DNA from: an uncultured Candidatus Saccharimonas sp.
GTDB taxonomy: Bacteria; Patescibacteriota; Saccharimonadia; Saccharimonadales; OMJO01
Direction: 5' to 3'
DNA length: 64,000 nt
NCBI GenBank assembly: GCA_943353165.1
Contig: CALRAM010000001.1
Location: 45,483 to 109,482 of the forward strand
Shown: one piece after another, positions 1 through 64,000 of the stretch
Layout: the number at the start of each line of letters is the position of its first letter
Numbering within the stretch: position 1 is the first letter of the stretch
Notes under the pieces: model-generated
The model's input: only the letters and a program-made list of their open reading frames with translations
The model's database searches: none
Told to the model about the DNA's origin: nothing
Made by a program: the position numbers and the translations under genes

Positions 1-381
1 TATGAAAGATACGGTTTTGTAGGAGGAACAGAGATTGAAGAGGGGCTAATTAAAATGAACAAAATTATAGAAAAACCTGGAAAAGATTTTGCACCGTCTG
101 ATTTGGCAAGTGTTAGTGGTTACTTGTTCACGCCTTTGATTTTTAAATATTTGCATCAGACAAGTAGTAGTCTGGAGACCGGAAAAGAATTTACAATGCA
201 ACCTTCTATACAAAAAATGATGGATGATGGGCATGATATATTTGGTTTAGAAATTAAAAATGGTAAATTTTACGACACGGGAAACAAACTTGAGTATATA
301 AAAACAGTAGTTGATTTTGCATTAAAACACGAAGACATAAAAGATGATTTTTCAGATTATCTCAAATCATTGTTTGACTGA
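1..381 (+). CDS. galU: UTP--glucose-1-phosphate uridylyltransferase (GalU-type), C-terminal part; 5' end outside window
   Basis: Frame 1 is open from nt 1 (YERYGFVGG..IIEKPGKDFAPSDLASVSGYLF..YDTGNKLEYIKTVVDFAL), which resembles the C-terminal half of GalU-type nucleotidyltransferases. TGA stop at 379-381. Confidence 0.7.
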   Translation, partial: YERYGFVGGTEIEEGLIKMNKIIEKPGKDFAPSDLASVSGYLFTPLIFKYLHQTSSSLETGKEFTMQPSIQKMMDDGHDIFGLEIKNGKFYDTGNKLEYIKTVVDFALKHEDIKDDFSDYLKSLFD

Positions 382-404
382 TTATTGGTGTATAATATCA
401 AATA

Positions 405-692
405 ATGAATCAGCCAGAAAAAATATTGGTTATAATGCTATCGATAACATTATTCCTTCTGCTCATACTGTGCATTTTGGTTGCAATTAAAACGCTACAA
501 ATCCTAAAACGGGTTAAAGCTATAACCGAAAAAACTGAAGATTTAGCGAACAAAGCTGAATCTATAGGCAATATAATGCAGAAATCTGCTGCGACAATGG
601 CATTTACAAGAGTAATAACCAATATCACAGAAAATGCTCTTAAGGCTATGTCAATTAAAAATAATTCAAAGAATAGAAGAAATGAAAAATAA
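405..692 (+). CDS. small N-terminally membrane-anchored protein (DUF948-like by architecture)
   Basis: 95-aa ORF with one N-terminal TM helix followed by a helical charged region. It overlaps the start of the YtxH-like gene by 11 nt. DUF948/YtxH gene pairs are common in Gram-positive-type genomes. Confidence 0.5.
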   Translation: MNQPEKILVIMLSITLFLLLILCILVAIKTLQILKRVKAITEKTEDLANKAESIGNIMQKSAATMAFTRVITNITENALKAMSIKNNSKNRRNEK

Positions 693-1086
693 CACAAAAA
701 AATGGGCACTAGGAGGAATATTATTGGCAAGTACTAGTTATCTTGCAGGTGTATTGACTGCACCGAAAAGCGGAAAATCAACTAGAAGCATAATCAAGAT
801 AAAAACATACAACACTAAAATGACTACAGAAAAACAACTAAAAATTTACTACAGCCAATTAAACGAATTAATCGAAAGTGGTTCTGCTCAAATTAATACA
901 ATAAAACTTGCTTCAGATAAAGATTTGAATGATTTACTTTCAAAAGCCGTAATTACAAAAAATTTGGTCAGAAAAGTTCTAAATGATATACACGATAGAG
1001 GCGCAGATAATGAAAACCTACAAAATGCAGGTGCAGAGGCCAAAAAGTCTATACAATATTTGAAAAAGTATATTTCTAGTAAATAG
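682..1086 (+). CDS. YtxH-like general stress protein
   Basis: MKNNTKKWALGGILLASTSYLAGVLTAPKSGKSTR is a typical YtxH N-terminus. I chose the ATG at 682 inside the longer tracked ORF 634-1086. Confidence 0.6.
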   Translation: MKNNTKKWALGGILLASTSYLAGVLTAPKSGKSTRSIIKIKTYNTKMTTEKQLKIYYSQLNELIESGSAQINTIKLASDKDLNDLLSKAVITKNLVRKVLNDIHDRGADNENLQNAGAEAKKSIQYLKKYISSK

Positions 1087-1167
1087 TTTTTGTTGTAATT
1101 ATTAGCGTCGCGATATGCAGGTAACTACTCTACAATAAGAGTTGTTAATATTTGAGGATAATAAGAG

Positions 1168-4100
1168 TTGAAAACAAATAGTTTAAACCCAAGTGACTAT
1201 GTGCATTTGCATAATCATACCCAGTACAGTTTGTTAGATGGCCTAACAAAAGTTCCTGCCTTAATGGATTTTATAAAAGAAAAAGGCATGAAAGCTGTCG
1301 CAATAACTGATCATGGGACTTTATCAGGTCTTATTGAATTTTATAAAGAAGCAAAATCTTCAAGACTAAAGCCTATTTTAGGAATAGAGACATACGTCGC
1401 ACCAAGATTACATACAGATAAAGACCCAGCAAAGGATAAATTAAATAATCACTTGATTATTTTAGCCATGAACCAGCAGGGTTACCGTAATCTCATGAGG
1501 CTAAGCACCATAGCTAACCTAGATGGGTTTTATTACAAACCCAGAATAGACCATAATTTATTAGAAAAATATAATGAGGGTTTAATAGTCCTTAGTGGTT
1601 GTATTGGTGGTGAAGTAGGAGACGCGCTTCGACAAGATCAATATGATGCAGCAAAAAAAACTGCCCAATGGTACAAAAAAGTTTTTGGCGACAGATATTA
1701 TCTAGAGATTCAAGACCATGGGCATAAGCTTCACCCAAAGAGCTGGAAAGAACAAGTTAAAGTTACAGAAAGTACCTTCAGGCTTGCCAAAGAACTTGAA
1801 ATACAAGCAGTTTTAACATGTGACGCTCATTATTTGAAACATGAAGACCAGCAAGCTCATGAGATATTATTGTGTGTTCAGACTGGTTCTTTTTTAACTG
1901 ACGAGAAAAGAATGTCTTTGAAAGATTTTGATTTAAATGTAGTAGATCCAGTCGATCTAATTAAACGATGGGGTAGTTCCAATCCAGAAATAATTACTAA
2001 TTCTTTAGTAATAGCAGAAAGATGTAACGTAAGTTTAGACTTTGGAAAGATATTAATCCCAAAATTTGACTTGCCTAAAAATGAAACAGAAAAAACGTTT
2101 ATGGACAGATTGGTGTATCAAGGATTAACTAACAGATATGCAAATATATCCGAAAAAAAATCTGAAAAGATGTCAATAGAAGAAGCAAAAAAATTATTGC
2201 CAAAAAAAGTTTTGTCTAGAGCATCGTACGAAATGTCAGTTATAGATAAAATGGGATTTAACGGCTATTTTTTGATTATTGCTGACTTTATAAAATGGGG
2301 AAAATCGCAACGCATAGTATTTGGACCTGGACGGGGCTCGGCCGCTGGATCAATAATCGCATATGCGCTAAAGATTACAGAGTTAGACCCTTTAGAATAC
2401 GATTTATTGTTCGAGCGTTTCCTAAATCCTGACCGTATATCTATGCCAGATATTGATATTGATATCCAAGACAACAGAAGAGATGAAGTTATAAAGTATT
2501 GTATACAAAAGTATGGAGAAAATAGGGTCGCCAATATAGTCACATTCGGTCGTATGGCAGCTAGAAATGCCGTCAGAGACGTCGCTAGAGTCTTGCAAGT
2601 ACCTTATGCAGATGCTGATAGGTGGTCAAAAATGATTCCCGCACCAATCCAAGGCAGGCATATACCTTTGAGCAAATCTTTAACTGCCGACAAAGACCTA
2701 AAACAAGTATACGAAAATGACGATCAAGCTAAAATTGTTTTTGATTTGGCAATTCAGATGGAGGGGACTATCAGAAGTCATGGTGTTCACGCAGCTGGAG
2801 TGGTGATTGCGCCAGACGATATAGTTTTGTTCGTACCACTAGAAAAAGCTCAAAAAGGCGTTGTTGCCACTCAGTACCCGATGGGTCCAATAGAGGATTT
2901 AGGTTTGCTAAAGATGGATTTTTTGGGATTATCAAACTTGACTACTATAAACAACGCGCTAAGAATTATCAAAAAAGTCTACAATAAGAGCATAGACATA
3001 AATACAATACCTCTTGACGATTTGAAAACTTACCAATTATTGCAGAGGGGCGACACTACAGGTATATTCCAATTTGAATCTCAAGGTATGAAAAGGTACC
3101 TAAAGGACCTAAAGCCAACTGTTTTTGATGACATTATAGCCATGGGCGCCCTATACAGGCCTGGTCCACTAGGCGCAGGCCTAACGCAGCGTTTTATAGA
3201 CAGAAAAAACGGAAAAGAAAAAATAGAATATGCCCACAAAAGCATGCGTTCGGCTCTCGGTTCTACCTACGGAGTTTTGGTATATCAAGAACAAGTTATG
3301 CGTATAGCCAAAGATATGTGTGGTTTTAGCGGAGGTGATGCTGATACCCTGAGAAAAGCCATAGGAAAGAAAAAAAGAGATGTTATGGCTAAAATGAAAG
3401 AGCAATTCATAACCGGTGCAATAGAAAAATCAAATGTTGATCGTGATTTTGTGGAAAAATTCTGGAAGGACCTTGAGGGGTTCGCCGATTATGCTTTCAA
3501 TAAATCTCACTCTGCTTGCTACGGACTTATTTCTTACCAGACAGCTTATTTAAAAGCGCATTACCCAGCTGCATATATGGCTTCTTTAATGACTAGCGAT
3601 TATGACGATACAGATAGGTTGGCTATAGAAATAACAGAATGCAAAAAAATTGGCATAGACGTTCTAGCGCCAGACATAAATGAGTCTTTTTTAGAATTTG
3701 CCGTTGTTCCAAAAGAAAAACAAATAAGGTTTGGCTTAGCCGCCATAAAAAATGTAGGTGCTGGCGCAGTTGATGAAATACTAAATGTCAGACCAACTGA
3801 AGGTTTCAAGAATTTACAAGACTTTTTTTCTAAAGTTAATAACAGGATTATTAATCGAAAAGTACTGGAGAGTTTAATTAAATCTGGTGCATTTGACAGA
3901 TTTGGCGAACGTAGCTTTCACCTAGCAAATTTAGATATATATATTTCGTATGCCTCTAGAAAACAAAAACAATTTTCTAGTGGTCAAACTGACTTATTTG
4001 GAAATTTGCTAGAGGAAACAACAGATTCATTACCTCAGCTAAAACTAGACTATACTGCGCAACCTATACCACTACGGGAACAATTAATGTGGGAACGTGA

Positions 4101-4800
4101 ACTACTAGGACTGTATCTAAGCCAGCATCCATTAAAGGCATTTGAAGGCGTTTTATCAGAATACACAGTTCCATTGAACACTCTAAGTTCTGAACATGAC
4201 AACAAATCTGTGAGCGTAGGAGGAAGCATTGTAGAAATAAGAGAAATTACTACAAAAAATGGGCAAAAGATGGCTTTTGTAAAAATTGCAGATCAGTTCA
4301 AAGATATTGAATTGGTTTTATTTCCTGGCATATACCAACAAACTACTGGAATATGGGAACGCGATAGAGTAGTTATAGCGAAAGGAAAGATTAACGCAAA
4401 AGATAGGAATGGTCAAAAGGGTGACGAACTAAAAATATTAGTTGAAGATGTCAGAGAGGTTACACACGAGCAAGCCGCTGCATACGAAACTACAGGTAAA
4501 AAAATAAAAACTCCAAAACCTTCTAAACTATCAAAAAAAGTTATTACAGAAAAATCACATTCAGAATCAGAAAAAACTAAGAGACTGTATCTAAAACTTG
4601 AGAACAGTAACGATCAAAAAAAACTTTTAGACCTAAAGATTCTACTAGATAAAAATGTTGGTCAAACGGAAGTTGTTTTGGTTTTAGGAGATAGTGCCAA
4701 TAAGCAAATTATTAGATTACCAGTCCGTGTTGATTCTACGAGGGATACTTTGAATCTATTTGGTGCGACAATCGGAAAAGAAAATGTAATCTTGCAGTAA
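1168..4800 (+). CDS. dnaE: DNA polymerase III alpha subunit
   Basis: 1210 aa with a PHP domain (HLHNHTQYSLLDG), the pol III alpha core (GPGRGSAAGS, PDIDIDI) and an OB-fold region. TTG start preceded by GAGGA. Confidence 0.95.
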   Translation: MKTNSLNPSDYVHLHNHTQYSLLDGLTKVPALMDFIKEKGMKAVAITDHGTLSGLIEFYKEAKSSRLKPILGIETYVAPRLHTDKDPAKDKLNNHLIILAMNQQGYRNLMRLSTIANLDGFYYKPRIDHNLLEKYNEGLIVLSGCIGGEVGDALRQDQYDAAKKTAQWYKKVFGDRYYLEIQDHGHKLHPKSWKEQVKVTESTFRLAKELEIQAVLTCDAHYLKHEDQQAHEILLCVQTGSFLTDEKRMSLKDFDLNVVDPVDLIKRWGSSNPEIITNSLVIAERCNVSLDFGKILIPKFDLPKNETEKTFMDRLVYQGLTNRYANISEKKSEKMSIEEAKKLLPKKVLSRASYEMSVIDKMGFNGYFLIIADFIKWGKSQRIVFGPGRGSAAGSIIAYALKITELDPLEYDLLFERFLNPDRISMPDIDIDIQDNRRDEVIKYCIQKYGENRVANIVTFGRMAARNAVRDVARVLQVPYADADRWSKMIPAPIQGRHIPLSKSLTADKDLKQVYENDDQAKIVFDLAIQMEGTIRSHGVHAAGVVIAPDDIVLFVPLEKAQKGVVATQYPMGPIEDLGLLKMDFLGLSNLTTINNALRIIKKVYNKSIDINTIPLDDLKTYQLLQRGDTTGIFQFESQGMKRYLKDLKPTVFDDIIAMGALYRPGPLGAGLTQRFIDRKNGKEKIEYAHKSMRSALGSTYGVLVYQEQVMRIAKDMCGFSGGDADTLRKAIGKKKRDVMAKMKEQFITGAIEKSNVDRDFVEKFWKDLEGFADYAFNKSHSACYGLISYQTAYLKAHYPAAYMASLMTSDYDDTDRLAIEITECKKIGIDVLAPDINESFLEFAVVPKEKQIRFGLAAIKNVGAGAVDEILNVRPTEGFKNLQDFFSKVNNRIINRKVLESLIKSGAFDRFGERSFHLANLDIYISYASRKQKQFSSGQTDLFGNLLEETTDSLPQLKLDYTAQPIPLREQLMWERELLGLYLSQHPLKAFEGVLSEYTVPLNTLSSEHDNKSVSVGGSIVEIREITTKNGQKMAFVKIADQFKDIELVLFPGIYQQTTGIWERDRVVIAKGKINAKDRNGQKGDELKILVEDVREVTHEQAAAYETTGKKIKTPKPSKLSKKVITEKSHSESEKTKRLYLKLENSNDQKKLLDLKILLDKNVGQTEVVLVLGDSANKQIIRLPVRVDSTRDTLNLFGATIGKENVILQ

Positions 4801-4802
4801 GG

Positions 4803-5687
4803 TTATTTAATTACTCCAGTTGTTGTGCTAAGAATAAAGCCAGCCAGTATTATTAGTAGTAATAATAGGTCAAATAGGGGATGTTTCATTAGAAATTTAC
4901 GACTACTTTTTATACTTAATTTTATGTTCCATGAATGTTTTAGTAATAATAGTAATAACCCTAGCGCTGTTATTATCCCAACAAGAAATGATATCCAAGG
5001 AGTTTTTCCTTTCGTAAGCTCTTGGGCTTTTGTTATATTTTGTTGAGTCGTAGCGATGTAAATGCTATTTTTTGTGCTTGATGATAGCGTAGGTTTAATA
5101 GTTTCTACAGAAGGCTGACCAAAGAAGGCAACTATTATAGTTTGGGGGCCTTTATCCCCAAAATTTGCACTTTTAGCAAATCCAAAACCTACTTCTGTGA
5201 ATACGCTACTTAGTAAAACATCTTTGTGGGTCTGGCTGTTCATCCAGCCGTATATGACGTTTTTACTAGTAGAAAAACCATAAGCTAGGTTTTCGCCAGC
5301 AGTATTATAAAGATATCCGGTTTCTTTTATGAATAACCATGGTTGTTGGCCATCTGGTGTTTCGTGGGACCAGTAATTTCTGGCGACCATATCATTGGCT
5401 TTGTTTTGGGCTGCTGTATTAAGTTTTGCGTTTAGTGTCAGATCTTTTTGACCAACTAGATTGCGTTGCGCATTTGTGGCTTGTAGGAGAGTCGTGTCTT
5501 TAGCATCTATAGTATAAGAAAGAACACTATGTCTTGGAAGTTTGTTGGTGTGTATTCCTCCAAAATATAATCCAAAAACTGATATGAGCAAAATTGGTAT
5601 GTACGGCCAGTAAGCTTTTAGGTATGGCTTTGTATGTTTATGTTTTGGAGATTTTACGTGATGTTTACGTATTATTTTTACAGGCAT
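4803..5687 (-). CDS. CAP/SCP (PR-1-like, YkwD-like) domain protein with N- and C-terminal TM segments
   Basis: CAP-domain signatures (NYWSHETPDGQQPW, GENLAYGF, WMNSQTHKDVLL) plus hydrophobic segments at both termini. Confidence 0.7.
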   Translation of the reverse strand: MPVKIIRKHHVKSPKHKHTKPYLKAYWPYIPILLISVFGLYFGGIHTNKLPRHSVLSYTIDAKDTTLLQATNAQRNLVGQKDLTLNAKLNTAAQNKANDMVARNYWSHETPDGQQPWLFIKETGYLYNTAGENLAYGFSTSKNVIYGWMNSQTHKDVLLSSVFTEVGFGFAKSANFGDKGPQTIIVAFFGQPSVETIKPTLSSSTKNSIYIATTQQNITKAQELTKGKTPWISFLVGIITALGLLLLLLKHSWNIKLSIKSSRKFLMKHPLFDLLLLLIILAGFILSTTTGVIK

Positions 5688-5710
5688 AAGCTTATTTTAT
5701 CACGCTTCTG

Positions 5711-6226
5711 TTAGAAAATTTGTAGATCTTCTTTATAGAACCTGGTGTGATACAGAGCCATAGCTGCCGCCTGGACGACATTGAACGATTCTTTTTTGCC
5801 TAACATTGGTATTTGTATAAAGTATTCTGCTTGATCGAGAATGTCGCTTTGTAGGCCTTCTACTTCGCTACCTAAAATAATAGCTAATTTTTTTGGCGGA
5901 ATAAAATTATTTAAACTGATAGATTTTTTTGTTTGCTCTAGTGCGCAAATTTTGTATTTTTCTAATACTAGCTTTTTTAGGAGGCTATTAATATCTTTGT
6001 GTTCCCATTTAATTGAGTATTCAGCACCCAACGAAGTTTTGTTGATTTGTTTTGATATTTTGCTTATTATATGCGGCAATCGTGTATCCGCAGAGGCTTT
6101 TGGGTAAGGAGTGTAGCCAGTTAAATATACAGTGTCTATTCCCAGACCTTCAGCTGTCCGCAACAAAGAACCTACATTGTGGCAGCTCCTAAGGTTATGA
6201 GCAATTACTACTATATTTCTTTCCAT
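5711..6226 (-). CDS. SpoU/TrmH-family RNA 2'-O-methyltransferase
   Basis: 171 aa with NVGSLLRTAEGLG, LGSEVEGL and IPMLGKKESFNVVQAAAMALY, the SPOUT-class motifs. Confidence 0.8.
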   Translation of the reverse strand: MERNIVVIAHNLRSCHNVGSLLRTAEGLGIDTVYLTGYTPYPKASADTRLPHIISKISKQINKTSLGAEYSIKWEHKDINSLLKKLVLEKYKICALEQTKKSISLNNFIPPKKLAIILGSEVEGLQSDILDQAEYFIQIPMLGKKESFNVVQAAAMALYHTRFYKEDLQIF

Positions 6227-6285
6227 TTATTATATCGTAGCAGAAATTATAAATTTTCCTTGCTTATGGTTATAATAGATACTAT

Positions 6286-7893
6286 ATGTCACAAGATGCA
6301 CGTCAAGATGAAGAAATAGCAACTTTCAGGCGCTCCCGTATACTGGGGCTCCCCTATATAAATACTAGTCAGATAGCTAACAAGACATTGTACAAGGAAG
6401 TCCTAAGCTTAAAAGAGCTCTATGACTTCAAGGTTATACCAATTGTTTACGACCAACACCATATCAGCTTTGGGATTGTAAACACAACTTCACAACAATC
6501 TATAAATAGTTTTCGACAAAGGTTTGAAGACCAACAAATTATATTTAGTTTGATATCAGATACTGGATACCGCGAATACATGAAACTTTATGATCCTCCT
6601 AAGGCTGTTGTATACGAAGATATTTCGCTAAATAGAGCAGGCAACCAAGATCTTCAAAAATCGGTTTCAGCCACCCTAGAACAAGTTAGGGCAGATGACG
6701 TTTTGGCCTATTTGGTACAGCAAGCTCACCAACTTAACTCTTCAGATATTCATCTAGAAAACCAAAAAGAATTTATCCGTATTCGGTTTCGAATTGACGG
6801 AGTTCTTCATCCAATAGCTCAGCTAAGCCGTGATAAATATAGGGTTTTGATTGCTGCAATTGCCAGCGCAGGTAATGTGTCTACATCTTCTGATGATGCG
6901 CAACAAGGGCACATAGCTACTACCGCTAAAATGGCTGACGGCAAAACAGTTGACGTAAATGTAAGGCTAGAGACGGTTCCAACCATCAACGGCATGGACG
7001 TTGTTATGAGATTGTTTAATATGAATCAATCAATGTACACACTAGACCGACTGGGCTTGTCCGTAACAGAAAGAAAAACGATAGACGAGATAATTTCGCG
7101 TCCATCTGGTTTAGTTTTAGTTGTAGGCCCAACTGGTTCAGGCAAAACAACTACCTTGTACTCAATGTTAAATACACTAAACACTGAAGAGAGAAAAATA
7201 ATAACCATTGAAGACCCTGTAGAATATCAATTTGCTGGCATTACTCAGATTTCTGTTACTACTCAGACAAACACCCAAAATAATTTTGCCGATAAGCTTC
7301 GAGCAGTATTAAGGCTAGACCCCGACATTGTCATGATAGGAGAGATTCGTGATAATGATACTGCTAAAACAGCATTACAAGCATCATTGACTGGTCATTT
7401 GGTACTATCAACTTTTCACGCTTCTTCTGCTGCTGCTGCCTTGACTAGAATGATGGATGTAATAGGAGCTAATCCGCTCTTTGTCTCTGCTATACGGCTA
7501 GTAATGGCACAGCGCCTTGTACGTAGGCTCGACGACAAGACAAAACAGCCTTATGATCCCGATGAAGCTACAAAAGCAAAGATAAAAGCTATTATAGATA
7601 CTTTTCCAGAAGGCATAGAAAGACCAGATCTATCGGTACTAAAATTATATAAAGCAGGCAAATCAAACGAAAATCCTTATGGTTTTGCTGGTCAGATAGC
7701 TATAAGAGAACAGTTCCGAATGACAGGCGAGATAAGGCAAATAATGGAACATTCCGACCACGTGCTTTCTTCACAAGATATAGAAGCGGCAGCTGTCAAA
7801 AGTGGAATGATGACGATGATTCAGGACGGGGTTTTAAAGGTGTGTCAAGGTTTGACAACTGTCGAAGAAGTATTCAAAGTCGTTGGCTTGTGA
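6286..7893 (+). CDS. type II/IV secretion / type IV pilus assembly ATPase (GspE/PilB family)
   Basis: 535 aa with Walker A GPTGSGKTT, the Asp box/Walker B region (DPDIVMIGEIRD), a His box (TGHLVLSTFHA) and a T2SSE N-terminal-like domain. Confidence 0.9.
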   Translation: MSQDARQDEEIATFRRSRILGLPYINTSQIANKTLYKEVLSLKELYDFKVIPIVYDQHHISFGIVNTTSQQSINSFRQRFEDQQIIFSLISDTGYREYMKLYDPPKAVVYEDISLNRAGNQDLQKSVSATLEQVRADDVLAYLVQQAHQLNSSDIHLENQKEFIRIRFRIDGVLHPIAQLSRDKYRVLIAAIASAGNVSTSSDDAQQGHIATTAKMADGKTVDVNVRLETVPTINGMDVVMRLFNMNQSMYTLDRLGLSVTERKTIDEIISRPSGLVLVVGPTGSGKTTTLYSMLNTLNTEERKIITIEDPVEYQFAGITQISVTTQTNTQNNFADKLRAVLRLDPDIVMIGEIRDNDTAKTALQASLTGHLVLSTFHASSAAAALTRMMDVIGANPLFVSAIRLVMAQRLVRRLDDKTKQPYDPDEATKAKIKAIIDTFPEGIERPDLSVLKLYKAGKSNENPYGFAGQIAIREQFRMTGEIRQIMEHSDHVLSSQDIEAAAVKSGMMTMIQDGVLKVCQGLTTVEEVFKVVGL

Positions 7894-7895
7894 AA

Positions 7896-9029
7896 CTAAC
7901 GAATAACGTCTGAAATAACATCAACAAGTCTGCTGTCCATCACAGATGGAATTATTTCGTCTGTAGTTGGGTTTTCTATTAGAGAGGCTATTGCTTCGGC
8001 TGCTGCAATTTTGTGAGCATCATTTATCTCGTTAACTTTGTTATCCAATGCTCCACGAAATATTCCAGGAAACGCTAGGGCGTTGTTTATCTGATTAGGA
8101 AAATCACTTCGTCCCGTTGCCATGACCGCTACACCTGCCTTGTTGGCTTCCTCCGGCATGATTTCAGGTATTGGGTTTGCCATGGCAAAAACAATGGGGT
8201 CTTTGGCCATTAATTTTATCAGCCTAGGAGTCAATAATCCGGGCTGAGAAACTCCTATAAAAATATCTGCATTTACCAGCGCATCTTCTAGTGCTCCTGA
8301 TAGGTTGGTTTTGTTTGTGTATTTGTGTAGTTTTTTCTTTTCTGGATGCAGGTTGTCCCTAGATCTACTTATAATTCCGACACTGTCTACAGCAACTATG
8401 TTTGGGTTTGCGTACAGGTGTAGCAGCTTTATTATTGCCGTACCAGCCGCTCCAGCACCAACTACAACTACATGGCAATCCTGTAACTTTCTGCCAGTCA
8501 CCTTCGCTGCATTTATTAATCCAGCCAAAACAACTATTGCCGTGCCGTGTTGATCATCGTGCATCACGGGTATGTCTAGGTCTGCAATTAATCTTTCTTC
8601 AACTTCAAAACAAATGGGTGCAGCTATATCTTCTAGGTTTATACCGCCAAAGCTAGGTGCAATTGCTTTGACTGCCGAAACAATTTCGTCAGCAGTATGA
8701 ACGTTTAGAACAATCGGAACGGCATCTATGCCTGCGAAATGCTTGAATAGCATAGATTTGCCTTCCATTACTGGCAGTGCACCATATGGTCCAATGTTTC
8801 CTAGTCCCAGCACTGCGGAACCGTCGCTGATAACTGCTACATTGTTATTTAGCCATGTGTAATCTCTGGTTTCATCAGGATGCTCGGCCACATAAGTAGA
8901 TACAGCTGCTACTCCAGGAGTGTAATAGATGCTGAGTTTTTCTTTTGTGTCAGGTGTATCTCTTAACGATACAGAAATCTTTCCTTTTAGAAGTTTGTGT
9001 TTTGCTAATGATTTTTCGGCATAATCCAT
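7896..9029 (-). CDS. NAD(P)-dependent malic enzyme (short form, no PTA domain)
   Basis: MDYAEKSLAKHKLLKGKISV.., YTPGVA, VISDGSAVLGLGNIG and GAGAAG match the malic enzyme family. I chose the internal ATG at 9029 because the tracked ORF start (9158) would overlap rplS. Confidence 0.9.
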   Translation of the reverse strand: MDYAEKSLAKHKLLKGKISVSLRDTPDTKEKLSIYYTPGVAAVSTYVAEHPDETRDYTWLNNNVAVISDGSAVLGLGNIGPYGALPVMEGKSMLFKHFAGIDAVPIVLNVHTADEIVSAVKAIAPSFGGINLEDIAAPICFEVEERLIADLDIPVMHDDQHGTAIVVLAGLINAAKVTGRKLQDCHVVVVGAGAAGTAIIKLLHLYANPNIVAVDSVGIISRSRDNLHPEKKKLHKYTNKTNLSGALEDALVNADIFIGVSQPGLLTPRLIKLMAKDPIVFAMANPIPEIMPEEANKAGVAVMATGRSDFPNQINNALAFPGIFRGALDNKVNEINDAHKIAAAEAIASLIENPTTDEIIPSVMDSRLVDVISDVIR

Positions 9030-9084
9030 GTATATATTGTAAACCATTGACCAAATACGCGAAACAGTGTAATATTTACAGGTT

Positions 9085-9600
9085 ATGCAATCTGTTATAC
9101 AAGAAATAGAATCCAGATACAAAAAAACACAAGTCGTAGACGTAAGGTCTGGCGACACTGTAAAAGTACACCAGAAAATTAGAGAAGGAAATAAAGAGCG
9201 TGTTCAGATATTCCAAGGACTAGTTATTCGTACTGACAACAAAGGTAGTCATACTAGTCGTATCACCGTCAGGCGAGTTGCTAACGGTGTAGGTGTAGAA
9301 AAAAGTTTTCTGATGCACAGCCCTTTAGTTTTAAAAGTAGAAGTTACCAAAAGAAGCAAAGTTCGTCGTAATTATCTAAGTTATATGCGTAAGCTTACTG
9401 GCAAATCTGCTCGACTTAGCGGAGTTAGCTTTGATAACGAAGCGGTAAACTCTATTGTTGACGAAAAAGCTGAAAAAGAAGAGCATGATTTGCATGAAAA
9501 AGTTGCAATTCAAGCAGAAGCCAAACTAGCAGCTGAGGCTGACGAAAAAGCCAAAAATGATGCTGCGAATGACGCTGTATTAGCTTCTCGCGAAAAATAA
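9085..9600 (+). CDS. rplS: 50S ribosomal protein L19, with a ~55-aa Ala/Glu/Lys-rich C-terminal extension
   Basis: The sequence IESRYKKTQVVDVRSGDTVKVHQKIREGNKERVQIFQGLVI is L19-like. The protein is 171 aa. Confidence 0.9.
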   Translation: MQSVIQEIESRYKKTQVVDVRSGDTVKVHQKIREGNKERVQIFQGLVIRTDNKGSHTSRITVRRVANGVGVEKSFLMHSPLVLKVEVTKRSKVRRNYLSYMRKLTGKSARLSGVSFDNEAVNSIVDEKAEKEEHDLHEKVAIQAEAKLAAEADEKAKNDAANDAVLASREK

Positions 9601-9601
9601 A

Positions 9602-9958
9602 ATGAACACGGGTATGAACACAACTTCTGCTGGTAATAGAGCAGAAGATAAAGCATGCCAATTTTTATCTAGCAAAGGCTACAAGGTTTTGCAAAGAAAC
9701 TGGAGAACCAAGCTATGCGAGATAGATATTATCGCAACAAAAGACAAAGAAGTTTTTTTTGTCGAGGTTAAATACAGAAATCAATCTGCTCAGGGCAGGG
9801 GTCTGGATTACATTACAACAAAAAAACAAAAACAGATGAAATTTGCTGCACAGTTATGGGTTCACGAATTTAAATGGTTAGAAGATTATAGCCTAGCAGC
9901 TATTGAAATTAGTGGAGAGGAATTAAATGTTACTGCGTTTGAAGAAGTAATACTCTAA
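9602..9958 (+). CDS. yraN: YraN-family (UPF0102) endonuclease-like protein
   Basis: GNRAEDKACQFLSSKGYKVLQRNWRTKLCEIDIIA..VFFVEVKYR shows the typical UPF0102 pattern. The gene follows rplS, as in many bacteria. Confidence 0.75.
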   Translation: MNTGMNTTSAGNRAEDKACQFLSSKGYKVLQRNWRTKLCEIDIIATKDKEVFFVEVKYRNQSAQGRGLDYITTKKQKQMKFAAQLWVHEFKWLEDYSLAAIEISGEELNVTAFEEVIL

Positions 9959-12540
9959 TTAGAAAAGTATTTTTTTATTTGGGTTAAATCACGGCGTTTC
10001 CAGGCAGACTGCCATTGTATGGTTTCAATCCCTTGCTTTATGGCTCTGCCCAAACTTGGATTGTCAATTTTATTAAAAAAAGATTTGAAGGTAGTTAAAA
10101 ACTTTTCGTCACTGTATGCTCTGGCGCAATACATCGGTATTCGATAAAACGATGAATCAGTTCCTAGATTTGTTTCCAACCAATCCCAGTTTTTTGTCAT
10201 CCATTCCCATGTTTGTTTTTTTGCGTGTCGGTTCATGAAACTATATGCCATCCAATACATAGCATCCTGCAACCTAACATTGTCGGAAATTATTTGGGAT
10301 AATGCTTTTTCAATGATTTCGGGCTGTTCAAAAGATGTCAAGGCTGCGGTCAAATTTAAACGTTCTTCGCTGGAATTTGTGGTGTTATGCATTTTCAGTA
10401 ATTTTTCAAAATCTATCATACTACCTTTGCGGGCAACGGTAGAGTATATTATTGCTCTGATATCTGGGTTTATACTATTTATCTCTTTCTTTTTATCTGG
10501 GTCAGATTTTTCTATTTTTATCTCCGCAAATAGTTCCAATGATTTCTTTATAACAGCTGGCTCGTCAGAAATAGCAGCCAAAGCAATAATTATAGGACGA
10601 AGCATGCGATCAAAATGTGTATCTTTTGGATTAATTTCCCACCCAAGTCTTTTTAATTCTTTTGCTATAAGCTTGCAAGTAAATGGTTTCATGAGTTCCC
10701 GTAACTCTTCGTTGTCCATTACCTGACGAATTGAACTCAAATTGGTGGCTATAATCTCCCAAACAGTATAGTCAATTTCCCCGTCGTAATTTTCTAGTAG
10801 TGTTAATGCATCGACCGTTTCATAATAGCCAGCTTTGGAAGCTTCAAAGCTGTCTGCAATAAGGCCCATGCGTTCTACAGAGCTAAGTTTTTTGGCTTTT
10901 ATCAAAGCCCCCAACTTTTTTAAATGTTCTGGATTGTAGACGACCCTGTAAAAGCCTGTACTGTTGCAGTTCAATAACGCAGGGGCTGTATTTCCTAGTG
11001 TAATATTCAAAGTTTTGGATTTCAAGACTGTAGGTGCATCTGTTAGGTTGGACAAGAGCGGTATCTCCCATAAGTTATGTTTTGTGCTTTTTGTATGTTT
11101 AGGATTACTAAAAAATCTTTGCTGGTTTAGCTTTATGGTATCTTTACCTACTTTTGCATTAATAATCGGGTATCCGTTTTCGTTTATCCAGACTGAAATA
11201 AATTCTGACACTGGTTTTTTTGATACTTCTTCTAGGGCGTCCCATAAATCTGTTGTTTCAGTGTTACTATATTCATTTTTCGTAAGATAAAGGTTTAATC
11301 CGTTTTGAAAATCTTTTTTGCCCAGATATTCGTGTAGCATATTTATAATGCTGGCGCCTTTGCTGTAACTTATGATGTCAAAAATAGTTCTGATATCGTT
11401 TGGGTCATCGACTGGAACAATTACTGGGTGTGTATGTTCCAAAGCGTCCGACTTCAAAGCAGCCATTTTTTCATTTGTAACGAACTGAGACCATATATTC
11501 CATTCTGGATGCAAAAAATCAACAGCCAAATATTCTATCCAACTAGCAAATCCTTCGTTAAGCCATAGGTCTGTCCACCATTTCATTGTAACCAGATTTC
11601 CGAACCATTGGTGTGCCAATTCATGACCTATAACCATAGCGATGTATTGTTTTCCATGAATTGATGTATTCAACGAATCAAGTAGTAATCCATGTTCGCG
11701 AAATGTAATTAGCCCCCAGTTTTCCATAGCTCCTGCTGCAAAATCTGGTAGAGCCACTAAGTCGCATTTTGGAAGGGGATAGTTTATTCCAAAATAATCA
11801 TTATAAAATTCTAACAAACTGACTGCGGTTTCTAGAGCGTAGGCACAAAGTTTTGTTTTTTCTGGGACTGAATAGGCTCGCACCACGACACCATTTTTAG
11901 TTTTTGATTCTATAAAATCTAGATCTCCGGTTACAAAAGCAAGTAAATAAGTTGACATATTAGGTGTAGTTTCAAAAACAGAAACCATATCACCATTTAT
12001 TTGCTTAAAAGACTTGGCTGGCATATTTGAAATGGCAATTTCTCCAATCAGGGAATGTAACGTAAGATCAAATGTTGCTTTAGCTTCTGGCTCGTCTATG
12101 CACGGGAACATTTCACGGGCGTGATGACTTTCTAGCTGAGTTGCGAGTATCTTTTTATCTTTTCCGTTACTGATAAAAGAGCTTTGATAAATGCCGTGCA
12201 TTGGCCTGGTTATTTTGCCCTTGAATTCTAGATATATAGTATATCTTCCTGGATATAAAGTGTTGTCTGCATGCAAGCGTACTTCGTCGTATAAATTATG
12301 ATTATTTATACGGACTATGTTTATTTCAGTGTCACCTTTTTTGGTATGTGCAGTTATTTTTGCACTTGTGATTATTAGACCCTTTTGGTGAAATACAATT
12401 TTTTTGGAAGGTTTATTTACCAAACTACCAGCAATAGTTACGTTACCCTTAAAACTTAGTTTTTGTTGGTCAGGGTTAATAGTAAGATTGTAGTTTTTAG
12501 GAATAAAATTGTTATATAAACGTTTTACACCTTTTGACAT
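9955..12540 (-). CDS. pepN: aminopeptidase N (M1 family zinc metallopeptidase)
   Basis: GAMENWG exopeptidase motif and HELAHQWFGN..WLNEGFA zinc-binding motif. I chose the start at MSKGVKRLY (ATG at 12540). Confidence 0.9.
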   Translation of the reverse strand: MSKGVKRLYNNFIPKNYNLTINPDQQKLSFKGNVTIAGSLVNKPSKKIVFHQKGLIITSAKITAHTKKGDTEINIVRINNHNLYDEVRLHADNTLYPGRYTIYLEFKGKITRPMHGIYQSSFISNGKDKKILATQLESHHAREMFPCIDEPEAKATFDLTLHSLIGEIAISNMPAKSFKQINGDMVSVFETTPNMSTYLLAFVTGDLDFIESKTKNGVVVRAYSVPEKTKLCAYALETAVSLLEFYNDYFGINYPLPKCDLVALPDFAAGAMENWGLITFREHGLLLDSLNTSIHGKQYIAMVIGHELAHQWFGNLVTMKWWTDLWLNEGFASWIEYLAVDFLHPEWNIWSQFVTNEKMAALKSDALEHTHPVIVPVDDPNDIRTIFDIISYSKGASIINMLHEYLGKKDFQNGLNLYLTKNEYSNTETTDLWDALEEVSKKPVSEFISVWINENGYPIINAKVGKDTIKLNQQRFFSNPKHTKSTKHNLWEIPLLSNLTDAPTVLKSKTLNITLGNTAPALLNCNSTGFYRVVYNPEHLKKLGALIKAKKLSSVERMGLIADSFEASKAGYYETVDALTLLENYDGEIDYTVWEIIATNLSSIRQVMDNEELRELMKPFTCKLIAKELKRLGWEINPKDTHFDRMLRPIIIALAAISDEPAVIKKSLELFAEIKIEKSDPDKKKEINSINPDIRAIIYSTVARKGSMIDFEKLLKMHNTTNSSEERLNLTAALTSFEQPEIIEKALSQIISDNVRLQDAMYWMAYSFMNRHAKKQTWEWMTKNWDWLETNLGTDSSFYRIPMYCARAYSDEKFLTTFKSFFNKIDNPSLGRAIKQGIETIQWQSAWKRRDLTQIKKYFSN

Positions 12541-12582
12541 ATAGATATATTTTAGCACGGCGTAGGTAGAGCATACTAAATA

Positions 12583-12611
12583 TTGACAATATTAAATTAT
12601 CCAGGTATTAT
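12583..12611 (+). promoter_or_regulatory. candidate sigma70-type promoter of nusA (TTGACA-17 nt-TATTAT)
   Basis: TTGACA at 12583-12588 and TATTAT at 12606-12611, separated by a 17-nt spacer, about 60 nt upstream of the nusA ATG. Confidence 0.4.
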
Positions 12612-12622
12612 GTTGATAGTTC

Positions 12623-12647
12623 ATCCGGCCAAAAGGTCGGATTTTTT
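12623..12647 (+). terminator. intrinsic-terminator-like hairpin in the nusA leader (possible attenuator)
   Basis: ATCCGGCC-AAAA-GGTCGGAT forms 8 bp (one G.U pair) and is followed by a T run. It lies between the candidate promoter and the nusA RBS. Confidence 0.45.
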
Positions 12648-12670
12648 ACTAATAACGAAAGGATAAAAAA

Positions 12671-13840
12671 ATGGACCTAGATATTAAACAATTAGCTATA
12701 GCCGTTAAAACTATAGCTGAAGAAAAAAACCTACCTGAAGCGACTGTTCAACAAATTGTTGAACAAGCATTAGCTGCAGCTTATCGCAGAGATTATGGCG
12801 ACAGAGAACAGGACGTGCGCGTTAATATGAACATAAATAACGGCGATGTTGATGTTTATATCAACAAAGAAGTCGTTGAGAAAATTGGAGATGGTAATTT
12901 TGAGATTAGCCTAGTAGATGCCAGCGTAATGAAAAAGAACGCCAAAATTGGCGACATCATAGAAGTTAAAGAGAAAATAGAAAATTTAGGTAGAGTAGCC
13001 GCTCAGACAGCAAAGCAGGTTATGCTGCAACAACTCAGAGAAGCAGAGCGGGATATAATAATGCTGGAATACGAAGACAAGATTGGAACTGTAGTAAATG
13101 CTATTGTGTCTCGTGTTGAAGGTCGTTTGGTTCGACTAGACCTAGGCAAAGCACAAGGCATAATGCCAATGAGTGAACAGATTAGCAACGAAAGGTATTA
13201 CCCAGGACAAAGACTCAGAGTATTTCTAAAAGATGTAGAACGTGGTTTTAGAGGTCCACAATTGGTTGTGTCACGGGGTAATAAAGAATTTATTGAATGG
13301 CTATTCCGTGGCGAAGTGCCAGAAATGGAAAGCGGAGCAGTAGAAATAAAAGACATAGCCCGCGAAGCAGGAGTTCGTAGCAAAATAGCTGTACATAGTA
13401 CTATACCCGGAGTAGATCCTGTTGGTACTTTTGTGGGCGGTAGAGGAATGCGTGTAAATGCAGTCATGAGTGAAGTTGGCGAACAAGAAAAAATAGATAT
13501 AGTAGTGTGGGCAGAGGATACAGAGCAATACATCATAAATGCGCTCAGCCCGACTAAGGTTACAAAGGTTATATTAGACAAGACAAATCTAAAAGCAAAA
13601 GTAGTAGTTCCAGAAGATCAGCTAAGTATTGCCATAGGAAAAAGCGGACAAAATGTCAGACTTGCTAGTAAACTGGCTGGTTACGATATCGATATTGAGT
13701 CTGATAAACCATCAGAAGAAATCGTCGAAAAATTAATCGATTCCAAGCCAGTGCCAGTACAACCATTGAAGAAAAAAGAACAACTAGAAACTAGTCTATT
13801 AGACGCAATCGAAGAACACGGAACAGAAACAAATAAATAA
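12671..13840 (+). CDS. nusA: transcription termination/antitermination factor NusA
   Basis: 389 aa with an N-terminal domain, S1 domain and KH domains (IAIGKSGQNVRLASKLAGYDIDI). Confidence 0.95.
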   Translation: MDLDIKQLAIAVKTIAEEKNLPEATVQQIVEQALAAAYRRDYGDREQDVRVNMNINNGDVDVYINKEVVEKIGDGNFEISLVDASVMKKNAKIGDIIEVKEKIENLGRVAAQTAKQVMLQQLREAERDIIMLEYEDKIGTVVNAIVSRVEGRLVRLDLGKAQGIMPMSEQISNERYYPGQRLRVFLKDVERGFRGPQLVVSRGNKEFIEWLFRGEVPEMESGAVEIKDIAREAGVRSKIAVHSTIPGVDPVGTFVGGRGMRVNAVMSEVGEQEKIDIVVWAEDTEQYIINALSPTKVTKVILDKTNLKAKVVVPEDQLSIAIGKSGQNVRLASKLAGYDIDIESDKPSEEIVEKLIDSKPVPVQPLKKKEQLETSLLDAIEEHGTETNK

Positions 13841-13881
13841 AAAAGCTAGCAGCAGCTGGCGAACCAGAAAAAATAATCAAA

Positions 13882-13908
13882 CTAGCACTCTTGACCAACG
13901 AGTGCTAG
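13882..13908. promoter_or_regulatory. CIRCE-like perfect inverted repeat (CTAGCACTC-N9-GAGTGCTAG) overlapping the candidate clpC promoter
   Basis: Each arm matches the CIRCE consensus TTAGCACTC-N9-GAGTGCTAA at 8/9 positions. The spacer begins with TTGACC (13891-13896), and TATTAT lies at 13915-13920. Confidence 0.55.
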
Positions 13909-13966
13909 TCTTGTTATTATTTAACTACAATTGAATAACTATATAGGGGATAAAAAATAATAATTT

Positions 13967-16462
13967 ATGTTGCCGAATAACGAAGAATATCAAGAGTTCA
14001 TAAATCATCTTACTGACAATGCACTGTCTAGTTTAAAGCATGCAGGAGCTATCGCTCAAAGTTTCGGCAGTGCTTATGTTGGAACGGAGCATCTATTGCT
14101 AGGTGTTCTGGCTCAGGATTCCAGTATAGGTGCCAAAATTCTAGAGTCCGCAGGAGTAACGCTGGATCGAGCCAGGTTAGCTTTAAACATGACATCTAAA
14201 ACTTTGGTAATAAATCTAGGCACAAAAGGCCTGAGCGAAACTGCAAAGCTTACTCTGCGCATGGCATATGACGTAGCTCAGGATTTTACCCAGGAATACT
14301 GTGGTACAGAGCATATTTTGTACAGTATATTAAATCAAAAAAATGCCAGAGCTACTACTTTGCTGAGAGACATGAATGTTGACATAGACTCGTTGCTATC
14401 GGAACTAGAATCTTTTTTGAACAGACAGCAATACGACGATAATGCAACTTCAGACGAAGTAAAGAAAAGAAATAGAAATAAAATCAGGTCAACCGCACTA
14501 GATTACTTTGGCACAGATTTAACGATGATGGCTAAACAAGGCGAACTAGACCCCGTAGTCGGTCGTGAAGTTCAGATACGAAGACTCATAACTATATTGA
14601 ACCGCAGAACAAAAAATAATCCTGTGTTATTAGGGGAACCTGGCGTAGGAAAAACTGCGATTGTGGAAGGCTTAGCACAAAGAATTGTAGCTGAAGATGT
14701 TCCGGACAGTCTCATCGATAAAAAAATAATAATGTTAGATTTAGCCGGAATGATAGCAGGAACCAAGTACCGTGGTGAATTTGAAGAACGAATGAAGAAA
14801 GTTATGTCTGAGGTAGAGAATAATAACCAAATTATCTTGTTTATCGACGAGCTACATTTGATAGTTGGCGCTGGCGCTGCAGAAGGTGCTATGGATGCGG
14901 GCAGTATTCTGAAACCTGCATTAGCTAGATCCAGAATTCAATTGATAGGCGCCACTACCACAACCGATTATACTAAACACGTTGAAAAAGATTCAGCATT
15001 GGAACGACGTTTTCAACCCATTCAAGTTCCTGAAGCATCAACAGCTGAAACCGTTTCTATACTAAAAGGGCTAAGAAAACATTATGAAAACTTTCATAAT
15101 GTGGTCATAAGTGACGAGGTTATATTAGACACGGTTACTATGGCAGCCAGATATATAAATGACAGATTTATGCCAGACAAGGCCATAGATTTAATGGATG
15201 AGACCGCAGCGCACCTACGAGTAGATAAAGGCAAAACACTTCCAGAAGTTCGCAAGCTCCAAAAAGACCTAAAGCTAATAAATATGAAAATAGAAGCTGC
15301 AGTAGATAACGAAGACTACGAAAAAGCAGCTCTAAAAAAACAAAAAGCTAGCCAGATATCAGAAAAATTGAAACAGTTGAAATCAGATGGAAAAACAGCA
15401 AACAGCATAACAGTTCGTAGCGAGGATGTCGCAGAGGTAGTGGCTAGAATGACAGGTGTCCCAGTTACTAAAGTTATTAGAGCAGAAGCAAAGTACTTGT
15501 TACACCTAGAAAAAACACTGGGCAAATATATTATTGGTCAGCACGAAGCAGTCAGCGCAGTATCAAAAGCTATTAGACGCAATAGAGTTGGCATAAGTAA
15601 TGGAAAGAGACCGATAGGCTCATTTATATTTTTGGGTCCAACTGGAGTAGGGAAGACTGAGTTAGCCAGAGTTTTGGCCAGAGAATTTTTTGGTAACGAA
15701 GATTCACTTGTCAAAATAGATATGAGCGAGTTTGGGGAGCATCATAATATTTCCCGTTTAATTGGTGCACCTGCAGGTTATGTCGGCTATGATGATGGCG
15801 GTCAACTAACAGACAAAATACGGCGACAACCATATAGTCTGGTTCTCTTTGATGAAATTGAAAAGGCCCACCCAGAAGTTTTTAACATACTACTACAAAT
15901 ACTTGAAGACGGGTATCTGACTGATTCAAAAGCTCGAAAAATAGATTTTACAAATACAGTAGTAATTATGACCAGCAATCTTGGAGCCGATAAACTTCAA
16001 AAAGAGGCTTCTCTGGGCTTTAGAGTATCGCTTCCAAGCGAACAAAAGGATTTGAACAATTTGCATCAAAGAAATACTGATAAGGTCCTAGAAGAGTTAA
16101 AGGAAAGTATGCGGCCAGAACTACTAAATCGTATTGATAAAACCATAGTTTTTAGAGCTCTTACCAAAAAAGAAGTATTAAAAATATTGGACTTACAGAT
16201 AGGAGATTTGCGCGGTCGTCTATTAAAACGCGGCATAGGTCTACATTTGAATAGTAACGCCAAAACACATTTACTAAATGAAGGTTACGATGCCCAGAAT
16301 GGCGTTAGGCCAATGAGAAGATTGTTGCAAGAAACAATAGAAGATCAAATAGCCTTCGGATTGCTAGAAGAAACCTACACGACAGGAGATATAATCAGTG
16401 TAAGCGTAAGTGGCAAGACTTTATTATATGAGCGCAAAAATGAATCCAAAGTGCTAAAATAG
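13967..16462 (+). CDS. clpC: ATP-dependent Clp protease ATP-binding subunit ClpC (class I AAA+, two NBDs)
   Basis: Two Clp_N repeats, Walker A motifs GEPGVGKT and GPTGVGKT, a middle coiled-coil region and a ClpB_D2-small C-terminus. Confidence 0.9.
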
Positions 16463-16466
16463 CAGC

Positions 16467-17435
16467 ATGTACACCTATAAAAGAAAGCTAAGTTTTGGGT
16501 TAGCTATGACATTTGTAGCGGTGCTCCCGCTCTTGTTGCTTGTAAAAAAACAGCAAATTATTGACTGGACTCAACTAAGGAATTATAAACCTGATTCAAT
16601 AATCTCTAAGCTAGCAGTAGATACTACTATGAGTAACCTTGGAAGACATTTGTTTTATGTAAATCATCCTACACTTCATGAAAAATCAACATTTGCTGGA
16701 CATTGCAAAATTAGTGAGCTAACAAACATTTTGGGATGTTACGTAAGTGGAGACGGTATCTACCTTTACGATGTCAAGGATCCTCGTTTGTCTGGCATAA
16801 AAGAAGCCACTTCAGCTCACGAAATGTTGCACGTAGCATACGAAAGATTAAGTGCTACAGAAAAAGTTAAAGTCAACAAAATGTTACTAGACGTTTATTC
16901 TAAAGTTACAGATACACGCATAAAAAATACTATTGCAAGCTACAAAAAAGCAGGTGCAGATACTACAAATGAACTGCATTCTATTTTAGGTACTGAAATA
17001 TTGGCTTTGACTCCTGACCTAGAGAACTATTACAAGAAATATTTTACAAATCGCACAGCAGTAGTCAAATATTTTAATCAGTATCAAAATGCCTTTGAAG
17101 AAAGAAAAAACAAAGTCGAGCAATATGATATTTCTCTTGCCAGCATAAAATCCAGAATAGAAAATCTAGAATATGACCTTAAAAATGAAGCTTCTAGCCT
17201 AGAAAACGAACGTTCCAGGATGAATAATTTGATAGCGAACAATCAAGTTTCGGAGTACAACCAAGCAGTACCCATATTTAATCGTAGAATAGAAGCCTAT
17301 AATAATAAAACCAAAGTCGTAAAACAACTAGTAGATGACTATAACGGTATAGTTATTGAACGCAACAACATTGCGACAGAAGAAAATGAACTTATCAAAG
17401 CCATAGATAGCAGTCCTGTAAATATTAAAGTTTAG
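16467..17435 (+). CDS. hypothetical membrane-anchored protein with HExxH motif and C-terminal coiled coil
   Basis: 322 aa with an N-terminal TM helix, AHEMLH (HExxH), a later NELHS motif, and a heptad-like Asn/Glu/Lys-rich C-terminal third. Confidence 0.6.
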   Translation: MYTYKRKLSFGLAMTFVAVLPLLLLVKKQQIIDWTQLRNYKPDSIISKLAVDTTMSNLGRHLFYVNHPTLHEKSTFAGHCKISELTNILGCYVSGDGIYLYDVKDPRLSGIKEATSAHEMLHVAYERLSATEKVKVNKMLLDVYSKVTDTRIKNTIASYKKAGADTTNELHSILGTEILALTPDLENYYKKYFTNRTAVVKYFNQYQNAFEERKNKVEQYDISLASIKSRIENLEYDLKNEASSLENERSRMNNLIANNQVSEYNQAVPIFNRRIEAYNNKTKVVKQLVDDYNGIVIERNNIATEENELIKAIDSSPVNIKV

Positions 17436-17481
17436 CATATTCGCAACACATTCGTTGATGTAATGTAGTATATTGTTAAAT

Positions 17482-18828
17482 ATGGCCAAGAAATCTAGTG
17501 TAGTTTATTTATGTAGTAATTGTGGATCTCAGAGCCCAACATTTAGCGGTAAGTGCTACCATTGCAACGAATGGAACACTATTTCGGAGCATTTAAATAG
17601 TGTGTCTGTGCAATCTAATAAAAAAGGTAGGGTGTTACAGTCACAATCCGTTAAGGCATCGCTAGCAAAAGATCAACCACGTTACATTTCCGGTATTTCT
17701 GAAGTAGATATGGTTCTAGGCGGTGGATTGGTAGCCGGTAGTGTTATTTTGATTGCTGGTCAGCCCGGTATAGGAAAAAGTACTCTTTTGCTACAAACAG
17801 CCTACGATTTATCAAAAAAGTATCCAGTTTTGTATATAAGTGGAGAAGAGTCTGCCCATCAAATTGGCCTGCGTGCAGAAAGGTTGGGTACTTTTAGCAA
17901 AAGTTTGCAGTTAGCTACTAGCACAATAGCAGACGATATAGCAGCTACAATCGCATCAGCTGATTTTAAAATAGTAATAGTTGATTCAATACAAACAATA
18001 GCTTGCAATGATATTTCCAGTGCCGCTGGGAATGTTAGTCAGATAACTAATAGCACCCAATTGTTGTCTGCTGCAGCTAAACAGTCAGGTACAGCCCTTT
18101 TATTGGTTGGTCATGTAACTAAAGAAGGTTCTATTGCTGGCCCAAAGGTTCTAGAGCATGTAGTGGATGTTGTATTGCAATTGGAAGGCGATAGGTACGG
18201 TGGTTTCAAGGTGCTCAGAGCTATAAAAAATAGATATGGTTCAACCAACGAAGCCGGTATTTTTGAAATGACAGACAAAGGTATGCAACCTGTCGATAAT
18301 CCCTCTAAGGCACTATTGTCTGAACGTCAGGTTAGCGATGGTTCTATAGTACTAGCCACATTGGAAGGCACGAGACCATTATTGGTAGAAGTTCAGGCAT
18401 TGGTAAACAAAACCAGCTACGGATACCCAAAAAGAGCTTCTAGTGGTGTCGATTTAAACAGGGTAAACTTATTGGTAGCTATGCTAGAAAGACGAACTAA
18501 ACTGAATCTGTCCGACAAAGACATATACATAAATATTGTCGGTGGCATCAAACTGACTGAACCAGCAGCTGATTTGGCTATCTGTATGGCTATAGCATCT
18601 GCAGCAAAAGGTATGCAACTAAATAGCAACTGCGTTGTTTTTGGAGAAATTGGATTATCAGGAGAAATCCGACATGTATCTCATGTTGACAAGCGTATTG
18701 CCGAGGCTAAAAAATTAGGTTTTGACGGTGCGATAGGCCCCGTTATTAAAGGTGGCAAAACAACAACAAATTATCATTCAGTCAAAGACATTCGTACCGC
18801 TTTAAACTTATTTCTAGAAAAGGACTAG
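17482..18828 (+). CDS. radA: DNA repair protein RadA/Sms
   Basis: Zinc ribbon CSNCGSQS..CYHCNEWNT, Walker A GQPGIGKST, a KNRYG motif and a Lon-like C-terminal domain. I chose the ATG at 17482. Confidence 0.95.
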   Translation: MAKKSSVVYLCSNCGSQSPTFSGKCYHCNEWNTISEHLNSVSVQSNKKGRVLQSQSVKASLAKDQPRYISGISEVDMVLGGGLVAGSVILIAGQPGIGKSTLLLQTAYDLSKKYPVLYISGEESAHQIGLRAERLGTFSKSLQLATSTIADDIAATIASADFKIVIVDSIQTIACNDISSAAGNVSQITNSTQLLSAAAKQSGTALLLVGHVTKEGSIAGPKVLEHVVDVVLQLEGDRYGGFKVLRAIKNRYGSTNEAGIFEMTDKGMQPVDNPSKALLSERQVSDGSIVLATLEGTRPLLVEVQALVNKTSYGYPKRASSGVDLNRVNLLVAMLERRTKLNLSDKDIYINIVGGIKLTEPAADLAICMAIASAAKGMQLNSNCVVFGEIGLSGEIRHVSHVDKRIAEAKKLGFDGAIGPVIKGGKTTTNYHSVKDIRTALNLFLEKD

Positions 18829-18832
18829 TTTG

Positions 18833-21800
18833 TTAGAAGCTGACTATAGGTGACTGGACGCCATTGTCAGCTTTGATATAGGCTTTTTTATTTGATCCAC
18901 TTAAGGCAGATATTGCCCCAGTAGTACCGGTTGAGCAGGTTAGAGGAGTGCTATTCGAAGACTTACATATTTGGTAGGGACTGCCAGAAGTAATGTAATT
19001 CCAGGTAAATTTATAGTTGTTTGGCCCAGGACTAACTGGCGTAACGTCCAGAGTGATAGTATCGTTCGTGAAATTTATGGTAACTGCACTGCTGGAGCTG
19101 TCATACAGAACACTGTCTATTATTTGTGCAGTAACAGACTTGTTACCCGTGCCATTATAGGTAAATGCAATCGGAATGCTTCCAGAGATGTCTGTGTTTG
19201 ACGACTGAACAATTTGTCCATCTATCAAGATGTTGATGGTACCCTTTATGGTTGCGCTAGACAAAGGGTGCGTACCTTGGGTGACTGAAACAGTAATGTT
19301 GCATGTGCTAGAGCAAGTCGGATCATTAGCAGCTATGTTAATTGCTGGTTTTATATCATCACAATGATGTACATCGTCACTAGAACTAGAATCAGTAATG
19401 GCATTGCTGCCTGTGACAAATTGGTCTATAGAAAATATCAGAGCAGATCCGCCGGTTACGGTTTTCTTCGCAAGTTCTGGAGTACAGCTACTCGCTAGTT
19501 TGTTTGAAATTGAATCGATTGACTGATTTGTGCTTATTGCAGTTTTTGGTACATACCATGAAGGGTACAGGTCATTTTCTGGACTAGGTTCAACGCTACC
19601 ATGGTTGATATGGTTCCTGACAACAAAAGCTGGTAGAGTTTTGACACCCACCGGTTTTGTCCAGTTAACCGGTTTTAGGTTTGCATGAGCGTATTCCATC
19701 CAGCCTTTTGCCAGGGGAGTTGTCAAAATTTCCATAGAAGTTCCCAATGTTACAGTTCTGGTATGATTTCCTACCCAGGTAACTACAGCGTATTTAGTAG
19801 ACCAGCTAGCCATCAGCCCATCGTAGCCATCATTTGTTGTCCCAGTTTTTACTGCAAAATTCCATCCGTTTTTTTGGCGGTGAAATTTATAGAAAGAGCC
19901 GGGCAGGTAACTGGCGTTAGGATCACTAGCCATATCGTTAACAATATAGGCTGTATCAGGTCGTAATGGTTGTGTAGCTTTTGGTTTTTTCCATTGAAAA
20001 ATAGTCTTATTACCAGCATCTGTTATTTTTAGAATATAAGTTCTAGGAATCGCTGACCCAAGCCTTGCTAAGGTAGAAAAACCATTGACGTGGTCATCTA
20101 AATGTAAAAATGCACCGTCCCCTATCGCAGAAGCGCCGTAGCATTGCGATTCATCCTCGGCTGTAGAATTATTTATATCAGTACCAGGCTTGTAGCATTT
20201 GTAAGTGTGGGGATTGTTGGGATTGTACATCATCGCGTCTATCGTACTAATTGTTTTATTAATAGAGTCGATTTTGCCGTTGCTTTTGTCATTTGGAAGC
20301 GCTAATAGCATAGCTTTGACTGCAGGGATATTTCTAGAGCCTCCCAAGGCGTATCTAAGCGTGATTGGTCCTGGCTGCAATTTGTCGTAATCAGTCAGAC
20401 ATTTACCGGGGCAAGGATATCCAGGCAGGTTAGTCGCAGAATCGTATAATACCGATCCTGCACCAACGTTTGTGCCATTTTCTATCAATGTAGCGTAGTC
20501 GTATGGTTTTATGCTAGACCCTGGAGGAATAAAAGCACTATGTGCGTAGTTAATATTGCCATAGACTGGATTGTTAAAATCGCTTCCTCCGACTAAGGAT
20601 ACTATTTGACCAGTTTCGACATCTTCTGCTACTAATGCCTGTGAATCTCCTTTATACCTGCTACTGTTTTTCAGGTTTGAAGAAACCAGCTCTTCGGCTT
20701 TTGTTTGAAGAGCCATATCCAGTGTTGTGGTTACTTTCCAGCCACCCTGTCTGACCATTTTAGCTCCAAACTGTATCTCTAGTTCACTTTTGGCTGCAAG
20801 TACAAAGTAGGGCGCCTTAATGCCTGCGTAGTGCGTAGGACGTAACTGAATTTTAGCTACAGTATCAACTTTTTTGGCTTCCTCTGCTTGTTTTTTGGTT
20901 ATCATGTTTTCACCAACCATTTGGTCTAAAATATAGGATTGCCTTCCAACTAGTGAGTCTTTGCGAAAATTATCGCTATATTTAGAGTAAACACCAGGAG
21001 ATTTTGGTATAGCAGCAAGCATTGCAGCCTCGTCTAGTGTCAGGTCTTTCGCTGACTTATTAAAGTAGTTGTTTGCGGCTGCTTGCACACCGTATTCTAT
21101 TCCTCCGTATGGAGCTGCGTTTAAGTAACCTGTCAAAATTTCGTCTTTGTTATAAGATCTTTCGTATTCCACTGACAACACTAGTTCTTTTAGTTTTCTG
21201 GTAATAGTCTGCTCGTTTCCAACGCCTTCAGCCGTTAACCTTACTAATTGTTGTGTTATCGTTGAGCCCCCTTGTTTAGTGCCTCCAATATGCAATACGT
21301 CATTGATACCGGCTCGTAAAATCCCACGAACATCAAATCCGCCGTGGTTAAAAAAGTCTTTATCTTCCACTGCTACAGTAGCCTGCTTCATGTAGTTTGA
21401 TATTTCGCTACCTTTTACAGGGATGCGTTTTACTCCATCAACGTCTTCCCAGAGCAGAGTTTGTCCGGTTTTGTCGTAATATAGTACGCTTCCTCCAATA
21501 TTCGTTCCTGAAATGTCTGTGATATTAGAAAGATCTTTTCGAAAATAAGCGAACAATCCTATAAGTAGAACAAATCCAAAAATTATTCCATACCCAGTGA
21601 TTTTGAGGGTCATTACACCCCCTTCTTTACTGAACCAGTAGTGGTACATTCTCTTTGGGTTCATATGATAAAACAATCGTTTTATTCTGGACTTGGGAAG
21701 TCCAGATAATCTCTTTGCTTTTTGAACGGAAATGACTTCTTTGGTTGCCTTATATTTACTAAACATTGTCTGTTTAAACTTTATAGTTTGGCCTTTTTTT

Positions 21801-21856
21801 GTGACAAAAGAGTTCTTAGACCGCCGTAAGCCTTTTCTTTGAGGTGCTCTCTTCAT
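18833..21856 (-). CDS. class A penicillin-binding protein (transglycosylase + transpeptidase) with long Ser/Thr-rich C-terminal extension
   Basis: GT51 motifs (EDKDFFNHGGFD, GGSTITQQL), transpeptidase motifs (SSIKP, KTGTT) and an N-terminal TM helix after a basic cytoplasmic tail. The protein is 1007 aa. Confidence 0.9.
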   Translation of the reverse strand: MKRAPQRKGLRRSKNSFVTKKGQTIKFKQTMFSKYKATKEVISVQKAKRLSGLPKSRIKRLFYHMNPKRMYHYWFSKEGGVMTLKITGYGIIFGFVLLIGLFAYFRKDLSNITDISGTNIGGSVLYYDKTGQTLLWEDVDGVKRIPVKGSEISNYMKQATVAVEDKDFFNHGGFDVRGILRAGINDVLHIGGTKQGGSTITQQLVRLTAEGVGNEQTITRKLKELVLSVEYERSYNKDEILTGYLNAAPYGGIEYGVQAAANNYFNKSAKDLTLDEAAMLAAIPKSPGVYSKYSDNFRKDSLVGRQSYILDQMVGENMITKKQAEEAKKVDTVAKIQLRPTHYAGIKAPYFVLAAKSELEIQFGAKMVRQGGWKVTTTLDMALQTKAEELVSSNLKNSSRYKGDSQALVAEDVETGQIVSLVGGSDFNNPVYGNINYAHSAFIPPGSSIKPYDYATLIENGTNVGAGSVLYDSATNLPGYPCPGKCLTDYDKLQPGPITLRYALGGSRNIPAVKAMLLALPNDKSNGKIDSINKTISTIDAMMYNPNNPHTYKCYKPGTDINNSTAEDESQCYGASAIGDGAFLHLDDHVNGFSTLARLGSAIPRTYILKITDAGNKTIFQWKKPKATQPLRPDTAYIVNDMASDPNASYLPGSFYKFHRQKNGWNFAVKTGTTNDGYDGLMASWSTKYAVVTWVGNHTRTVTLGTSMEILTTPLAKGWMEYAHANLKPVNWTKPVGVKTLPAFVVRNHINHGSVEPSPENDLYPSWYVPKTAISTNQSIDSISNKLASSCTPELAKKTVTGGSALIFSIDQFVTGSNAITDSSSSDDVHHCDDIKPAINIAANDPTCSSTCNITVSVTQGTHPLSSATIKGTINILIDGQIVQSSNTDISGSIPIAFTYNGTGNKSVTAQIIDSVLYDSSSSAVTINFTNDTITLDVTPVSPGPNNYKFTWNYITSGSPYQICKSSNSTPLTCSTGTTGAISALSGSNKKAYIKADNGVQSPIVSF

Positions 21857-21986
21857 TTTGCTCGTAATCTCCTTGTGCGATAATCCGCACGCTGTTATCT
21901 ATATTATGCTTATTTATTATAGCAAGAAAAACAATGAAAACTCATAATTTTCCGTAGTACTGCATAATGGTCTATAATTATACATT

Positions 21987-23228
21987 ATGGCTAATATGAA
22001 ATTATCAGACGAACTAGTGTGGCGTGGTTTTAATAACCAAACAACTTTTAGCGACATAACAGAGCTAGACAAGAAAAAATACAAACTATATTTTGGAGTT
22101 GATCCCAGTGCAGATTCTATGCAAGCAGGCAACCTAGCTAGCGCAATGATGGTACGCGTATTTATCGCACACGGTCATGAAGCGACTTTGCTAATCGGTG
22201 GCGCTACGGGCTTGATTGGTGATCCTACCGACAAAGCTAAAGAACGAGACCTGCAGGACCCCCAAGTCGTTGCCAGTAACGTCCAAAAAATTGTCAAACA
22301 ATACCACAATTTATACGGTCAAAAAATCAGGATAGTTAACAACCAGGACTGGTTTAAAGGTATTGGATACATAGACTTTTTGCGTGAAGTAGGCGTACAT
22401 TTTAGCCTGACCCCGTTGCTACAAAGAGATTACGTTACATCTCGAATAGGAGCAGACGGCTCTGGTATGAGCTATGCAGAGTTTAGCTACAGTCTTATCC
22501 AGGGTTACGATTTCTATCATTTAAACAAAGTTTACGACATAGATTTACAGGTTTGTGGCTCTGACCAATGGGGCAATAGTATTTCTGGAGTTGATTTGAT
22601 ACGTCGCAAAGCCGGCAAAACAGCCCACATTTACTCTGCTCCCCTGATTATAAACAAAACTAGCGGTGTTAAATTTGGAAAGAGCGAATCGGGTGCTATT
22701 TGGCTAGATGAGCAAAAAACTAGTGTATTCAAATTTTATCAGTTTTGGTTAAATACCGACGATGAATCTGTTGCAGATTATCTAAAAATATTTACAGACA
22801 TATCAATAGATAAATTTACAGAAGTAATGAAAGATTTTGAATCAAACAAATCATCCAGATCGGCGCAAAAGATGTTAGCGATTGAAGTCACTAATATTGT
22901 TCACGGCAAAGACAGGACAAAAACTGTTCAGAAAGTTTGCGATACTCTTTTTGGAGACTCAGATTTCCTGAGTTTAGGCAAAAAAGAGATTGAAATTTTA
23001 AAAGAAGAAATAAACTTTTGCAAAATAAACAACGTAGAATCGTTGCCTGCAGTAATCAATCACTGCGGATTGTCTGTATCAAACTCTGAAGCAGCCCGTT
23101 TCATAGAAGCAGGGTCTATTTCTGTTAATGGCAAAAAAATCTTTCCTTCAGATGAAAACCCTTTTGCCAAAGGGTACAATCTAATCAAAAGAGGCAAAAA
23201 TAATTTTGCAATCATGGAATACAAATAA
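21987..23228 (+). CDS. tyrS: tyrosine--tRNA ligase
   Basis: Class I fold with YFGVDPSADSMQAGNL (HIGH region) and KFGKS (KMSKS-type motif), plus a C-terminal S4-like domain. Confidence 0.95.
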   Translation: MANMKLSDELVWRGFNNQTTFSDITELDKKKYKLYFGVDPSADSMQAGNLASAMMVRVFIAHGHEATLLIGGATGLIGDPTDKAKERDLQDPQVVASNVQKIVKQYHNLYGQKIRIVNNQDWFKGIGYIDFLREVGVHFSLTPLLQRDYVTSRIGADGSGMSYAEFSYSLIQGYDFYHLNKVYDIDLQVCGSDQWGNSISGVDLIRRKAGKTAHIYSAPLIINKTSGVKFGKSESGAIWLDEQKTSVFKFYQFWLNTDDESVADYLKIFTDISIDKFTEVMKDFESNKSSRSAQKMLAIEVTNIVHGKDRTKTVQKVCDTLFGDSDFLSLGKKEIEILKEEINFCKINNVESLPAVINHCGLSVSNSEAARFIEAGSISVNGKKIFPSDENPFAKGYNLIKRGKNNFAIMEYK

Positions 23229-23249
23229 CTGGTATAATCTATTTTAGTA

Positions 23250-24026
23250 ATGACAAAACAAACAGAAACAATTCGTAGAAAAGCAGATTATTATAACGAC
23301 GAGAGTTGGAATTATCTACATTATTGGGATGGACGTGACTACGAACACGCTGCCGAAGAAATAGCCATTACAAAATTAATCAAGGGCAAACATTTCAAAA
23401 ATGCGGTTGATGTTGGTGGAGGCTATGGTAGGCTTTGTATTTTATTAGAACATTTTGCCGATAATGTAACTCTAGCCGAACCTTCACAGCAACAAATAGA
23501 TATAGCCAAAGATTTTTTAAAAGACCACCCCAAAATCAACAGAACACTGATGCAAGCCGGAGATCTCAAGTTTGATGATGGCTCAGTAGATTTATTGACA
23601 ATGGTTCGAGTAATGCACCATTTGCCAGATCCTGCCCCAGAATTCAAAGAAATAAGTAGGGTTTTAGCTGATGACGGCTATCTAGTTCTGGAAGTTGCTA
23701 ATTATTCGCATGCCAGAAATAGAATAAAACATCTGTTAAAACTTCAGAAAATGCCAAAAACACCTGTAGACATCAGATCAAAAGAAACAATCGAAAAGGG
23801 TGAAATAGCGTTCGTAAACCACAATCCTAGTACAGTCATAAAACAACTGGCGCACGCTGGGCTAAAAGTTGAAAAAACTTTGTCTGTATCAAACTTGCGT
23901 AGTCCAGGATTAAAGAAATATGTATCCAAAAAAACTATGTTGGTCATAGAAAAGGCCCTCCAACAACCATTAGCAAAGAGTTATTTTGGTCCAAGTGTTT
24001 TTTTCTTGGTCAAGAAAGCCAAATAG
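23250..24026 (+). CDS. class I SAM-dependent methyltransferase
   Basis: Motif I VDVGGGYGRL, followed by the acidic and post-I motifs of Methyltransf_11/25-type enzymes. Confidence 0.8.
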   Translation: MTKQTETIRRKADYYNDESWNYLHYWDGRDYEHAAEEIAITKLIKGKHFKNAVDVGGGYGRLCILLEHFADNVTLAEPSQQQIDIAKDFLKDHPKINRTLMQAGDLKFDDGSVDLLTMVRVMHHLPDPAPEFKEISRVLADDGYLVLEVANYSHARNRIKHLLKLQKMPKTPVDIRSKETIEKGEIAFVNHNPSTVIKQLAHAGLKVEKTLSVSNLRSPGLKKYVSKKTMLVIEKALQQPLAKSYFGPSVFFLVKKAK

Positions 24027-24263
24027 TTATATATCTTTTTTGAAGGACGGAGATTCTGCAGTACTAGGTTCATCGTCAACTTTGTGCAAAAAAGTTTCAT
24101 ATTCTGTATCAGGCTCAAGTGTTATATCCCCGAATAGATATATGTTTGTATTACGAAGAGTTTTAGACATAAAATCTACAATCCTGTGGTACCTTGATTT
24201 TTCGGCTGGGTTTTCGGGTAAGTTTGGCACTAATTCCATGTTGTCATCATTCCATACTTGCAT
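24027..24263 (-). CDS. hypothetical small acidic protein
   Basis: 78-aa ORF filling the gap between two + strand genes. I recognise no domain and the RBS is weak. A same-size ORF exists on the opposite strand, so the coding status is uncertain. Confidence 0.35.
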   Translation of the reverse strand: MQVWNDDNMELVPNLPENPAEKSRYHRIVDFMSKTLRNTNIYLFGDITLEPDTEYETFLHKVDDEPSTAESPSFKKDI

Positions 24264-24323
24264 ATTTATGTAAATGGCCTTGAATTTTTACTATAAAACA
24301 AAAGCTAATCTATAATAAGCCGT

Positions 24324-26360
24324 ATGAATGCTGATAAAACGATTTCTAGTTTAAAAGGTGTTGGTCCAGAAACCAACAAAAAACTACAAATATTAGGTAT
24401 AGAAAATGTTAGCGATTTGCTACACAACTACCCACGGCGATACGATGATTACTCAGAAATTTCTAGTATAGAAAATATAACTCCCGGCTTAGTAACCCTT
24501 AGAGCTTTAATTAAAAATACTACAGGCAGATACGTAGGCAGGGGTATGCATATAACTGAATCAATAGCAGTCGACAAGACTAGCTCTGTCAGATTGGTGT
24601 GGTTTAACCAGCCATACCGAGAGAAGTCGATACTCCCTGGTGTTGAATACTTTATTTCTGGAGAATTTGCCTTGCGCAACCAACGATTATGCGTACAGAA
24701 CCCAACCATAGAGCGTGCCGATAGCTTCAATCTAAACACAGCTAGGATAGTCCCAATATACAAAGAAACAAAAGGCTTAAAATCTAGCCAGATCAGGAAA
24801 CTAGTTAAACAAAATATTCCAAACATAAAAATACTCCCAGAAACTCTACCAGCCTGGTTGATAAAAAAAGAAAAACTTTTTTCCAGGTCACAAGCTATAT
24901 TGGCCATGCATTTTCCGGAATCGCCAGAACTACTCGAAAAAGCGAAAAAAAGAATAGGTTTCGAAGAAGTTTTCGAGCTTACTCTGGCAGCCCTGATGAA
25001 CAAAAAAGATTTGGCTGGAGAACACGCACTAAATATTTTGTTTGACAAAGATTTGGCCAAAAACTTCGTGGACCACCTACCTTTTAAACTTACAGATTCA
25101 CAAAAGAAAACAGTTTGGCAAGTATATAAGGATATGGAGCGCGAACAGCCCATGAATAGATTGATTGAAGGTGATGTTGGTAGTGGCAAAACTATCGTGG
25201 CAGTCATGGCGGCAGTCATGGCCATAAAACAAGGATTTCAAGTAGCTTTTATGGCACCAACAGAACTACTAGCTCGACAGCACGCTGACACTATTTGTGA
25301 ACTTTTGAAGCCCTTAGGTATGGAGGATAAACTAGGTTTGTTGTTGGGTAGCCTAAAACCTGCGCAGAAAACACAGTTACATGCAGCGATAGGGTCTGGT
25401 AAAATCCAGTTCATTGTTGGTACGCATGCTCTAATTTCTGAAAAAGTTATTATGCACAGTTTAGGCCTGATAATTATTGATGAACAACATCGTTTTGGAG
25501 TTCAGCAAAGAAAAAAATTACAATCAAAAGCGGGATATATGCCGCACGTTATGAGCATGACAGCAACACCAATCCCGCGGAGTTTGGCATTGACACTTTA
25601 CGGAGAAATGGATATTTCCGTCATAGACGCAAAGCCACCCGGAAGGCTACCAATTAAAACTACTATTTGCTCTCCAAATTCTAGGCCTCAGTTGTACGAA
25701 CAAATAGATAAACAGCTAGCAAGTGGTAGGCAAATGTTTGTGGTGTGCCCTCTGATTGTTCAGAGCGATATGTTGTCCGCAGAATCCGTTGAAAATGTAT
25801 TTAGTAATTTAAAGAGTACAGTATTTAAACACCGTCAAATTGGTATTTTGCATGGCAAGATGAAAGCAGAAGAAAAGGAAAATACAATGAAGCTGTTTGT
25901 AAACGGTAAATTAGATATTTTGGTTTCTACGACTGTTGTAGAGGTTGGAGTAAATGTCCCCAACGCTACAGTCATGTTGATAGAAAATGCCGAGAGATTT
26001 GGCTTGGCTCAGATACACCAACTGCGCGGTAGAGTTGGTCGAAGCTCGCACCAAGGCCACTGCTACCTTATGATGGGCGATAGTTCTAGGCCTAGCAGGC
26101 GAATTCGCGCATTAGAAAAAAACAGTGACGGTTTTGCCTTAGCAGAATTAGATTTAGAAATTCGTGGTCCAGGAGCTATCTATGGAACGATGCAACATGG
26201 AGCTTTAGACCTAAGGGTTGCCAAGTTGACAGATATCAAAATGATAGCTTCTGCGCGTAACGCAGCGCAAGAATTCATAGATAGTGGAGAAAGTTTGCTA
26301 CAATACAATCATCTAAGTGGGCGCATATCAATCTTAAGGTCTGTAACAAATTTGAACTAA
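24324..26360 (+). CDS. recG: ATP-dependent DNA helicase RecG
   Basis: 678 aa with a wedge/OB N-terminal domain and SF2 helicase motifs (GDVGSGKT, DEQHRFG, TATPIPR, QLRGRVGR). Confidence 0.95.
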   Translation: MNADKTISSLKGVGPETNKKLQILGIENVSDLLHNYPRRYDDYSEISSIENITPGLVTLRALIKNTTGRYVGRGMHITESIAVDKTSSVRLVWFNQPYREKSILPGVEYFISGEFALRNQRLCVQNPTIERADSFNLNTARIVPIYKETKGLKSSQIRKLVKQNIPNIKILPETLPAWLIKKEKLFSRSQAILAMHFPESPELLEKAKKRIGFEEVFELTLAALMNKKDLAGEHALNILFDKDLAKNFVDHLPFKLTDSQKKTVWQVYKDMEREQPMNRLIEGDVGSGKTIVAVMAAVMAIKQGFQVAFMAPTELLARQHADTICELLKPLGMEDKLGLLLGSLKPAQKTQLHAAIGSGKIQFIVGTHALISEKVIMHSLGLIIIDEQHRFGVQQRKKLQSKAGYMPHVMSMTATPIPRSLALTLYGEMDISVIDAKPPGRLPIKTTICSPNSRPQLYEQIDKQLASGRQMFVVCPLIVQSDMLSAESVENVFSNLKSTVFKHRQIGILHGKMKAEEKENTMKLFVNGKLDILVSTTVVEVGVNVPNATVMLIENAERFGLAQIHQLRGRVGRSSHQGHCYLMMGDSSRPSRRIRALEKNSDGFALAELDLEIRGPGAIYGTMQHGALDLRVAKLTDIKMIASARNAAQEFIDSGESLLQYNHLSGRISILRSVTNLN

Positions 26361-26363
26361 AAT

Positions 26364-27182
26364 ATGTATAGCGGTACAACATTAAATAAAACATCTGGTC
26401 GTATTCTAGGTACACACCAAAAAATAGACAGAGTAGCTCGAAAGCATTTGTCTGTTATTTTAGAAGATAACAACGTTTTTCCTAAAGCAAACGCCATACT
26501 GCATTTTGAAGGCAAAAATGGCCCCGATGGCATCAAACGCAAGAGTCCCGCAAAGGACGAGCTGTGGCACTATTATAGTCCTTTTGACGACGATGATTCG
26601 GCCTTGCTAGATCTGATAAGAAACCATTACGACAAATTAGTCACAGAACTGCGTGCAAATAACGTTGAGCGAGTAGCATTCGAAGCTGCCTGGCTGTCCC
26701 ACGCTTTGGTTGACGGCCTAACGCCTGCGCATCATTACCCATATGAAGAAAAACTTTCCGAACTAAGGGGAGGCGAAGGTATGGAAAGCCGTGATTCTGT
26801 AAAAGATAAACTAATAATGCCAGGCAATACGCGTAGACAAAAGGTCAAAAACAATTGGAAAATGTGGGGACCAAAAGGATTGTTTACTACTCATGGTTTA
26901 TTCGAGATGGGTGTGGCCACAATTATGGCACCACTGGCCATGAAGGATGCAATGCCAACCGAATCTGATATAAATGAGCTTCTAGATATAGGCCTGTTAG
27001 AACGTTTTAAGAGAACAGCCAGAGAAATCGCAGTTTTAGATATGTACCATAATTATTATAAAAAAGGTTGGACACCCAAGTTTGCACACCAGGTTCGTCA
27101 TCAACTGGGCCCTGTAATAGTTAAAACAGTAACATTAGCATGGTATAGCGCCTTGATTGACGCCGGCAAAGTTAACAAATGA
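26364..27182 (+). CDS. hypothetical protein, possibly zinc-dependent phospholipase C / P1-nuclease-like fold
   Basis: 272 aa with no signal peptide. GTHQKIDRVARKHL and SHALVDGLTPAHH (H-x3-D-x5-H) resemble the metal-ligand spacing of the PLC/P1 superfamily. This assignment is from memory of motifs only. Confidence 0.45.
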   Translation: MYSGTTLNKTSGRILGTHQKIDRVARKHLSVILEDNNVFPKANAILHFEGKNGPDGIKRKSPAKDELWHYYSPFDDDDSALLDLIRNHYDKLVTELRANNVERVAFEAAWLSHALVDGLTPAHHYPYEEKLSELRGGEGMESRDSVKDKLIMPGNTRRQKVKNNWKMWGPKGLFTTHGLFEMGVATIMAPLAMKDAMPTESDINELLDIGLLERFKRTAREIAVLDMYHNYYKKGWTPKFAHQVRHQLGPVIVKTVTLAWYSALIDAGKVNK

Positions 27183-27709
27183 GAGTAATTTCAGGATCTT
27201 TGGGTGGCCAAAATTTTGAATCTCCTCATGGCCATAGAACTCATCCCATGAGCGACAAAATACGCGGTGCCATTTTTGGTGTATTAGGAGATATTAGCGG
27301 CTGTAGCGTGTTGGACGCTTTTTCTGGTAGCGGAGCTTTAGCCATAGAAGCCATCAGTAGAGGATCGTCTAGCGCTGTAGCCGTAGAAGTTGATGCTGGC
27401 GCACACGCTATAATAGTCAAAAACATCCAAAAGCTTGGAATAGAAAAAAAAGTTAAAGTTGTTCGGGCATTTGTAAATGCCTGGTCCACTAGGCATCAGG
27501 ACCAGTTATTTGACATTATCTTTGCAGATCCACCATACGACAATATCCCATATCGCGATCTTAAATTTTTAGCCAGACACCTAAAGCCAACCGGCACACT
27601 GGTATTGTCTTGGCCTGGCAAAGCAGATGTATACTATATTCCCGAACTAATTGAAGTTCAGATCAAAAAATACGGCGATGCCCAGCTAATATTTTATAAA
27701 TATGCATAA
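27179..27709 (+). CDS. rsmD: 16S rRNA (guanine966-N2)-methyltransferase RsmD
   Basis: MRVISGSLGGQNFESP.., LDAFSGSGALAIEAISRG and a DPPY motif. The start overlaps the upstream stop (ATGA). Confidence 0.85.
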   Translation: MRVISGSLGGQNFESPHGHRTHPMSDKIRGAIFGVLGDISGCSVLDAFSGSGALAIEAISRGSSSAVAVEVDAGAHAIIVKNIQKLGIEKKVKVVRAFVNAWSTRHQDQLFDIIFADPPYDNIPYRDLKFLARHLKPTGTLVLSWPGKADVYYIPELIEVQIKKYGDAQLIFYKYA

Positions 27710-27790
27710 TCATATTTTACTAATTACGCAAAATTTAGTACAATAACAGAGTGGTATAAGGAAAAAACATATGGATCTGTCGTATGTTAT

Positions 27791-27818
27791 GCGGACGACC
27801 GTGGCTGAAGGTTCATCC
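27791..27818 (+). repeat. tRNA-Leu-derived mini-fragment (5' acceptor/D start fused to a T-arm-like segment)
   Basis: GCGGACGACCGTGG matches the 5' end of the interrupted tRNA at 27851. The following CTGAAGGTTCATCC resembles CGTGAAGGTTCAAGTCC of the intact tRNA. Confidence 0.4.
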
Positions 27819-27890
27819 TATACGCCAAGTACGATACAATTTATAATTACGCGGACGATCGTGGAATTGGTAGACACGCTAGCCTTAGGA

Positions 27891-27998
27891 GTGAAACCCG
27901 CCTGTGGCGGGTTGCAAGGTCGGAAGCCTGGATTGCGCAAGCAACCAAGCTGAGACGGGGTCGCAACCGATTGGACTATGTCCAATAGGATTGTGACA
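27891..27998 (+). repeat. structured element copy A (variant): HP1 CCCGCC-TGT-GGCGGG, HP2 capped by GCAA, HP3 with extra nested hairpin
   Basis: GTGAAA-CCCGCCTGTGGCGGGTTGCAAGG-[AGCCTGGATTGC-GCAA-GCAACCAAGCT]-CGGGGTCGCAA..TTGGACTATGTCCAA..ATTGTGAC. It replaces the 3' anticodon-stem strand of the tRNA-like gene. Confidence 0.6.
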
Positions 27999-28017
27999 GT
28001 GCCGCAAGGCGTGAAGG

Positions 28018-28104
28018 AGAGACCCGCCTGTGGCGGGTCGCAAGGTAGACAACTCTTGCGAACTGGTTTGCAAAGATGTTGCTACGGGGTCGCTGAAAGT
28101 GACC
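28018..28104 (+). repeat. structured element copy B, inserted in place of TTC of the T-loop
   Basis: AGAGA-CCCGCCTGTGGCGGG-TCGCAAGG-[TAGACAACTCTTGCGAACTGGTTTGCAAAGATGTTGCTA]-CGGGGTCGCTGAAAGTGACC, flanked by GAAGG on the 5' side and AAGTCCTTT on the 3' side. Confidence 0.65.
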
Positions 28105-28151
28105 AAGTCCTTTTCAAAAGCCTCTTGAACCTTCATAATATTATACAGTGC

Positions 28152-28236
28152 GCGGATGTGGTGGAATTGGTAGACACGCTAGCCTTAGGAGCTAGTGCCG
28201 CAAGGCGTGAAGGTTCAAGTCCTTTCATCCGCACCA
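28152..28236 (+). tRNA. tRNA-Leu, anticodon TAG (UAG), class II long variable arm, CCA encoded
   Basis: Manual fold. Acceptor GCGGATG/CATCCGC. D stem GTG/CAC with GAATTGGTAGA loop. Anticodon stem CTAGC/GCTAG with loop CTTAGGA. Variable arm TGCCGCAAGGCGT. T arm GAAGG-TTCAAGT-CCTTT. Discriminator A followed by CCA. Confidence 0.9.
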
Positions 28237-28239
28237 ATC

Positions 28240-28270
28240 AAAAAATGCTCTCTTTTGAGAGCTTTTTTTG
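28240..28270 (+). terminator. intrinsic terminator after tRNA-Leu
   Basis: GCTCTC-TTTT-GAGAGC followed by a T run and preceded by an A run. Confidence 0.7.
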
Positions 28271-28297
28271 ATTTGTTCTGGAAGGTCTTGAACCAAA

Positions 28298-28422
28298 CCC
28301 TAAGGCGTGAAGGCGAGAGCCGCCTGTGGCGGGTTGCAGGGAAACCTTTCAGATTATCTACTTGTTGATAGTATGAAAGTTTTGGGGTCGCGGAACGTGA
28401 CCAAGTCCTTTCATCCGCACCA
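28298..28422 (+). repeat. tRNA-Leu 3'-portion-like unit carrying structured element copy C; ends in an exact copy of the tRNA 3' end (AAGTCCTTTCATCCGCACCA)
   Basis: CCCTAAGGCGTGAAGG-CGAGA-GCCGCCTGTGGCGGG-TTGCAGGG-[~42-nt hairpin]-GGGGTCGCGGAACGTGACC-AAGTCCTTTCATCCGCACCA. The element core spans 28314-28402. Confidence 0.65.
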
Positions 28423-28455
28423 AAACAAGTGACCCCGAAAGGGGTCTTTTGTTTT
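28423..28455 (+). terminator. intrinsic terminator after unit C
   Basis: GACCCC-GAAA-GGGGTC followed by TTTTGTTTT. The sequence is unrelated to the terminator at 28240. Confidence 0.7.
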
Positions 28456-28490
28456 GGTGGTCGAAATGCCCAGAACCTTCACCCTAAAAA

Positions 28491-28648
28491 GGCGTGAAGG
28501 GGAGAGCCGCCTGTGGCGGGTTGCAAGGCAACTTTACAGATTTCAAACTTGTTTGAAGTATGTAAATTGAGGGGTCGTGGAACGTGACCGAGCCCCCTGT
28601 CTTTCTGACAAGAAGGCCAGGCAGGACGGACAGGTTTCATTCACACCA
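28491..28648 (+). repeat. tRNA-Leu 3'-portion-like unit carrying structured element copy D plus a further ~45-nt hairpin insertion; degenerate 3' end TTTCATTCACACCA
   Basis: GGCGTGAAGG-GGAGA-GCCGCCTGTGGCGGG-TTGCAAGG-[hairpin]-GGGGTCGTGGAACGTGACC (core 28501-28589), then GAG-CCCCCTGTC..GGACAGG-TTTCATTCACACCA. Confidence 0.6.
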
Positions 28649-28686
28649 ACCATATATTGTATGAACTGACACAAAATAACACCTAT

Positions 28687-28712
28687 AGAGGAACGTCCTC
28701 TTTCTCTTGTTT
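28687..28712 (+). terminator. weak intrinsic-terminator-like hairpin downstream of unit D
   Basis: AGAGGA-ACG-TCCTCT followed by the T-rich tract TTCTCTTGTTT. The T tract follows the stem only on the + strand, so it is not the terminator of the LOG gene on the - strand. Confidence 0.4.
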
Positions 28713-28750
28713 CTGTTCTACACCCAATAGACTTGTAATTGATTTTTTAC

Positions 28751-29329
28751 TCATACAAATTTGTCCGCTAGTTCTTTTGTCTGATAATTCTTAAAATAAT
28801 TTAAGATATCATTCAAATCACTGCCAATAAACACAAAATCACTAAAAGGCACTTTTGAGAAATCTTTCTGTTGCATTTCATCTAGGAATTTTATGAGCGT
28901 ATCGTAAAAACCATCATAGTTAAAAATAGCAATCGGTTTGTCGTATAGTTTATTTACTTTACCACCAACAATTTCTCCAATTTCTTCAAATGTTCCGTAG
29001 CCGCCGGGCAAAATAATAAATGCGTCTGATTCAAAAACTATACGATGTTTGCGGTCGTCCATAGTTTCTTCTAAGTATGTTTTATCAAGTCCATCAAATG
29101 CTACATAGCCTTTGGTAACTGCCATCAAATCTTTTGCCATCACGCCAGTCAAATCATTGCCGCCAGCGTCTTTATAGGCTTTAGCAAGTTCAGACATCAT
29201 CCCATAGTCTGTTCCACCATAAACAATACCCATTTTTTCATTAGCAAGTCGTTCGGCAACTTCTATAGTCAAATCAATATATTCCTGCCCAACTGACAAA
29301 GAAGATGTAAGAGTTATACCCACTTTCAT
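28751..29329 (-). CDS. LOG-family protein (TIGR00730-type Rossmann-fold nucleotide-binding / phosphoribohydrolase)
   Basis: GIVYGGTDYGMM and the PGGYGTFEE motif (LOG family PGGxGTxxE). I chose the ATG at 29329 (MKVGITL..) inside tracked ORF 28751-29356. Confidence 0.85.
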   Translation of the reverse strand: MKVGITLTSSLSVGQEYIDLTIEVAERLANEKMGIVYGGTDYGMMSELAKAYKDAGGNDLTGVMAKDLMAVTKGYVAFDGLDKTYLEETMDDRKHRIVFESDAFIILPGGYGTFEEIGEIVGGKVNKLYDKPIAIFNYDGFYDTLIKFLDEMQQKDFSKVPFSDFVFIGSDLNDILNYFKNYQTKELADKFV

Positions 29330-29421
29330 AAATCTAATTATACAACAATTACCCAAAAATCTTTTCAGCCAAAAACTAAAAACCCTACAGAGCAGTTCAG
29401 CGAGTCGCCCAGAACCCTAAG

Positions 29422-29520
29422 GCGTGAAGGGGGGACCCGCCTGTGGCGGGCCGGACGTAAACAAACTCTTGAAAACTGGTTTTCAAAGATGTTTTTCTGG
29501 GTGAGATGAGAAGGGGGCTC
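29422..29520 (+). repeat. structured element copy E (5' part and HP2 conserved, linker and HP3 degenerate)
   Basis: GGCGTGAAGG-GGGGA-CCCGCCTGTGGCGGG-CCGGACG-[AAACAAACTCTTGAAAACTGGTTTTCAAAGATGTTTTT]-CTGGGTGAG.. HP2 is homologous to that of copy B. The 3' end coordinate is approximate. Confidence 0.5.
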
Positions 29521-29602
29521 ATTGTATAGGGACACAGACAAGATTATTCTACATCATCGATTACTAAAACCTATTTATGATGTATTATAAATAGGAATAA
29601 CT

Positions 29603-30910
29603 ATGGCACTATCTACACAACCATACAAAGGATCTAGGGATTTTTACCCAGAAGACAAGCGTCTCCAAAAACATATATTTGGAGTCATGCGTTCTATCTC
29701 TGAAAAATACGGCTACCAGGAATATGATTCGCCTATTTTAGAACCTACAGAAATATATTCAAACAAAACAAACGAAGAGATTGTAAACGAACAAACATAC
29801 ACATTCGAGGATCGGGGTAATAGAAAAGTTACTATTCGCCCAGAAATGACTCCATCAGTCAGTCGAATGGTTGCAGCCAAAAGGCAAGAGCTTCCATATC
29901 CGTTGCGTTGGTACTCGTTGCCCGTCAACTGGCGATATGAACGCCCTCAACGTGGCAGACTACGTGAATTTTGGCAACTAAACGTTGATTTGTTTGGTAT
30001 CGCAGGCTTAGAGGCAGAAGCAGAAGTCATCCAAGTCGCAGACGATATCATGAAGGCTTTTGGCGCTAAACCAAACATGTACAAAATAAAGATTAACAGC
30101 CGCAATTTGATGGATTACTTTATCAGCGATAGTTTGGGCATGGATAGCGTACAGTCGTCTGTACTAGTTCCGTTAATTGACCGGATGCATAAAATGGATT
30201 TTGCAGAATTTTCTGGGCAAGTAGAAGCGATATTTACACCTTCACAACGCGAAAATTCCGGACCTGATCAGTTATTTGAATTTTTAAAGATAACTAGTAT
30301 CGACGACCTACCCATTTCAATAAAAAACCATCCCTCTGTGATTACGCTAGTCAATTTGATAAAAAGGCTGACAAACGCGGGAATTACAAATGCTGTGTTC
30401 GAACCAACACTAATGCGAGGTTTTAACTACTACACAGATGTAGTATTCGAGGTTTTTGATACCCATCCAGACAATAATCGTTCTATGTTTGGTGGAGGGC
30501 GCTACGATGGCTTGGTAGGCGCCTACGGAGTAGAATCAGTCCCGACAGTCGGATTTGGCATGGGAGATGTGACAATATACAATTTTTTGGAATCACACGG
30601 CCTTACACCAACAGTCAAAACAGAAACGGATGTATGCGCGATTATTATAGGCGATACGCTAGAGCCCGCCCTAAAAATTATTTCTGAGCTAAGAGAAATG
30701 GGACTAAATGTTGCAGTGGCCAGTACCGAACAAAAGATAGACAAACAGATCAAAATAGCTGTCAAAAACGGCATAAAATTTGCAGTATTTTTAGGAGAAA
30801 AAGAGATAAAAAATCAACAAGTACTACTCAAAAATTTAGAAAATAGTACAGAAGAAATCGTCAGTTCACAGAGAGCAGTCAGCATCATCAAAGACTTTCG
30901 TATAAAATGA
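29603..30910 (+). CDS. hisS: histidine--tRNA ligase
   Basis: 435 aa with class II motifs (KGSRDFYPED, WRYERPQRGRLREFWQ, GGGRYDGL) and an anticodon-binding C-terminal domain. Confidence 0.9.
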   Translation: MALSTQPYKGSRDFYPEDKRLQKHIFGVMRSISEKYGYQEYDSPILEPTEIYSNKTNEEIVNEQTYTFEDRGNRKVTIRPEMTPSVSRMVAAKRQELPYPLRWYSLPVNWRYERPQRGRLREFWQLNVDLFGIAGLEAEAEVIQVADDIMKAFGAKPNMYKIKINSRNLMDYFISDSLGMDSVQSSVLVPLIDRMHKMDFAEFSGQVEAIFTPSQRENSGPDQLFEFLKITSIDDLPISIKNHPSVITLVNLIKRLTNAGITNAVFEPTLMRGFNYYTDVVFEVFDTHPDNNRSMFGGGRYDGLVGAYGVESVPTVGFGMGDVTIYNFLESHGLTPTVKTETDVCAIIIGDTLEPALKIISELREMGLNVAVASTEQKIDKQIKIAVKNGIKFAVFLGEKEIKNQQVLLKNLENSTEEIVSSQRAVSIIKDFRIK

Positions 30911-31356
30911 CGGCTAGTAATCATGTCGTAACTGGAGCATTGATTGGAGCTATAGTTCCCGTTCCTGTTGTTGCTATCCCTCTTGCGCTTGCCTCCCATC
31001 TGGTTCTGGACGCATCTCCGCATTTTGGCTCAAAAAATATGACCTTAACTGATACGAAGTTCATGGCCATCTTGGGGACTGATATATTTGTTTCACTTAT
31101 GATTTTATCGGCAGTGTATATAGCTAGACCGACAAATTGGATATTGATGCTAGTGTGTGCGGTGGTATCTGCCAGCCCAGATTTGGTGTGGCTACCTTAT
31201 TGGATAAAAGAACTAAGAGGAAAAAATTTCAAACGCAGTCGTCTAGCGCATTTTCTGGGGTGGATACAATGGGGCGAGAGACCATGGGGCTGGCTAGTAG
31301 AGATAGGCTATTTTGTAGCCATTATATATTTTCTCAGATCTTATCTGATGGTTTAG
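30907..31356 (+). CDS. hypothetical integral membrane protein (possibly YdjM/DUF457-like metal-dependent hydrolase)
   Basis: 149 aa with 3-4 TM helices and SHLVLDASPH near the N-terminus. The start overlaps the hisS stop (ATGA). Confidence 0.55.
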   Translation: MTASNHVVTGALIGAIVPVPVVAIPLALASHLVLDASPHFGSKNMTLTDTKFMAILGTDIFVSLMILSAVYIARPTNWILMLVCAVVSASPDLVWLPYWIKELRGKNFKRSRLAHFLGWIQWGERPWGWLVEIGYFVAIIYFLRSYLMV

Positions 31357-31394
31357 CTAGCTAATTACTGATTTATTTGATAGAATTCAAAACT

Positions 31395-32675
31395 ATGCAA
31401 GTTTCTAAAAAGTCATTAAATTCAAATCAGGTAATTATCTCCATAGCCGCAGACGAATCAGAACTGTCTAAAATAAAAGGCAAGGTCCTGACTAATTTGT
31501 CCAAAAGTATCAAGATTCCTGGTTTCAGAAGCGGTAAAGCTCCATCAAAATTAGTAGAAAAGACGGTAAATCCCGCAACGCTACAGTCAGAATTTTTAGA
31601 CGATGCTATAAATAGTTTGCTCCGGCAGGCTATATCAAAAGAAACTTATAAGGTTATTGGTGACCCAGAAATTTCATTAAAAAAGTTTGTTCCCTTCACC
31701 ACATTAGAATTTGAAGCAATTTTTCCCATTATTGGAGAGATTATTTTACCCAATTATAAATCAATGAAATTTAGCAAGAAAAAGGTAGCTGTTACAGAAA
31801 CAGAAGTCACCGGCGTAATAGACATGCTTCGCAAACGTTTGGCTGAAAAATCAGATGTAACCAGAATAGCCAAAAAAGATGATGAAGTTACTATTGATTT
31901 TAAAGGGACTGACGACAAGGGTAAACTAGTAGCAGGAGCTGAGGCTAAAAACTATCCTCTTATACTAGGTTCAAATGCATTTATTCCAGGCTTTGAAGAT
32001 AATATCTTGGGCATGAAAACTGGAGACGAAAAAAACTTTGATATCAAATTTCCAAAAGATTACAATGTAGCGGCTTTGGCATCAAAATCAGTAAATTTCC
32101 ACATAAAAGTAAATAATGTACAGGAATTATCTTTGCCAATTATAAACGATGATTTTGCTGCAAAAGCTGGCCCATTCAAAACTTTAACCGCGTTAAAAGC
32201 AGACATATTATCTCAATTACAAAACGAAAGGTCGCAGGAAGTTGAACGTAATTATGAATCAGAAATAATACAAACTATTACAAAAAAAGCTAAACTTTCA
32301 GTTCCAGTGTTACTTACAAATAGTACTGTCGAACAGATGATACGAGAACAAAAACAAAATCTAACGTATAAAGGTCAAACTTATAAAGAATTTTTGGAAC
32401 TAGAAGGTATTACAGATGAACAAAACAAAGCTCAGATGATACCAGATGCCGAAATGCGCGTAAAAGCCAGTTTGGTCCTAGCAGAAATTGCAGATATAGA
32501 AGGTATAAAAATCACAGAAAAAGAACTTAACCAACGAATTGATTTGCTAAAAAATCAATACAAAGATGAGTCCATGCAGTCCGAGCTAGACAAGCCAGAA
32601 AGTCGTAGTAACATTGCTAGCCGGATATTGACCGAAAAAACAATCGATTTTATAAAGGAGACTGTGTCGAAATGA
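31395..32675 (+). CDS. tig: trigger factor
   Basis: Ribosome-binding motif GFRSGKAP, FKBP-type PPIase region (GFEDNILGMKTGDEK) and a C-terminal domain. I chose the ATG at 31395; a TTG at 31377 is also possible. Confidence 0.9.
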   Translation: MQVSKKSLNSNQVIISIAADESELSKIKGKVLTNLSKSIKIPGFRSGKAPSKLVEKTVNPATLQSEFLDDAINSLLRQAISKETYKVIGDPEISLKKFVPFTTLEFEAIFPIIGEIILPNYKSMKFSKKKVAVTETEVTGVIDMLRKRLAEKSDVTRIAKKDDEVTIDFKGTDDKGKLVAGAEAKNYPLILGSNAFIPGFEDNILGMKTGDEKNFDIKFPKDYNVAALASKSVNFHIKVNNVQELSLPIINDDFAAKAGPFKTLTALKADILSQLQNERSQEVERNYESEIIQTITKKAKLSVPVLLTNSTVEQMIREQKQNLTYKGQTYKEFLELEGITDEQNKAQMIPDAEMRVKASLVLAEIADIEGIKITEKELNQRIDLLKNQYKDESMQSELDKPESRSNIASRILTEKTIDFIKETVSK

Positions 32676-32893
32676 CAGAAAAAGAGGCAATAGCAGAAAA
32701 AGCTAAGGAACAAGGCAGGTTGATGTTGGGTGGCATAGCATTGGCAGGCACAGTCATGATAGGCTTTGGAGTAGCAGAGCTAGCATTGAACGGCATAGCT
32801 GCAGCCGAGACGGTGTTAGGTTTTAGCTTTGTTCTTCTAGGGTCTACTGCCTTAGCAGCAAATAAGATAAATAGTCGTTCCCTAGAAAAATAA
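32672..32893 (+). CDS. hypothetical small membrane protein
   Basis: 73 aa with two Gly/Ala-rich hydrophobic helices. The start overlaps the tig stop (ATGA). Confidence 0.45.
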   Translation: MTEKEAIAEKAKEQGRLMLGGIALAGTVMIGFGVAELALNGIAAAETVLGFSFVLLGSTALAANKINSRSLEK

Positions 32894-32903
32894 CTGAAAA
32901 TAA

Positions 32904-32930
32904 TTAGCACTCTTGACTAGAGAGCGCCAG
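32904..32930. promoter_or_regulatory. CIRCE-like element (TTAGCACTC-N9-GAGCGCCAG) overlapping the candidate clpP promoter
   Basis: The left arm matches the CIRCE consensus exactly; the right arm matches 6/9. It shares TAGCACTCTTGAC with the clpC upstream site. TTGACT at 32913-32918 and TATCAT at 32937-32942. Confidence 0.35.
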
Positions 32931-32963
32931 ATTATGTATCATGTAGGTTCAAAGGATATAAAT

Positions 32964-33566
32964 ATGCCAAACAGCTCGATGTTGATACCAACAGTCATAG
33001 AAAACGAAGGCCGAAGCGAAAGAGCCTATGATATTTATTCTAGACTTTTAAAAGATCGAATTATTTTTTTGGGAACAGAAGTAAACGAGCACACAGCAAA
33101 TCTAGTTGTGGCTCAACTACTGTTTTTGGATAACCAGAATTCTACAAAAGATATATATTTGTACATAAATAGTCCCGGCGGAAGTGTTTACGATGGTATG
33201 GCTATTTATGACACTATGAATTTCGTTAAATCAGATGTGCAAACGGTTGGCATCGGGCTGCAAGCCAGCATGGGAGCTTTTTTGTTAAGCTCTGGCGCCA
33301 AAGGAAAACGGTCTTTGTTGCCACATAGCAAGGTAATGATTCACCAGCCTTCTAGTGGAACGAGAGGCAAAGTTACTGATATGGAGATAGATCTAAAAGA
33401 ATCTCTAAATGTAAAAAAACTACTAAACGACATTTTAGCAAAAAACACTGGACAAAAATTATCCAAAATAGAGGTAGATGTAGACCGCGATTATTGGATG
33501 ACAGCCCAAGAAGCCAAAAACTACGGTTTGGTTGACACGGTTATATCCAAAGTACCTAAATCATAA
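32964..33566 (+). CDS. clpP: ATP-dependent Clp protease proteolytic subunit
   Basis: [31 protein letters not shown] plus catalytic Ser/His context ([16 protein letters not shown]). I chose the ATG at 32964, preceded by AAAGGA. Confidence 0.95.
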
Positions 33567-33800
33567 AATGCTTGACATTATACGGTTTTTCTATCAGACT
33601 GGTGTATAAGAAGTAGTTTACAAAGGGCAGTGCTTTTATTTGTCAGCAAATAGCACCAAAATCACCTCTAGTAGTAACCTTCGCGCGCAAAATTACAACA
33701 ACTACAAAATCATTTTATAAAATTTAGTTTGGGCACTATGTGAAGTGTTTATGTATGAACATTCACTAACTAACAAACAGATAAGGGGATCCCGTTGCTT

Positions 33801-36800
33801 ATGGCGAAGACCGCTAAAACTTCAACACCCGTGCAATCAAAACGCACGTATTTTACTGACAATGATGAAATTTTGGATTTACCAGATTTGGTGGATCATC
33901 AGAATCGTTCATTTAAATGGTTCGTAGAAGAAGGCCTAGGAGAACTGCTAGCAGAGATTAGCCCCATAGAAGATTATACGGGCACTAAATTATCACTAAG
34001 TTTTAAAGATTATCATTTCGAACTACCTAAAATATCAGAAACAAAAGCCAGAGATGACAACATCTCCTACGATGCTCCACTAAAAGCTGTAGTTGAACTA
34101 ACAAACAAAGTTACCGGCGAAGTTAAAGAGCAAGAAATTTATTTAGGTGATTATCCTTGGATGACAGACGAAAAGGGTACATTTATCATAAACGGGGCTG
34201 AACGAGTAGTTGTATCGCAACTAATACGTTCTGCAGGAGTCTTTTTTACTGCCGATAGTCACGGTACAAAAAATTTATATGGCGCCAAAGTTATACCCGG
34301 ACGTGGGGCTTGGCTAGAGTTTGAAACTTCAGCTGCCGGTGCACTGTTCGTAAAGATAGACCGAAAAAGAAAACTTGCCGTAACTACATTGCTTCGTGCC
34401 CTGGGTGTTACCGATGCGCAAATGAAAGATGCTTTCAAGCATGTTGACTTGGGCAAGCTAAATTATATAGACGCAACACTTGGAAAAGATACATCTAGAG
34501 GTGTCAATGAATCCTTGATTGAAGTTTATCGACGCCTAAGGCCAGGTGACCAAGCTACCGTTGAAAACGCTCGTGAGTTACTAGTCAATATGTTTTATGA
34601 CTTTAAAAGGTTTGATTTTAGCCGAGTTGGTCGTTACAAAATAAACAAGAGACTAGATATGGACATACCAAACACTGTAGAAAACCGCATAATGCGACTG
34701 GAAGATCTAGTTGCCATAATCGCAGAAGTAATTCGATTAAATAATACTCAGGAACCAGCTGACGATATAGATAGCTTGGCAAACCGTAGAGTCAAATTGG
34801 TTGGAGAATTAATACAGCGACAATTTAGAATTGGTCTGTTGCGTATGGAAAGAAACACAAAAGACCGCATGAGTATGTGCGAAATAGAAACAGTTACTCC
34901 TGCACAATTAATAAATGCGCGACCTATCGTAGCTGCAGTCCGCGAGTTTTTTGCAAGCTCCCAGTTGTCTCAGTTCATGGACCAGATCAACCCACTCAGC
35001 GAGCTAGCTCACAAAAGACGATTAAGTTCTATGGGACCAGGCGGCTTGTCCAGAGAACGAGCAGGCTTTGAAGTGCGTGATGCTCATGCTACACACTACG
35101 GACGCATATGTGCTGTAGAAACCCCAGAAGGAGCAAACATTGGTTTGGTTCTAAACTTGGCTAGTTATGCCCGCATAAATGACTACGGCTTTATAGAAAC
35201 ACCTTACCGCAAAGTCATCAATGCTGTTACAGCCAAAAATAGCGTTGGCCACATAGCCAGTGTTAATCTTGAAAACGAAAAAGGCAAAACAATAGTAAAA
35301 GCAGGCCAAAAAATTACAGCCGACCAAGCTAAAAAATTAGCAGAAACAAAAACCAGAATAACCTGGCCCGTAAAAGCTGTAGTTACCAGAGATATAGTCT
35401 ATCTAAACGCAGCTGATGAGGTTTCTGCGATTATTGCAAATGCTAGCGAAGAATTTGACACTAACGGACACTTCATAAACCAGCGTATATCAGCCCGAAT
35501 AAACCTAAAGGCCGGAGAAGTCGACGCAAACGATATTACTCATATGGACTCCAGCAGAAAACAAATTATTGGCTCTAGTGCTGCACTTATTCCTTTTATT
35601 GAAAAGAATTATGTTTACCGTTCACTCATGGGTAGCAACCAGCAAAGACAGGCAGTGCCGTTGATACAGCCTAGCTCGCCAATTGTAGGTACTGGCATGG
35701 AAGCTAACGCTGCCAGAAACACAGGCCAGCTAATAGTCGCTGCTCAAAATGGCGAAGTCGTCAAAGCTTCTGCCGACGAAGTATCAGTAAAATACAAAGA
35801 CGGTATAGTCAAATATAGCCCATTGCACTACAAACGCAGCAACGAAGGAACCAGCATAAACCAAAAAGTTGTAGTCAGTAGCGGAGACATGGTTAAAGCA
35901 GGCGACTCTCTGATTGAGGGTATGTCAATATCTGACGGCGAATTAGCCCTAGGCAAAGACCTGACAGTCGCATTTATGCCTTGGAACGGATACAACTTTG
36001 AAGATGCCATAATCATATCTAGGAAACTTGTAGAAGATGACAGATTGACTAGCGTTCATATCGTAGATTTTATGGTAGAAGTTAGAGAGACAAAATTAGG
36101 ACCTGAAATCATCACACAGGATATACCAAATGTTTCAGAAGAAGCCCTTCGTCATCTTGACGAAAACGGTATCGTTCGAGTTGGAGCAGAAGTTCATCCA
36201 GGCGATATATTGGTAGGCAAAATTACACCAAAGGGAGAACAAGAACTAAGTTCAGAAGAACGACTGCTACGGGCAATATTTGGCGAAAAAGCCAAAGAAG
36301 TTCGTGATACTTCCCAGAGAATGAGTAACGGCAAGCACGGAAAAGTTGTAGGGGTGAAACTATTTACCAGAGCCAACGGAAACGAGTTAAAAGCCGGCGT
36401 ACTAATGCAAATTCAAGTTTTTGTAGCTCAAATGCGCAAAATTTCTGTTGGTGACAAACTGGGTGGTCGGCATGGCAACAAGGGTGTTATAGCTCGAGTT
36501 CTGCCAGTTGAAGACATGCCTTTTATGGCTGACGGAACACCGGTAGAAATTGTATTGAACCCACTTGGGGTTCCTAGCAGAATGAACATTGGACAATTAT
36601 TTGAAACTCACCTGGGTATGGCTGCCAAAGCCCTTGGCATAAAGGTTGCTAGCCCGGCATTCAACGGTGTAGGTATAGATAAAATTAAATCACTACTAAA
36701 AGAGGCTGGGCTACCAGAGGATGGTAAACAACAACTTTACGATGGACGAACTGGTGAAGCTTTTACAGAAAGAACAACTGTCGGCAGTATGTATATGATC

Positions 36801-37352
36801 AAGTTGAACCATATGATAGCGGACAAAATACACGCTCGTTCTACAGGTCCTTACACAATGGTTACACAACAACCTTTGGGTGGCAAGGCACACAATGGCG
36901 GTCAACGATTTGGAGAGATGGAAGTTTGGGCGCTAGAAGCTTACGGAGCCAGTAATACATTACAGGAAATGCTGACAATAAAATCAGATGATGTATATGG
37001 TCGTAGCAAAGCTTACGAATCTATCATAAAACAAACAGAAATTGTTGGTCCAAAAATACCTGAAAGCTTTAATGTTCTAGTAAAAGAATTGCAAGGATTA
37101 GGATTAAAAGTTGATCTGATAAAATCTGACTCTGTAATAGATGCAGAAGCAATTTTAGCCCAAAACATAAAGAACGAAGCAGCCGGCCAGTCAGAAATAG
37201 ATGTTCCTGCACCGTTAAGTTCAGATGTTGATGTAACGGAAGACGCCGTAGCAGATGAATTTGTAATATTAGGTTTAGACGATGATATAACTTCTAGCGC
37301 AGTTAAGGACGAAGTATTAACTGTCACAGAAACAGAAAGCAAGGAGATTTAA
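33801..37352 (+). CDS. rpoB: DNA-directed RNA polymerase subunit beta
   Basis: About 1183 aa with conserved blocks (RLRPGD, GPGGLSRERAGFEVRD, NMQRQAVP-like SNQQRQAVP, GDKLGGRHGNKGV). I chose the ATG at 33801 after AAGGGGA. Confidence 0.97.
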   Translation: MAKTAKTSTPVQSKRTYFTDNDEILDLPDLVDHQNRSFKWFVEEGLGELLAEISPIEDYTGTKLSLSFKDYHFELPKISETKARDDNISYDAPLKAVVELTNKVTGEVKEQEIYLGDYPWMTDEKGTFIINGAERVVVSQLIRSAGVFFTADSHGTKNLYGAKVIPGRGAWLEFETSAAGALFVKIDRKRKLAVTTLLRALGVTDAQMKDAFKHVDLGKLNYIDATLGKDTSRGVNESLIEVYRRLRPGDQATVENARELLVNMFYDFKRFDFSRVGRYKINKRLDMDIPNTVENRIMRLEDLVAIIAEVIRLNNTQEPADDIDSLANRRVKLVGELIQRQFRIGLLRMERNTKDRMSMCEIETVTPAQLINARPIVAAVREFFASSQLSQFMDQINPLSELAHKRRLSSMGPGGLSRERAGFEVRDAHATHYGRICAVETPEGANIGLVLNLASYARINDYGFIETPYRKVINAVTAKNSVGHIASVNLENEKGKTIVKAGQKITADQAKKLAETKTRITWPVKAVVTRDIVYLNAADEVSAIIANASEEFDTNGHFINQRISARINLKAGEVDANDITHMDSSRKQIIGSSAALIPFIEKNYVYRSLMGSNQQRQAVPLIQPSSPIVGTGMEANAARNTGQLIVAAQNGEVVKASADEVSVKYKDGIVKYSPLHYKRSNEGTSINQKVVVSSGDMVKAGDSLIEGMSISDGELALGKDLTVAFMPWNGYNFEDAIIISRKLVEDDRLTSVHIVDFMVEVRETKLGPEIITQDIPNVSEEALRHLDENGIVRVGAEVHPGDILVGKITPKGEQELSSEERLLRAIFGEKAKEVRDTSQRMSNGKHGKVVGVKLFTRANGNELKAGVLMQIQVFVAQMRKISVGDKLGGRHGNKGVIARVLPVEDMPFMADGTPVEIVLNPLGVPSRMNIGQLFETHLGMAAKALGIKVASPAFNGVGIDKIKSLLKEAGLPEDGKQQLYDGRTGEAFTERTTVGSMYMIKLNHMIADKIHARSTGPYTMVTQQPLGGKAHNGGQRFGEMEVWALEAYGASNTLQEMLTIKSDDVYGRSKAYESIIKQTEIVGPKIPESFNVLVKELQGLGLKVDLIKSDSVIDAEAILAQNIKNEAAGQSEIDVPAPLSSDVDVTEDAVADEFVILGLDDDITSSAVKDEVLTVTETESKEI

Positions 37353-37353
37353 T

Positions 37354-40300
37354 ATGAAAAGGTTTACACCCAGTAGTGCAGATATTGCTAATTTTGATGC
37401 CGTTAGACTGGCCGTCGCTAGCCCAGAAGATATACTAGACTGGAGCTATGGAGAAGTAACAAAGCCAGAAACTATAAACTACCGAACCCAAAAACCTGAA
37501 AGAGATGGACTCTTTTGTGAGCGTATTTTTGGACCAGTAAAAGACATTAACCCACACGATACAAAGTTTAAAGGCGTACGTTCCAGAGAGGCAGCCGTAG
37601 ACAAAAACGGAGAAGTCGTTACGAAGAGTATCGTCAGGAGAGAACGAATGGGGCATATTAGTTTGGCCGCACCCGTTGCACATATCTGGTTTTTGCATGG
37701 TACACCATCAGCGGTTGGCCTTTTACTAGGTATGACTGTCAAAAACTTGGAACACGTTGCCTATTTTGCTAGCTATATTATCAAATCAGTAAATTCAGAA
37801 AAGCGTGATGCTTTGTTTTCTGACAAAGAAGCAGAATTTGCTGCTGCCAAAGAAGCGATAAAACTACGATTTGAAAAAGAAGCAGCTACAGAAGGTGCTA
37901 ACATAAAAGCTTTGGCAGAAATGCAAACCAAAGAAATAGATTCAGTAACAAAAGAATTCGAAGCAATAAAGCTACAATTTGACGGTTTAGTAAAGCTAAG
38001 TTTAATAAGCGAATTAGACTATCGTTCTCTACCCGATAAAATTCGGTCCTTGATTACTGTTGGAATGGGCGGTTCTGCAATCAAAGAACTTCTAGATGAA
38101 ATAGATTTACATAAAATCATCGATCAGCTGAGTAAAGAATCAGAAGAATCCAAAGGTCAGAAAAAAAAGAAGCTGATGAAAAGACTCAGATTGTTAGAAA
38201 GTATGGACAGAGCCAACATAAAGCCAAACAGCATGTGTTTGACAGTGCTTCCTGTAATACCTCCAGACCTTCGACCTATGGTTCAGCTGACTGGTGGACG
38301 TTTTGCCACTAGCGATCTAAACGATTTGTATAGACGAGTCATAAACAGAAACAACAGACTGAAAAAACTAATGGCTCTAAATGCTCCAGAAGTTATCAAG
38401 CGCAACGAGCAGCGTATGCTCCAAGAAGCAGTAGATGCTTTGATAGATAATAATAGCGCTCGTTCGGGTCGAGCTGTTGCCGCTACAGGCCAACGCCGTC
38501 GACTAAAAAGTTTGAGTGATATGTTAAAGGGTAAACAAGGTCGTTTCCGACAGAACTTGCTGGGTAAAAGAGTTGATTATTCTGGACGGTCAGTTATAGT
38601 TGCAGGACCCGAACTAAAAATTTCACAATGTGGTCTACCCAAGATGATGGCTCTAGAACTATTTAAACCATTTGTTATAGGCCATTTGATAGTAAACGAA
38701 TTGGCCCATAATATTCGTAGTGCAACTAGAATGATAGAAACCAGTGAAACAGAAGTTTGGGATGCTTTGGATGAAGTCATTAAAGGTAAATATGTTTTGC
38801 TTAACCGTGCACCATCTCTACACAGGTTGAGTATCCAGGCATTTCAACCAGTTTTGATTGAAGGCAAGGCTATTCAGTTACATCCGTTGGTGTGCAAAGG
38901 ATTCAATGCCGATTTTGATGGTGACCAGATGGCAGTACATTTACCCCTTTCAGATGCAGCCCAGACAGAAGCAAGAGAAATCATGGCAAGCAACCGCAAC
39001 ATTCTAAAACCTGCCGATGGATCTCCGATACTCCACATCGAACAAGATATTGTATTGGGCTGTTACTTTTTGACTTACGACAGACCTGGAGTCAGTCAGA
39101 CTGTAAAACCTTTCATTAGCTTACAGGAAGCTTTGATGGCTTATGAAGAAGGCACATTACAACTTCAGAGCAAGATTCGAGCACCATTTCGTGGAGAAAT
39201 ACATACAACTACATTGGGAAGACTTCTTTTCAACGAAATTTTTCCAGAAGATTTTCCTTTTCTAGATTTTGCTATGACAAAAAAACGACTTGGCGAGGCG
39301 ATGGCACTGGCATACTCATTGTACGGCCAGGACAAAACAGCAGAAATAGCCGATGATCTAAAAGACATTGGGTTTGAGTATGCAACTCGTTCTGGATTGT
39401 CTATGGGTATGACAGACTTTAACGAACTAAAAGGTTTGGATGTACTGCTAGAAGCTGGCGAAAAACGAGCAGCGGATATTAGCGTCCAATACGATCAAGG
39501 TTTTATTACTGACGAAGAGAGATATCGTTTGACAGTCGAAACTTGGAAAGATATAGATGCTACCGTGCAGGCTCAACTTGTAGAACAGTTTGATTCTGAA
39601 GATACTGCTATGTCAACTGCTGTTAATTCTGGTGCTCGTGGAAACATTGGTCAGGTAAAAACAGCTGTAGGTATGTTTGGTATTACTACTGACGCTTCTG
39701 GCAAAGCTATTGAGCTTCCTATTCGTTCAAACTATATGAAAGGGTTTACCCCACTTGAATATTTTACCGCCACACGTGGAGCTCGAAAAGGTATGATTGA
39801 CACAGCCCTAAAAACAGCTGATTCAGGCTACCTTACTCGTCGTTTGGTAGATGTGAGCCAAGACGTGTTTACCCTAGCAGAAGACTGCGAAGATCCTGGT
39901 TTTGCAATCTACCGCAGTGACTCAGCAGAAATTGGTGTTTCATATGCAGCTAGATTAGCGGGACGATATATCGCAGAAGCTATAAAAGGTGTAGTAAAAA
40001 AAGGCGAGCTAATAACAAAGAATATAGCAGAAACTATAGATGCCGATCCAACCAAGGACGGCGTAAAGATCATGAGCGTACTTAGTTGTAGTAGCGTAAA
40101 AGGTGTTGGCAGGAAATCATATGGATTAGATCCAGCAACTGGAAATCTTGTAGCAGCTCATCATCCAGCAGGTGTTATAGCTGCTCAAAGTATCGGCGAA
40201 CCTGGTACACAATTGACTCTACGAACTTTCCACTCTGGTGGTGTATCTGGCGAAGATATTACCACAGGTCTTCCTCGTGTAGAAGAACTGTTTGAAGTTC

Positions 40301-41166
40301 GTACACCAAAAGGTCAGGCTTTCATGTCAGAAATAGCTGGAACTATTTCAACATGGGAAGAAGGCGAAACAACTATAGTTCAAATAGCTGCAGACGAAAA
40401 TGAAAAAGTATTGTTTGTTCTAGGTGGTCGTAAGGCTCATATAGCAAATGGCAGTGATGTTGCTATAGGAGATGTTCTAGCTTCTAACGAAGAAGGAGCA
40501 GATCCTCAAATCGCACCGATTGCTGGCAAAGCTCATGTAACCAAAAAACAAATCAGTATTAGCCCAACCAGCAAGAGCGCCGCAAGGTACGAAATTCCTA
40601 GCTTTAAACAAGTTGTCGTAAAAGACGGAGACAAAGTTGTACCTGGTCAGAGATTGACTAACGGTTCTATGAACTTGCATGAACTCATGAGGCACCAAGG
40701 AGTTGAAGCAACGCAAAGGTACATAATGAACGATATCTTGCGTATATTTGCATCTCAAGGTCAAAATATCGCAGACAAACATTTGGAAATTATCGTCAGA
40801 CAAATGTTTAGTCGTGTTCAGGTAGAAGAAGCAGGTGACAGTGATTTCGTAACTGGCGACATTGTCAGCAAGATGGCTGTCGTTGAAGTAAACGAGAAAC
40901 TTTCATCTAAGAAAAAACAACCGGCAAAAGTTACACAACTTTTGCTTGGTATTACAAAAGCCAGCCTATCTACGGATTCATTCCTTAGTGCAGCCAGCTT
41001 CCAGGACACTACCCGAGTTTTGATTGCTGCTGCCACTAGTGGAAAAGTAGATCACCTCTTTGGCCTAAAAGAAAACGTTATTTTAGGACGACGTATTCCT
41101 GTGGGAACCGGCTATCGAAGCACTGAAGAGTTAGATGCAGAATTATCAGTTGCTGCTGAGCAATAA
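37354..41166 (+). CDS. rpoC: DNA-directed RNA polymerase subunit beta'
   Basis: 1270 aa with the NADFDGD catalytic motif plus bridge helix and trigger loop regions. Confidence 0.97.
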   Translation: MKRFTPSSADIANFDAVRLAVASPEDILDWSYGEVTKPETINYRTQKPERDGLFCERIFGPVKDINPHDTKFKGVRSREAAVDKNGEVVTKSIVRRERMGHISLAAPVAHIWFLHGTPSAVGLLLGMTVKNLEHVAYFASYIIKSVNSEKRDALFSDKEAEFAAAKEAIKLRFEKEAATEGANIKALAEMQTKEIDSVTKEFEAIKLQFDGLVKLSLISELDYRSLPDKIRSLITVGMGGSAIKELLDEIDLHKIIDQLSKESEESKGQKKKKLMKRLRLLESMDRANIKPNSMCLTVLPVIPPDLRPMVQLTGGRFATSDLNDLYRRVINRNNRLKKLMALNAPEVIKRNEQRMLQEAVDALIDNNSARSGRAVAATGQRRRLKSLSDMLKGKQGRFRQNLLGKRVDYSGRSVIVAGPELKISQCGLPKMMALELFKPFVIGHLIVNELAHNIRSATRMIETSETEVWDALDEVIKGKYVLLNRAPSLHRLSIQAFQPVLIEGKAIQLHPLVCKGFNADFDGDQMAVHLPLSDAAQTEAREIMASNRNILKPADGSPILHIEQDIVLGCYFLTYDRPGVSQTVKPFISLQEALMAYEEGTLQLQSKIRAPFRGEIHTTTLGRLLFNEIFPEDFPFLDFAMTKKRLGEAMALAYSLYGQDKTAEIADDLKDIGFEYATRSGLSMGMTDFNELKGLDVLLEAGEKRAADISVQYDQGFITDEERYRLTVETWKDIDATVQAQLVEQFDSEDTAMSTAVNSGARGNIGQVKTAVGMFGITTDASGKAIELPIRSNYMKGFTPLEYFTATRGARKGMIDTALKTADSGYLTRRLVDVSQDVFTLAEDCEDPGFAIYRSDSAEIGVSYAARLAGRYIAEAIKGVVKKGELITKNIAETIDADPTKDGVKIMSVLSCSSVKGVGRKSYGLDPATGNLVAAHHPAGVIAAQSIGEPGTQLTLRTFHSGGVSGEDITTGLPRVEELFEVRTPKGQAFMSEIAGTISTWEEGETTIVQIAADENEKVLFVLGGRKAHIANGSDVAIGDVLASNEEGADPQIAPIAGKAHVTKKQISISPTSKSAARYEIPSFKQVVVKDGDKVVPGQRLTNGSMNLHELMRHQGVEATQRYIMNDILRIFASQGQNIADKHLEIIVRQMFSRVQVEEAGDSDFVTGDIVSKMAVVEVNEKLSSKKKQPAKVTQLLLGITKASLSTDSFLSAASFQDTTRVLIAAATSGKVDHLFGLKENVILGRRIPVGTGYRSTEELDAELSVAAEQ

Positions 41167-41256
41167 TTCTGTTAGAATAGGTATATCAATCATAAGTAAT
41201 CTGAGCCGCATGTAGGCATTCATGTGCAGCAGTAGGTTACAAATCAAGGAGAATAA

Positions 41257-41670
41257 ATGCCAACAATCAATCAGTTAGTGCGTAAACCGAGAGTCAAGGT
41301 GACTGTAAAGAGCAAATCACCAGCTCTACAACGCGTCGTAAACAACCTAAAGACAAAACATTACGAAAAAGCTTCGCCATTCAAACGTGGTGTTTGTGTA
41401 AAAGTAACTACCAAAACACCAAAAAAACCTAACTCTGCCTTGCGTAAAGTAGCCAGGGTCCGACTAACTAACGGATACGAAGTCTGGGCCTACATAGGCG
41501 GCGAAGGACACAACCTACAGGAACATGCTGTAGTAACTATTCGTGGCGGTAGAGTAAAAGACCTTCCAGGTGTAAGATATCATGTTGTTCGTGGTAGTTT
41601 GGATCTTCAAGGTGTTGCAAACCGAAAACGTGGTCGTAGCAAATACGGCTCAAAGAAAGAGAGCAAATAA
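41257..41670 (+). CDS. rpsL: 30S ribosomal protein S12
   Basis: [28 protein letters not shown]. Confidence 0.97.
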
Positions 41671-41671
41671 A

Positions 41672-42151
41672 ATGCCCCGCAAAAAGACAGCATCACTTAT
41701 CCGAGTTATTCCGCCGGACCGTATTTACGACAGTGTCATGGTCCAACGACTCATAAATAGAGTTATGTTAAACGGCAAAAAACAAATCGCCGAACGATTA
41801 GTTTATGGTGGCATGCAAAAAGCTGCAACAAAACTCAAAGTAGACAATCCTTTGGATGTATTTGACCAAGCAATAAAAAACATCCAGCCTCACGTTGAAA
41901 CTAGGTCACGAAGAGTCGGTGGCGCAAACTACCAAATACCTTTTGAAGTAAAAGGGCAGAGGCAAACACATTTAACTATGATGTGGCTAGTCGCAGCGGC
42001 ACGTTCCAAAAAAGGCATGAGCATGGAAGACCGTATTGCTCTAGAACTTACAGATGCCTATAACCAAACAGGTACTGCTGTTAAAAAACGTGAAGACACT
42101 CATAAAATGGCAGACGCTAACCGAGCTTTTGCGCATTTTGCTAGATTCTAA
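41672..42151 (+). CDS. rpsG: 30S ribosomal protein S7
   Basis: MPRKKTASLIRVIPPDRIY..VETRSRRVGGANYQIP. ATG at 41672, inside the longer tracked ORF. Confidence 0.95.
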   Translation: MPRKKTASLIRVIPPDRIYDSVMVQRLINRVMLNGKKQIAERLVYGGMQKAATKLKVDNPLDVFDQAIKNIQPHVETRSRRVGGANYQIPFEVKGQRQTHLTMMWLVAAARSKKGMSMEDRIALELTDAYNQTGTAVKKREDTHKMADANRAFAHFARF

Positions 42152-42187
42152 AATAACACATTCTAATCACTCAAACCAAAGGAAAAT

Positions 42188-44275
42188 ATGGCCACAAAAA
42201 AATATACAATCGAACAAATACGTAATATAGGCATTATTGCTCATATTGACGCCGGTAAAACTACTACTACGGAAGCTATACTTTATAGAACAGGCCTAAA
42301 GCATAAAATTGGAGCTGTTCACGAGGGAGAAACAACAACTGACTGGATGGCACAAGAAAGAGAACGTGGGATCACCATTGTGTCAGCTGCGGTTACTTGC
42401 TACTGGAGAGATCACCAGATAAATATCATTGATACGCCAGGTCACATTGATTTTACAGTAGAAGTTGAACGATCGTTGCGTGTTTTGGACGGCGCAGTAG
42501 TTGTTTTTGACGGCAAGATGGGCGTAGAGAGCCAGTCAGAGACTGTATGGCGTCAAGCAGACAAATACGCAGTTCCTAGGATCTGTTTTATTAACAAGAT
42601 AAACCAAACAGGTGGAGATTTTTACAAGTCTCTAGACAGTATTCATGCTCGCCTAACAAAGCGTGCTTTTCCTATTCATTTACCGATAGGTTTTGAGCAG
42701 GAAATTAACGGTATCGTTGATTTAGTAGAAATGAAAGCCTATACATATAAAGATTTTACAGATAAGGTTCTGGTAGAGTCAGAGATTCCTGCCGATATGA
42801 TGGATCAAGTCAACAAGGCTCGTAGCTTGTTAGTAGAAAATGCCGTCGCAGAAGACGAAAAGATGCTAGAAAAGTATTTTGAAGTTGGAGAGGAAGGTTT
42901 GAGTAGCGAAGAGATTAAACAAGCTATTCGCTCCGCTATTTTGTCTGGTAACTTTTTTGCAGTAACAGGCGGGGACGGTAGAGGCGTAATAGTAGAAAAA
43001 ATACTAGATTTGGTTGTAGACCTATTACCTAGTCCAGTAAACAGAGGCAATACTTGGGGTACTCAACCCAAAACAGGCGACAAAATAGAAAGAAAACCAG
43101 ATACAGCAGAGCCTCTTTCTGCCTTAGCTTTCAAGATTGCTACTGATCCTTTCGTCGGTAAACTGGCATATTTCCGTGTATATTCTGGAAAGATATCTGC
43201 CGGCAGCTATATTCTAAATAGCTCAACAGGTACAAAAGAACGCGTTGGTCGGATTGTTCGTATGCAAGCCGACAAAAGAGAAGATGTAGAAGTAGTTGAA
43301 GCAGGAGATATTGCAGCTATAGTAGGCCTAAAAGGCACAACAACTGGACACACGCTTTGCGATTCTAGTCACCCTATTGTTTTAGAGAGTATCACTTTCC
43401 CTGAACCACCAGTATCTATTGCTATAGAACCAAAAACCAAAGCCGATCAAGAAAAAATGAGTTTGGCACTGCAACGTCTAGCCGAAGAAGATCCAACATT
43501 TAGAATTAGAGTAGACGAAGAAACTGGGCAAACTATTATTTCTGGAATGGGCGAACTTCATTTAGAAATCATTGTAGATCGTATGAAAAGAGAGTTCACC
43601 GTAGAGGCTAACATTGGTCAACCTCAAGTTGCTTATCGGGAAACAATCCGCAAAAATGATGTTGAAGTTCAGGGCAAGTTTATTCGTCAGAGTGGTGGTC
43701 GTGGTCAGTATGGCGACGTTTGGCTACGACTTAGTCAGAACGAAGCTGGAAAAGGTTTTGAGTTCATAAACTCTATAAAAGGTGGAGTAATTCCAGGAGA
43801 ATACATCAAACCAGTTCAGGAAGGAATCAAAGAAGCGATGTCCAACGGGGTTTTAGCAGGCTATCCAGTTGTTGACATTAAAGCCGAGCTATACTTTGGT
43901 AGCTACCACGATGTAGACTCTAGTGAAATGGCATTTAAAATAGCCGGCTCTATGGCCCTCCAGGAAGGTGTCAAAAAAGCTAGCCCTGTATTACTCGAAC
44001 CTGTTATGAAAGTTGTTGTTGTTACTCCAGAAGCGTTTATGGGTGATGTCATAGGTGACCTAAATAGCAAGCGTGGTCGCATTGAAAGCATGGACGATTT
44101 GGCAAACGGTATAAAGCAGATAACATCATTCGTTCCACTGGGAGAAATGTTTGGCTACACTACAAACTTGCGTAGTTCTACCCAAGGTAGAGCCAGCAGT
44201 AGTATGGAACTTGACCATTACGCAGACGTACCAAATCACGTCGCCGAAGCTATCATTGCTAAAAATGCCAAATAG
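42188..44275 (+). CDS. fusA: elongation factor G
   Basis: AHIDAGKTTTTE and DTPGHIDF GTPase motifs; 695 aa. Confidence 0.97.
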   Translation: MATKKYTIEQIRNIGIIAHIDAGKTTTTEAILYRTGLKHKIGAVHEGETTTDWMAQERERGITIVSAAVTCYWRDHQINIIDTPGHIDFTVEVERSLRVLDGAVVVFDGKMGVESQSETVWRQADKYAVPRICFINKINQTGGDFYKSLDSIHARLTKRAFPIHLPIGFEQEINGIVDLVEMKAYTYKDFTDKVLVESEIPADMMDQVNKARSLLVENAVAEDEKMLEKYFEVGEEGLSSEEIKQAIRSAILSGNFFAVTGGDGRGVIVEKILDLVVDLLPSPVNRGNTWGTQPKTGDKIERKPDTAEPLSALAFKIATDPFVGKLAYFRVYSGKISAGSYILNSSTGTKERVGRIVRMQADKREDVEVVEAGDIAAIVGLKGTTTGHTLCDSSHPIVLESITFPEPPVSIAIEPKTKADQEKMSLALQRLAEEDPTFRIRVDEETGQTIISGMGELHLEIIVDRMKREFTVEANIGQPQVAYRETIRKNDVEVQGKFIRQSGGRGQYGDVWLRLSQNEAGKGFEFINSIKGGVIPGEYIKPVQEGIKEAMSNGVLAGYPVVDIKAELYFGSYHDVDSSEMAFKIAGSMALQEGVKKASPVLLEPVMKVVVVTPEAFMGDVIGDLNSKRGRIESMDDLANGIKQITSFVPLGEMFGYTTNLRSSTQGRASSSMELDHYADVPNHVAEAIIAKNAK

Positions 44276-44409
44276 GTCTTTACAAAACGCTAATAATTAG
44301 TTAAACTACCCTAGTAACTCGCAAGAGAACTATGTTTTTTGTTAATTTAAAAAACTGACCTGCGATAACAATAACAAAACAAGTTAAATAACACGAGGAG
44401 AAATAATTT

Positions 44410-45591
44410 ATGGCAAACTTTGACCGTACAAAACCACACATTAACGTAGGCACAATGGGTCACGTCGACCACGGAAAAACTACTCTAACAGCTGCTATCA
44501 CTGCAGTACTAGCAAAAAAACTTCCTAGCGATGTAAACAAAGCCGTCAAATATGACGAAATTGACAACGCACCAGAAGAAAAAGCTCGTGGTATAACCAT
44601 TGCAACTTCTCACCAGGAATACGAAAGCGAAAAAAGGCACTATGCTCACGTTGATATGCCAGGACACGCTGACTACGTAAAGAACATGATTACGGGTGCC
44701 GCCCAAATTGACGGCGCTATTTTAGTTGTTGCAGCCAACGATGGTCCGTTGCCACAAACTAGAGAACACGTTTTGCTAGCAAAACAAGTAGGTGTTCCAA
44801 GTATTTTGGTTTTCATGAACAAAATGGATCTAGCCGACCCAGAACTAATAGAATTAGTAGAGATGGATATCCGTGAACTTCTAGCCAAAAATGGTTACGA
44901 CGAAAACGCACCTATCATCAAAGGATCAGCTACAAAAGCACTCGAAGGCTCTGCAGCTGACGAAGATGCAATTATGGAATTAGTAAAAGCTCTAGATGAC
45001 TTTATTCCTGAACCAAAAAGAGAACTAGACAAGCCTTTTTTGATGCCAATAGAAGACGTTTTTTCTATCAAAGGTCGTGGCACAGTAGCTACAGGCCGTA
45101 TTGAACAAGGTATCGTAAAAGTTGGCGAAGAAATAGAAATTATCGGTATCCGAGATACACGAAAATCTGTTGTAACTGGTGTAGAAATGTTTAAAAAGAA
45201 CCTAGATCAAGGACAAGCTGGCGATAACGTCGGTATCTTGCTCCGAGGAATAGAACGCGATGACATAGAACGCGGACAGGTTCTTTGCAAGCCAGGAACT
45301 ATTACTCCACACACAGAATTTGACGCAGAAGTCTATATCCTAAACAAAGAAGAAGGGGGCCGACACACACCTTTCTTCAAGGGTTACAAGCCTCAATTTT
45401 ACTTTCGTACAACAGATGTTACCGGAGAAGTTGAACTTCCTGCTGACAAAGAAATGGTTATGCCTGGGGACACTATAACTTTCAAAGTTAAGTTATTGGC
45501 TCCTATTGCTATGGAGCAAGGTCTTCGTTTTGCTATCCGTGAAGGTGGTAGAACTGTCGGCGCTGGTGTAGTAACCAAAATAAACAAATAA
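44410..45591 (+). CDS. tuf: elongation factor Tu
   Basis: [27 protein letters not shown]. Confidence 0.98.
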
Positions 45592-45611
45592 AACCTAAAC
45601 GATAGGTTAAG

Positions 45612-45638
45612 AAAAAGGGGTCTTTAGGCCCCTTTTTT
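45612..45638 (+). terminator. intrinsic terminator after tuf
   Basis: GGGGTC-TTTA-GGCCCC flanked by an A run and a T run. Confidence 0.75.
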
Positions 45639-45866
45639 AGTCCCAAAAGCTGAAATATATTTTGGTGCTTTTAAAATACTATAAAATGTTGTAGAATTAG
45701 TTAGTAAATTAATCGTAATGACTAAAAGTCGCTGATTCTAGTTAAAGCAAAACTGCTCAGAGATGTTACATTACACCTACAGATAAGTTTATTAAAATAG
45801 TGTTATTTGCTACAGCTAACAACACTTTTAATAAACTTGGAATATGATTCTTGAAAGGAGTCAACC

Positions 45867-46286
45867 ATGGCAGAAGCCAAAAAAACCACGAAACAAAAAG
45901 TAGAAAGTAAGGATACTTCTTCTGATATTGATATAAAAAAACCAAAAACAGAATCAACTATAAAAAAATCAGAACCAATAACCAAACAACGTATTCGTAT
46001 TAGGTTAAAAGCCTATGATCATAAAGTCATAGATCAAGCTGCAAAACAGATACTAGATACAGCTCTTCGTACAGGAGCAACTATCTCTGGGCCTATACCA
46101 CTACCCACCAAAAAGACAGTATTTACAGTAGTCAAAAGTCCACATGTGTACAAAAAAAGCCGTGAACAGTTCGAGATGCGAATCCACAAAAGGCTGATAG
46201 ATATTAGCGATCCTACTCCAAAAACTATTGATTCACTTATGAATCTTAGCCTGCCTGCCGGTTGCGACGCCGAAATCAAGATGTAA
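45867..46286 (+). CDS. rpsJ: 30S ribosomal protein S10 with ~35-aa Lys-rich N-terminal extension
   Basis: The core [43 protein letters not shown] is S10. The protein is 139 aa. Confidence 0.93.
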
Positions 46287-46411
46287 ATTTGATTTCAAGG
46301 AGCAGTCTATCCGCCAACTGGCGGAACGCTAAAATCAAAATGTATCACTACAGTTTTCTACTCATCAGATAATTATCATAAATGTAGGTTTTTTAGTGTA
46401 CAATTGTGCTT

Positions 46412-46693
46412 ATGACAAAGTCCAATAAAACAAAGAGAAAAACTAATGAACCCGATAGCGCCTATTTACTGAAGTTAGTTATATTTTTAATTATTGGTGC
46501 TCAGTGGGTAAGGTTTGTTAATCCTTCCGTTACCGTAGAAATACCTATTCCGATAGGACTGATTGTTGGACTATTTATTGCAATGCATGATCATTTTAGA
46601 ATAGACAGAAAAATTGAGTACGCTGTACTATTGGTCGCCATGTTGTTAGGTTTTTGGAGCCAGTCTGGTATTTACTTGACGGTTCTTAAATGA
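46412..46693 (+). CDS. hypothetical small integral membrane protein inserted between rpsJ and rplC
   Basis: About 93 aa with a basic N-terminus followed by three hydrophobic helices. No clear RBS. A GTG at 46406 is an alternative start. Confidence 0.45.
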   Translation: MTKSNKTKRKTNEPDSAYLLKLVIFLIIGAQWVRFVNPSVTVEIPIPIGLIVGLFIAMHDHFRIDRKIEYAVLLVAMLLGFWSQSGIYLTVLK

Positions 46694-46711
46694 AGTAGAA
46701 TACACAACATA

Positions 46712-46741
46712 TTGACAAGTGTTACTCTAAAATGGTACTCT
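46712..46741 (+). promoter_or_regulatory. candidate promoter for rplC and downstream genes (TTGACA-18 nt-TACTCT with upstream TG)
   Basis: TTGACA at 46712-46717 and TGgTACTCT at 46733-46741. Confidence 0.3.
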
Positions 46742-46875
46742 GTTATAGATATAAATAGTTTACGTACTTGGTGTTTTGTCAAGTCTCCTGTTTAACAGGT
46801 TAGAAACTGACAAACATCAAGAATTTTTTATGTATGTTTCGATGCATATAACGTCAATAATTTAAAAAGGATTTG

Positions 46876-47490
46876 ATGAAAACACTTATCACCAGAAAGC
46901 TAGGCATGACTAGCACCATCTCTAAAGACGGTGTTGTTCAGGCTGTAACATTACTTTCTGCTGATCCAAACACCATCACCTACCTAAAGACAACCGATAC
47001 TGATGGCTATACTGCAGTACAGATAGGCACAGAGATTGCTAAAAATATGGGCAAAGCACTAGCTGGACACTTTAAAAAATCAAAAGTTCAACCAAAAATT
47101 ACCCGAGAGATTCGCGTCAACCAAATCACAGAGGAAATGATCGTCGGCCAGAAAATTTCGGCCGACGTTTTCGTTGTCGGGGATATTGTGCACGTAACAT
47201 CCACAAGCAAGGGCAAAGGATTTGCCGGCACTATAAAGAGACATAATTTTCATAGACAACGAAAAACGCATGGTGGCAAAGGTAACACCCGAAAACCAGG
47301 TTCTATTGGTTCTATGTATCCTCAGCATATTTTCAAGGGAAAGAAAATGTCAGGTCATATGGGCGCGGAACGCGTTACCGTCAGAAACCTTTCAATTGCA
47401 CTTGTAGATATGGAACTAGGCGTTATAGGCGTAACAGGTGCAGTGCCTGGCCCACGAAAAGGCATAGTTCTAGTTGCGGGAGCTAAATAA
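46876..47490 (+). CDS. rplC: 50S ribosomal protein L3
   Basis: MKTLITRKLGMTS..GKGFAGTIKRHNF. Confidence 0.95.
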   Translation: MKTLITRKLGMTSTISKDGVVQAVTLLSADPNTITYLKTTDTDGYTAVQIGTEIAKNMGKALAGHFKKSKVQPKITREIRVNQITEEMIVGQKISADVFVVGDIVHVTSTSKGKGFAGTIKRHNFHRQRKTHGGKGNTRKPGSIGSMYPQHIFKGKKMSGHMGAERVTVRNLSIALVDMELGVIGVTGAVPGPRKGIVLVAGAK

Positions 47491-47491
47491 C

Positions 47492-48172
47492 ATGGCTTCA
47501 ACTGCTACTTTTACCAAAACAGGCACAAAGGCTACAGTTGCTGTCAAATTAGACGCTTCAGTTTTTGGCGTTTCTCCGGAAAATCACGAATTAGTAAAGT
47601 CAGCTTACGTTGCATATCTGGCAAACGGCAGAGGCAACCTGGCTGTTACCAAAACTAGGGGTTTAATTAGAGGCGGAGGCAAAAAACCGTGGAAACAAAA
47701 AGGCACAGGTCGTGCTCGTTTTGGTTCTAGCCGTAACCCTATTTGGCGCGGCGGAGGAATAGTTTTTGGCCCAACAGGAAACGAGAACTATACTCACAAG
47801 CTAAACGTAACAGCAAAGCGTCGTGCGATATGTCAAGCTCTCTCATTAGCTGCCGATTCTTCTAAAATTATCATCATAGAATCCTTGTCCTTTAAAGACG
47901 GCAAAACATCAGGCGCAGCTAGCTTACTCAAAAAAATCGGAGCATTTAAAAACATCCTCATAATTACAGATGACAAATCAGATGAAATCGTACGAGCTAC
48001 CAATAACCTGCAAAAGGTAAAGCTAGTTCAAGCCAAATATGTAAATGTTTACGATGTAATGAACGCGGACAGTATCGTTATTACACCTCCAGCTTTGAGC
48101 GCCATAAGCGATTGGCTGATATCACCTTCAGTCCCTAAACCGGCAAAATTAGCCAAAAAAGGCAATAAATAA
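47492..48172 (+). CDS. rplD: 50S ribosomal protein L4
   Basis: KPWKQKGTGRARFGSSRNPIWRGGG. ATG at 47492, inside the longer tracked ORF. Confidence 0.95.
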   Translation: MASTATFTKTGTKATVAVKLDASVFGVSPENHELVKSAYVAYLANGRGNLAVTKTRGLIRGGGKKPWKQKGTGRARFGSSRNPIWRGGGIVFGPTGNENYTHKLNVTAKRRAICQALSLAADSSKIIIIESLSFKDGKTSGAASLLKKIGAFKNILIITDDKSDEIVRATNNLQKVKLVQAKYVNVYDVMNADSIVITPPALSAISDWLISPSVPKPAKLAKKGNK

Positions 48173-48624
48173 TGAGTCCCGTCAAAGATTTAACTAAAAA
48201 ACCTGTTACAAAAACAGACATACACAGTATTGTTGCTTTTTCAGCTATTGCACCATCAAACAAATCTATGACCCTACGACCACGCGTTAGCGAAAAAGCC
48301 TATGGAATCAGCCAAAAGCTAAATACATACGTTTTCAATGTTCCAGTAGGAGCAAACAAAATTTCTGTTTCCAAGGCCGTCGCCGAACAATTCGGTGTTA
48401 CTGTTGAAGCCGTAAATATATTGAACTCAAAAGGCAAATCCGTTCGTAGCGTACGACGTGGTGGAAAAGCTTCAAATGGGCGCAGAGCCAACACCAAAAA
48501 AGCCTATGTAACAATCGCAACTGGCGATATCATACCTATTTTTGCTGCAGAAGAAGCCGCCGAAGCAAAAGAAGCCAAAAAAGCTGAAAAAGCTGCTAAA
48601 AAATCAGCAAAGGAAAATAAATAA
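48172..48624 (+). CDS. rplW: 50S ribosomal protein L23 with N- and C-terminal extensions
   Basis: The core LRPRVSEKAYGISQKLNTYVFNVPVGANKISVSKAVAEQFGV is L23. The protein is 150 aa with an Ala/Glu/Lys-rich tail. Confidence 0.9.
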   Translation: MSPVKDLTKKPVTKTDIHSIVAFSAIAPSNKSMTLRPRVSEKAYGISQKLNTYVFNVPVGANKISVSKAVAEQFGVTVEAVNILNSKGKSVRSVRRGGKASNGRRANTKKAYVTIATGDIIPIFAAEEAAEAKEAKKAEKAAKKSAKENK

Positions 48625-49460
48625 TGGCTATTAGAGCATTAAACCCTACCACACCTGGTCAGCGTGGAATGACTACTCAGGACTTTGATGGCATAACAGC
48701 AAAGCGACCACTAAAATCTTTGATAGTAATCAAAAAGAAAAATAGCGGTCGCAACAACCAAGGTCGTATTACTACTAGGCATCGTGGCGGTGGCGTACGT
48801 AAGTTTTATCGTATAATAAATTTTAATCTAATGTCAGGTTTGACTGCAACGGTGGAAGCCATAGAGTACGACCCAAACCGCAGCGCCAGAATCGCTCGTA
48901 TTTTGGACAATACTGGTAAGTATCACTATATCTTAGCAGCTAACGGTATGGGCGTCGGTACAGTTGTCAGTTCCGGCGACGAAGTCAGTATAGAAACTGG
49001 CAATCGTTTGGCCCTAAAAGATATTCCAGTTGGTAGTGTAATCCACGCCATAGAATTACAGCCTGGCCGTGGCGCTCAAATGGTACGCTCTGCAGGAGCT
49101 AGCGCTCAATTAATGGCAAAGGAAAATGAATACGCCCAAGTCCGATTACCTAGCGGCGAAGTTCGACTAGTTCATGTTCAGTGCACTGCTAGCATTGGTG
49201 TTATCGGAAACGAGCAGCACCAAAATATAAAGATCGGCAAAGCTGGTCGCAATCGCCACCGCGGTATTCGACCCGGAGTACGAGGTGTTGTCATGAACGC
49301 TACTGATCACCCACATGGTGGTGGTGATGGTGGTCGACATGGTATGGGTAAAGACCCACGAACACCTTGGGGCCAGAAGACTCTAGGATTCAAGACTCGT
49401 CGTCGCAAAATAAGTAATAAGTTTATCGTAAAGGGCCGACATGCGGCAAAAAGGAAATAA
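48624..49460 (+). CDS. rplB: 50S ribosomal protein L2
   Basis: GRNNQGRITTRHRGGG..HPHGGGDGG. Confidence 0.97.
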   Translation: MAIRALNPTTPGQRGMTTQDFDGITAKRPLKSLIVIKKKNSGRNNQGRITTRHRGGGVRKFYRIINFNLMSGLTATVEAIEYDPNRSARIARILDNTGKYHYILAANGMGVGTVVSSGDEVSIETGNRLALKDIPVGSVIHAIELQPGRGAQMVRSAGASAQLMAKENEYAQVRLPSGEVRLVHVQCTASIGVIGNEQHQNIKIGKAGRNRHRGIRPGVRGVVMNATDHPHGGGDGGRHGMGKDPRTPWGQKTLGFKTRRRKISNKFIVKGRHAAKRK

Positions 49461-49463
49461 AGT

Positions 49464-49739
49464 ATGAGTAGATCGCTTAAAAAAGGACCTTTTATAGACC
49501 CCAAATTAGCCAAAAAAATAGCGGCTCTAGGGTCTGACGATCGCACCATCATAAAAACTTGGGCTCGTAGCTGTACTATTACTCCTGATTTTGTAGGACG
49601 CACAATTGCCGTTCATAATGGCAAGGTTCATGTTCCAGTATTTGTTTCCGAAAATATGGTTGGCCACAAGCTTGGCGAGTTTTCTCCTACACGCAAATTC
49701 CGTAGCCATGGTGGCAAATTAGCGAAAGGCGGCAAATAA
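49464..49739 (+). CDS. rpsS: 30S ribosomal protein S19
   Basis: [29 protein letters not shown]. Confidence 0.97.
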
Positions 49740-50134
49740 TGCCTGTTCAGTCAATATCTAAAGGCGTACGTATGAGCTCTCGGAAAGTCGGCGTTGTTGC
49801 TTCTCTGGTTCGCGGCCATAGCGTTGCTGATGCTCTAGTTATTTTGTCGCATACACCTAGACGGTCTGCCGAACCTGTCAAAAAAGCTATTGAAAGTGCC
49901 CGCGCAAATGCAGAGCACAATCATAACTACAAGCCTGACACTTTGCAGATTACCCTCATCAGCGTCACCAATGGACCCAGCCTGAAAAGGTCTCGTCCAG
50001 CTTCTCATGGGCGGGCATTACCTTTCCAGAGACGTAGTTCACATATACGCGTTATTGTCGACGGAGAACAGAGAGTCGCCAAAAAACCAGCCCCAAAAAC
50101 TGAAACTAATTCTGTGTCAAAGGAGACAAAATAA
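49739..50134 (+). CDS. rplV: 50S ribosomal protein L22
   Basis: Operon position plus RMSSRKVGVVASLVRG..ILSHTPRRSAEPVKKAIESA. Confidence 0.93.
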   Translation: MPVQSISKGVRMSSRKVGVVASLVRGHSVADALVILSHTPRRSAEPVKKAIESARANAEHNHNYKPDTLQITLISVTNGPSLKRSRPASHGRALPFQRRSSHIRVIVDGEQRVAKKPAPKTETNSVSKETK

Positions 50135-50766
50135 TGGGACAAAAAGTTAACCCAATTAGCATGCGTCTTCAGCTGAACAAGCAATGGAGTAGTAAATGGT
50201 TCGCTAACAAGAGAGACTACACCAAATTTTTAACCCAAGATTTGGCAGTCAGACGACTCATAGACGTAAAGCTAGGATCCAGAGCAGCTATTAATCGCGT
50301 TGAAATAGAAAGAGCCCCAAACTTGGTCTCAGTAACTATTAGCACAGCAAAAGCTGGTGTTGTTATTGGACGAGGAGGCACTGGTGTTCAGGAACTAAAG
50401 ACAGCTATAGAAAAAATATACGGTACACAGACTCGACTAAACATTGAAGAAATCAAAAAACCAGAACTATATGCCAAACTTGTAGCGGAAAATATAGCAC
50501 ACCAAATAGAGCGGCGTATTGCTTTTCGTAGAGCCGTCAAACACTCAGCAGCTGCCACGATGAGATTGGGAGCAAAAGGCATCAGAATCGAGCTTTCTGG
50601 GCGACTTGGTGGAGCAGATATGTCACGCATAGAAAAAGAAGTTCAAGGCAGTGTCCCACTACATACCATCAGAGCTGATATTGATTTCCACAAAACTACT
50701 GCACAGTATCCTGGCAGCGGTTTGATTGGTGTAAAAGTATGGATATATAAGGGAGAGACGGTCTAA
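50134..50766 (+). CDS. rpsC: 30S ribosomal protein S3
   Basis: [14 protein letters not shown] domain GVVIGRGG. Confidence 0.97.
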
Positions 50767-50767
50767 A

Positions 50768-51181
50768 ATGTTAATGCCAAAGCGCTCAAAGTACCGAAAG
50801 GTACGTAAAGGAAAGATTCGTGGAGTTGCCAGCTCTGGTAATTTTATTGCTTTCGGTCAATACGCCCTACAGTCGTTGGAAGGTGAACGTATTACTGGTC
50901 GCCAAATCGAATCAGCCCGTCAGGCAATGACACGCTATATAAAGCGTGGCGGAAAAATCTGGATTCGTATATTTCCACACATTCCTGTAACCCGAAAACC
51001 TCAAGATGTCAAAATGGGTAGCGGCAAAGGTAACCCCGAGTTCTTCGTGGCAAAGGTAAAACCTGGCACTATCTTGTTTGAAATGCAAGGCGTTACAGAA
51101 GAAATTGCCCGCGAGGCAATGCGGCTTGCTAGTCACAAACTACCAGTAAAAACCAAGTTTTTGGTAAAGGACGAGGTATAG
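50768..51181 (+). CDS. rplP: 50S ribosomal protein L16
   Basis: [15 protein letters not shown].. Confidence 0.97.
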
Positions 51182-51183
51182 TC

Positions 51184-51384
51184 ATGAAAGTTGTAGAAAT
51201 ACGCAAGCTAACTACCAGAGATTTGGCCCAGGAAAGCACAAAGCTAAGAGATGAAATAGCAGATTTACGACGCAGATTGCATATGGGAGAAACCCAAAAT
51301 GTCCGATCATTACGAAGCAAACGAAAAGATTTAGCACGGATGCTAACTGTACTAAGCGAACAACTCACAAAGGAGAACATCTAA
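51184..51384 (+). CDS. rpmC: 50S ribosomal protein L29
   Basis: 66 aa at the expected operon position, with the L29-like pattern EIRKLTTRDL..L..E. Confidence 0.9.
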   Translation: MKVVEIRKLTTRDLAQESTKLRDEIADLRRRLHMGETQNVRSLRSKRKDLARMLTVLSEQLTKENI

Positions 51385-51713
51385 TGGCTAAAACTATTAC
51401 CGGTATTGTTTCATCAGACAAAGCCAACAAAACTATCGTAGTTACTGTTCAGGCTCACAAAACACATCCCATTTACAAAAAGAAATATACTTTTTCTAGA
51501 AAATTTATGGCGCATGACGAGAACAATGATGCCAAAGAAGGCGACAAAGTTGTTATATCAGAATGCAAACCTATTAGCGCTCGTAAACGATACACATTAG
51601 ACTCTGTTATCGAAAAGGCTACCATAAAGCATGTTGAACCAGAAATCGTACCAGACACAACAACCAAGACAGAATCTGTACCAAAAGATTCATCTACAGA
51701 AGGAAAAAAATAA
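51384..51713 (+). CDS. rpsQ: 30S ribosomal protein S17 with C-terminal extension
   Basis: [27 protein letters not shown]; 109 aa. Confidence 0.93.
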
Positions 51714-52081
51714 TGATACAACAAGAAACCAGACTAGGCGTTTGCGATAACAGCGGTGCAAAAGAAATTCTATGCATTCGTGTATTAGGTGGTACCCGAC
51801 GTCGATACGCCAGAGTAGGTGATACCATAACTGCTACCGTCAAACAAGCCAGTCCTACTGGTGGCGTAAAGAGAAAATCAGTAGTACGTGCCGTTATAGT
51901 TCGAACCAAAGATACTATTCGCCGAAAAGATGGTTCAACTATCAAGTTTGACGATAATGCAGCAGTTATAATTGGCGATGATAAATTACCAAAGGCTACC
52001 AGAATTTTTGGACCTGTTCCGCGTGAACTTCGCGAACAAGGTTATGCAAAGATTATCAGCCTTGCACCGGAGGTTCTATAA
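51713..52081 (+). CDS. rplN: 50S ribosomal protein L14
   Basis: [18 protein letters not shown]. Confidence 0.97.
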
Positions 52082-52413
52082 TGGAAAAACAAGTTTACAA
52101 GATTCGTATCAAAAAAGACGATACCGTAGTCGTGCGTGCTGGAAAGTACAAAGGCAAAACGGGCAAAGTTATTGCTGTTCACCCTACCCTAAACAAAGTT
52201 ACTGTTGAAGGCATAAATATTGTCAAAAAACACACGAAACCTAACAAAAAATACCCCCAAGGAGCCATAGTAGAATTGACCAAACCTATCTGGGTATCAA
52301 AAGTTGGCATTTACGATTCAGCCAACAAAAAACCCTCACGTATTAGCTATATGATCAACAAAGATGGATCAAAATCACGCGTGCTAAAAACCACCGGCAA
52401 GGAAATAAAATAA
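52081..52413 (+). CDS. rplX: 50S ribosomal protein L24
   Basis: KOW motif IKKDDTVVVRAGKYKGKTGKV. Confidence 0.95.
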   Translation: MEKQVYKIRIKKDDTVVVRAGKYKGKTGKVIAVHPTLNKVTVEGINIVKKHTKPNKKYPQGAIVELTKPIWVSKVGIYDSANKKPSRISYMINKDGSKSRVLKTTGKEIK

Positions 52414-53030
52414 TGGCTACAAAGACTATGACTACACCAAATTTAAACGCTAGATTAAAAGTTTTGTATGTTAAGCAGTACGCCCCTGAACTCCAAAAAG
52501 AATTGGGTTTAACTAATGCGCACCAGGTTCCTCGACTAGAAAAAATAGTCATAAACATTGGGCTAGGGCGCGCAAAAGACGACAAAAAAGTATTAGAAGT
52601 TGCCGCTAACACACTGAGAAAAATTACAGGCCAGCAACCAATTGACACATTTGCTAAAAAATCTATAGCAGGTTTCAAGCTTAGAGAAGGTAACAAAATT
52701 GGCCTAAAGGTTACTCTCCGTGGCAATAAAATGTACGAATTTATGGATCGTTTCATCAACGTTGTTGTTCCTAGACTTCGTGATTTTCATGGAGTTAGTA
52801 ACAAATCTTTTGATAAAATGGGAAATTTTAGCATCGGCATAAACGACCAAAGTGTATTTCCAGAACTTACGTTCGAAGAAACAACAACTGTGCACGGGAT
52901 GCAAGCTATTTTTGTTATCAATTGTTCGCAAATGGAACACGGCAAATCTTTGCTCCAGAAATTTGGCATGCCCTTCGAGAAAATTCCTGAAATCAAAGAT
53001 CAAGTTACAGTCACAAAGGAGACTAAATAA
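52413..53030 (+). CDS. rplE: 50S ribosomal protein L5
   Basis: [14 protein letters not shown]..; 205 aa. Confidence 0.95.
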
Positions 53031-53299
53031 TGGCCAAAAAATCCAGTATCGCTAGAGACCTAAAAAGGAAAAGAATGATCCTAAAATATGCAGCTAAACG
53101 CAAAGAGCTCAAATCTGTTGGGGATTTGGAAGGTTTGCATAGATTACCCAGAAACTCTTCTCCGACTAGATTAAAGAACAGGTGCACCGAAACAGGCCGC
53201 CCACGTGGTTATATGCGTCAGTTTGGCCTAAGTCGTATTTCGTTTAGAGAACACGCAAGCAAGGGCGAAATACCTGGCATAACAAAGTCCAGCTGGTAA
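53030..53299 (+). CDS. rpsN: 30S ribosomal protein S14 (long, Cys-less form)
   Basis: [39 protein letters not shown]; 89 aa, no CxxC pairs. Confidence 0.95.
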
Positions 53300-53316
53300 A
53301 GAAAGGAATTATTTAT

Positions 53317-53718
53317 ATGTCTACACTATCAACAGACCCAATAGCAGATATGCTAACTAGAATTCGTAACGCAATAGCAGTGCGAAAGTATGAAGTAGTA
53401 TTGCCGCATTCAAATGTAAAAGAATCTGTCGCAAAACTTCTAAAAGAGACCCGTTTTATTGACGACGTTAAAGTTGGAAAAGCAACCATCGGAAAAGAAT
53501 TAACAATAGTCATAAATAGAGAAAACACCAACGCCAGGATTACTGAAATCGTTCGTATTAGCAAGCCAGGACGACGTAGTTACGTCAGCTCAGATACCAT
53601 TCCTACCATAAAGCGTGGCAGAGGCATTGTTATTGTCTCTACTAGCAAAGGCATGATGACTGGGTCGCAGGCGAAAAAGAGCGGTATCGGTGGTGAATTA
53701 ATTTGTAAGGTATATTAA
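53317..53718 (+). CDS. rpsH: 30S ribosomal protein S8
   Basis: DPIADMLTRIRNA. Confidence 0.97.
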   Translation: MSTLSTDPIADMLTRIRNAIAVRKYEVVLPHSNVKESVAKLLKETRFIDDVKVGKATIGKELTIVINRENTNARITEIVRISKPGRRSYVSSDTIPTIKRGRGIVIVSTSKGMMTGSQAKKSGIGGELICKVY

Positions 53719-53727
53719 GGAGAAATT

Positions 53728-54267
53728 ATGAGTCGTATAGGAAAACTGCCGATTGCTATCCCCAGCGGCGTGACAATCACTGTCGATTCTGACAACATTA
53801 CTGTTGTAGGATCCAAAGGAACACTTAGCCAGTTTACTATGGAAGGTATTAACTTGTCCGTAGATAACGAGCAGGCAACTGTAACCAGAGTAAATGACGA
53901 ACCAAAAATTCGTGGGAAACACGGTCTAATGAGATCATTAGTTAACAATATGGTCATCGGTGTCAGCCAAGGCTTCACCAAACAACTAGAAGTAAACGGA
54001 GTTGGATATCGCGTTGCTGTAGTTGGTAACAGTCTAAAAATGAGCTTGGGCTTTTCCCATGAAGTAAATTTTGCACTACCTGAAGGTATAACAGCCAAAG
54101 TTGAACAGAATGTCATAACCATTTCTGGCATCAATAAGCAACAGGTAGGCCAAGTGGCTGCAGAAATACGTGCACTGAAAAAACCAGAACCCTACAAAGG
54201 CAAAGGTATCAAATACGTAGGTGAACGAATCATACGCAAAAGCGGTAAATCAGGTAAGGACAAATAA
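53728..54267 (+). CDS. rplF: 50S ribosomal protein L6
   Basis: MSRIGKLPIAIPSGV. Confidence 0.97.
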   Translation: MSRIGKLPIAIPSGVTITVDSDNITVVGSKGTLSQFTMEGINLSVDNEQATVTRVNDEPKIRGKHGLMRSLVNNMVIGVSQGFTKQLEVNGVGYRVAVVGNSLKMSLGFSHEVNFALPEGITAKVEQNVITISGINKQQVGQVAAEIRALKKPEPYKGKGIKYVGERIIRKSGKSGKDK

Positions 54268-54269
54268 TT

Positions 54270-54626
54270 ATGAATAGACTATTTTTAAAAACTCAGAATT
54301 TGGCTCGCAGAAAAAACCGCGTTCGCTCAAAAGTTATAGGCACAACATTGCGTCCTAGACTGAGTGTCCGTATCAGCAATCTACATGTTGTAGCACAGAT
54401 AATTGATGATTCCGTAGGTAAAACTTTAGTCCACATTACTACAGTCGGTAACAAAACCATCAAAGGCAATATGACAGAAAAAGCTGCATGGGTCGGTACA
54501 GAAATTGGCAAAAAAGCAAAAGCCAAGAAATTAACAAAAGTTGTATTTGACCGTAATGGCAAACTATTTCACGGACGTGTAAAAGCTTTAGCCGACGCAG
54601 CGCGTCAGGAAGGATTGGAGTTCTAA
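54270..54626 (+). CDS. rplR: 50S ribosomal protein L18
   Basis: RPRLSVRISNLHVVAQIIDD..FDRNGKLFHGRVKALADAARQEGLEF. Confidence 0.95.
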   Translation: MNRLFLKTQNLARRKNRVRSKVIGTTLRPRLSVRISNLHVVAQIIDDSVGKTLVHITTVGNKTIKGNMTEKAAWVGTEIGKKAKAKKLTKVVFDRNGKLFHGRVKALADAARQEGLEF

Positions 54627-54627
54627 T

Positions 54628-55179
54628 ATGGCAATGGATAACAGACAATCACGCCCACCACGTGAACAAGAAGTAAAAGAATTTGATGAGCGCGTAGTTC
54701 ATATTGACCGAGTTGCCAGAGTAGTAAAAGGCGGACGAAGATTTCGTTTTCGTGCTCTAGTTGTCGTTGGTGACCACAAAGGCAAAGTTGGTATAGGTAT
54801 AGCTAAAGGTGCTGACGTAACAGCAGCCATAAACAAAGCTGTTGATGTAGCAAAAAAGAACTTTGTAAAAGTTAGTATTTATAAAGGTACTATTCCGCAC
54901 GAAGCAGAAGTTAAAATCAGTGGAGCCAGAATATTACTAAAACCTGCTAGTCCAGGAACAGGACTGATTGCAGGCGGTACAGTTCGCATTGTTCTGGAAG
55001 TTGCTGGCATCAGCAATATACTTTCTAAATCTCTGGGATCTAGCAACAAGATAAATGTAGCATATGCTACTGTGGCTGCACTTCAGACCATTGAACCTTC
55101 TAGCAAATGGGTAACACGACAGTCAGAAAATAACGAAAAGAAAAAAGAATCTATAAAGATCAAGGCAGAGGCGAAATAA
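54628..55179 (+). CDS. rpsE: 30S ribosomal protein S5
   Basis: VVHIDRVARVVKGGRRFRFRALVVVGD. Confidence 0.97.
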   Translation: MAMDNRQSRPPREQEVKEFDERVVHIDRVARVVKGGRRFRFRALVVVGDHKGKVGIGIAKGADVTAAINKAVDVAKKNFVKVSIYKGTIPHEAEVKISGARILLKPASPGTGLIAGGTVRIVLEVAGISNILSKSLGSSNKINVAYATVAALQTIEPSSKWVTRQSENNEKKKESIKIKAEAK

Positions 55180-55180
55180 T

Positions 55181-55636
55181 ATGAAATTTAACGAACTCAA
55201 AGTAACACCGACTCGTCGAACACATCGTGTTGGTCGTGGTATTGCAGCAGGACAAGGCAAAACAGCTGGACGTGGAACAAAAGGCCAAAAATCTCGTACC
55301 GGCTCATCAGCTCGTCCTGGATTTGAAGGTGGACAAAATCCGCTCATGCAGAGATTGCCAAAGCTACCCGGTTTCAAATCCATACGTCCAAAAGCAGAAG
55401 TAGTCTACACGGGCAACCTAGACAAAATTGCGCCAACAATTACCAACGCAACTCTGTTCGCCGCCGGACTAGTAACTTCACCATACACCAGAGCAAAACT
55501 TGTAGTTAAAGGCGAAGTGTCCAAAAAAGTAAATATTCAATTGCAAGCAGCCAGCGTATCAGCAACCGAAATGGTAAAAAAAGCTGGTGGATCCGTAGAA
55601 ATAGTTCCTCAAATCAAGCGAACACCAAAAGCATAA
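55181..55636 (+). CDS. rplO: 50S ribosomal protein L15
   Basis: RVGRGIAAGQGKTAGRGTKGQKSR. It begins 2 nt after the rpsE stop, with no rpmD between. Confidence 0.95.
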   Translation: MKFNELKVTPTRRTHRVGRGIAAGQGKTAGRGTKGQKSRTGSSARPGFEGGQNPLMQRLPKLPGFKSIRPKAEVVYTGNLDKIAPTITNATLFAAGLVTSPYTRAKLVVKGEVSKKVNIQLQAASVSATEMVKKAGGSVEIVPQIKRTPKA

Positions 55637-55721
55637 TCACCAAAGACCAAATTTAATAGTAATATTAACACCAAAAGCTACCTTACTAGCCACTATTCAA
55701 GTATAATTAAGTCTATACATT

Positions 55722-57221
55722 ATGAGTTGGAAAGTAATATGGCAAGCCCTAAAAAACAAAGACATGCGAAAGCGTATTTTGGCTGTATTGGGCATGCTTT
55801 TAATATTTCGTTTACTTGCCCATATACCTATACCTGTCGGCGATCCGGCTACCCTCAAACAGATTTTACAAAATCTTTTTGAGGCCACAAAGGGCACGCA
55901 ATTACTTAGTTTTATAGATGTTTTATCTGGTGGAGCATTAGCAAATTTTTCTATTATGCTGGTTGGACTTGGGCCATATATAAATGCATCTATTATCATG
56001 CAGCTCATGACCAAAGCCATCCCAAAGCTTGAGGTTTTGAGCAACGAAGGCGAATTTGGACGCAAAAAAATAAACCAGTACACTCGTATGCTAACTCTGC
56101 CACTTGCCATCATACAGTCCATAGGCGCTATCTATTTAGTCAGACAAACCGCATCTAGAGTTAGCGGTATTGGCGATATTACAGCCAACGCTAGTTTGAT
56201 GCAGTGGGTTCTAATGGTTGCAGCCCTGACGGGTGGATCCATGCTATTGATGTGGTTGGGAGAATTGATAACAGAAGAAAGCGTAGGAAACGGAATCTCG
56301 CTGATTATAACTGTAGGCATTGTCAGTAGATTGCCACAAACTATTGCTCAAACTGCCATTTCTATTTCTTCTAACACCCAGAAAATGTCTTTATTTGGCA
56401 AAACTATGCCAATTAGCTTTCGTGCGCTGTGGTTAGGTACTCTTTTGATATTCATAACAGCATTGATTACGGTTTTGGTAGTAAAACTTAACGAAGCCTC
56501 CCGAAAGATAACCATACACTACGCTAAAAGAGTACAAGGCAACAGGACCTATGGCGGCGTCACGACTGTGTTACCAGTCAAACTAATAACGGCTGGCGTT
56601 GTGCCTATAATTTTTGCAGTTGCCTTTTTGAGTGTTCCTAGTTTTGCTGGGCAACTAATGAGCAGTTCACAGAGTCTGCGTTTACAGCATATTGGTACAA
56701 ATTTGGTTAGCTGGTTTCAAAACCCCAGCGCACAAACTTTTTCACAAGGCGGATTTACGCCCTACATTTACCCATTAATCTATTTTTTGCTAGTTTTTGT
56801 GTTTACGTTCTTTTATACCAGTATTACCTTCAATTCAAAGGAAATTGCAGAAAATCTTCAAAAGCAGGGTGGATTTATAGAAAATATTCGTTCAGGTTTG
56901 CAGACAGAAAAATACTTGTCAAAAGTGGTAAACAGATTGACTTTGTTCGGGGCTATTAGTTTGGGAGTACTAGCCCTACTGCCAATAATTGGACAGATAT
57001 TTCTAAAGTCAAATATAGCCATAGGAGGCACCAGTATCTTGATTTTGGTATCAGTTTCTCTAGAAACTCTTAGATCAATTGAATCTAGAGCCCTGATGGT
57101 TACCTATGACCAATATGCAGAGTCAGACTTTTTTTATGATAGCTCAGAACCCGCCCAAGCAGCTACTGGTGGTCGCCGTTTGCGCATAGTTTCACGGTTA
57201 CGTAAAACAAAGAAGAAATAG
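55722..57221 (+). CDS. secY: preprotein translocase subunit SecY
   Basis: 499 aa with 10 TM segments and GLGPYINASIIMQL. Confidence 0.95.
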   Translation: MSWKVIWQALKNKDMRKRILAVLGMLLIFRLLAHIPIPVGDPATLKQILQNLFEATKGTQLLSFIDVLSGGALANFSIMLVGLGPYINASIIMQLMTKAIPKLEVLSNEGEFGRKKINQYTRMLTLPLAIIQSIGAIYLVRQTASRVSGIGDITANASLMQWVLMVAALTGGSMLLMWLGELITEESVGNGISLIITVGIVSRLPQTIAQTAISISSNTQKMSLFGKTMPISFRALWLGTLLIFITALITVLVVKLNEASRKITIHYAKRVQGNRTYGGVTTVLPVKLITAGVVPIIFAVAFLSVPSFAGQLMSSSQSLRLQHIGTNLVSWFQNPSAQTFSQGGFTPYIYPLIYFLLVFVFTFFYTSITFNSKEIAENLQKQGGFIENIRSGLQTEKYLSKVVNRLTLFGAISLGVLALLPIIGQIFLKSNIAIGGTSILILVSVSLETLRSIESRALMVTYDQYAESDFFYDSSEPAQAATGGRRLRIVSRLRKTKKK

Positions 57222-57233
57222 TACAGAAAACAC

Positions 57234-57263
57234 TTTACAAAACAGATGTATAGGTGTTATACT
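57234..57263 (+). promoter_or_regulatory. candidate internal promoter upstream of infA (TTTACA-18 nt-TGtTATACT)
   Basis: TTTACA at 57234-57239 and TATACT at 57258-57263, preceded by TGt. Confidence 0.35.
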
Positions 57264-57280
57264 GCATTGACGTTATATTT

Positions 57281-57499
57281 ATGACAAAGAACAAGGAAGT
57301 AATCGAACTAACTGGAACTATAGTCGAGGCATTGCCTGGAACACAGTTCAGAGTAGAGCTCGAAAACGGTCATAAAATTATAGCTCATGTCGCCGGAAAG
57401 ATGCGGAAACACTACATCCGCCTAGTTCCTGGAGACGGCGTTACGGTCGAGTTGACCCCTTACGATCTTACGAAGGGCAGAATCACCTATCGCCAGTAA
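57281..57499 (+). CDS. infA: translation initiation factor IF-1
   Basis: [39 protein letters not shown] at 57281, inside the tracked ORF. Confidence 0.95.
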
Positions 57500-57587
57500 T
57501 TAACATTAATGTAGCAGTGTGTCGTATTGTTCGGGGTAACCCTTACGACGATCCGCCTGAATACCGCCTGAAAGGACTTCAAACGGG

Positions 57588-57704
57588 ATGAAAGTGCGTG
57601 CAAGTGTAAAAAAGATTAGCCCAGACGACAAGATTGTTCGTCGTAAAGGCCGTATTTATGTTATCAACAAGCTAAAACCAAAGCACAAGCAGAGGCAAGG
57701 TTAA
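57588..57704 (+). CDS. rpmJ: 50S ribosomal protein L36 (Cys-less form); below the ORF-track length cutoff
   Basis: Manual translation gives [38 protein letters not shown]. The stop lies 1 nt before the rpsM ATG. Confidence 0.9.
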
Positions 57705-57705
57705 G

Positions 57706-58092
57706 ATGGCTCGTATTTCTGGTGTCACAATTCCTGACGGCAAGCAAGTTCATGTTGCCCTGACTTATGTTTATGGTATTGGTCCAAAATCTAGCGTGGA
57801 TATTATTACCGCCGCAAAGATTGATCCTACTATACGAGTTAAAAACCTTACAGATGACGAAATCTCTCGTATTCAGGACGCCATAAACAAAGATTTTGTA
57901 GTAGAAGGCGAACTCCAACGAACTGTTGCCGGCAACATAAAACGCCTAAAAGACATAAACAGCTATCGTGGTTCTAGACACAAAGCCAGTTTGCCAACAC
58001 GCGGTCAGCGTACACGTACAAACGCTCGTACAAAGCGCGGCAAAAAACTTACTGTTGGTGGCACTGCAAAGAAAGCAGCTAGCAAAACTTAA
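57706..58092 (+). CDS. rpsM: 30S ribosomal protein S13
   Basis: MARISGVTIP..YRGSRHKASLPTRGQRTRTNART. Confidence 0.97.
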   Translation: MARISGVTIPDGKQVHVALTYVYGIGPKSSVDIITAAKIDPTIRVKNLTDDEISRIQDAINKDFVVEGELQRTVAGNIKRLKDINSYRGSRHKASLPTRGQRTRTNARTKRGKKLTVGGTAKKAASKT

Positions 58093-58103
58093 TTAGGACT
58101 ATT

Positions 58104-58568
58104 ATGACTGATACAATAACCCCAACTACTACAGAAATCCCAACAGAAGAAAAAGTCACAACGACTCCTACGGCTGAAGTTAAAACTGCTGCTCCTAAAA
58201 AACGAAAAGTAAAACGATCAGTACCGTCGGCACAAGTTCACATCTTTGCTACCTTCAACAACACCATAGTTACCTTTTCAGACCTATCTGGAGGCGCATT
58301 GACAGCTTCTAGCGCCGGAGCCTGTGGTTTTCATGGATCAAAAAAAGGCACTGCCTACGCTGCACAGGTGGCTATGGAAAAAGCAGGACAGCTAGCAAAA
58401 CAACAGTATGGAGTTTCCAAAGTTGTTGTGTATGTCAAAGGCGTCGGGCTTGGCAGAGAATCAGCAATCCGCGGACTACAAGGTTTAGACATTAGTGTAG
58501 ATTCTATAAAAGACGTAACAGGCGTTCCACACGGTGGCGTCAGACCACCAAAGGCACGGAGGATTTAA
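58104..58568 (+). CDS. rpsK: 30S ribosomal protein S11 with ~30-aa Thr/Pro-rich N-terminal extension
   Basis: The core VHIFATFNNTIVTFSD..GSKKGTAYAAQ is S11. The protein is 154 aa. Confidence 0.95.
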   Translation: MTDTITPTTTEIPTEEKVTTTPTAEVKTAAPKKRKVKRSVPSAQVHIFATFNNTIVTFSDLSGGALTASSAGACGFHGSKKGTAYAAQVAMEKAGQLAKQQYGVSKVVVYVKGVGLGRESAIRGLQGLDISVDSIKDVTGVPHGGVRPPKARRI

Positions 58569-58572
58569 TAAT

Positions 58573-59190
58573 ATGGCACGCGATACACAATCAATTGTAA
58601 AAATGAGCCGAAGAGAAGGCTATGCATTGCACCCTAAAGCTCACAAAGCTATGGCTCGTCGTTCGACTATACCTGGCAATCATGGAGGTCGAAACCAACG
58701 CAACAAGGCCAGCCAATATTCCCTCCAACTACGCGAAAAGCAAAAGGTTAAGAGGTTATACGGACTTTTAGAGCGACAGTTTGCCAATCTGATGACAGAA
58801 GCTTCCCGCAAAAAAGGCCAATCTGGGGAACTATTGCTTCAATTCTTAGAACAGAGAGCCGACAACGCAGTATACAGAGCGGGTCTGGCCTCCAGTCGTC
58901 GAGCATCACGTCAGCTAGTTACTCATGGACATTTCAACCTAAACGGCCGTCGCGTCGACATACCTTCTATTCGGCTAGTTGCCGGCGATGTTCTGGTTCT
59001 TAGGGACCGTAGTAAAACAAATCAGTATTTCAAAAGCATTGACGATGTTAGCCCAGCTCCGGCAGAAGTGCCTAGTTGGATAAAAGTTAACCGCAAGAAA
59101 TTTGAAATAACTATCACCGGTTTACCAACTCGAACAGAGGCGGAACCAGATATTAACGAACAACTAATCGTGGAATATTATTCACGTTAA
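58573..59190 (+). CDS. rpsD: 30S ribosomal protein S4
   Basis: MARDTQSIVKMSRREG..S4 domain RADNAVYRAGLASSRRASRQLVTHGH. ATG at 58573. Confidence 0.95.
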   Translation: MARDTQSIVKMSRREGYALHPKAHKAMARRSTIPGNHGGRNQRNKASQYSLQLREKQKVKRLYGLLERQFANLMTEASRKKGQSGELLLQFLEQRADNAVYRAGLASSRRASRQLVTHGHFNLNGRRVDIPSIRLVAGDVLVLRDRSKTNQYFKSIDDVSPAPAEVPSWIKVNRKKFEITITGLPTRTEAEPDINEQLIVEYYSR

Positions 59191-59210
59191 AAAGAGAGGT
59201 TACAATTATT

Positions 59211-60149
59211 ATGTCAAAAACTATTAACACACCAGGACTCGTCAGCACAGACGATCACAGCCCTACAAGCGCTACGTTTGTCATCGAACCATTGCACACC
59301 GGTTACGGTATGACTTTGGGAAACAGTTTGCGCCGTGTTCTGTTATCTAGTATTTCAGGAGCCGCTGTTACTGCATTTAAAATAGAAGGCGCTACTCATG
59401 AGTTTACCACTGTAAACGGCATCAAAGAAGACGTCGTAGAAATAATGCTTAACCTAAAAAGTATTTGTTTTCGTATATTTGGAGAAGCAGATTCTCATAC
59501 CCTCAGGATTGTAAAAAAGGGCAAAGGAAAAGTTACTGCCAAAGACATCCAAACTACAGCCGATGTAGAAATCGTTAACCCAGATTTTGTCATAGCAAAC
59601 ATAGAAGACGACAAAGTTTCATTTATTATAGACATTGTAGTAGAGACAGGTCGTGGATACAGAACTATAGAAGAAGTTACCGCCAACAAAGCTAGCGATA
59701 TGATAGCAGTTGACGCAATATTTACTCCAGTACTAAGAGTTCGCTACAAAGTAGAAAACACTCGTGTTGGACGAGTAACTGATCTAGACAAGTTGATGCT
59801 GACTGTCGACACTGACGGCTCTATAACACCCAGAGATGCCTTTGAGGAAGCCGCAGCAATACTAGTAAACCAATACACTGCCCTGGCAGGACAGACTCGA
59901 GTAGAAGTTGCACTACCGTTGACAGCGTCATCCGTTGCTAACGATATAGAAGACGAAAATTCAGAGCTACTGACTAGCATAGAAGACCTAAACCTGACTG
60001 CCCGAACATCTAACGCACTAGTAAACAACGATATCCATACCCTAAAAGATTTATTTGGCCTGAGCGAATCCGAGCTAAAAGAACTAAAAGGTTTTGGTAG
60101 CAAAGCGCTAGATGAAGTTAAAGAGAAGATGGCAGAGCTGGAGCTATAA
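59211..60149 (+). CDS. rpoA: DNA-directed RNA polymerase subunit alpha
   Basis: The N-terminal domain (PLHTGYGMTLGNSLRRVLLSSI) and C-terminal domain (LNLTARTSNALVNNDIHTLKDL) match RpoA. Confidence 0.97.
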   Translation: MSKTINTPGLVSTDDHSPTSATFVIEPLHTGYGMTLGNSLRRVLLSSISGAAVTAFKIEGATHEFTTVNGIKEDVVEIMLNLKSICFRIFGEADSHTLRIVKKGKGKVTAKDIQTTADVEIVNPDFVIANIEDDKVSFIIDIVVETGRGYRTIEEVTANKASDMIAVDAIFTPVLRVRYKVENTRVGRVTDLDKLMLTVDTDGSITPRDAFEEAAAILVNQYTALAGQTRVEVALPLTASSVANDIEDENSELLTSIEDLNLTARTSNALVNNDIHTLKDLFGLSESELKELKGFGSKALDEVKEKMAELEL

Positions 60150-60152
60150 AAT

Positions 60153-60626
60153 ATGCATCGTCACGGATACAAAGGTAGAAAATTTCACAGAGAACGCGAC
60201 CAACGCGAAGCGTTGATGGCAGGTCTGGCTGACTCGCTCGTAAAATACGAGTCTATAGAAACTACCCTCATGAAAGCCAAGGAAATAGTACCCTTTTTTG
60301 AAAAGCTAATTACCAAGGCCAAAAAAGGCGATTTGCACAGCAGACGTCAAGTAATCAGCAGCTTACAAACAATCGAAAGTGCACACAAACTTGTTGATGA
60401 AATAGCTCCTAAATTAGCCGGTAGAAATAGTGGACATTTGCGGATAGTTCGTACATCGTTGCGTCGAGGAGACAATACCCAGCTGGCTCGCGTCAGTTTT
60501 GTTGATGATATTTCAGAAAATGCAGAGAAAACTACGCCTAAAATTCCTAAAACCGTAACACCAAAAACAATTTCACCAAAGAAACCCAAGACCACAGCCA
60601 AAGTAGCAAAGAAAGAGACTAAATAA
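60153..60626 (+). CDS. rplQ: 50S ribosomal protein L17 with Lys/Thr/Pro-rich C-terminal extension
   Basis: MHRHGYKGRKFHRERDQR..LRIVR; 157 aa. Confidence 0.95.
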   Translation: MHRHGYKGRKFHRERDQREALMAGLADSLVKYESIETTLMKAKEIVPFFEKLITKAKKGDLHSRRQVISSLQTIESAHKLVDEIAPKLAGRNSGHLRIVRTSLRRGDNTQLARVSFVDDISENAEKTTPKIPKTVTPKTISPKKPKTTAKVAKKETK

Positions 60627-61066
60627 TGAAAACTTATAGCGCAAAAGCTACTGATGTAATCCGTAAATGGTACGTTGTAGACGCCAGCGAAGTTCCACTA
60701 GGACGCTTGGCAACTCAGGTAGCAACCCTTTTGACAGGCAAAGGAAAACCTATGTTTACGCACCACACCGATTGTGGAGATTTTGTCGTAGTCATAAATG
60801 CAGAAAACCTAGTAGTCACAGGCGACAAAATAAACAAAAAAATGTACTACCACCACAGCCATTATCCAGGTGGGCTAAAAGAAGCAAAACTAAGTGAAGT
60901 CATGGCAAAAGACCCCACAAAGCCTATTATCAAGGCTATTCGTGGGATGCTACCAGTAAACAAACTCAGAGACGGCAGACTTCTGCGATTAAAAGTTTAC
61001 GCAGGTATGGATCACAAACATTCAGCACAGACTCCAACAAAATATGATTTAAAGGCAGGGAAATAA
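60626..61066 (+). CDS. rplM: 50S ribosomal protein L13
   Basis: KWYVVDASEVPLGRLATQVATLLTGKGKP. Confidence 0.97.
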   Translation: MKTYSAKATDVIRKWYVVDASEVPLGRLATQVATLLTGKGKPMFTHHTDCGDFVVVINAENLVVTGDKINKKMYYHHSHYPGGLKEAKLSEVMAKDPTKPIIKAIRGMLPVNKLRDGRLLRLKVYAGMDHKHSAQTPTKYDLKAGK

Positions 61067-61067
61067 C

Positions 61068-61469
61068 ATGGCAAATCTAAAACACTACTTTTATGCATTG
61101 GGTCGACGCAAAAGCGCGACAGCACGAGTTCGTGTTCTGCCAGGCAAAGGCACTATAACTATCAACGGTATGATTGCCGGTGACTATTTTGCAAACAGCA
61201 AAGCCATGCTACACGAAATAAACAAACCTTTTGTACTGCTAGATATGCAGGGCAAATACGATGTTACTGTGGTTGTCAGCGGTGGTGGACACGCCGGTCA
61301 AGTAGATGCCATCCGACTAGGTATAGCAAAAGCTCTGACAGTTATGGACGAAGACCTAAAGAGCACTCTTCGACGAGCAGATTTATTGGGCAGAGATCCC
61401 CGCGAAAAAGAAAGAAAGAAATTTGGACTCAAAGGAGCCCGAAAACAACGTCAGTTTACAAAACGTTAA
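61068..61469 (+). CDS. rpsI: 30S ribosomal protein S9
   Basis: GRRKSATARVRV..GGGHAGQVDAIRLGIAKAL..KFGLKGARKQRQFTKR. Confidence 0.97.
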   Translation: MANLKHYFYALGRRKSATARVRVLPGKGTITINGMIAGDYFANSKAMLHEINKPFVLLDMQGKYDVTVVVSGGGHAGQVDAIRLGIAKALTVMDEDLKSTLRRADLLGRDPREKERKKFGLKGARKQRQFTKR

Positions 61470-61487
61470 TTTCTATTACTTTTATAC

Positions 61488-61523
61488 AAAAATCCTGTCA
61501 TATTTTGTCAGGATTTTTGTTTA
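61488..61523 (+). terminator. intrinsic terminator after rpsI
   Basis: AAAAATCCTG..CAGGATTTTT forms a 10-bp stem followed by TGTTT. Confidence 0.65.
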
Positions 61524-61542
61524 TCAGTTATAATATAAGTAT

Positions 61543-62574
61543 ATGAACAAAGAAACAATACTGACAGGAATACGTTCCAACGATACGCCACATTTGGGTA
61601 ATTATTTGGGTGCTATACAGCCAATGATCCAATCTGCTATCAAATATTCAAAAACTCACTGCATAAATATGTTTGTTCCAGATTTACACTCGTTTACTAC
61701 ACCTACGGAGTACGACTCTTTGTTTGACAGAACCCTGCAAAACATAAAGTTATATGTTGCGTGTGGGCTACCCATTGAACACGAAAATGTAAATATTTAC
61801 AGACAAAGCTACGTTCCTGCGCATAGCGAAATGGCCTGGATACTTGGCTGTTTTACTGGATTTGGTGAAGCCAATCGAATGGTAGAATTTAAAGACAAGA
61901 GTTCCCAATTGGGCGATGACAGAGTCAGTGTCGGACTATTCAATTATCCCATTTTGATGGCATCAGACATACTGCTCTACGATGCAAAGTGGATTCCTGT
62001 CGGCGAAGATCAGCGCCAGCATTTAGAGCTAACTAGAACACTTGCTCAACGTCTAAATAACCAATTTGGCGAAATATTTACTGTTCCAAATGACACCAAA
62101 TCTCAACAAAAGTTCATAGACAGAGATTCCAGCCTTCGAATCATGTCATTAAAACACCCAGACAAAAAAATGAGCAAATCCATAAATGATCCTGCGGGCA
62201 CTATACTGCTAAACGACATTCCCAGCGATGCAGCCAAAAAAGTTATGGCAGCCACAACTGATTCTGTGGGAGTTATAAACCTAGACTGGGAAAATCAACC
62301 CGGCATCTCAAATCTACTCTGTATATCTGCACTTTTATCAGAAAAACCTATAGAAGAAGTAGCCAAAGCTATGACCGGCAAAACAAATTACGGCGAACTA
62401 AAATCTATTGTCGCCGGGCAAGTCGAAGAATTTCTAACAAATTTACAGACAAAAATGAAAAATTTGGATGATTCTAAAATACTAGGTCATTTGGAAGCAG
62501 GAGAAAAATCTATGAATATAATTGCTAACAAAAAACTTCTACAAATCCAAAAAGCTATTGGCTTGCGAAAATAA
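61543..62574 (+). CDS. trpS: tryptophan--tRNA ligase
   Basis: TPHLGNYLG (HIGH region) and KMSKS. Confidence 0.95.
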   Translation: MNKETILTGIRSNDTPHLGNYLGAIQPMIQSAIKYSKTHCINMFVPDLHSFTTPTEYDSLFDRTLQNIKLYVACGLPIEHENVNIYRQSYVPAHSEMAWILGCFTGFGEANRMVEFKDKSSQLGDDRVSVGLFNYPILMASDILLYDAKWIPVGEDQRQHLELTRTLAQRLNNQFGEIFTVPNDTKSQQKFIDRDSSLRIMSLKHPDKKMSKSINDPAGTILLNDIPSDAAKKVMAATTDSVGVINLDWENQPGISNLLCISALLSEKPIEEVAKAMTGKTNYGELKSIVAGQVEEFLTNLQTKMKNLDDSKILGHLEAGEKSMNIIANKKLLQIQKAIGLRK

Positions 62575-63464
62575 TGATTGAATTTTTAGCGCTAGAGACA
62601 GATTCTGGCACCAGACTAGATGTCTTTCTGGCAAATAAACTATCTGACTACAGTCGTTCTGTCATAAAAAAACTATGCGATAGTGGCGATGTGTTGGTAA
62701 ACAAAGAACTCCAAAAAACTAAATACAAAGTTCGCAATGGGGACCACATAACAGTCATGATAGACCTAAAATCTTTGCAGGAAATACCAGATATTTCGCT
62801 AGATATTATTTTTGAGGACGCAGACTGTCTAGTCATTAACAAACCAGCGGGTGTTTTGACTCATAGCAAAGGCGCATTTAACCCAGAAGGTACTGTAGCC
62901 ACATTCATCCACTCCAAAACAGAGCGTATGGGAGGCGACAGGAGCGGTATTGTTCACAGATTGGATAGGGCAACCTCAGGCGTCATCATATGTGCCAAAA
63001 ACCCAGAAACACTTGCCTGGTTCCAAAAACAGTTCAGCCAGAGAAAAGTCAAAAAAACTTATTACGCAGTCGTCCTAGGACACATGAATCCACAGGAAGC
63101 TGTCATAGATATTCCCATAGAACGTCATCCCAGAAATCCCAAAACATTCCGAGCCAGTCCTTCGGGCAAAACAGCTCAAACGCACTACAAGGTAGTGGGT
63201 ACATCGGCTGATTATCAGCTTTTGGAACTAAAGCCAACCACAGGTCGAACTCACCAGTTACGTGTCCACCTAAAGTACCTAAAACACCCTATATTGGGCG
63301 ACACAATTTATGGCGGACAAAGTGCAGACAGAATGTACTTGCACGCTAGCGAACTAGAGCTAACATTGCCAAACAAACAGAGGAAAACTTTTCATGTTGA
63401 CGTTCCAGAAAGTTTTCAGGCTATAATTGACAACAATGGAACTCCTACTTCACCCGCAAACTAG
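62574..63464 (+). CDS. RluA-family pseudouridine synthase (RluD-like, with N-terminal S4 domain)
   Basis: The HRLDRATSGVII catalytic Asp motif and TGRTHQLRVH are present. Confidence 0.9.
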   Translation: MIEFLALETDSGTRLDVFLANKLSDYSRSVIKKLCDSGDVLVNKELQKTKYKVRNGDHITVMIDLKSLQEIPDISLDIIFEDADCLVINKPAGVLTHSKGAFNPEGTVATFIHSKTERMGGDRSGIVHRLDRATSGVIICAKNPETLAWFQKQFSQRKVKKTYYAVVLGHMNPQEAVIDIPIERHPRNPKTFRASPSGKTAQTHYKVVGTSADYQLLELKPTTGRTHQLRVHLKYLKHPILGDTIYGGQSADRMYLHASELELTLPNKQRKTFHVDVPESFQAIIDNNGTPTSPAN

Positions 63465-64000
63465 ATCGTCATACACCAGAGCTCTAGGTGGTAATGGGCA
63501 GGCATGGTTAGTTCTAGGACCACTAAATAGCGGAAAGAGAACCGTCGGGCTATCATTTATATCTGATTTGCTGGGTAGTGACGTCGACCAAATCCAAGAT
63601 AACCCATATTTTATGCATATAGTAGATGTTAAGGATACCATCGGCATAGAAGAGATCAGAAACATACATACTTTCTTGCAGCTCAAAACAGTCGGATTAT
63701 CAAAAACCTTTAACAGAGCTATATTGATAGAAAACATACATTTTATGACCATACCAGCCCAAAACGCACTACTGAAAACGCTAGAAGAGCCACCATTTGG
63801 CACAGCTATTGTGCTGACAGGCATCCGATCAAACAACATATTGGCTACTATCTATTCCAGGACCAAACATATAAATATTTTCAACCCAAACCACAAAGAT
63901 TCTGCAGAATATTTTGACAAAACTTTCGACGAGGATTTTGATAAAACCTACAATATTTCCGGTGGTTCAGTAGGTTTGATGGCGGATTTAATAAATCAAG
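63436..64000 (+). CDS. holB: DNA polymerase III delta' subunit, N-terminal part (runs off the window)
   Basis: Manual translation gives MELLLHPQTRSSYTRALGGNGQAWLVLGPLNSGKRT..AQNALLKTLEEPP..TIYSRT. It is missing from the ORF track because no stop falls inside the window. It overlaps the pseudouridine synthase 3' end. Confidence 0.8.
   Translation, partial: MELLLHPQTRSSYTRALGGNGQAWLVLGPLNSGKRTVGLSFISDLLGSDVDQIQDNPYFMHIVDVKDTIGIEEIRNIHTFLQLKTVGLSKTFNRAILIENIHFMTIPAQNALLKTLEEPPFGTAIVLTGIRSNNILATIYSRTKHINIFNPNHKDSAEYFDKTFDEDFDKTYNISGGSVGLMADLINQ

Follow-up and report, generated by a model that had tools for sequence, protein, structure and literature searches.

Is the single gene that lies behind a tRNA-Leu gene in this Saccharimonas genome a small mobile cassette, and what do the repeats on either side of it represent? 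Saccharibacteria and other Patescibacteria have tiny genomes with few recognised mobile elements, and their exchange of accessory genes is poorly understood. A sequence-only reading of the 64-kb window (the whole stretch of 64,000 nucleotides that was analysed) had described a LOG-family gene bracketed by direct repeats of part of an element, and had interpreted it as an integrase-less cassette. Our results suggest that this cassette reading of the LOG locus is broadly right.

Both repeats were found where they had been placed and in the same orientation: positions 28468-28520 read GCCCAGAACCTTCACCCTAAAAAGGCGTGAAGGGGAGAGCCGCCTGTGGCGGG and positions 29408-29451 read GCCCAGAACCCTAAGGCGTGAAGGGGGGACCCGCCTGTGGCGGG, with two substitutions and two indels between them (9 nt in total). 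As a bracketing pair they are real, but they belong to a larger family. Their 14-nt core CCGCCTGTGGCGGG occurs five times in the 64 kb, always on the forward strand and within 27.9-29.5 kb, against a chance expectation of 0.08. The two repeats form the left parts of two out of five same-strand copies of a ~90-nt element, here called E, located at 27890, 28016, 28312, 28499 and 29429, all at the tRNA-Leu locus.

The only gene between E copies 4 and 5 is on the opposite strand, as had been claimed. It is an intact LOG/TIGR00730-type gene of 192 aa (28751..29329, minus strand), which matched Pfam Lysine_decarbox/LOG (PF03641, 6.3e-23; 81.8 bits against a cut-off of 27) and PF18306 (3e-8), and which carries PGGYGTFEE, an instance of the PGGxGTxxE motif. 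The reported absence of an integrase or transposase likewise held among the ten candidate ORFs of the window that were scanned with Pfam, the remaining large ORFs being taken as housekeeping genes from their position alone.

E has a conserved layout. GG-UGA leads into a first hairpin (8 bp, UGU loop); GCAAG joins this to a second hairpin, which is long and variable, and GG joins the second to a third one of 7 bp, in which one G.U pair never changes. In the alignment 93.1% of the cells were paired, compared with 70.6% in shuffles and 32-48% when the partners were slid, and 25 of the 30 pairs showed changes on both sides. The alignment holds 62 G.T pairs versus 7 A.C, which indicates that pairing is confined to the tRNA-sense strand. 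The bases of junctions and loops do not vary. E starts with UGA.. and closes with ..GUGACC, its hairpins 1 and 3 are mutually unlike, and the 5' flanks have only GG in common. A GUGA/UYGC pairing proposed by RNAalifold was dropped for the 8-bp hairpin 1 on account of compensatory changes, for example from GA/UC to AG/CU and to AA/UU. In a covariance search of 27500-29700 against Rfam 15 (E <= 10), tRNA alone scored above its gathering score, which no E copy attained for any family; two sub-threshold CRISPR-DR matches (E 6-10) overlap copies 1-2. A literature search that included the E core sequence itself found no description of it, and E is apparently undescribed so far. Its conservation, strong covariation and absence from Rfam make E a concrete candidate for a structured site of recombination, a mobile element or an RNA of a new kind.

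Strong covariation combined with invariant unpaired bases is the usual sign of a functional fold. E could thus be an RNA whose structure has a function, in the form of a small RNA on a tRNA scaffold or of a self-cleaving ribozyme. It would be expressed from tRNA promoters, stabilised by its tRNA-like flanks and maintained in several copies by selection, and the placement of LOG between two copies would be incidental. This would be in line with pairing restricted to the transcribed sense strand, with the co-orientation of E and tRNAs, with terminators after the units inspected, and with the position of a pseudo-tRNA carrying copies 1-2 behind the original tRNA promoter. E may also represent a new self-cleaving or protein-recruiting RNA class.

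Each window copy of E sits in a loop of a partial tRNA-Leu copy near the true, functional tRNA-Leu(UAG), which lies at 28152..28236 (ARAGORN; Rfam tRNA, 60.5 bits). The features of this array are on the plus strand unless stated otherwise. Upstream, 27787..27851 holds a degenerate tRNA-Leu remnant, with its 5' end fused to the T arm, and the original tRNA promoter region (..caatttataattac); its promoter-proximal sequence stands directly 5' of the real tRNA in two other alleles of the locus, B and C. Next comes a pseudo-tRNA-Leu (27852..28122), a near-perfect tRNA copy (31-nt and 20-nt blocks are 100% identical to the tRNA) with a degenerate 3' acceptor strand, interrupted by E copies 1 and 2. 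Copy 1 (27890..27996; covariance model R1, 42.1 bits, E 8e-9) has an extended third hairpin and stands in place of CT at tRNA positions 40-41, in the 3' strand of the anticodon stem. Copy 2 (28016..28104; 103.7 bits, E 3e-24) stands in place of the T-loop TTC. A healing test yielded no tRNA from this pseudogene. A -35-like TTGAAC 5' of the tRNA lies only 8-11 nt from any -10, too close for a promoter element, and was recognised as an inverted T-arm piece.

Downstream of the tRNA, terminator hairpin 1 (28233..28276) overlaps the CCA end; it is an inverted repeat whose 20-nt arms are 90% complementary, with a T run behind it. It forms part of a cargo-less module of ~186 nt at 28237..28423, a span that runs from the end of the first 22-nt repeat through the second and is based on the repeat spacing of 186 and a three-allele alignment. 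The module further comprises an inverted T-arm piece, a copy of tRNA positions 44-53, and E copy 3 (28312..28402; 77.7 bits), whose host is the T loop of a CCA-terminated 3' fragment of tRNA-Leu. It is bounded by 22-nt direct repeats (CAAGTCCTTTCATCCGCACCAA) that start at 28216 and 28402. Terminator hairpin 2 (28418..28459), also an inverted repeat, follows the real tRNA in allele B. The left half of the first LOG repeat (28463..28500) consists of an inverted T-arm piece and the hairpin CCTTCAC/GTGAAGG, the 3' arm of which is again a tRNA 44-53 copy; this stretch folds at -17.6 kcal/mol (z = -3.4). The motif GGCGTGAAGG, earlier proposed as an att site, is ordinary tRNA-Leu sequence of about positions 44-53, which covers the variable arm and the 5' side of the T stem.

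E copy 4 (28499..28589; 76 bits), previously called unit D, is followed by a degenerate 3' tRNA-Leu fragment with an inserted hairpin (28590..28647; ..ggacaggtttcattcacacca), whose homologue in allele C is found on the HisS side of LOG. The supposed weak terminator at 28676..28712, a short hairpin followed by TTTCTCTT, is the left end of a block shared by alleles A and C. Past LOG, a 53-nt segment common to alleles A, B and C (29355..29407; tttcagccaaaaac..cagcgagtc) terminates in a sequence (GGCGGGTC) similar to the 3' arm of hairpin 1. In the second repeat, the left half (29408..29430) is an inverted T-arm remnant with a tRNA 44-53 copy. This repeat had been regarded as the 5' part of the element only; it instead leads into a nearly whole, degenerate E copy 5 (29429..29507; 49.2 bits), in which junction 2 reads CCGGACG and hairpin 3 is lost, and which runs into a further module (GGGTGAGATGAG..) that begins at ~29500. 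Copy 5 shares 94% identity with the E nearest the tRNA in allele C and 93% with copy 4' of allele B. The tRNA 3'-end repeats are 22 nt long around the 186-nt module and eroded around LOG, where the left one, belonging to copy 4, is degenerate and none is present past copy 5.

The insertion of LOG did not create these repeats, either as a target duplication or as an att pair: copies 4 and 5 are different E variants, with differing second hairpins. Nor does the cassette end at the repeats: the block common to alleles A and C (28676-29407) has its ends elsewhere. The notion of a small cassette at a tRNA gene holds in the sense that the block is strain-variable, but not in the sense that LOG insertion produced the repeats.

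This variability emerged from the comparison of the 28.5-29.4 kb block across genomes that the sequence-only reading had proposed, which revealed three different layouts among near-identical strains. Allele A is the layout of the window, with LOG. Allele B (L042/L054) has a 100% identical RsmD and flanks of 96-99% identity; at LOG's place it carries a 110-aa CBU_0592-like gene in the opposite direction, and it is missing the 186-nt E module. Allele A equals allele B plus this module with its flanking tRNA 3'-end repeats. In allele C (L073), LOG lies on the other side of the right part of copy 4, and the order relative to the E copies is changed. Copy 4 of allele A and copy 4' of allele B agree in every base through GGCGGGT in hairpin 1 and part company beyond it; their right halves differ, and both reappear elsewhere in allele C. 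The three alleles are compatible with gain as well as with loss of modules. A functional RNA is hard to reconcile with E copies that vary in number and order among near-identical strains, decay (copy 5), form chimeras (copy 4/4') and disrupt a complete tRNA gene (in strain L018), and E is without an Rfam match. We consider that explanation quite unlikely.

The explanation that we favour, with slightly more than even confidence, is a strain-variable array of E modules that is anchored at tRNA-Leu(UAG) and reshuffled by repeat recombination, in which LOG is the lodged remnant of an acquired module. Every module would close with a partial tRNA copy that has E in its loop. Recombination would add, remove and rearrange modules, whether or not they contain a gene, and would act at two kinds of repeats, namely the direct repeat of the tRNA 3' end and the ~30-nt invariant core of E. 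LOG would be what survives of a LOG-CBU_0592 module that arrived horizontally and lodged between copies 4 and 5; the two repeats around it are the left ends of E units 4 and 5. We infer that repeat recombination moves the blocks. The enzymes would act in trans, either through homologous recombination after DNA uptake or as a site-specific enzyme that reads folded single-strand E. The erosion of the tRNA-fragment repeats around LOG speaks against this explanation, and ordinary homologous recombination among dispersed repeats, rather than a dedicated system, could also yield all the differences between alleles A, B and C.

The origin of LOG as part of a larger module is suggested by the 38 nt at 28713..28750 (minus strand), the leftover 5' end of a CBU_0592-family gene. 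In blastn, 28713-28751, which adds one base of the LOG stop to the 38 nt, was 89.7% identical to the CBU_0592-like gene of allele B, in opposite orientation. A LOG-CBU_0592 operon is present at three other loci (L072, L075 and L062), and homology to L072 reaches 28713. Judging from these alignments, the remnant is in all likelihood a leftover of this operon, and LOG a truncated LOG-CBU_0592 module. At L062, LOG-CBU_0592 is flanked by two inverted copies of the 53-nt segment. Two LOG homologues adjoin tRNA-Gln, with a confirmed E unit at L075 and an assembly gap where E is expected at L062. In line with the earlier suggestion of horizontal acquisition, LOG looks horizontally exchanged, because homologues of 95, 90, 88, 85 and 76% identity occur in unrelated contexts while the flanking HisS has no relative above 67% identity outside its own cluster.

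The same discordance bears on the simplest explanation, that the repeats reflect chance or simple local duplication and that LOG belongs to the core genes, with vertical descent and an unchanging context. The GC and GC3 of LOG (0.354 and 0.285) are within the native range, so that the suggested check of composition gave no signal, and the exact LOG protein occurs on at least 24 population contigs, always in the layout of the window. Yet the excess of core copies, the E family at 42 loci elsewhere, the existence of alleles B and C, and the contrast between LOG and HisS make this explanation extremely improbable.

The survey of E yielded 66 copies at 42 Patescibacteria loci, mostly in Saccharibacteria, all of them beside or inside tRNA genes; the adjoining tRNAs represent at least 11 amino-acid types. 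E was co-oriented with the tRNA in 60 of the 61 copies that have a tRNA within 1.5 kb, and the sole exception lies inside a disrupted tRNA-Ser with which it is itself co-oriented. Copies occur in D, anticodon, variable and T loops, and the same variants are found at differing tRNAs in different genomes. Replacement of E by a short filler restored a tRNA at only one of 46 sites; the other 45 are partial tRNA copies. An informative case is tRNA-Ser(CGA), which is intact in L037, whereas in the 99%-identical strain L018 the full-length gene has E replacing exactly the T-loop TTC (GAGGG-TTC-GAATCC becomes GAGGG-E-GAATCC), with TTC lost and no duplication. This E in an otherwise intact tRNA gene is without any module architecture, which implies that E can exist independently of modules and counts against the favoured module explanation. 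Group I introns have been described in Patescibacteria tRNAs, at positions 35/36 (PMC13011429). E resembles tRNA introns (group I, or archaeal bulge-helix-bulge introns at non-canonical positions) as a loop insertion at several positions, with similar inserts in different tRNAs, but it falls short of the size of a group I intron and had no RF00028 match at E <= 10. A tRNA intron was rejected, since removal of E heals only the one site and even the full-length case misses its T-loop TTC.

In an alternative and less likely explanation, E would be a miniature mobile element, non-autonomous, with the single-stranded loops of tRNA genes as its insertion targets, perhaps in a displaced, cloverleaf-folded sense strand, while LOG turnover would result from ordinary island integration and homologous recombination. 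Insertions would survive only in dispensable targets, such as tRNA fragments left by island traffic and redundant tRNAs, and E would be a passenger. The pair of empty and filled tRNA-Ser(CGA) genes, the range of loops occupied and the same variants at different tRNAs across genomes all agree with this, and survivorship would predict the predominance of partial copies. One locus (L005) has a putative large-serine-recombinase ORF (520 aa, N-terminal resemblance, with a 6-bp repeat) between tRNA-Gly and its E unit, possibly a classical island that represents such separate traffic. However, E is without terminal inverted repeats or target duplication, it replaces 2-3 nt of the target instead of adding to it, its 5' flanks agree only in GG, and its end hairpins are mutually unlike, in contrast to IS200/IS605 ends. 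No transposase was seen nearby in 14 loci, and this explanation would not account for the inverted T-arm piece and hairpin that immediately precede E, in stereotyped form, in the downstream units. MITEs have terminal inverted repeats and duplicate their target, and IS200/IS605 elements have alike subterminal hairpins at their two ends and a fixed target of 4-5 nt. The missing inverted repeats and duplication, the lost TTC and the dissimilar end hairpins led us to reject a MITE or IS200/IS605-type element.

No recombinase or transposase recurred as a neighbour of E in those 14 loci, and none was present among the ten window ORFs scanned; the mechanism of module recombination is putative. The exact E core had no match in IMG/VR, a relaxed pattern gave 4 matches of which none was upheld by the covariance model, and blastn of INPHARED phages and PLSDB plasmids gave no match. 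A phage or plasmid origin was set aside, with no confirmed match in these three databases.

tRNA genes are integration hot spots, where integrase-borne islands leave direct repeats of the tRNA 3' end. Cargo-only satellites at tRNA genes have reportedly been described for the tycheposons of Prochlorococcus. Like tRNA islands, our locus has variable accessory genes 3' of the tRNA gene, a module (of 186 nt) with direct repeats of the tRNA 3' end, 22 nt long, on its two sides, tandem arrays with more decayed distal fragments, and some modules without an integrase. Unlike these islands, it has in every tRNA fragment a conserved, structured insert of 90 nt placed exactly at the T loop, an inverted copy of the T-arm region before each fragment, and modules without cargo; similar E units also lie 5' of tRNAs, in 5' tRNA copies. 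The LOG block differs from integrase-borne islands in that its sole gene is LOG, with no integrase inside.

Integron cassettes offer another comparison. They too are small and often carry a single gene, and attC sites, like E, are structured, strand-specific and variable in sequence with a conserved fold. Junctions fall within the site (in E, within hairpin 1), and cargo includes toxin-antitoxin pairs. It is conceivable, although we find it rather improbable, that E units serve an integron-like cassette system as recombination sites folded from a single strand, with the recombinase in trans and a tRNA gene instead of attI as anchor. The inverted T-arm piece would then pair with the next tRNA 44-53 copy into a duplex that mimics the tRNA T-arm region, with E branching out at the place of TT, as an attC or CTX-phage hairpin mimics a double-stranded site, and cassettes would enter by exchange within the tRNA 3' segment. 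In contrast to integrons, no IntI, attI or Pc was found nearby (ten window ORFs scanned, and related loci), E is without the R''(RYYYAAC)..R'(GTTRRRY) boxes of attC, cargo lies in either orientation (LOG antisense to the tRNA, the allele-B gene sense) with its own upstream region, and the array is anchored at a tRNA gene with the site embedded in a tRNA fragment. The lack of IntI among the ten ORFs, the lack of boxes and the mixed cargo orientation led us to reject an integron cassette array proper.

Short structured repeats that invade genes include the Rickettsia palindromic elements, REP/BIME, and Correia/ERIC-type MITEs. E shares with these repeats a length of ~100 nt, a multicopy occurrence with strain-variable copy number, a stable fold, possible locations within RNA or protein genes, and an association with recombination breakpoints. 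It differs in having three hairpins with conserved junctions instead of one palindrome and no inverted termini, and in its confinement, in the present data, to loops of tRNA genes and their fragments.

The recurring architecture, in which a tRNA gene is followed by a terminator, an inverted T-arm piece and E in a tRNA fragment, marks sites where gene content changes at the strain level, and covariance model R1 provides a handle for locating such genomic islets in Patescibacteria genomes. E at tRNA loci also breaks metagenome assemblies and can cause annotation to miss interrupted tRNA genes. At two other loci, E units stand on both sides of a gene pair, RelB/YafQ (L013) and SMODS+SLATT (L004), and hence E-linked cargo includes toxin-antitoxin pairs and defence genes in addition to nucleotide metabolism (LOG).

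The variable region of the locus (27.78–29.53 kb) lies between rsmD (27179–27709) and hisS (29603–30910), and tRNA-Leu(UAG) at 28152–28236 is its sole functional tRNA. The core sequence CCGCCTGTGGCGGG occurs five times in the 64 kb, always on the + strand and always within this region, compared with 0.08 occurrences expected by chance. R1, a covariance model of the ~90-nt folded element E built after the core search, recovers exactly five copies from the window, with nothing else above noise. These are copy 1 (27890–27983, 42.1 bits), copy 2 (28016–28104, 103.7 bits), copy 3 (28312–28402, 77.7 bits), copy 4 (28499–28589, 76.0 bits) and copy 5 (29429–29507, 49.2 bits), all on the + strand. The sequence-only reading had described two direct repeats bracketing the LOG/TIGR00730-type gene (LOG; 28751–29329, – strand, 192 aa). 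Both repeats are present as described, but they are not an isolated pair: they are the left flanks and first hairpin of E copies 4 and 5, and hence members of the five-copy family. Elsewhere in the window, a 322-aa ORF between infB and radA (16467–17435, + strand) has no Pfam match at an E-value ≤ 0.001.

The layout of E, derived from 28 canonical copies, reads 5′ to 3′ GG-UGA, hairpin 1 (8 bp, loop UGU or AGU), GCAAG, hairpin 2 (about 15–17 bp, four sequence classes, conserved apical loop), GG and hairpin 3 (7 bp, GAA-type loop). Paired cells amount to 93.1%, versus 70.6% in column shuffles (0 of 500 as high as observed) and 32–48% when partners are slid. Changes on both sides occur in 25 of the 30 pairs and one G.U pair is conserved in 28/28 copies; there is almost no variation at the unpaired positions of junctions and loops. 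Hairpin 1 covaries fully (e.g. CCGCC/GGCGG, AATGCC/GGCATT, CAATTC/GAATTG; GA/UC to AG/CU). Of the paired cells, 718 are Watson-Crick, 62 are G.T and only 7 are A.C, and therefore the fold is that of the tRNA-sense strand, whether RNA or single-stranded DNA. Such covariation would fit a functional RNA, an explanation against which the copy-number variation of E, the decay of its copies and the existence of chimeric copies all argue. Tandem forms, with hairpins 1 and 2 twice and then a single hairpin 3, occur in the related loci L008, L017, L020, L021 and L036.

All five window copies lie inside a loop of a partial tRNA-Leu copy. A pseudo-tRNA-Leu (27852–28122) is interrupted by copy 1, in place of CT at positions 40–41 in the 3′ strand of the anticodon stem, and by copy 2, in place of the T-loop TTC. 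It is otherwise near-perfect, with blocks of 31 and 20 nt that are 100% identical to the tRNA-Leu gene, apart from a degenerate 3′ acceptor strand. Copies 3, 4 and 5 occupy the T loop of 3′ tRNA-Leu fragments; at copy 3 the order is GGCGTGAAGG, E, AAGTCCTTTCATCCGCACCA. These fragments are more decayed farther from tRNA-Leu: the one at copy 3 is perfect, the one at copy 4 is degenerate with an inserted hairpin, and at copy 5 it is absent. An inverted T-arm copy lies ahead of the downstream E units; in the copy 4 unit it pairs with a copy of tRNA positions 44–53 to form a hairpin. Window positions 28124–28135, 17 nt upstream of the tRNA-Leu start, match the inverse complement of this tRNA's T arm perfectly over 12 nt (CTTGAACCTTCA versus TGAAGGTTCAAG), and similar pieces precede the real tRNA in L001, L002, L012, L017 and L028.

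Two units with related architecture carry no E. Downstream of tRNA-Leu(UAG) in L014 (5200–5375), an inverted T-arm piece, the T stem 5′ strand, an insert, the T loop 3′ part and the acceptor strand follow each other; the ~95-nt insert (tcgtgtagcgaggacg..aagtgcgc) is unrelated to E and may represent a second family at the same T-loop position. Compared to L018, L037 has an extra unit (1690–1795, – strand) of terminator, inverted T-arm piece, small hairpin and TTC, with a 20-nt repeat of the tRNA-Arg(GCG) 3′ end on either side. Its tRNA homology begins exactly at TTC, in which it resembles a classical attR.

Beyond the window too, the fold of E is conserved and strand-specific, and it occurs at tRNA loci only. 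A 22-mer scan of species-representative genomes yielded 14 loci, of which 12 are labelled Saccharibacteria, Saccharimonadales, Patescibacteria group or unclassified bacterium. One lies on a Doudnabacteria-labelled contig (L005), which may be mis-binned because Saccharibacteria contigs of the same study match its E end exactly, and one, from Moraniibacteriota, holds the first hairpin only. A metagenome scan added 28 loci. Across the window and these 42 loci, 61/66 copies have a tRNA within 1.5 kb, representing at least 11 amino-acid types, and 60 of the 61 are co-oriented with it; the single exception sits inside a disrupted tRNA-Ser, with which it is co-oriented. Upstream copies lie 33–220 nt from the tRNA, in the D, anticodon or variable loop of 5′ tRNA copies. 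Downstream copies lie in the T loop of 3′ tRNA fragments, the first 33–114 nt past the tRNA and later array copies up to 1.2 kb away. In the Moraniibacteriota MAG (L011 3585–3600, – strand), a pseudo-tRNA-Val upstream of tRNA-Val(CAC) carries no more of E than the 15 nt of hairpin 1 (CCGCCTGTGGCGGGT), located in the anticodon stem 3′ strand; its T loop contains another GC-rich hairpin. L011 is not matched by the full model R1, and the 15-nt sequence may be a footprint of E or a minimal unit.

L037 and L018 are 99% identical, and tRNA-Ser(CGA) is intact in the former; in the latter it is full-length with E exactly in place of the T-loop TTC (GAGGG|TTC|GAATCC to GAGGG|E|GAATCC). This pair shows that E is a discrete presence/absence polymorphism, without target duplication or inverted ends. 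The main alternative to a role in module exchange would make E a mere passenger, an independent miniature element that targets loops. Its presence in this full-length gene and the survivorship pattern of E sites favour a passenger, but E lacks any transposon-like ends and its flanking architecture is stereotyped. When short fillers substitute for E, a full tRNA is restored at only 1/46 sites, namely this tRNA-Ser(CGA) of L018.

Near-identical strains, found by exact look-up of the RsmD, LOG and HisS proteins, differ in modules that either have tRNA 3′ repeats at their borders or are joined inside E. The window layout (allele A) is common (at least 24 contigs), and two other layouts were found. 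In allele B (L042/L054; RsmD 100% identical, flanks 96–99%), rsmD is followed by an additional DUF2268 gene, only one pseudo-tRNA lies upstream and carries E in its variable arm, copy 3 is missing, and a 110-aa CBU_0592-like gene in the tRNA direction takes the place of LOG. In module terms, A equals B plus a cargo-less 186-nt module (terminator 1, inverted T-arm piece, tRNA 44–53 copy, copy 3) with a perfect 22-nt repeat of the tRNA 3′ end on either side; the terminator after copy 3 in A is that directly after the tRNA in B. Copy 4 and its counterpart in B share one sequence from the terminator as far as GGCGGGT in hairpin 1 and have different right halves past that point. Allele C (L073; hisS 98%, LOG block 95.5% nucleotide identity) lacks the upstream pseudo-tRNA and has one tRNA-proximal E, 94% identical to copy 5 of A; its LOG block (window 28676–29407) is placed to the left of copy 4's right part, and the two meet in the hairpin 1 loop. 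The A/B switch and the join in C thus give at least two independent junctions in hairpin 1, and the 186-nt module gives one at the tRNA 3′ repeat. A third hairpin 1-centred rearrangement occurs in L004 (3643–3779), where a ~50-nt GC-rich hairpin replaces the 3′ arm of hairpin 1. In more distantly related loci (L010, L014, L039; RecG 53–59% identical), rsmD, an E-bearing pseudo-tRNA and tRNA-Leu(UAG) are retained, but the downstream genes differ and include neither LOG nor hisS.

The 28.5–29.4 kb block, which the sequence-only reading took for a LOG cassette, is therefore strain-variable, and that proposal was right in outline: LOG is an exchanged, truncated module, although the repeats are E units and not the footprint of its insertion. 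The 38 nt past the LOG stop codon (28713–28750) are a 5′-end remnant of a CBU_0592-family gene, which directly follows LOG in L072 (95% protein identity; 94% nucleotide identity, over 28713–29345 only), L075 and L062. Alleles A and B thus each retain a different half of a LOG-CBU_0592 module, and the two halves point in opposite directions. Horizontal exchange, also proposed earlier, is borne out by LOG homologues of 76–95% identity in other contexts: beside histidine-phosphatase, desaturase and P-type ATPase genes (95%), in a hydrolase operon (90%), beside tRNA-Gln(UUG) with flanking ~80-nt inverted repeats (88%, L062), beside tRNA-Gln(CUG) followed by a terminator and E unit (85%, L075), and between cupin and Rrf2 genes (76%). 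In contrast, a collection of 5.8 billion proteins holds no HisS relative above 67% outside its own 90% cluster. LOG has moved, whether the genomes bearing it are of the same or other species; composition gives no sign of transfer because the donors are similar. In L062, the inverted repeats (3900–4010 and 4930–5020) flank the LOG-CBU_0592 pair, each with a hairpin resembling hairpin 1 of E (CGGCGGGTC..GACACGCCG), and window 29355–29407 (53 nt) corresponds to one arm.

These exchanges suggest that the E/tRNA repeats serve as substrates, either for ordinary homologous recombination between scattered repeat copies once DNA has been taken up, or for a dedicated enzyme that would act in trans; no recombinase was found among the ten candidate ORFs scanned in the window, nor recurrently beside E in 14 loci. 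Other cargo includes a RelB/YafQ pair between the second and third of three E units after tRNA-Lys(CUU) (L013), and about 3.4 kb with a SMODS nucleotidyltransferase and SLATT effector between two E units (L004). A 5.8-kb classical island at the CCA end of tRNA-Gly(GCC) distinguishes L005 (1–6030) from L006 (1–215). It lies between the tRNA and its E unit, has a 6-bp repeat GCACCA and encodes a 520-aa ORF whose N-terminal sequence we take to resemble a large serine recombinase. The ends of this island do not include E; tRNA ends of this kind serve as integration hot spots in general.

Both tRNA-linked islets and structured repeat elements are known kinds. What we see combined here is a conserved three-hairpin insert placed precisely in tRNA-fragment loops, an inverted T-arm piece, and modules both with and without cargo; no described family in Rfam or the literature searched matches the full combination. 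E itself had no match in Rfam or in phage and plasmid collections, and no description of its core was found in that literature. Even so, we consider it rather unlikely that E units constitute a genuinely new cassette system or RNA class. The E repeats also break up short-read assemblies at tRNA loci: contigs L058, L059, L019, L005, L006 and L027 end inside or beside E, and in L062 a run of N (3675–3775) marks a scaffold gap where E would be expected.
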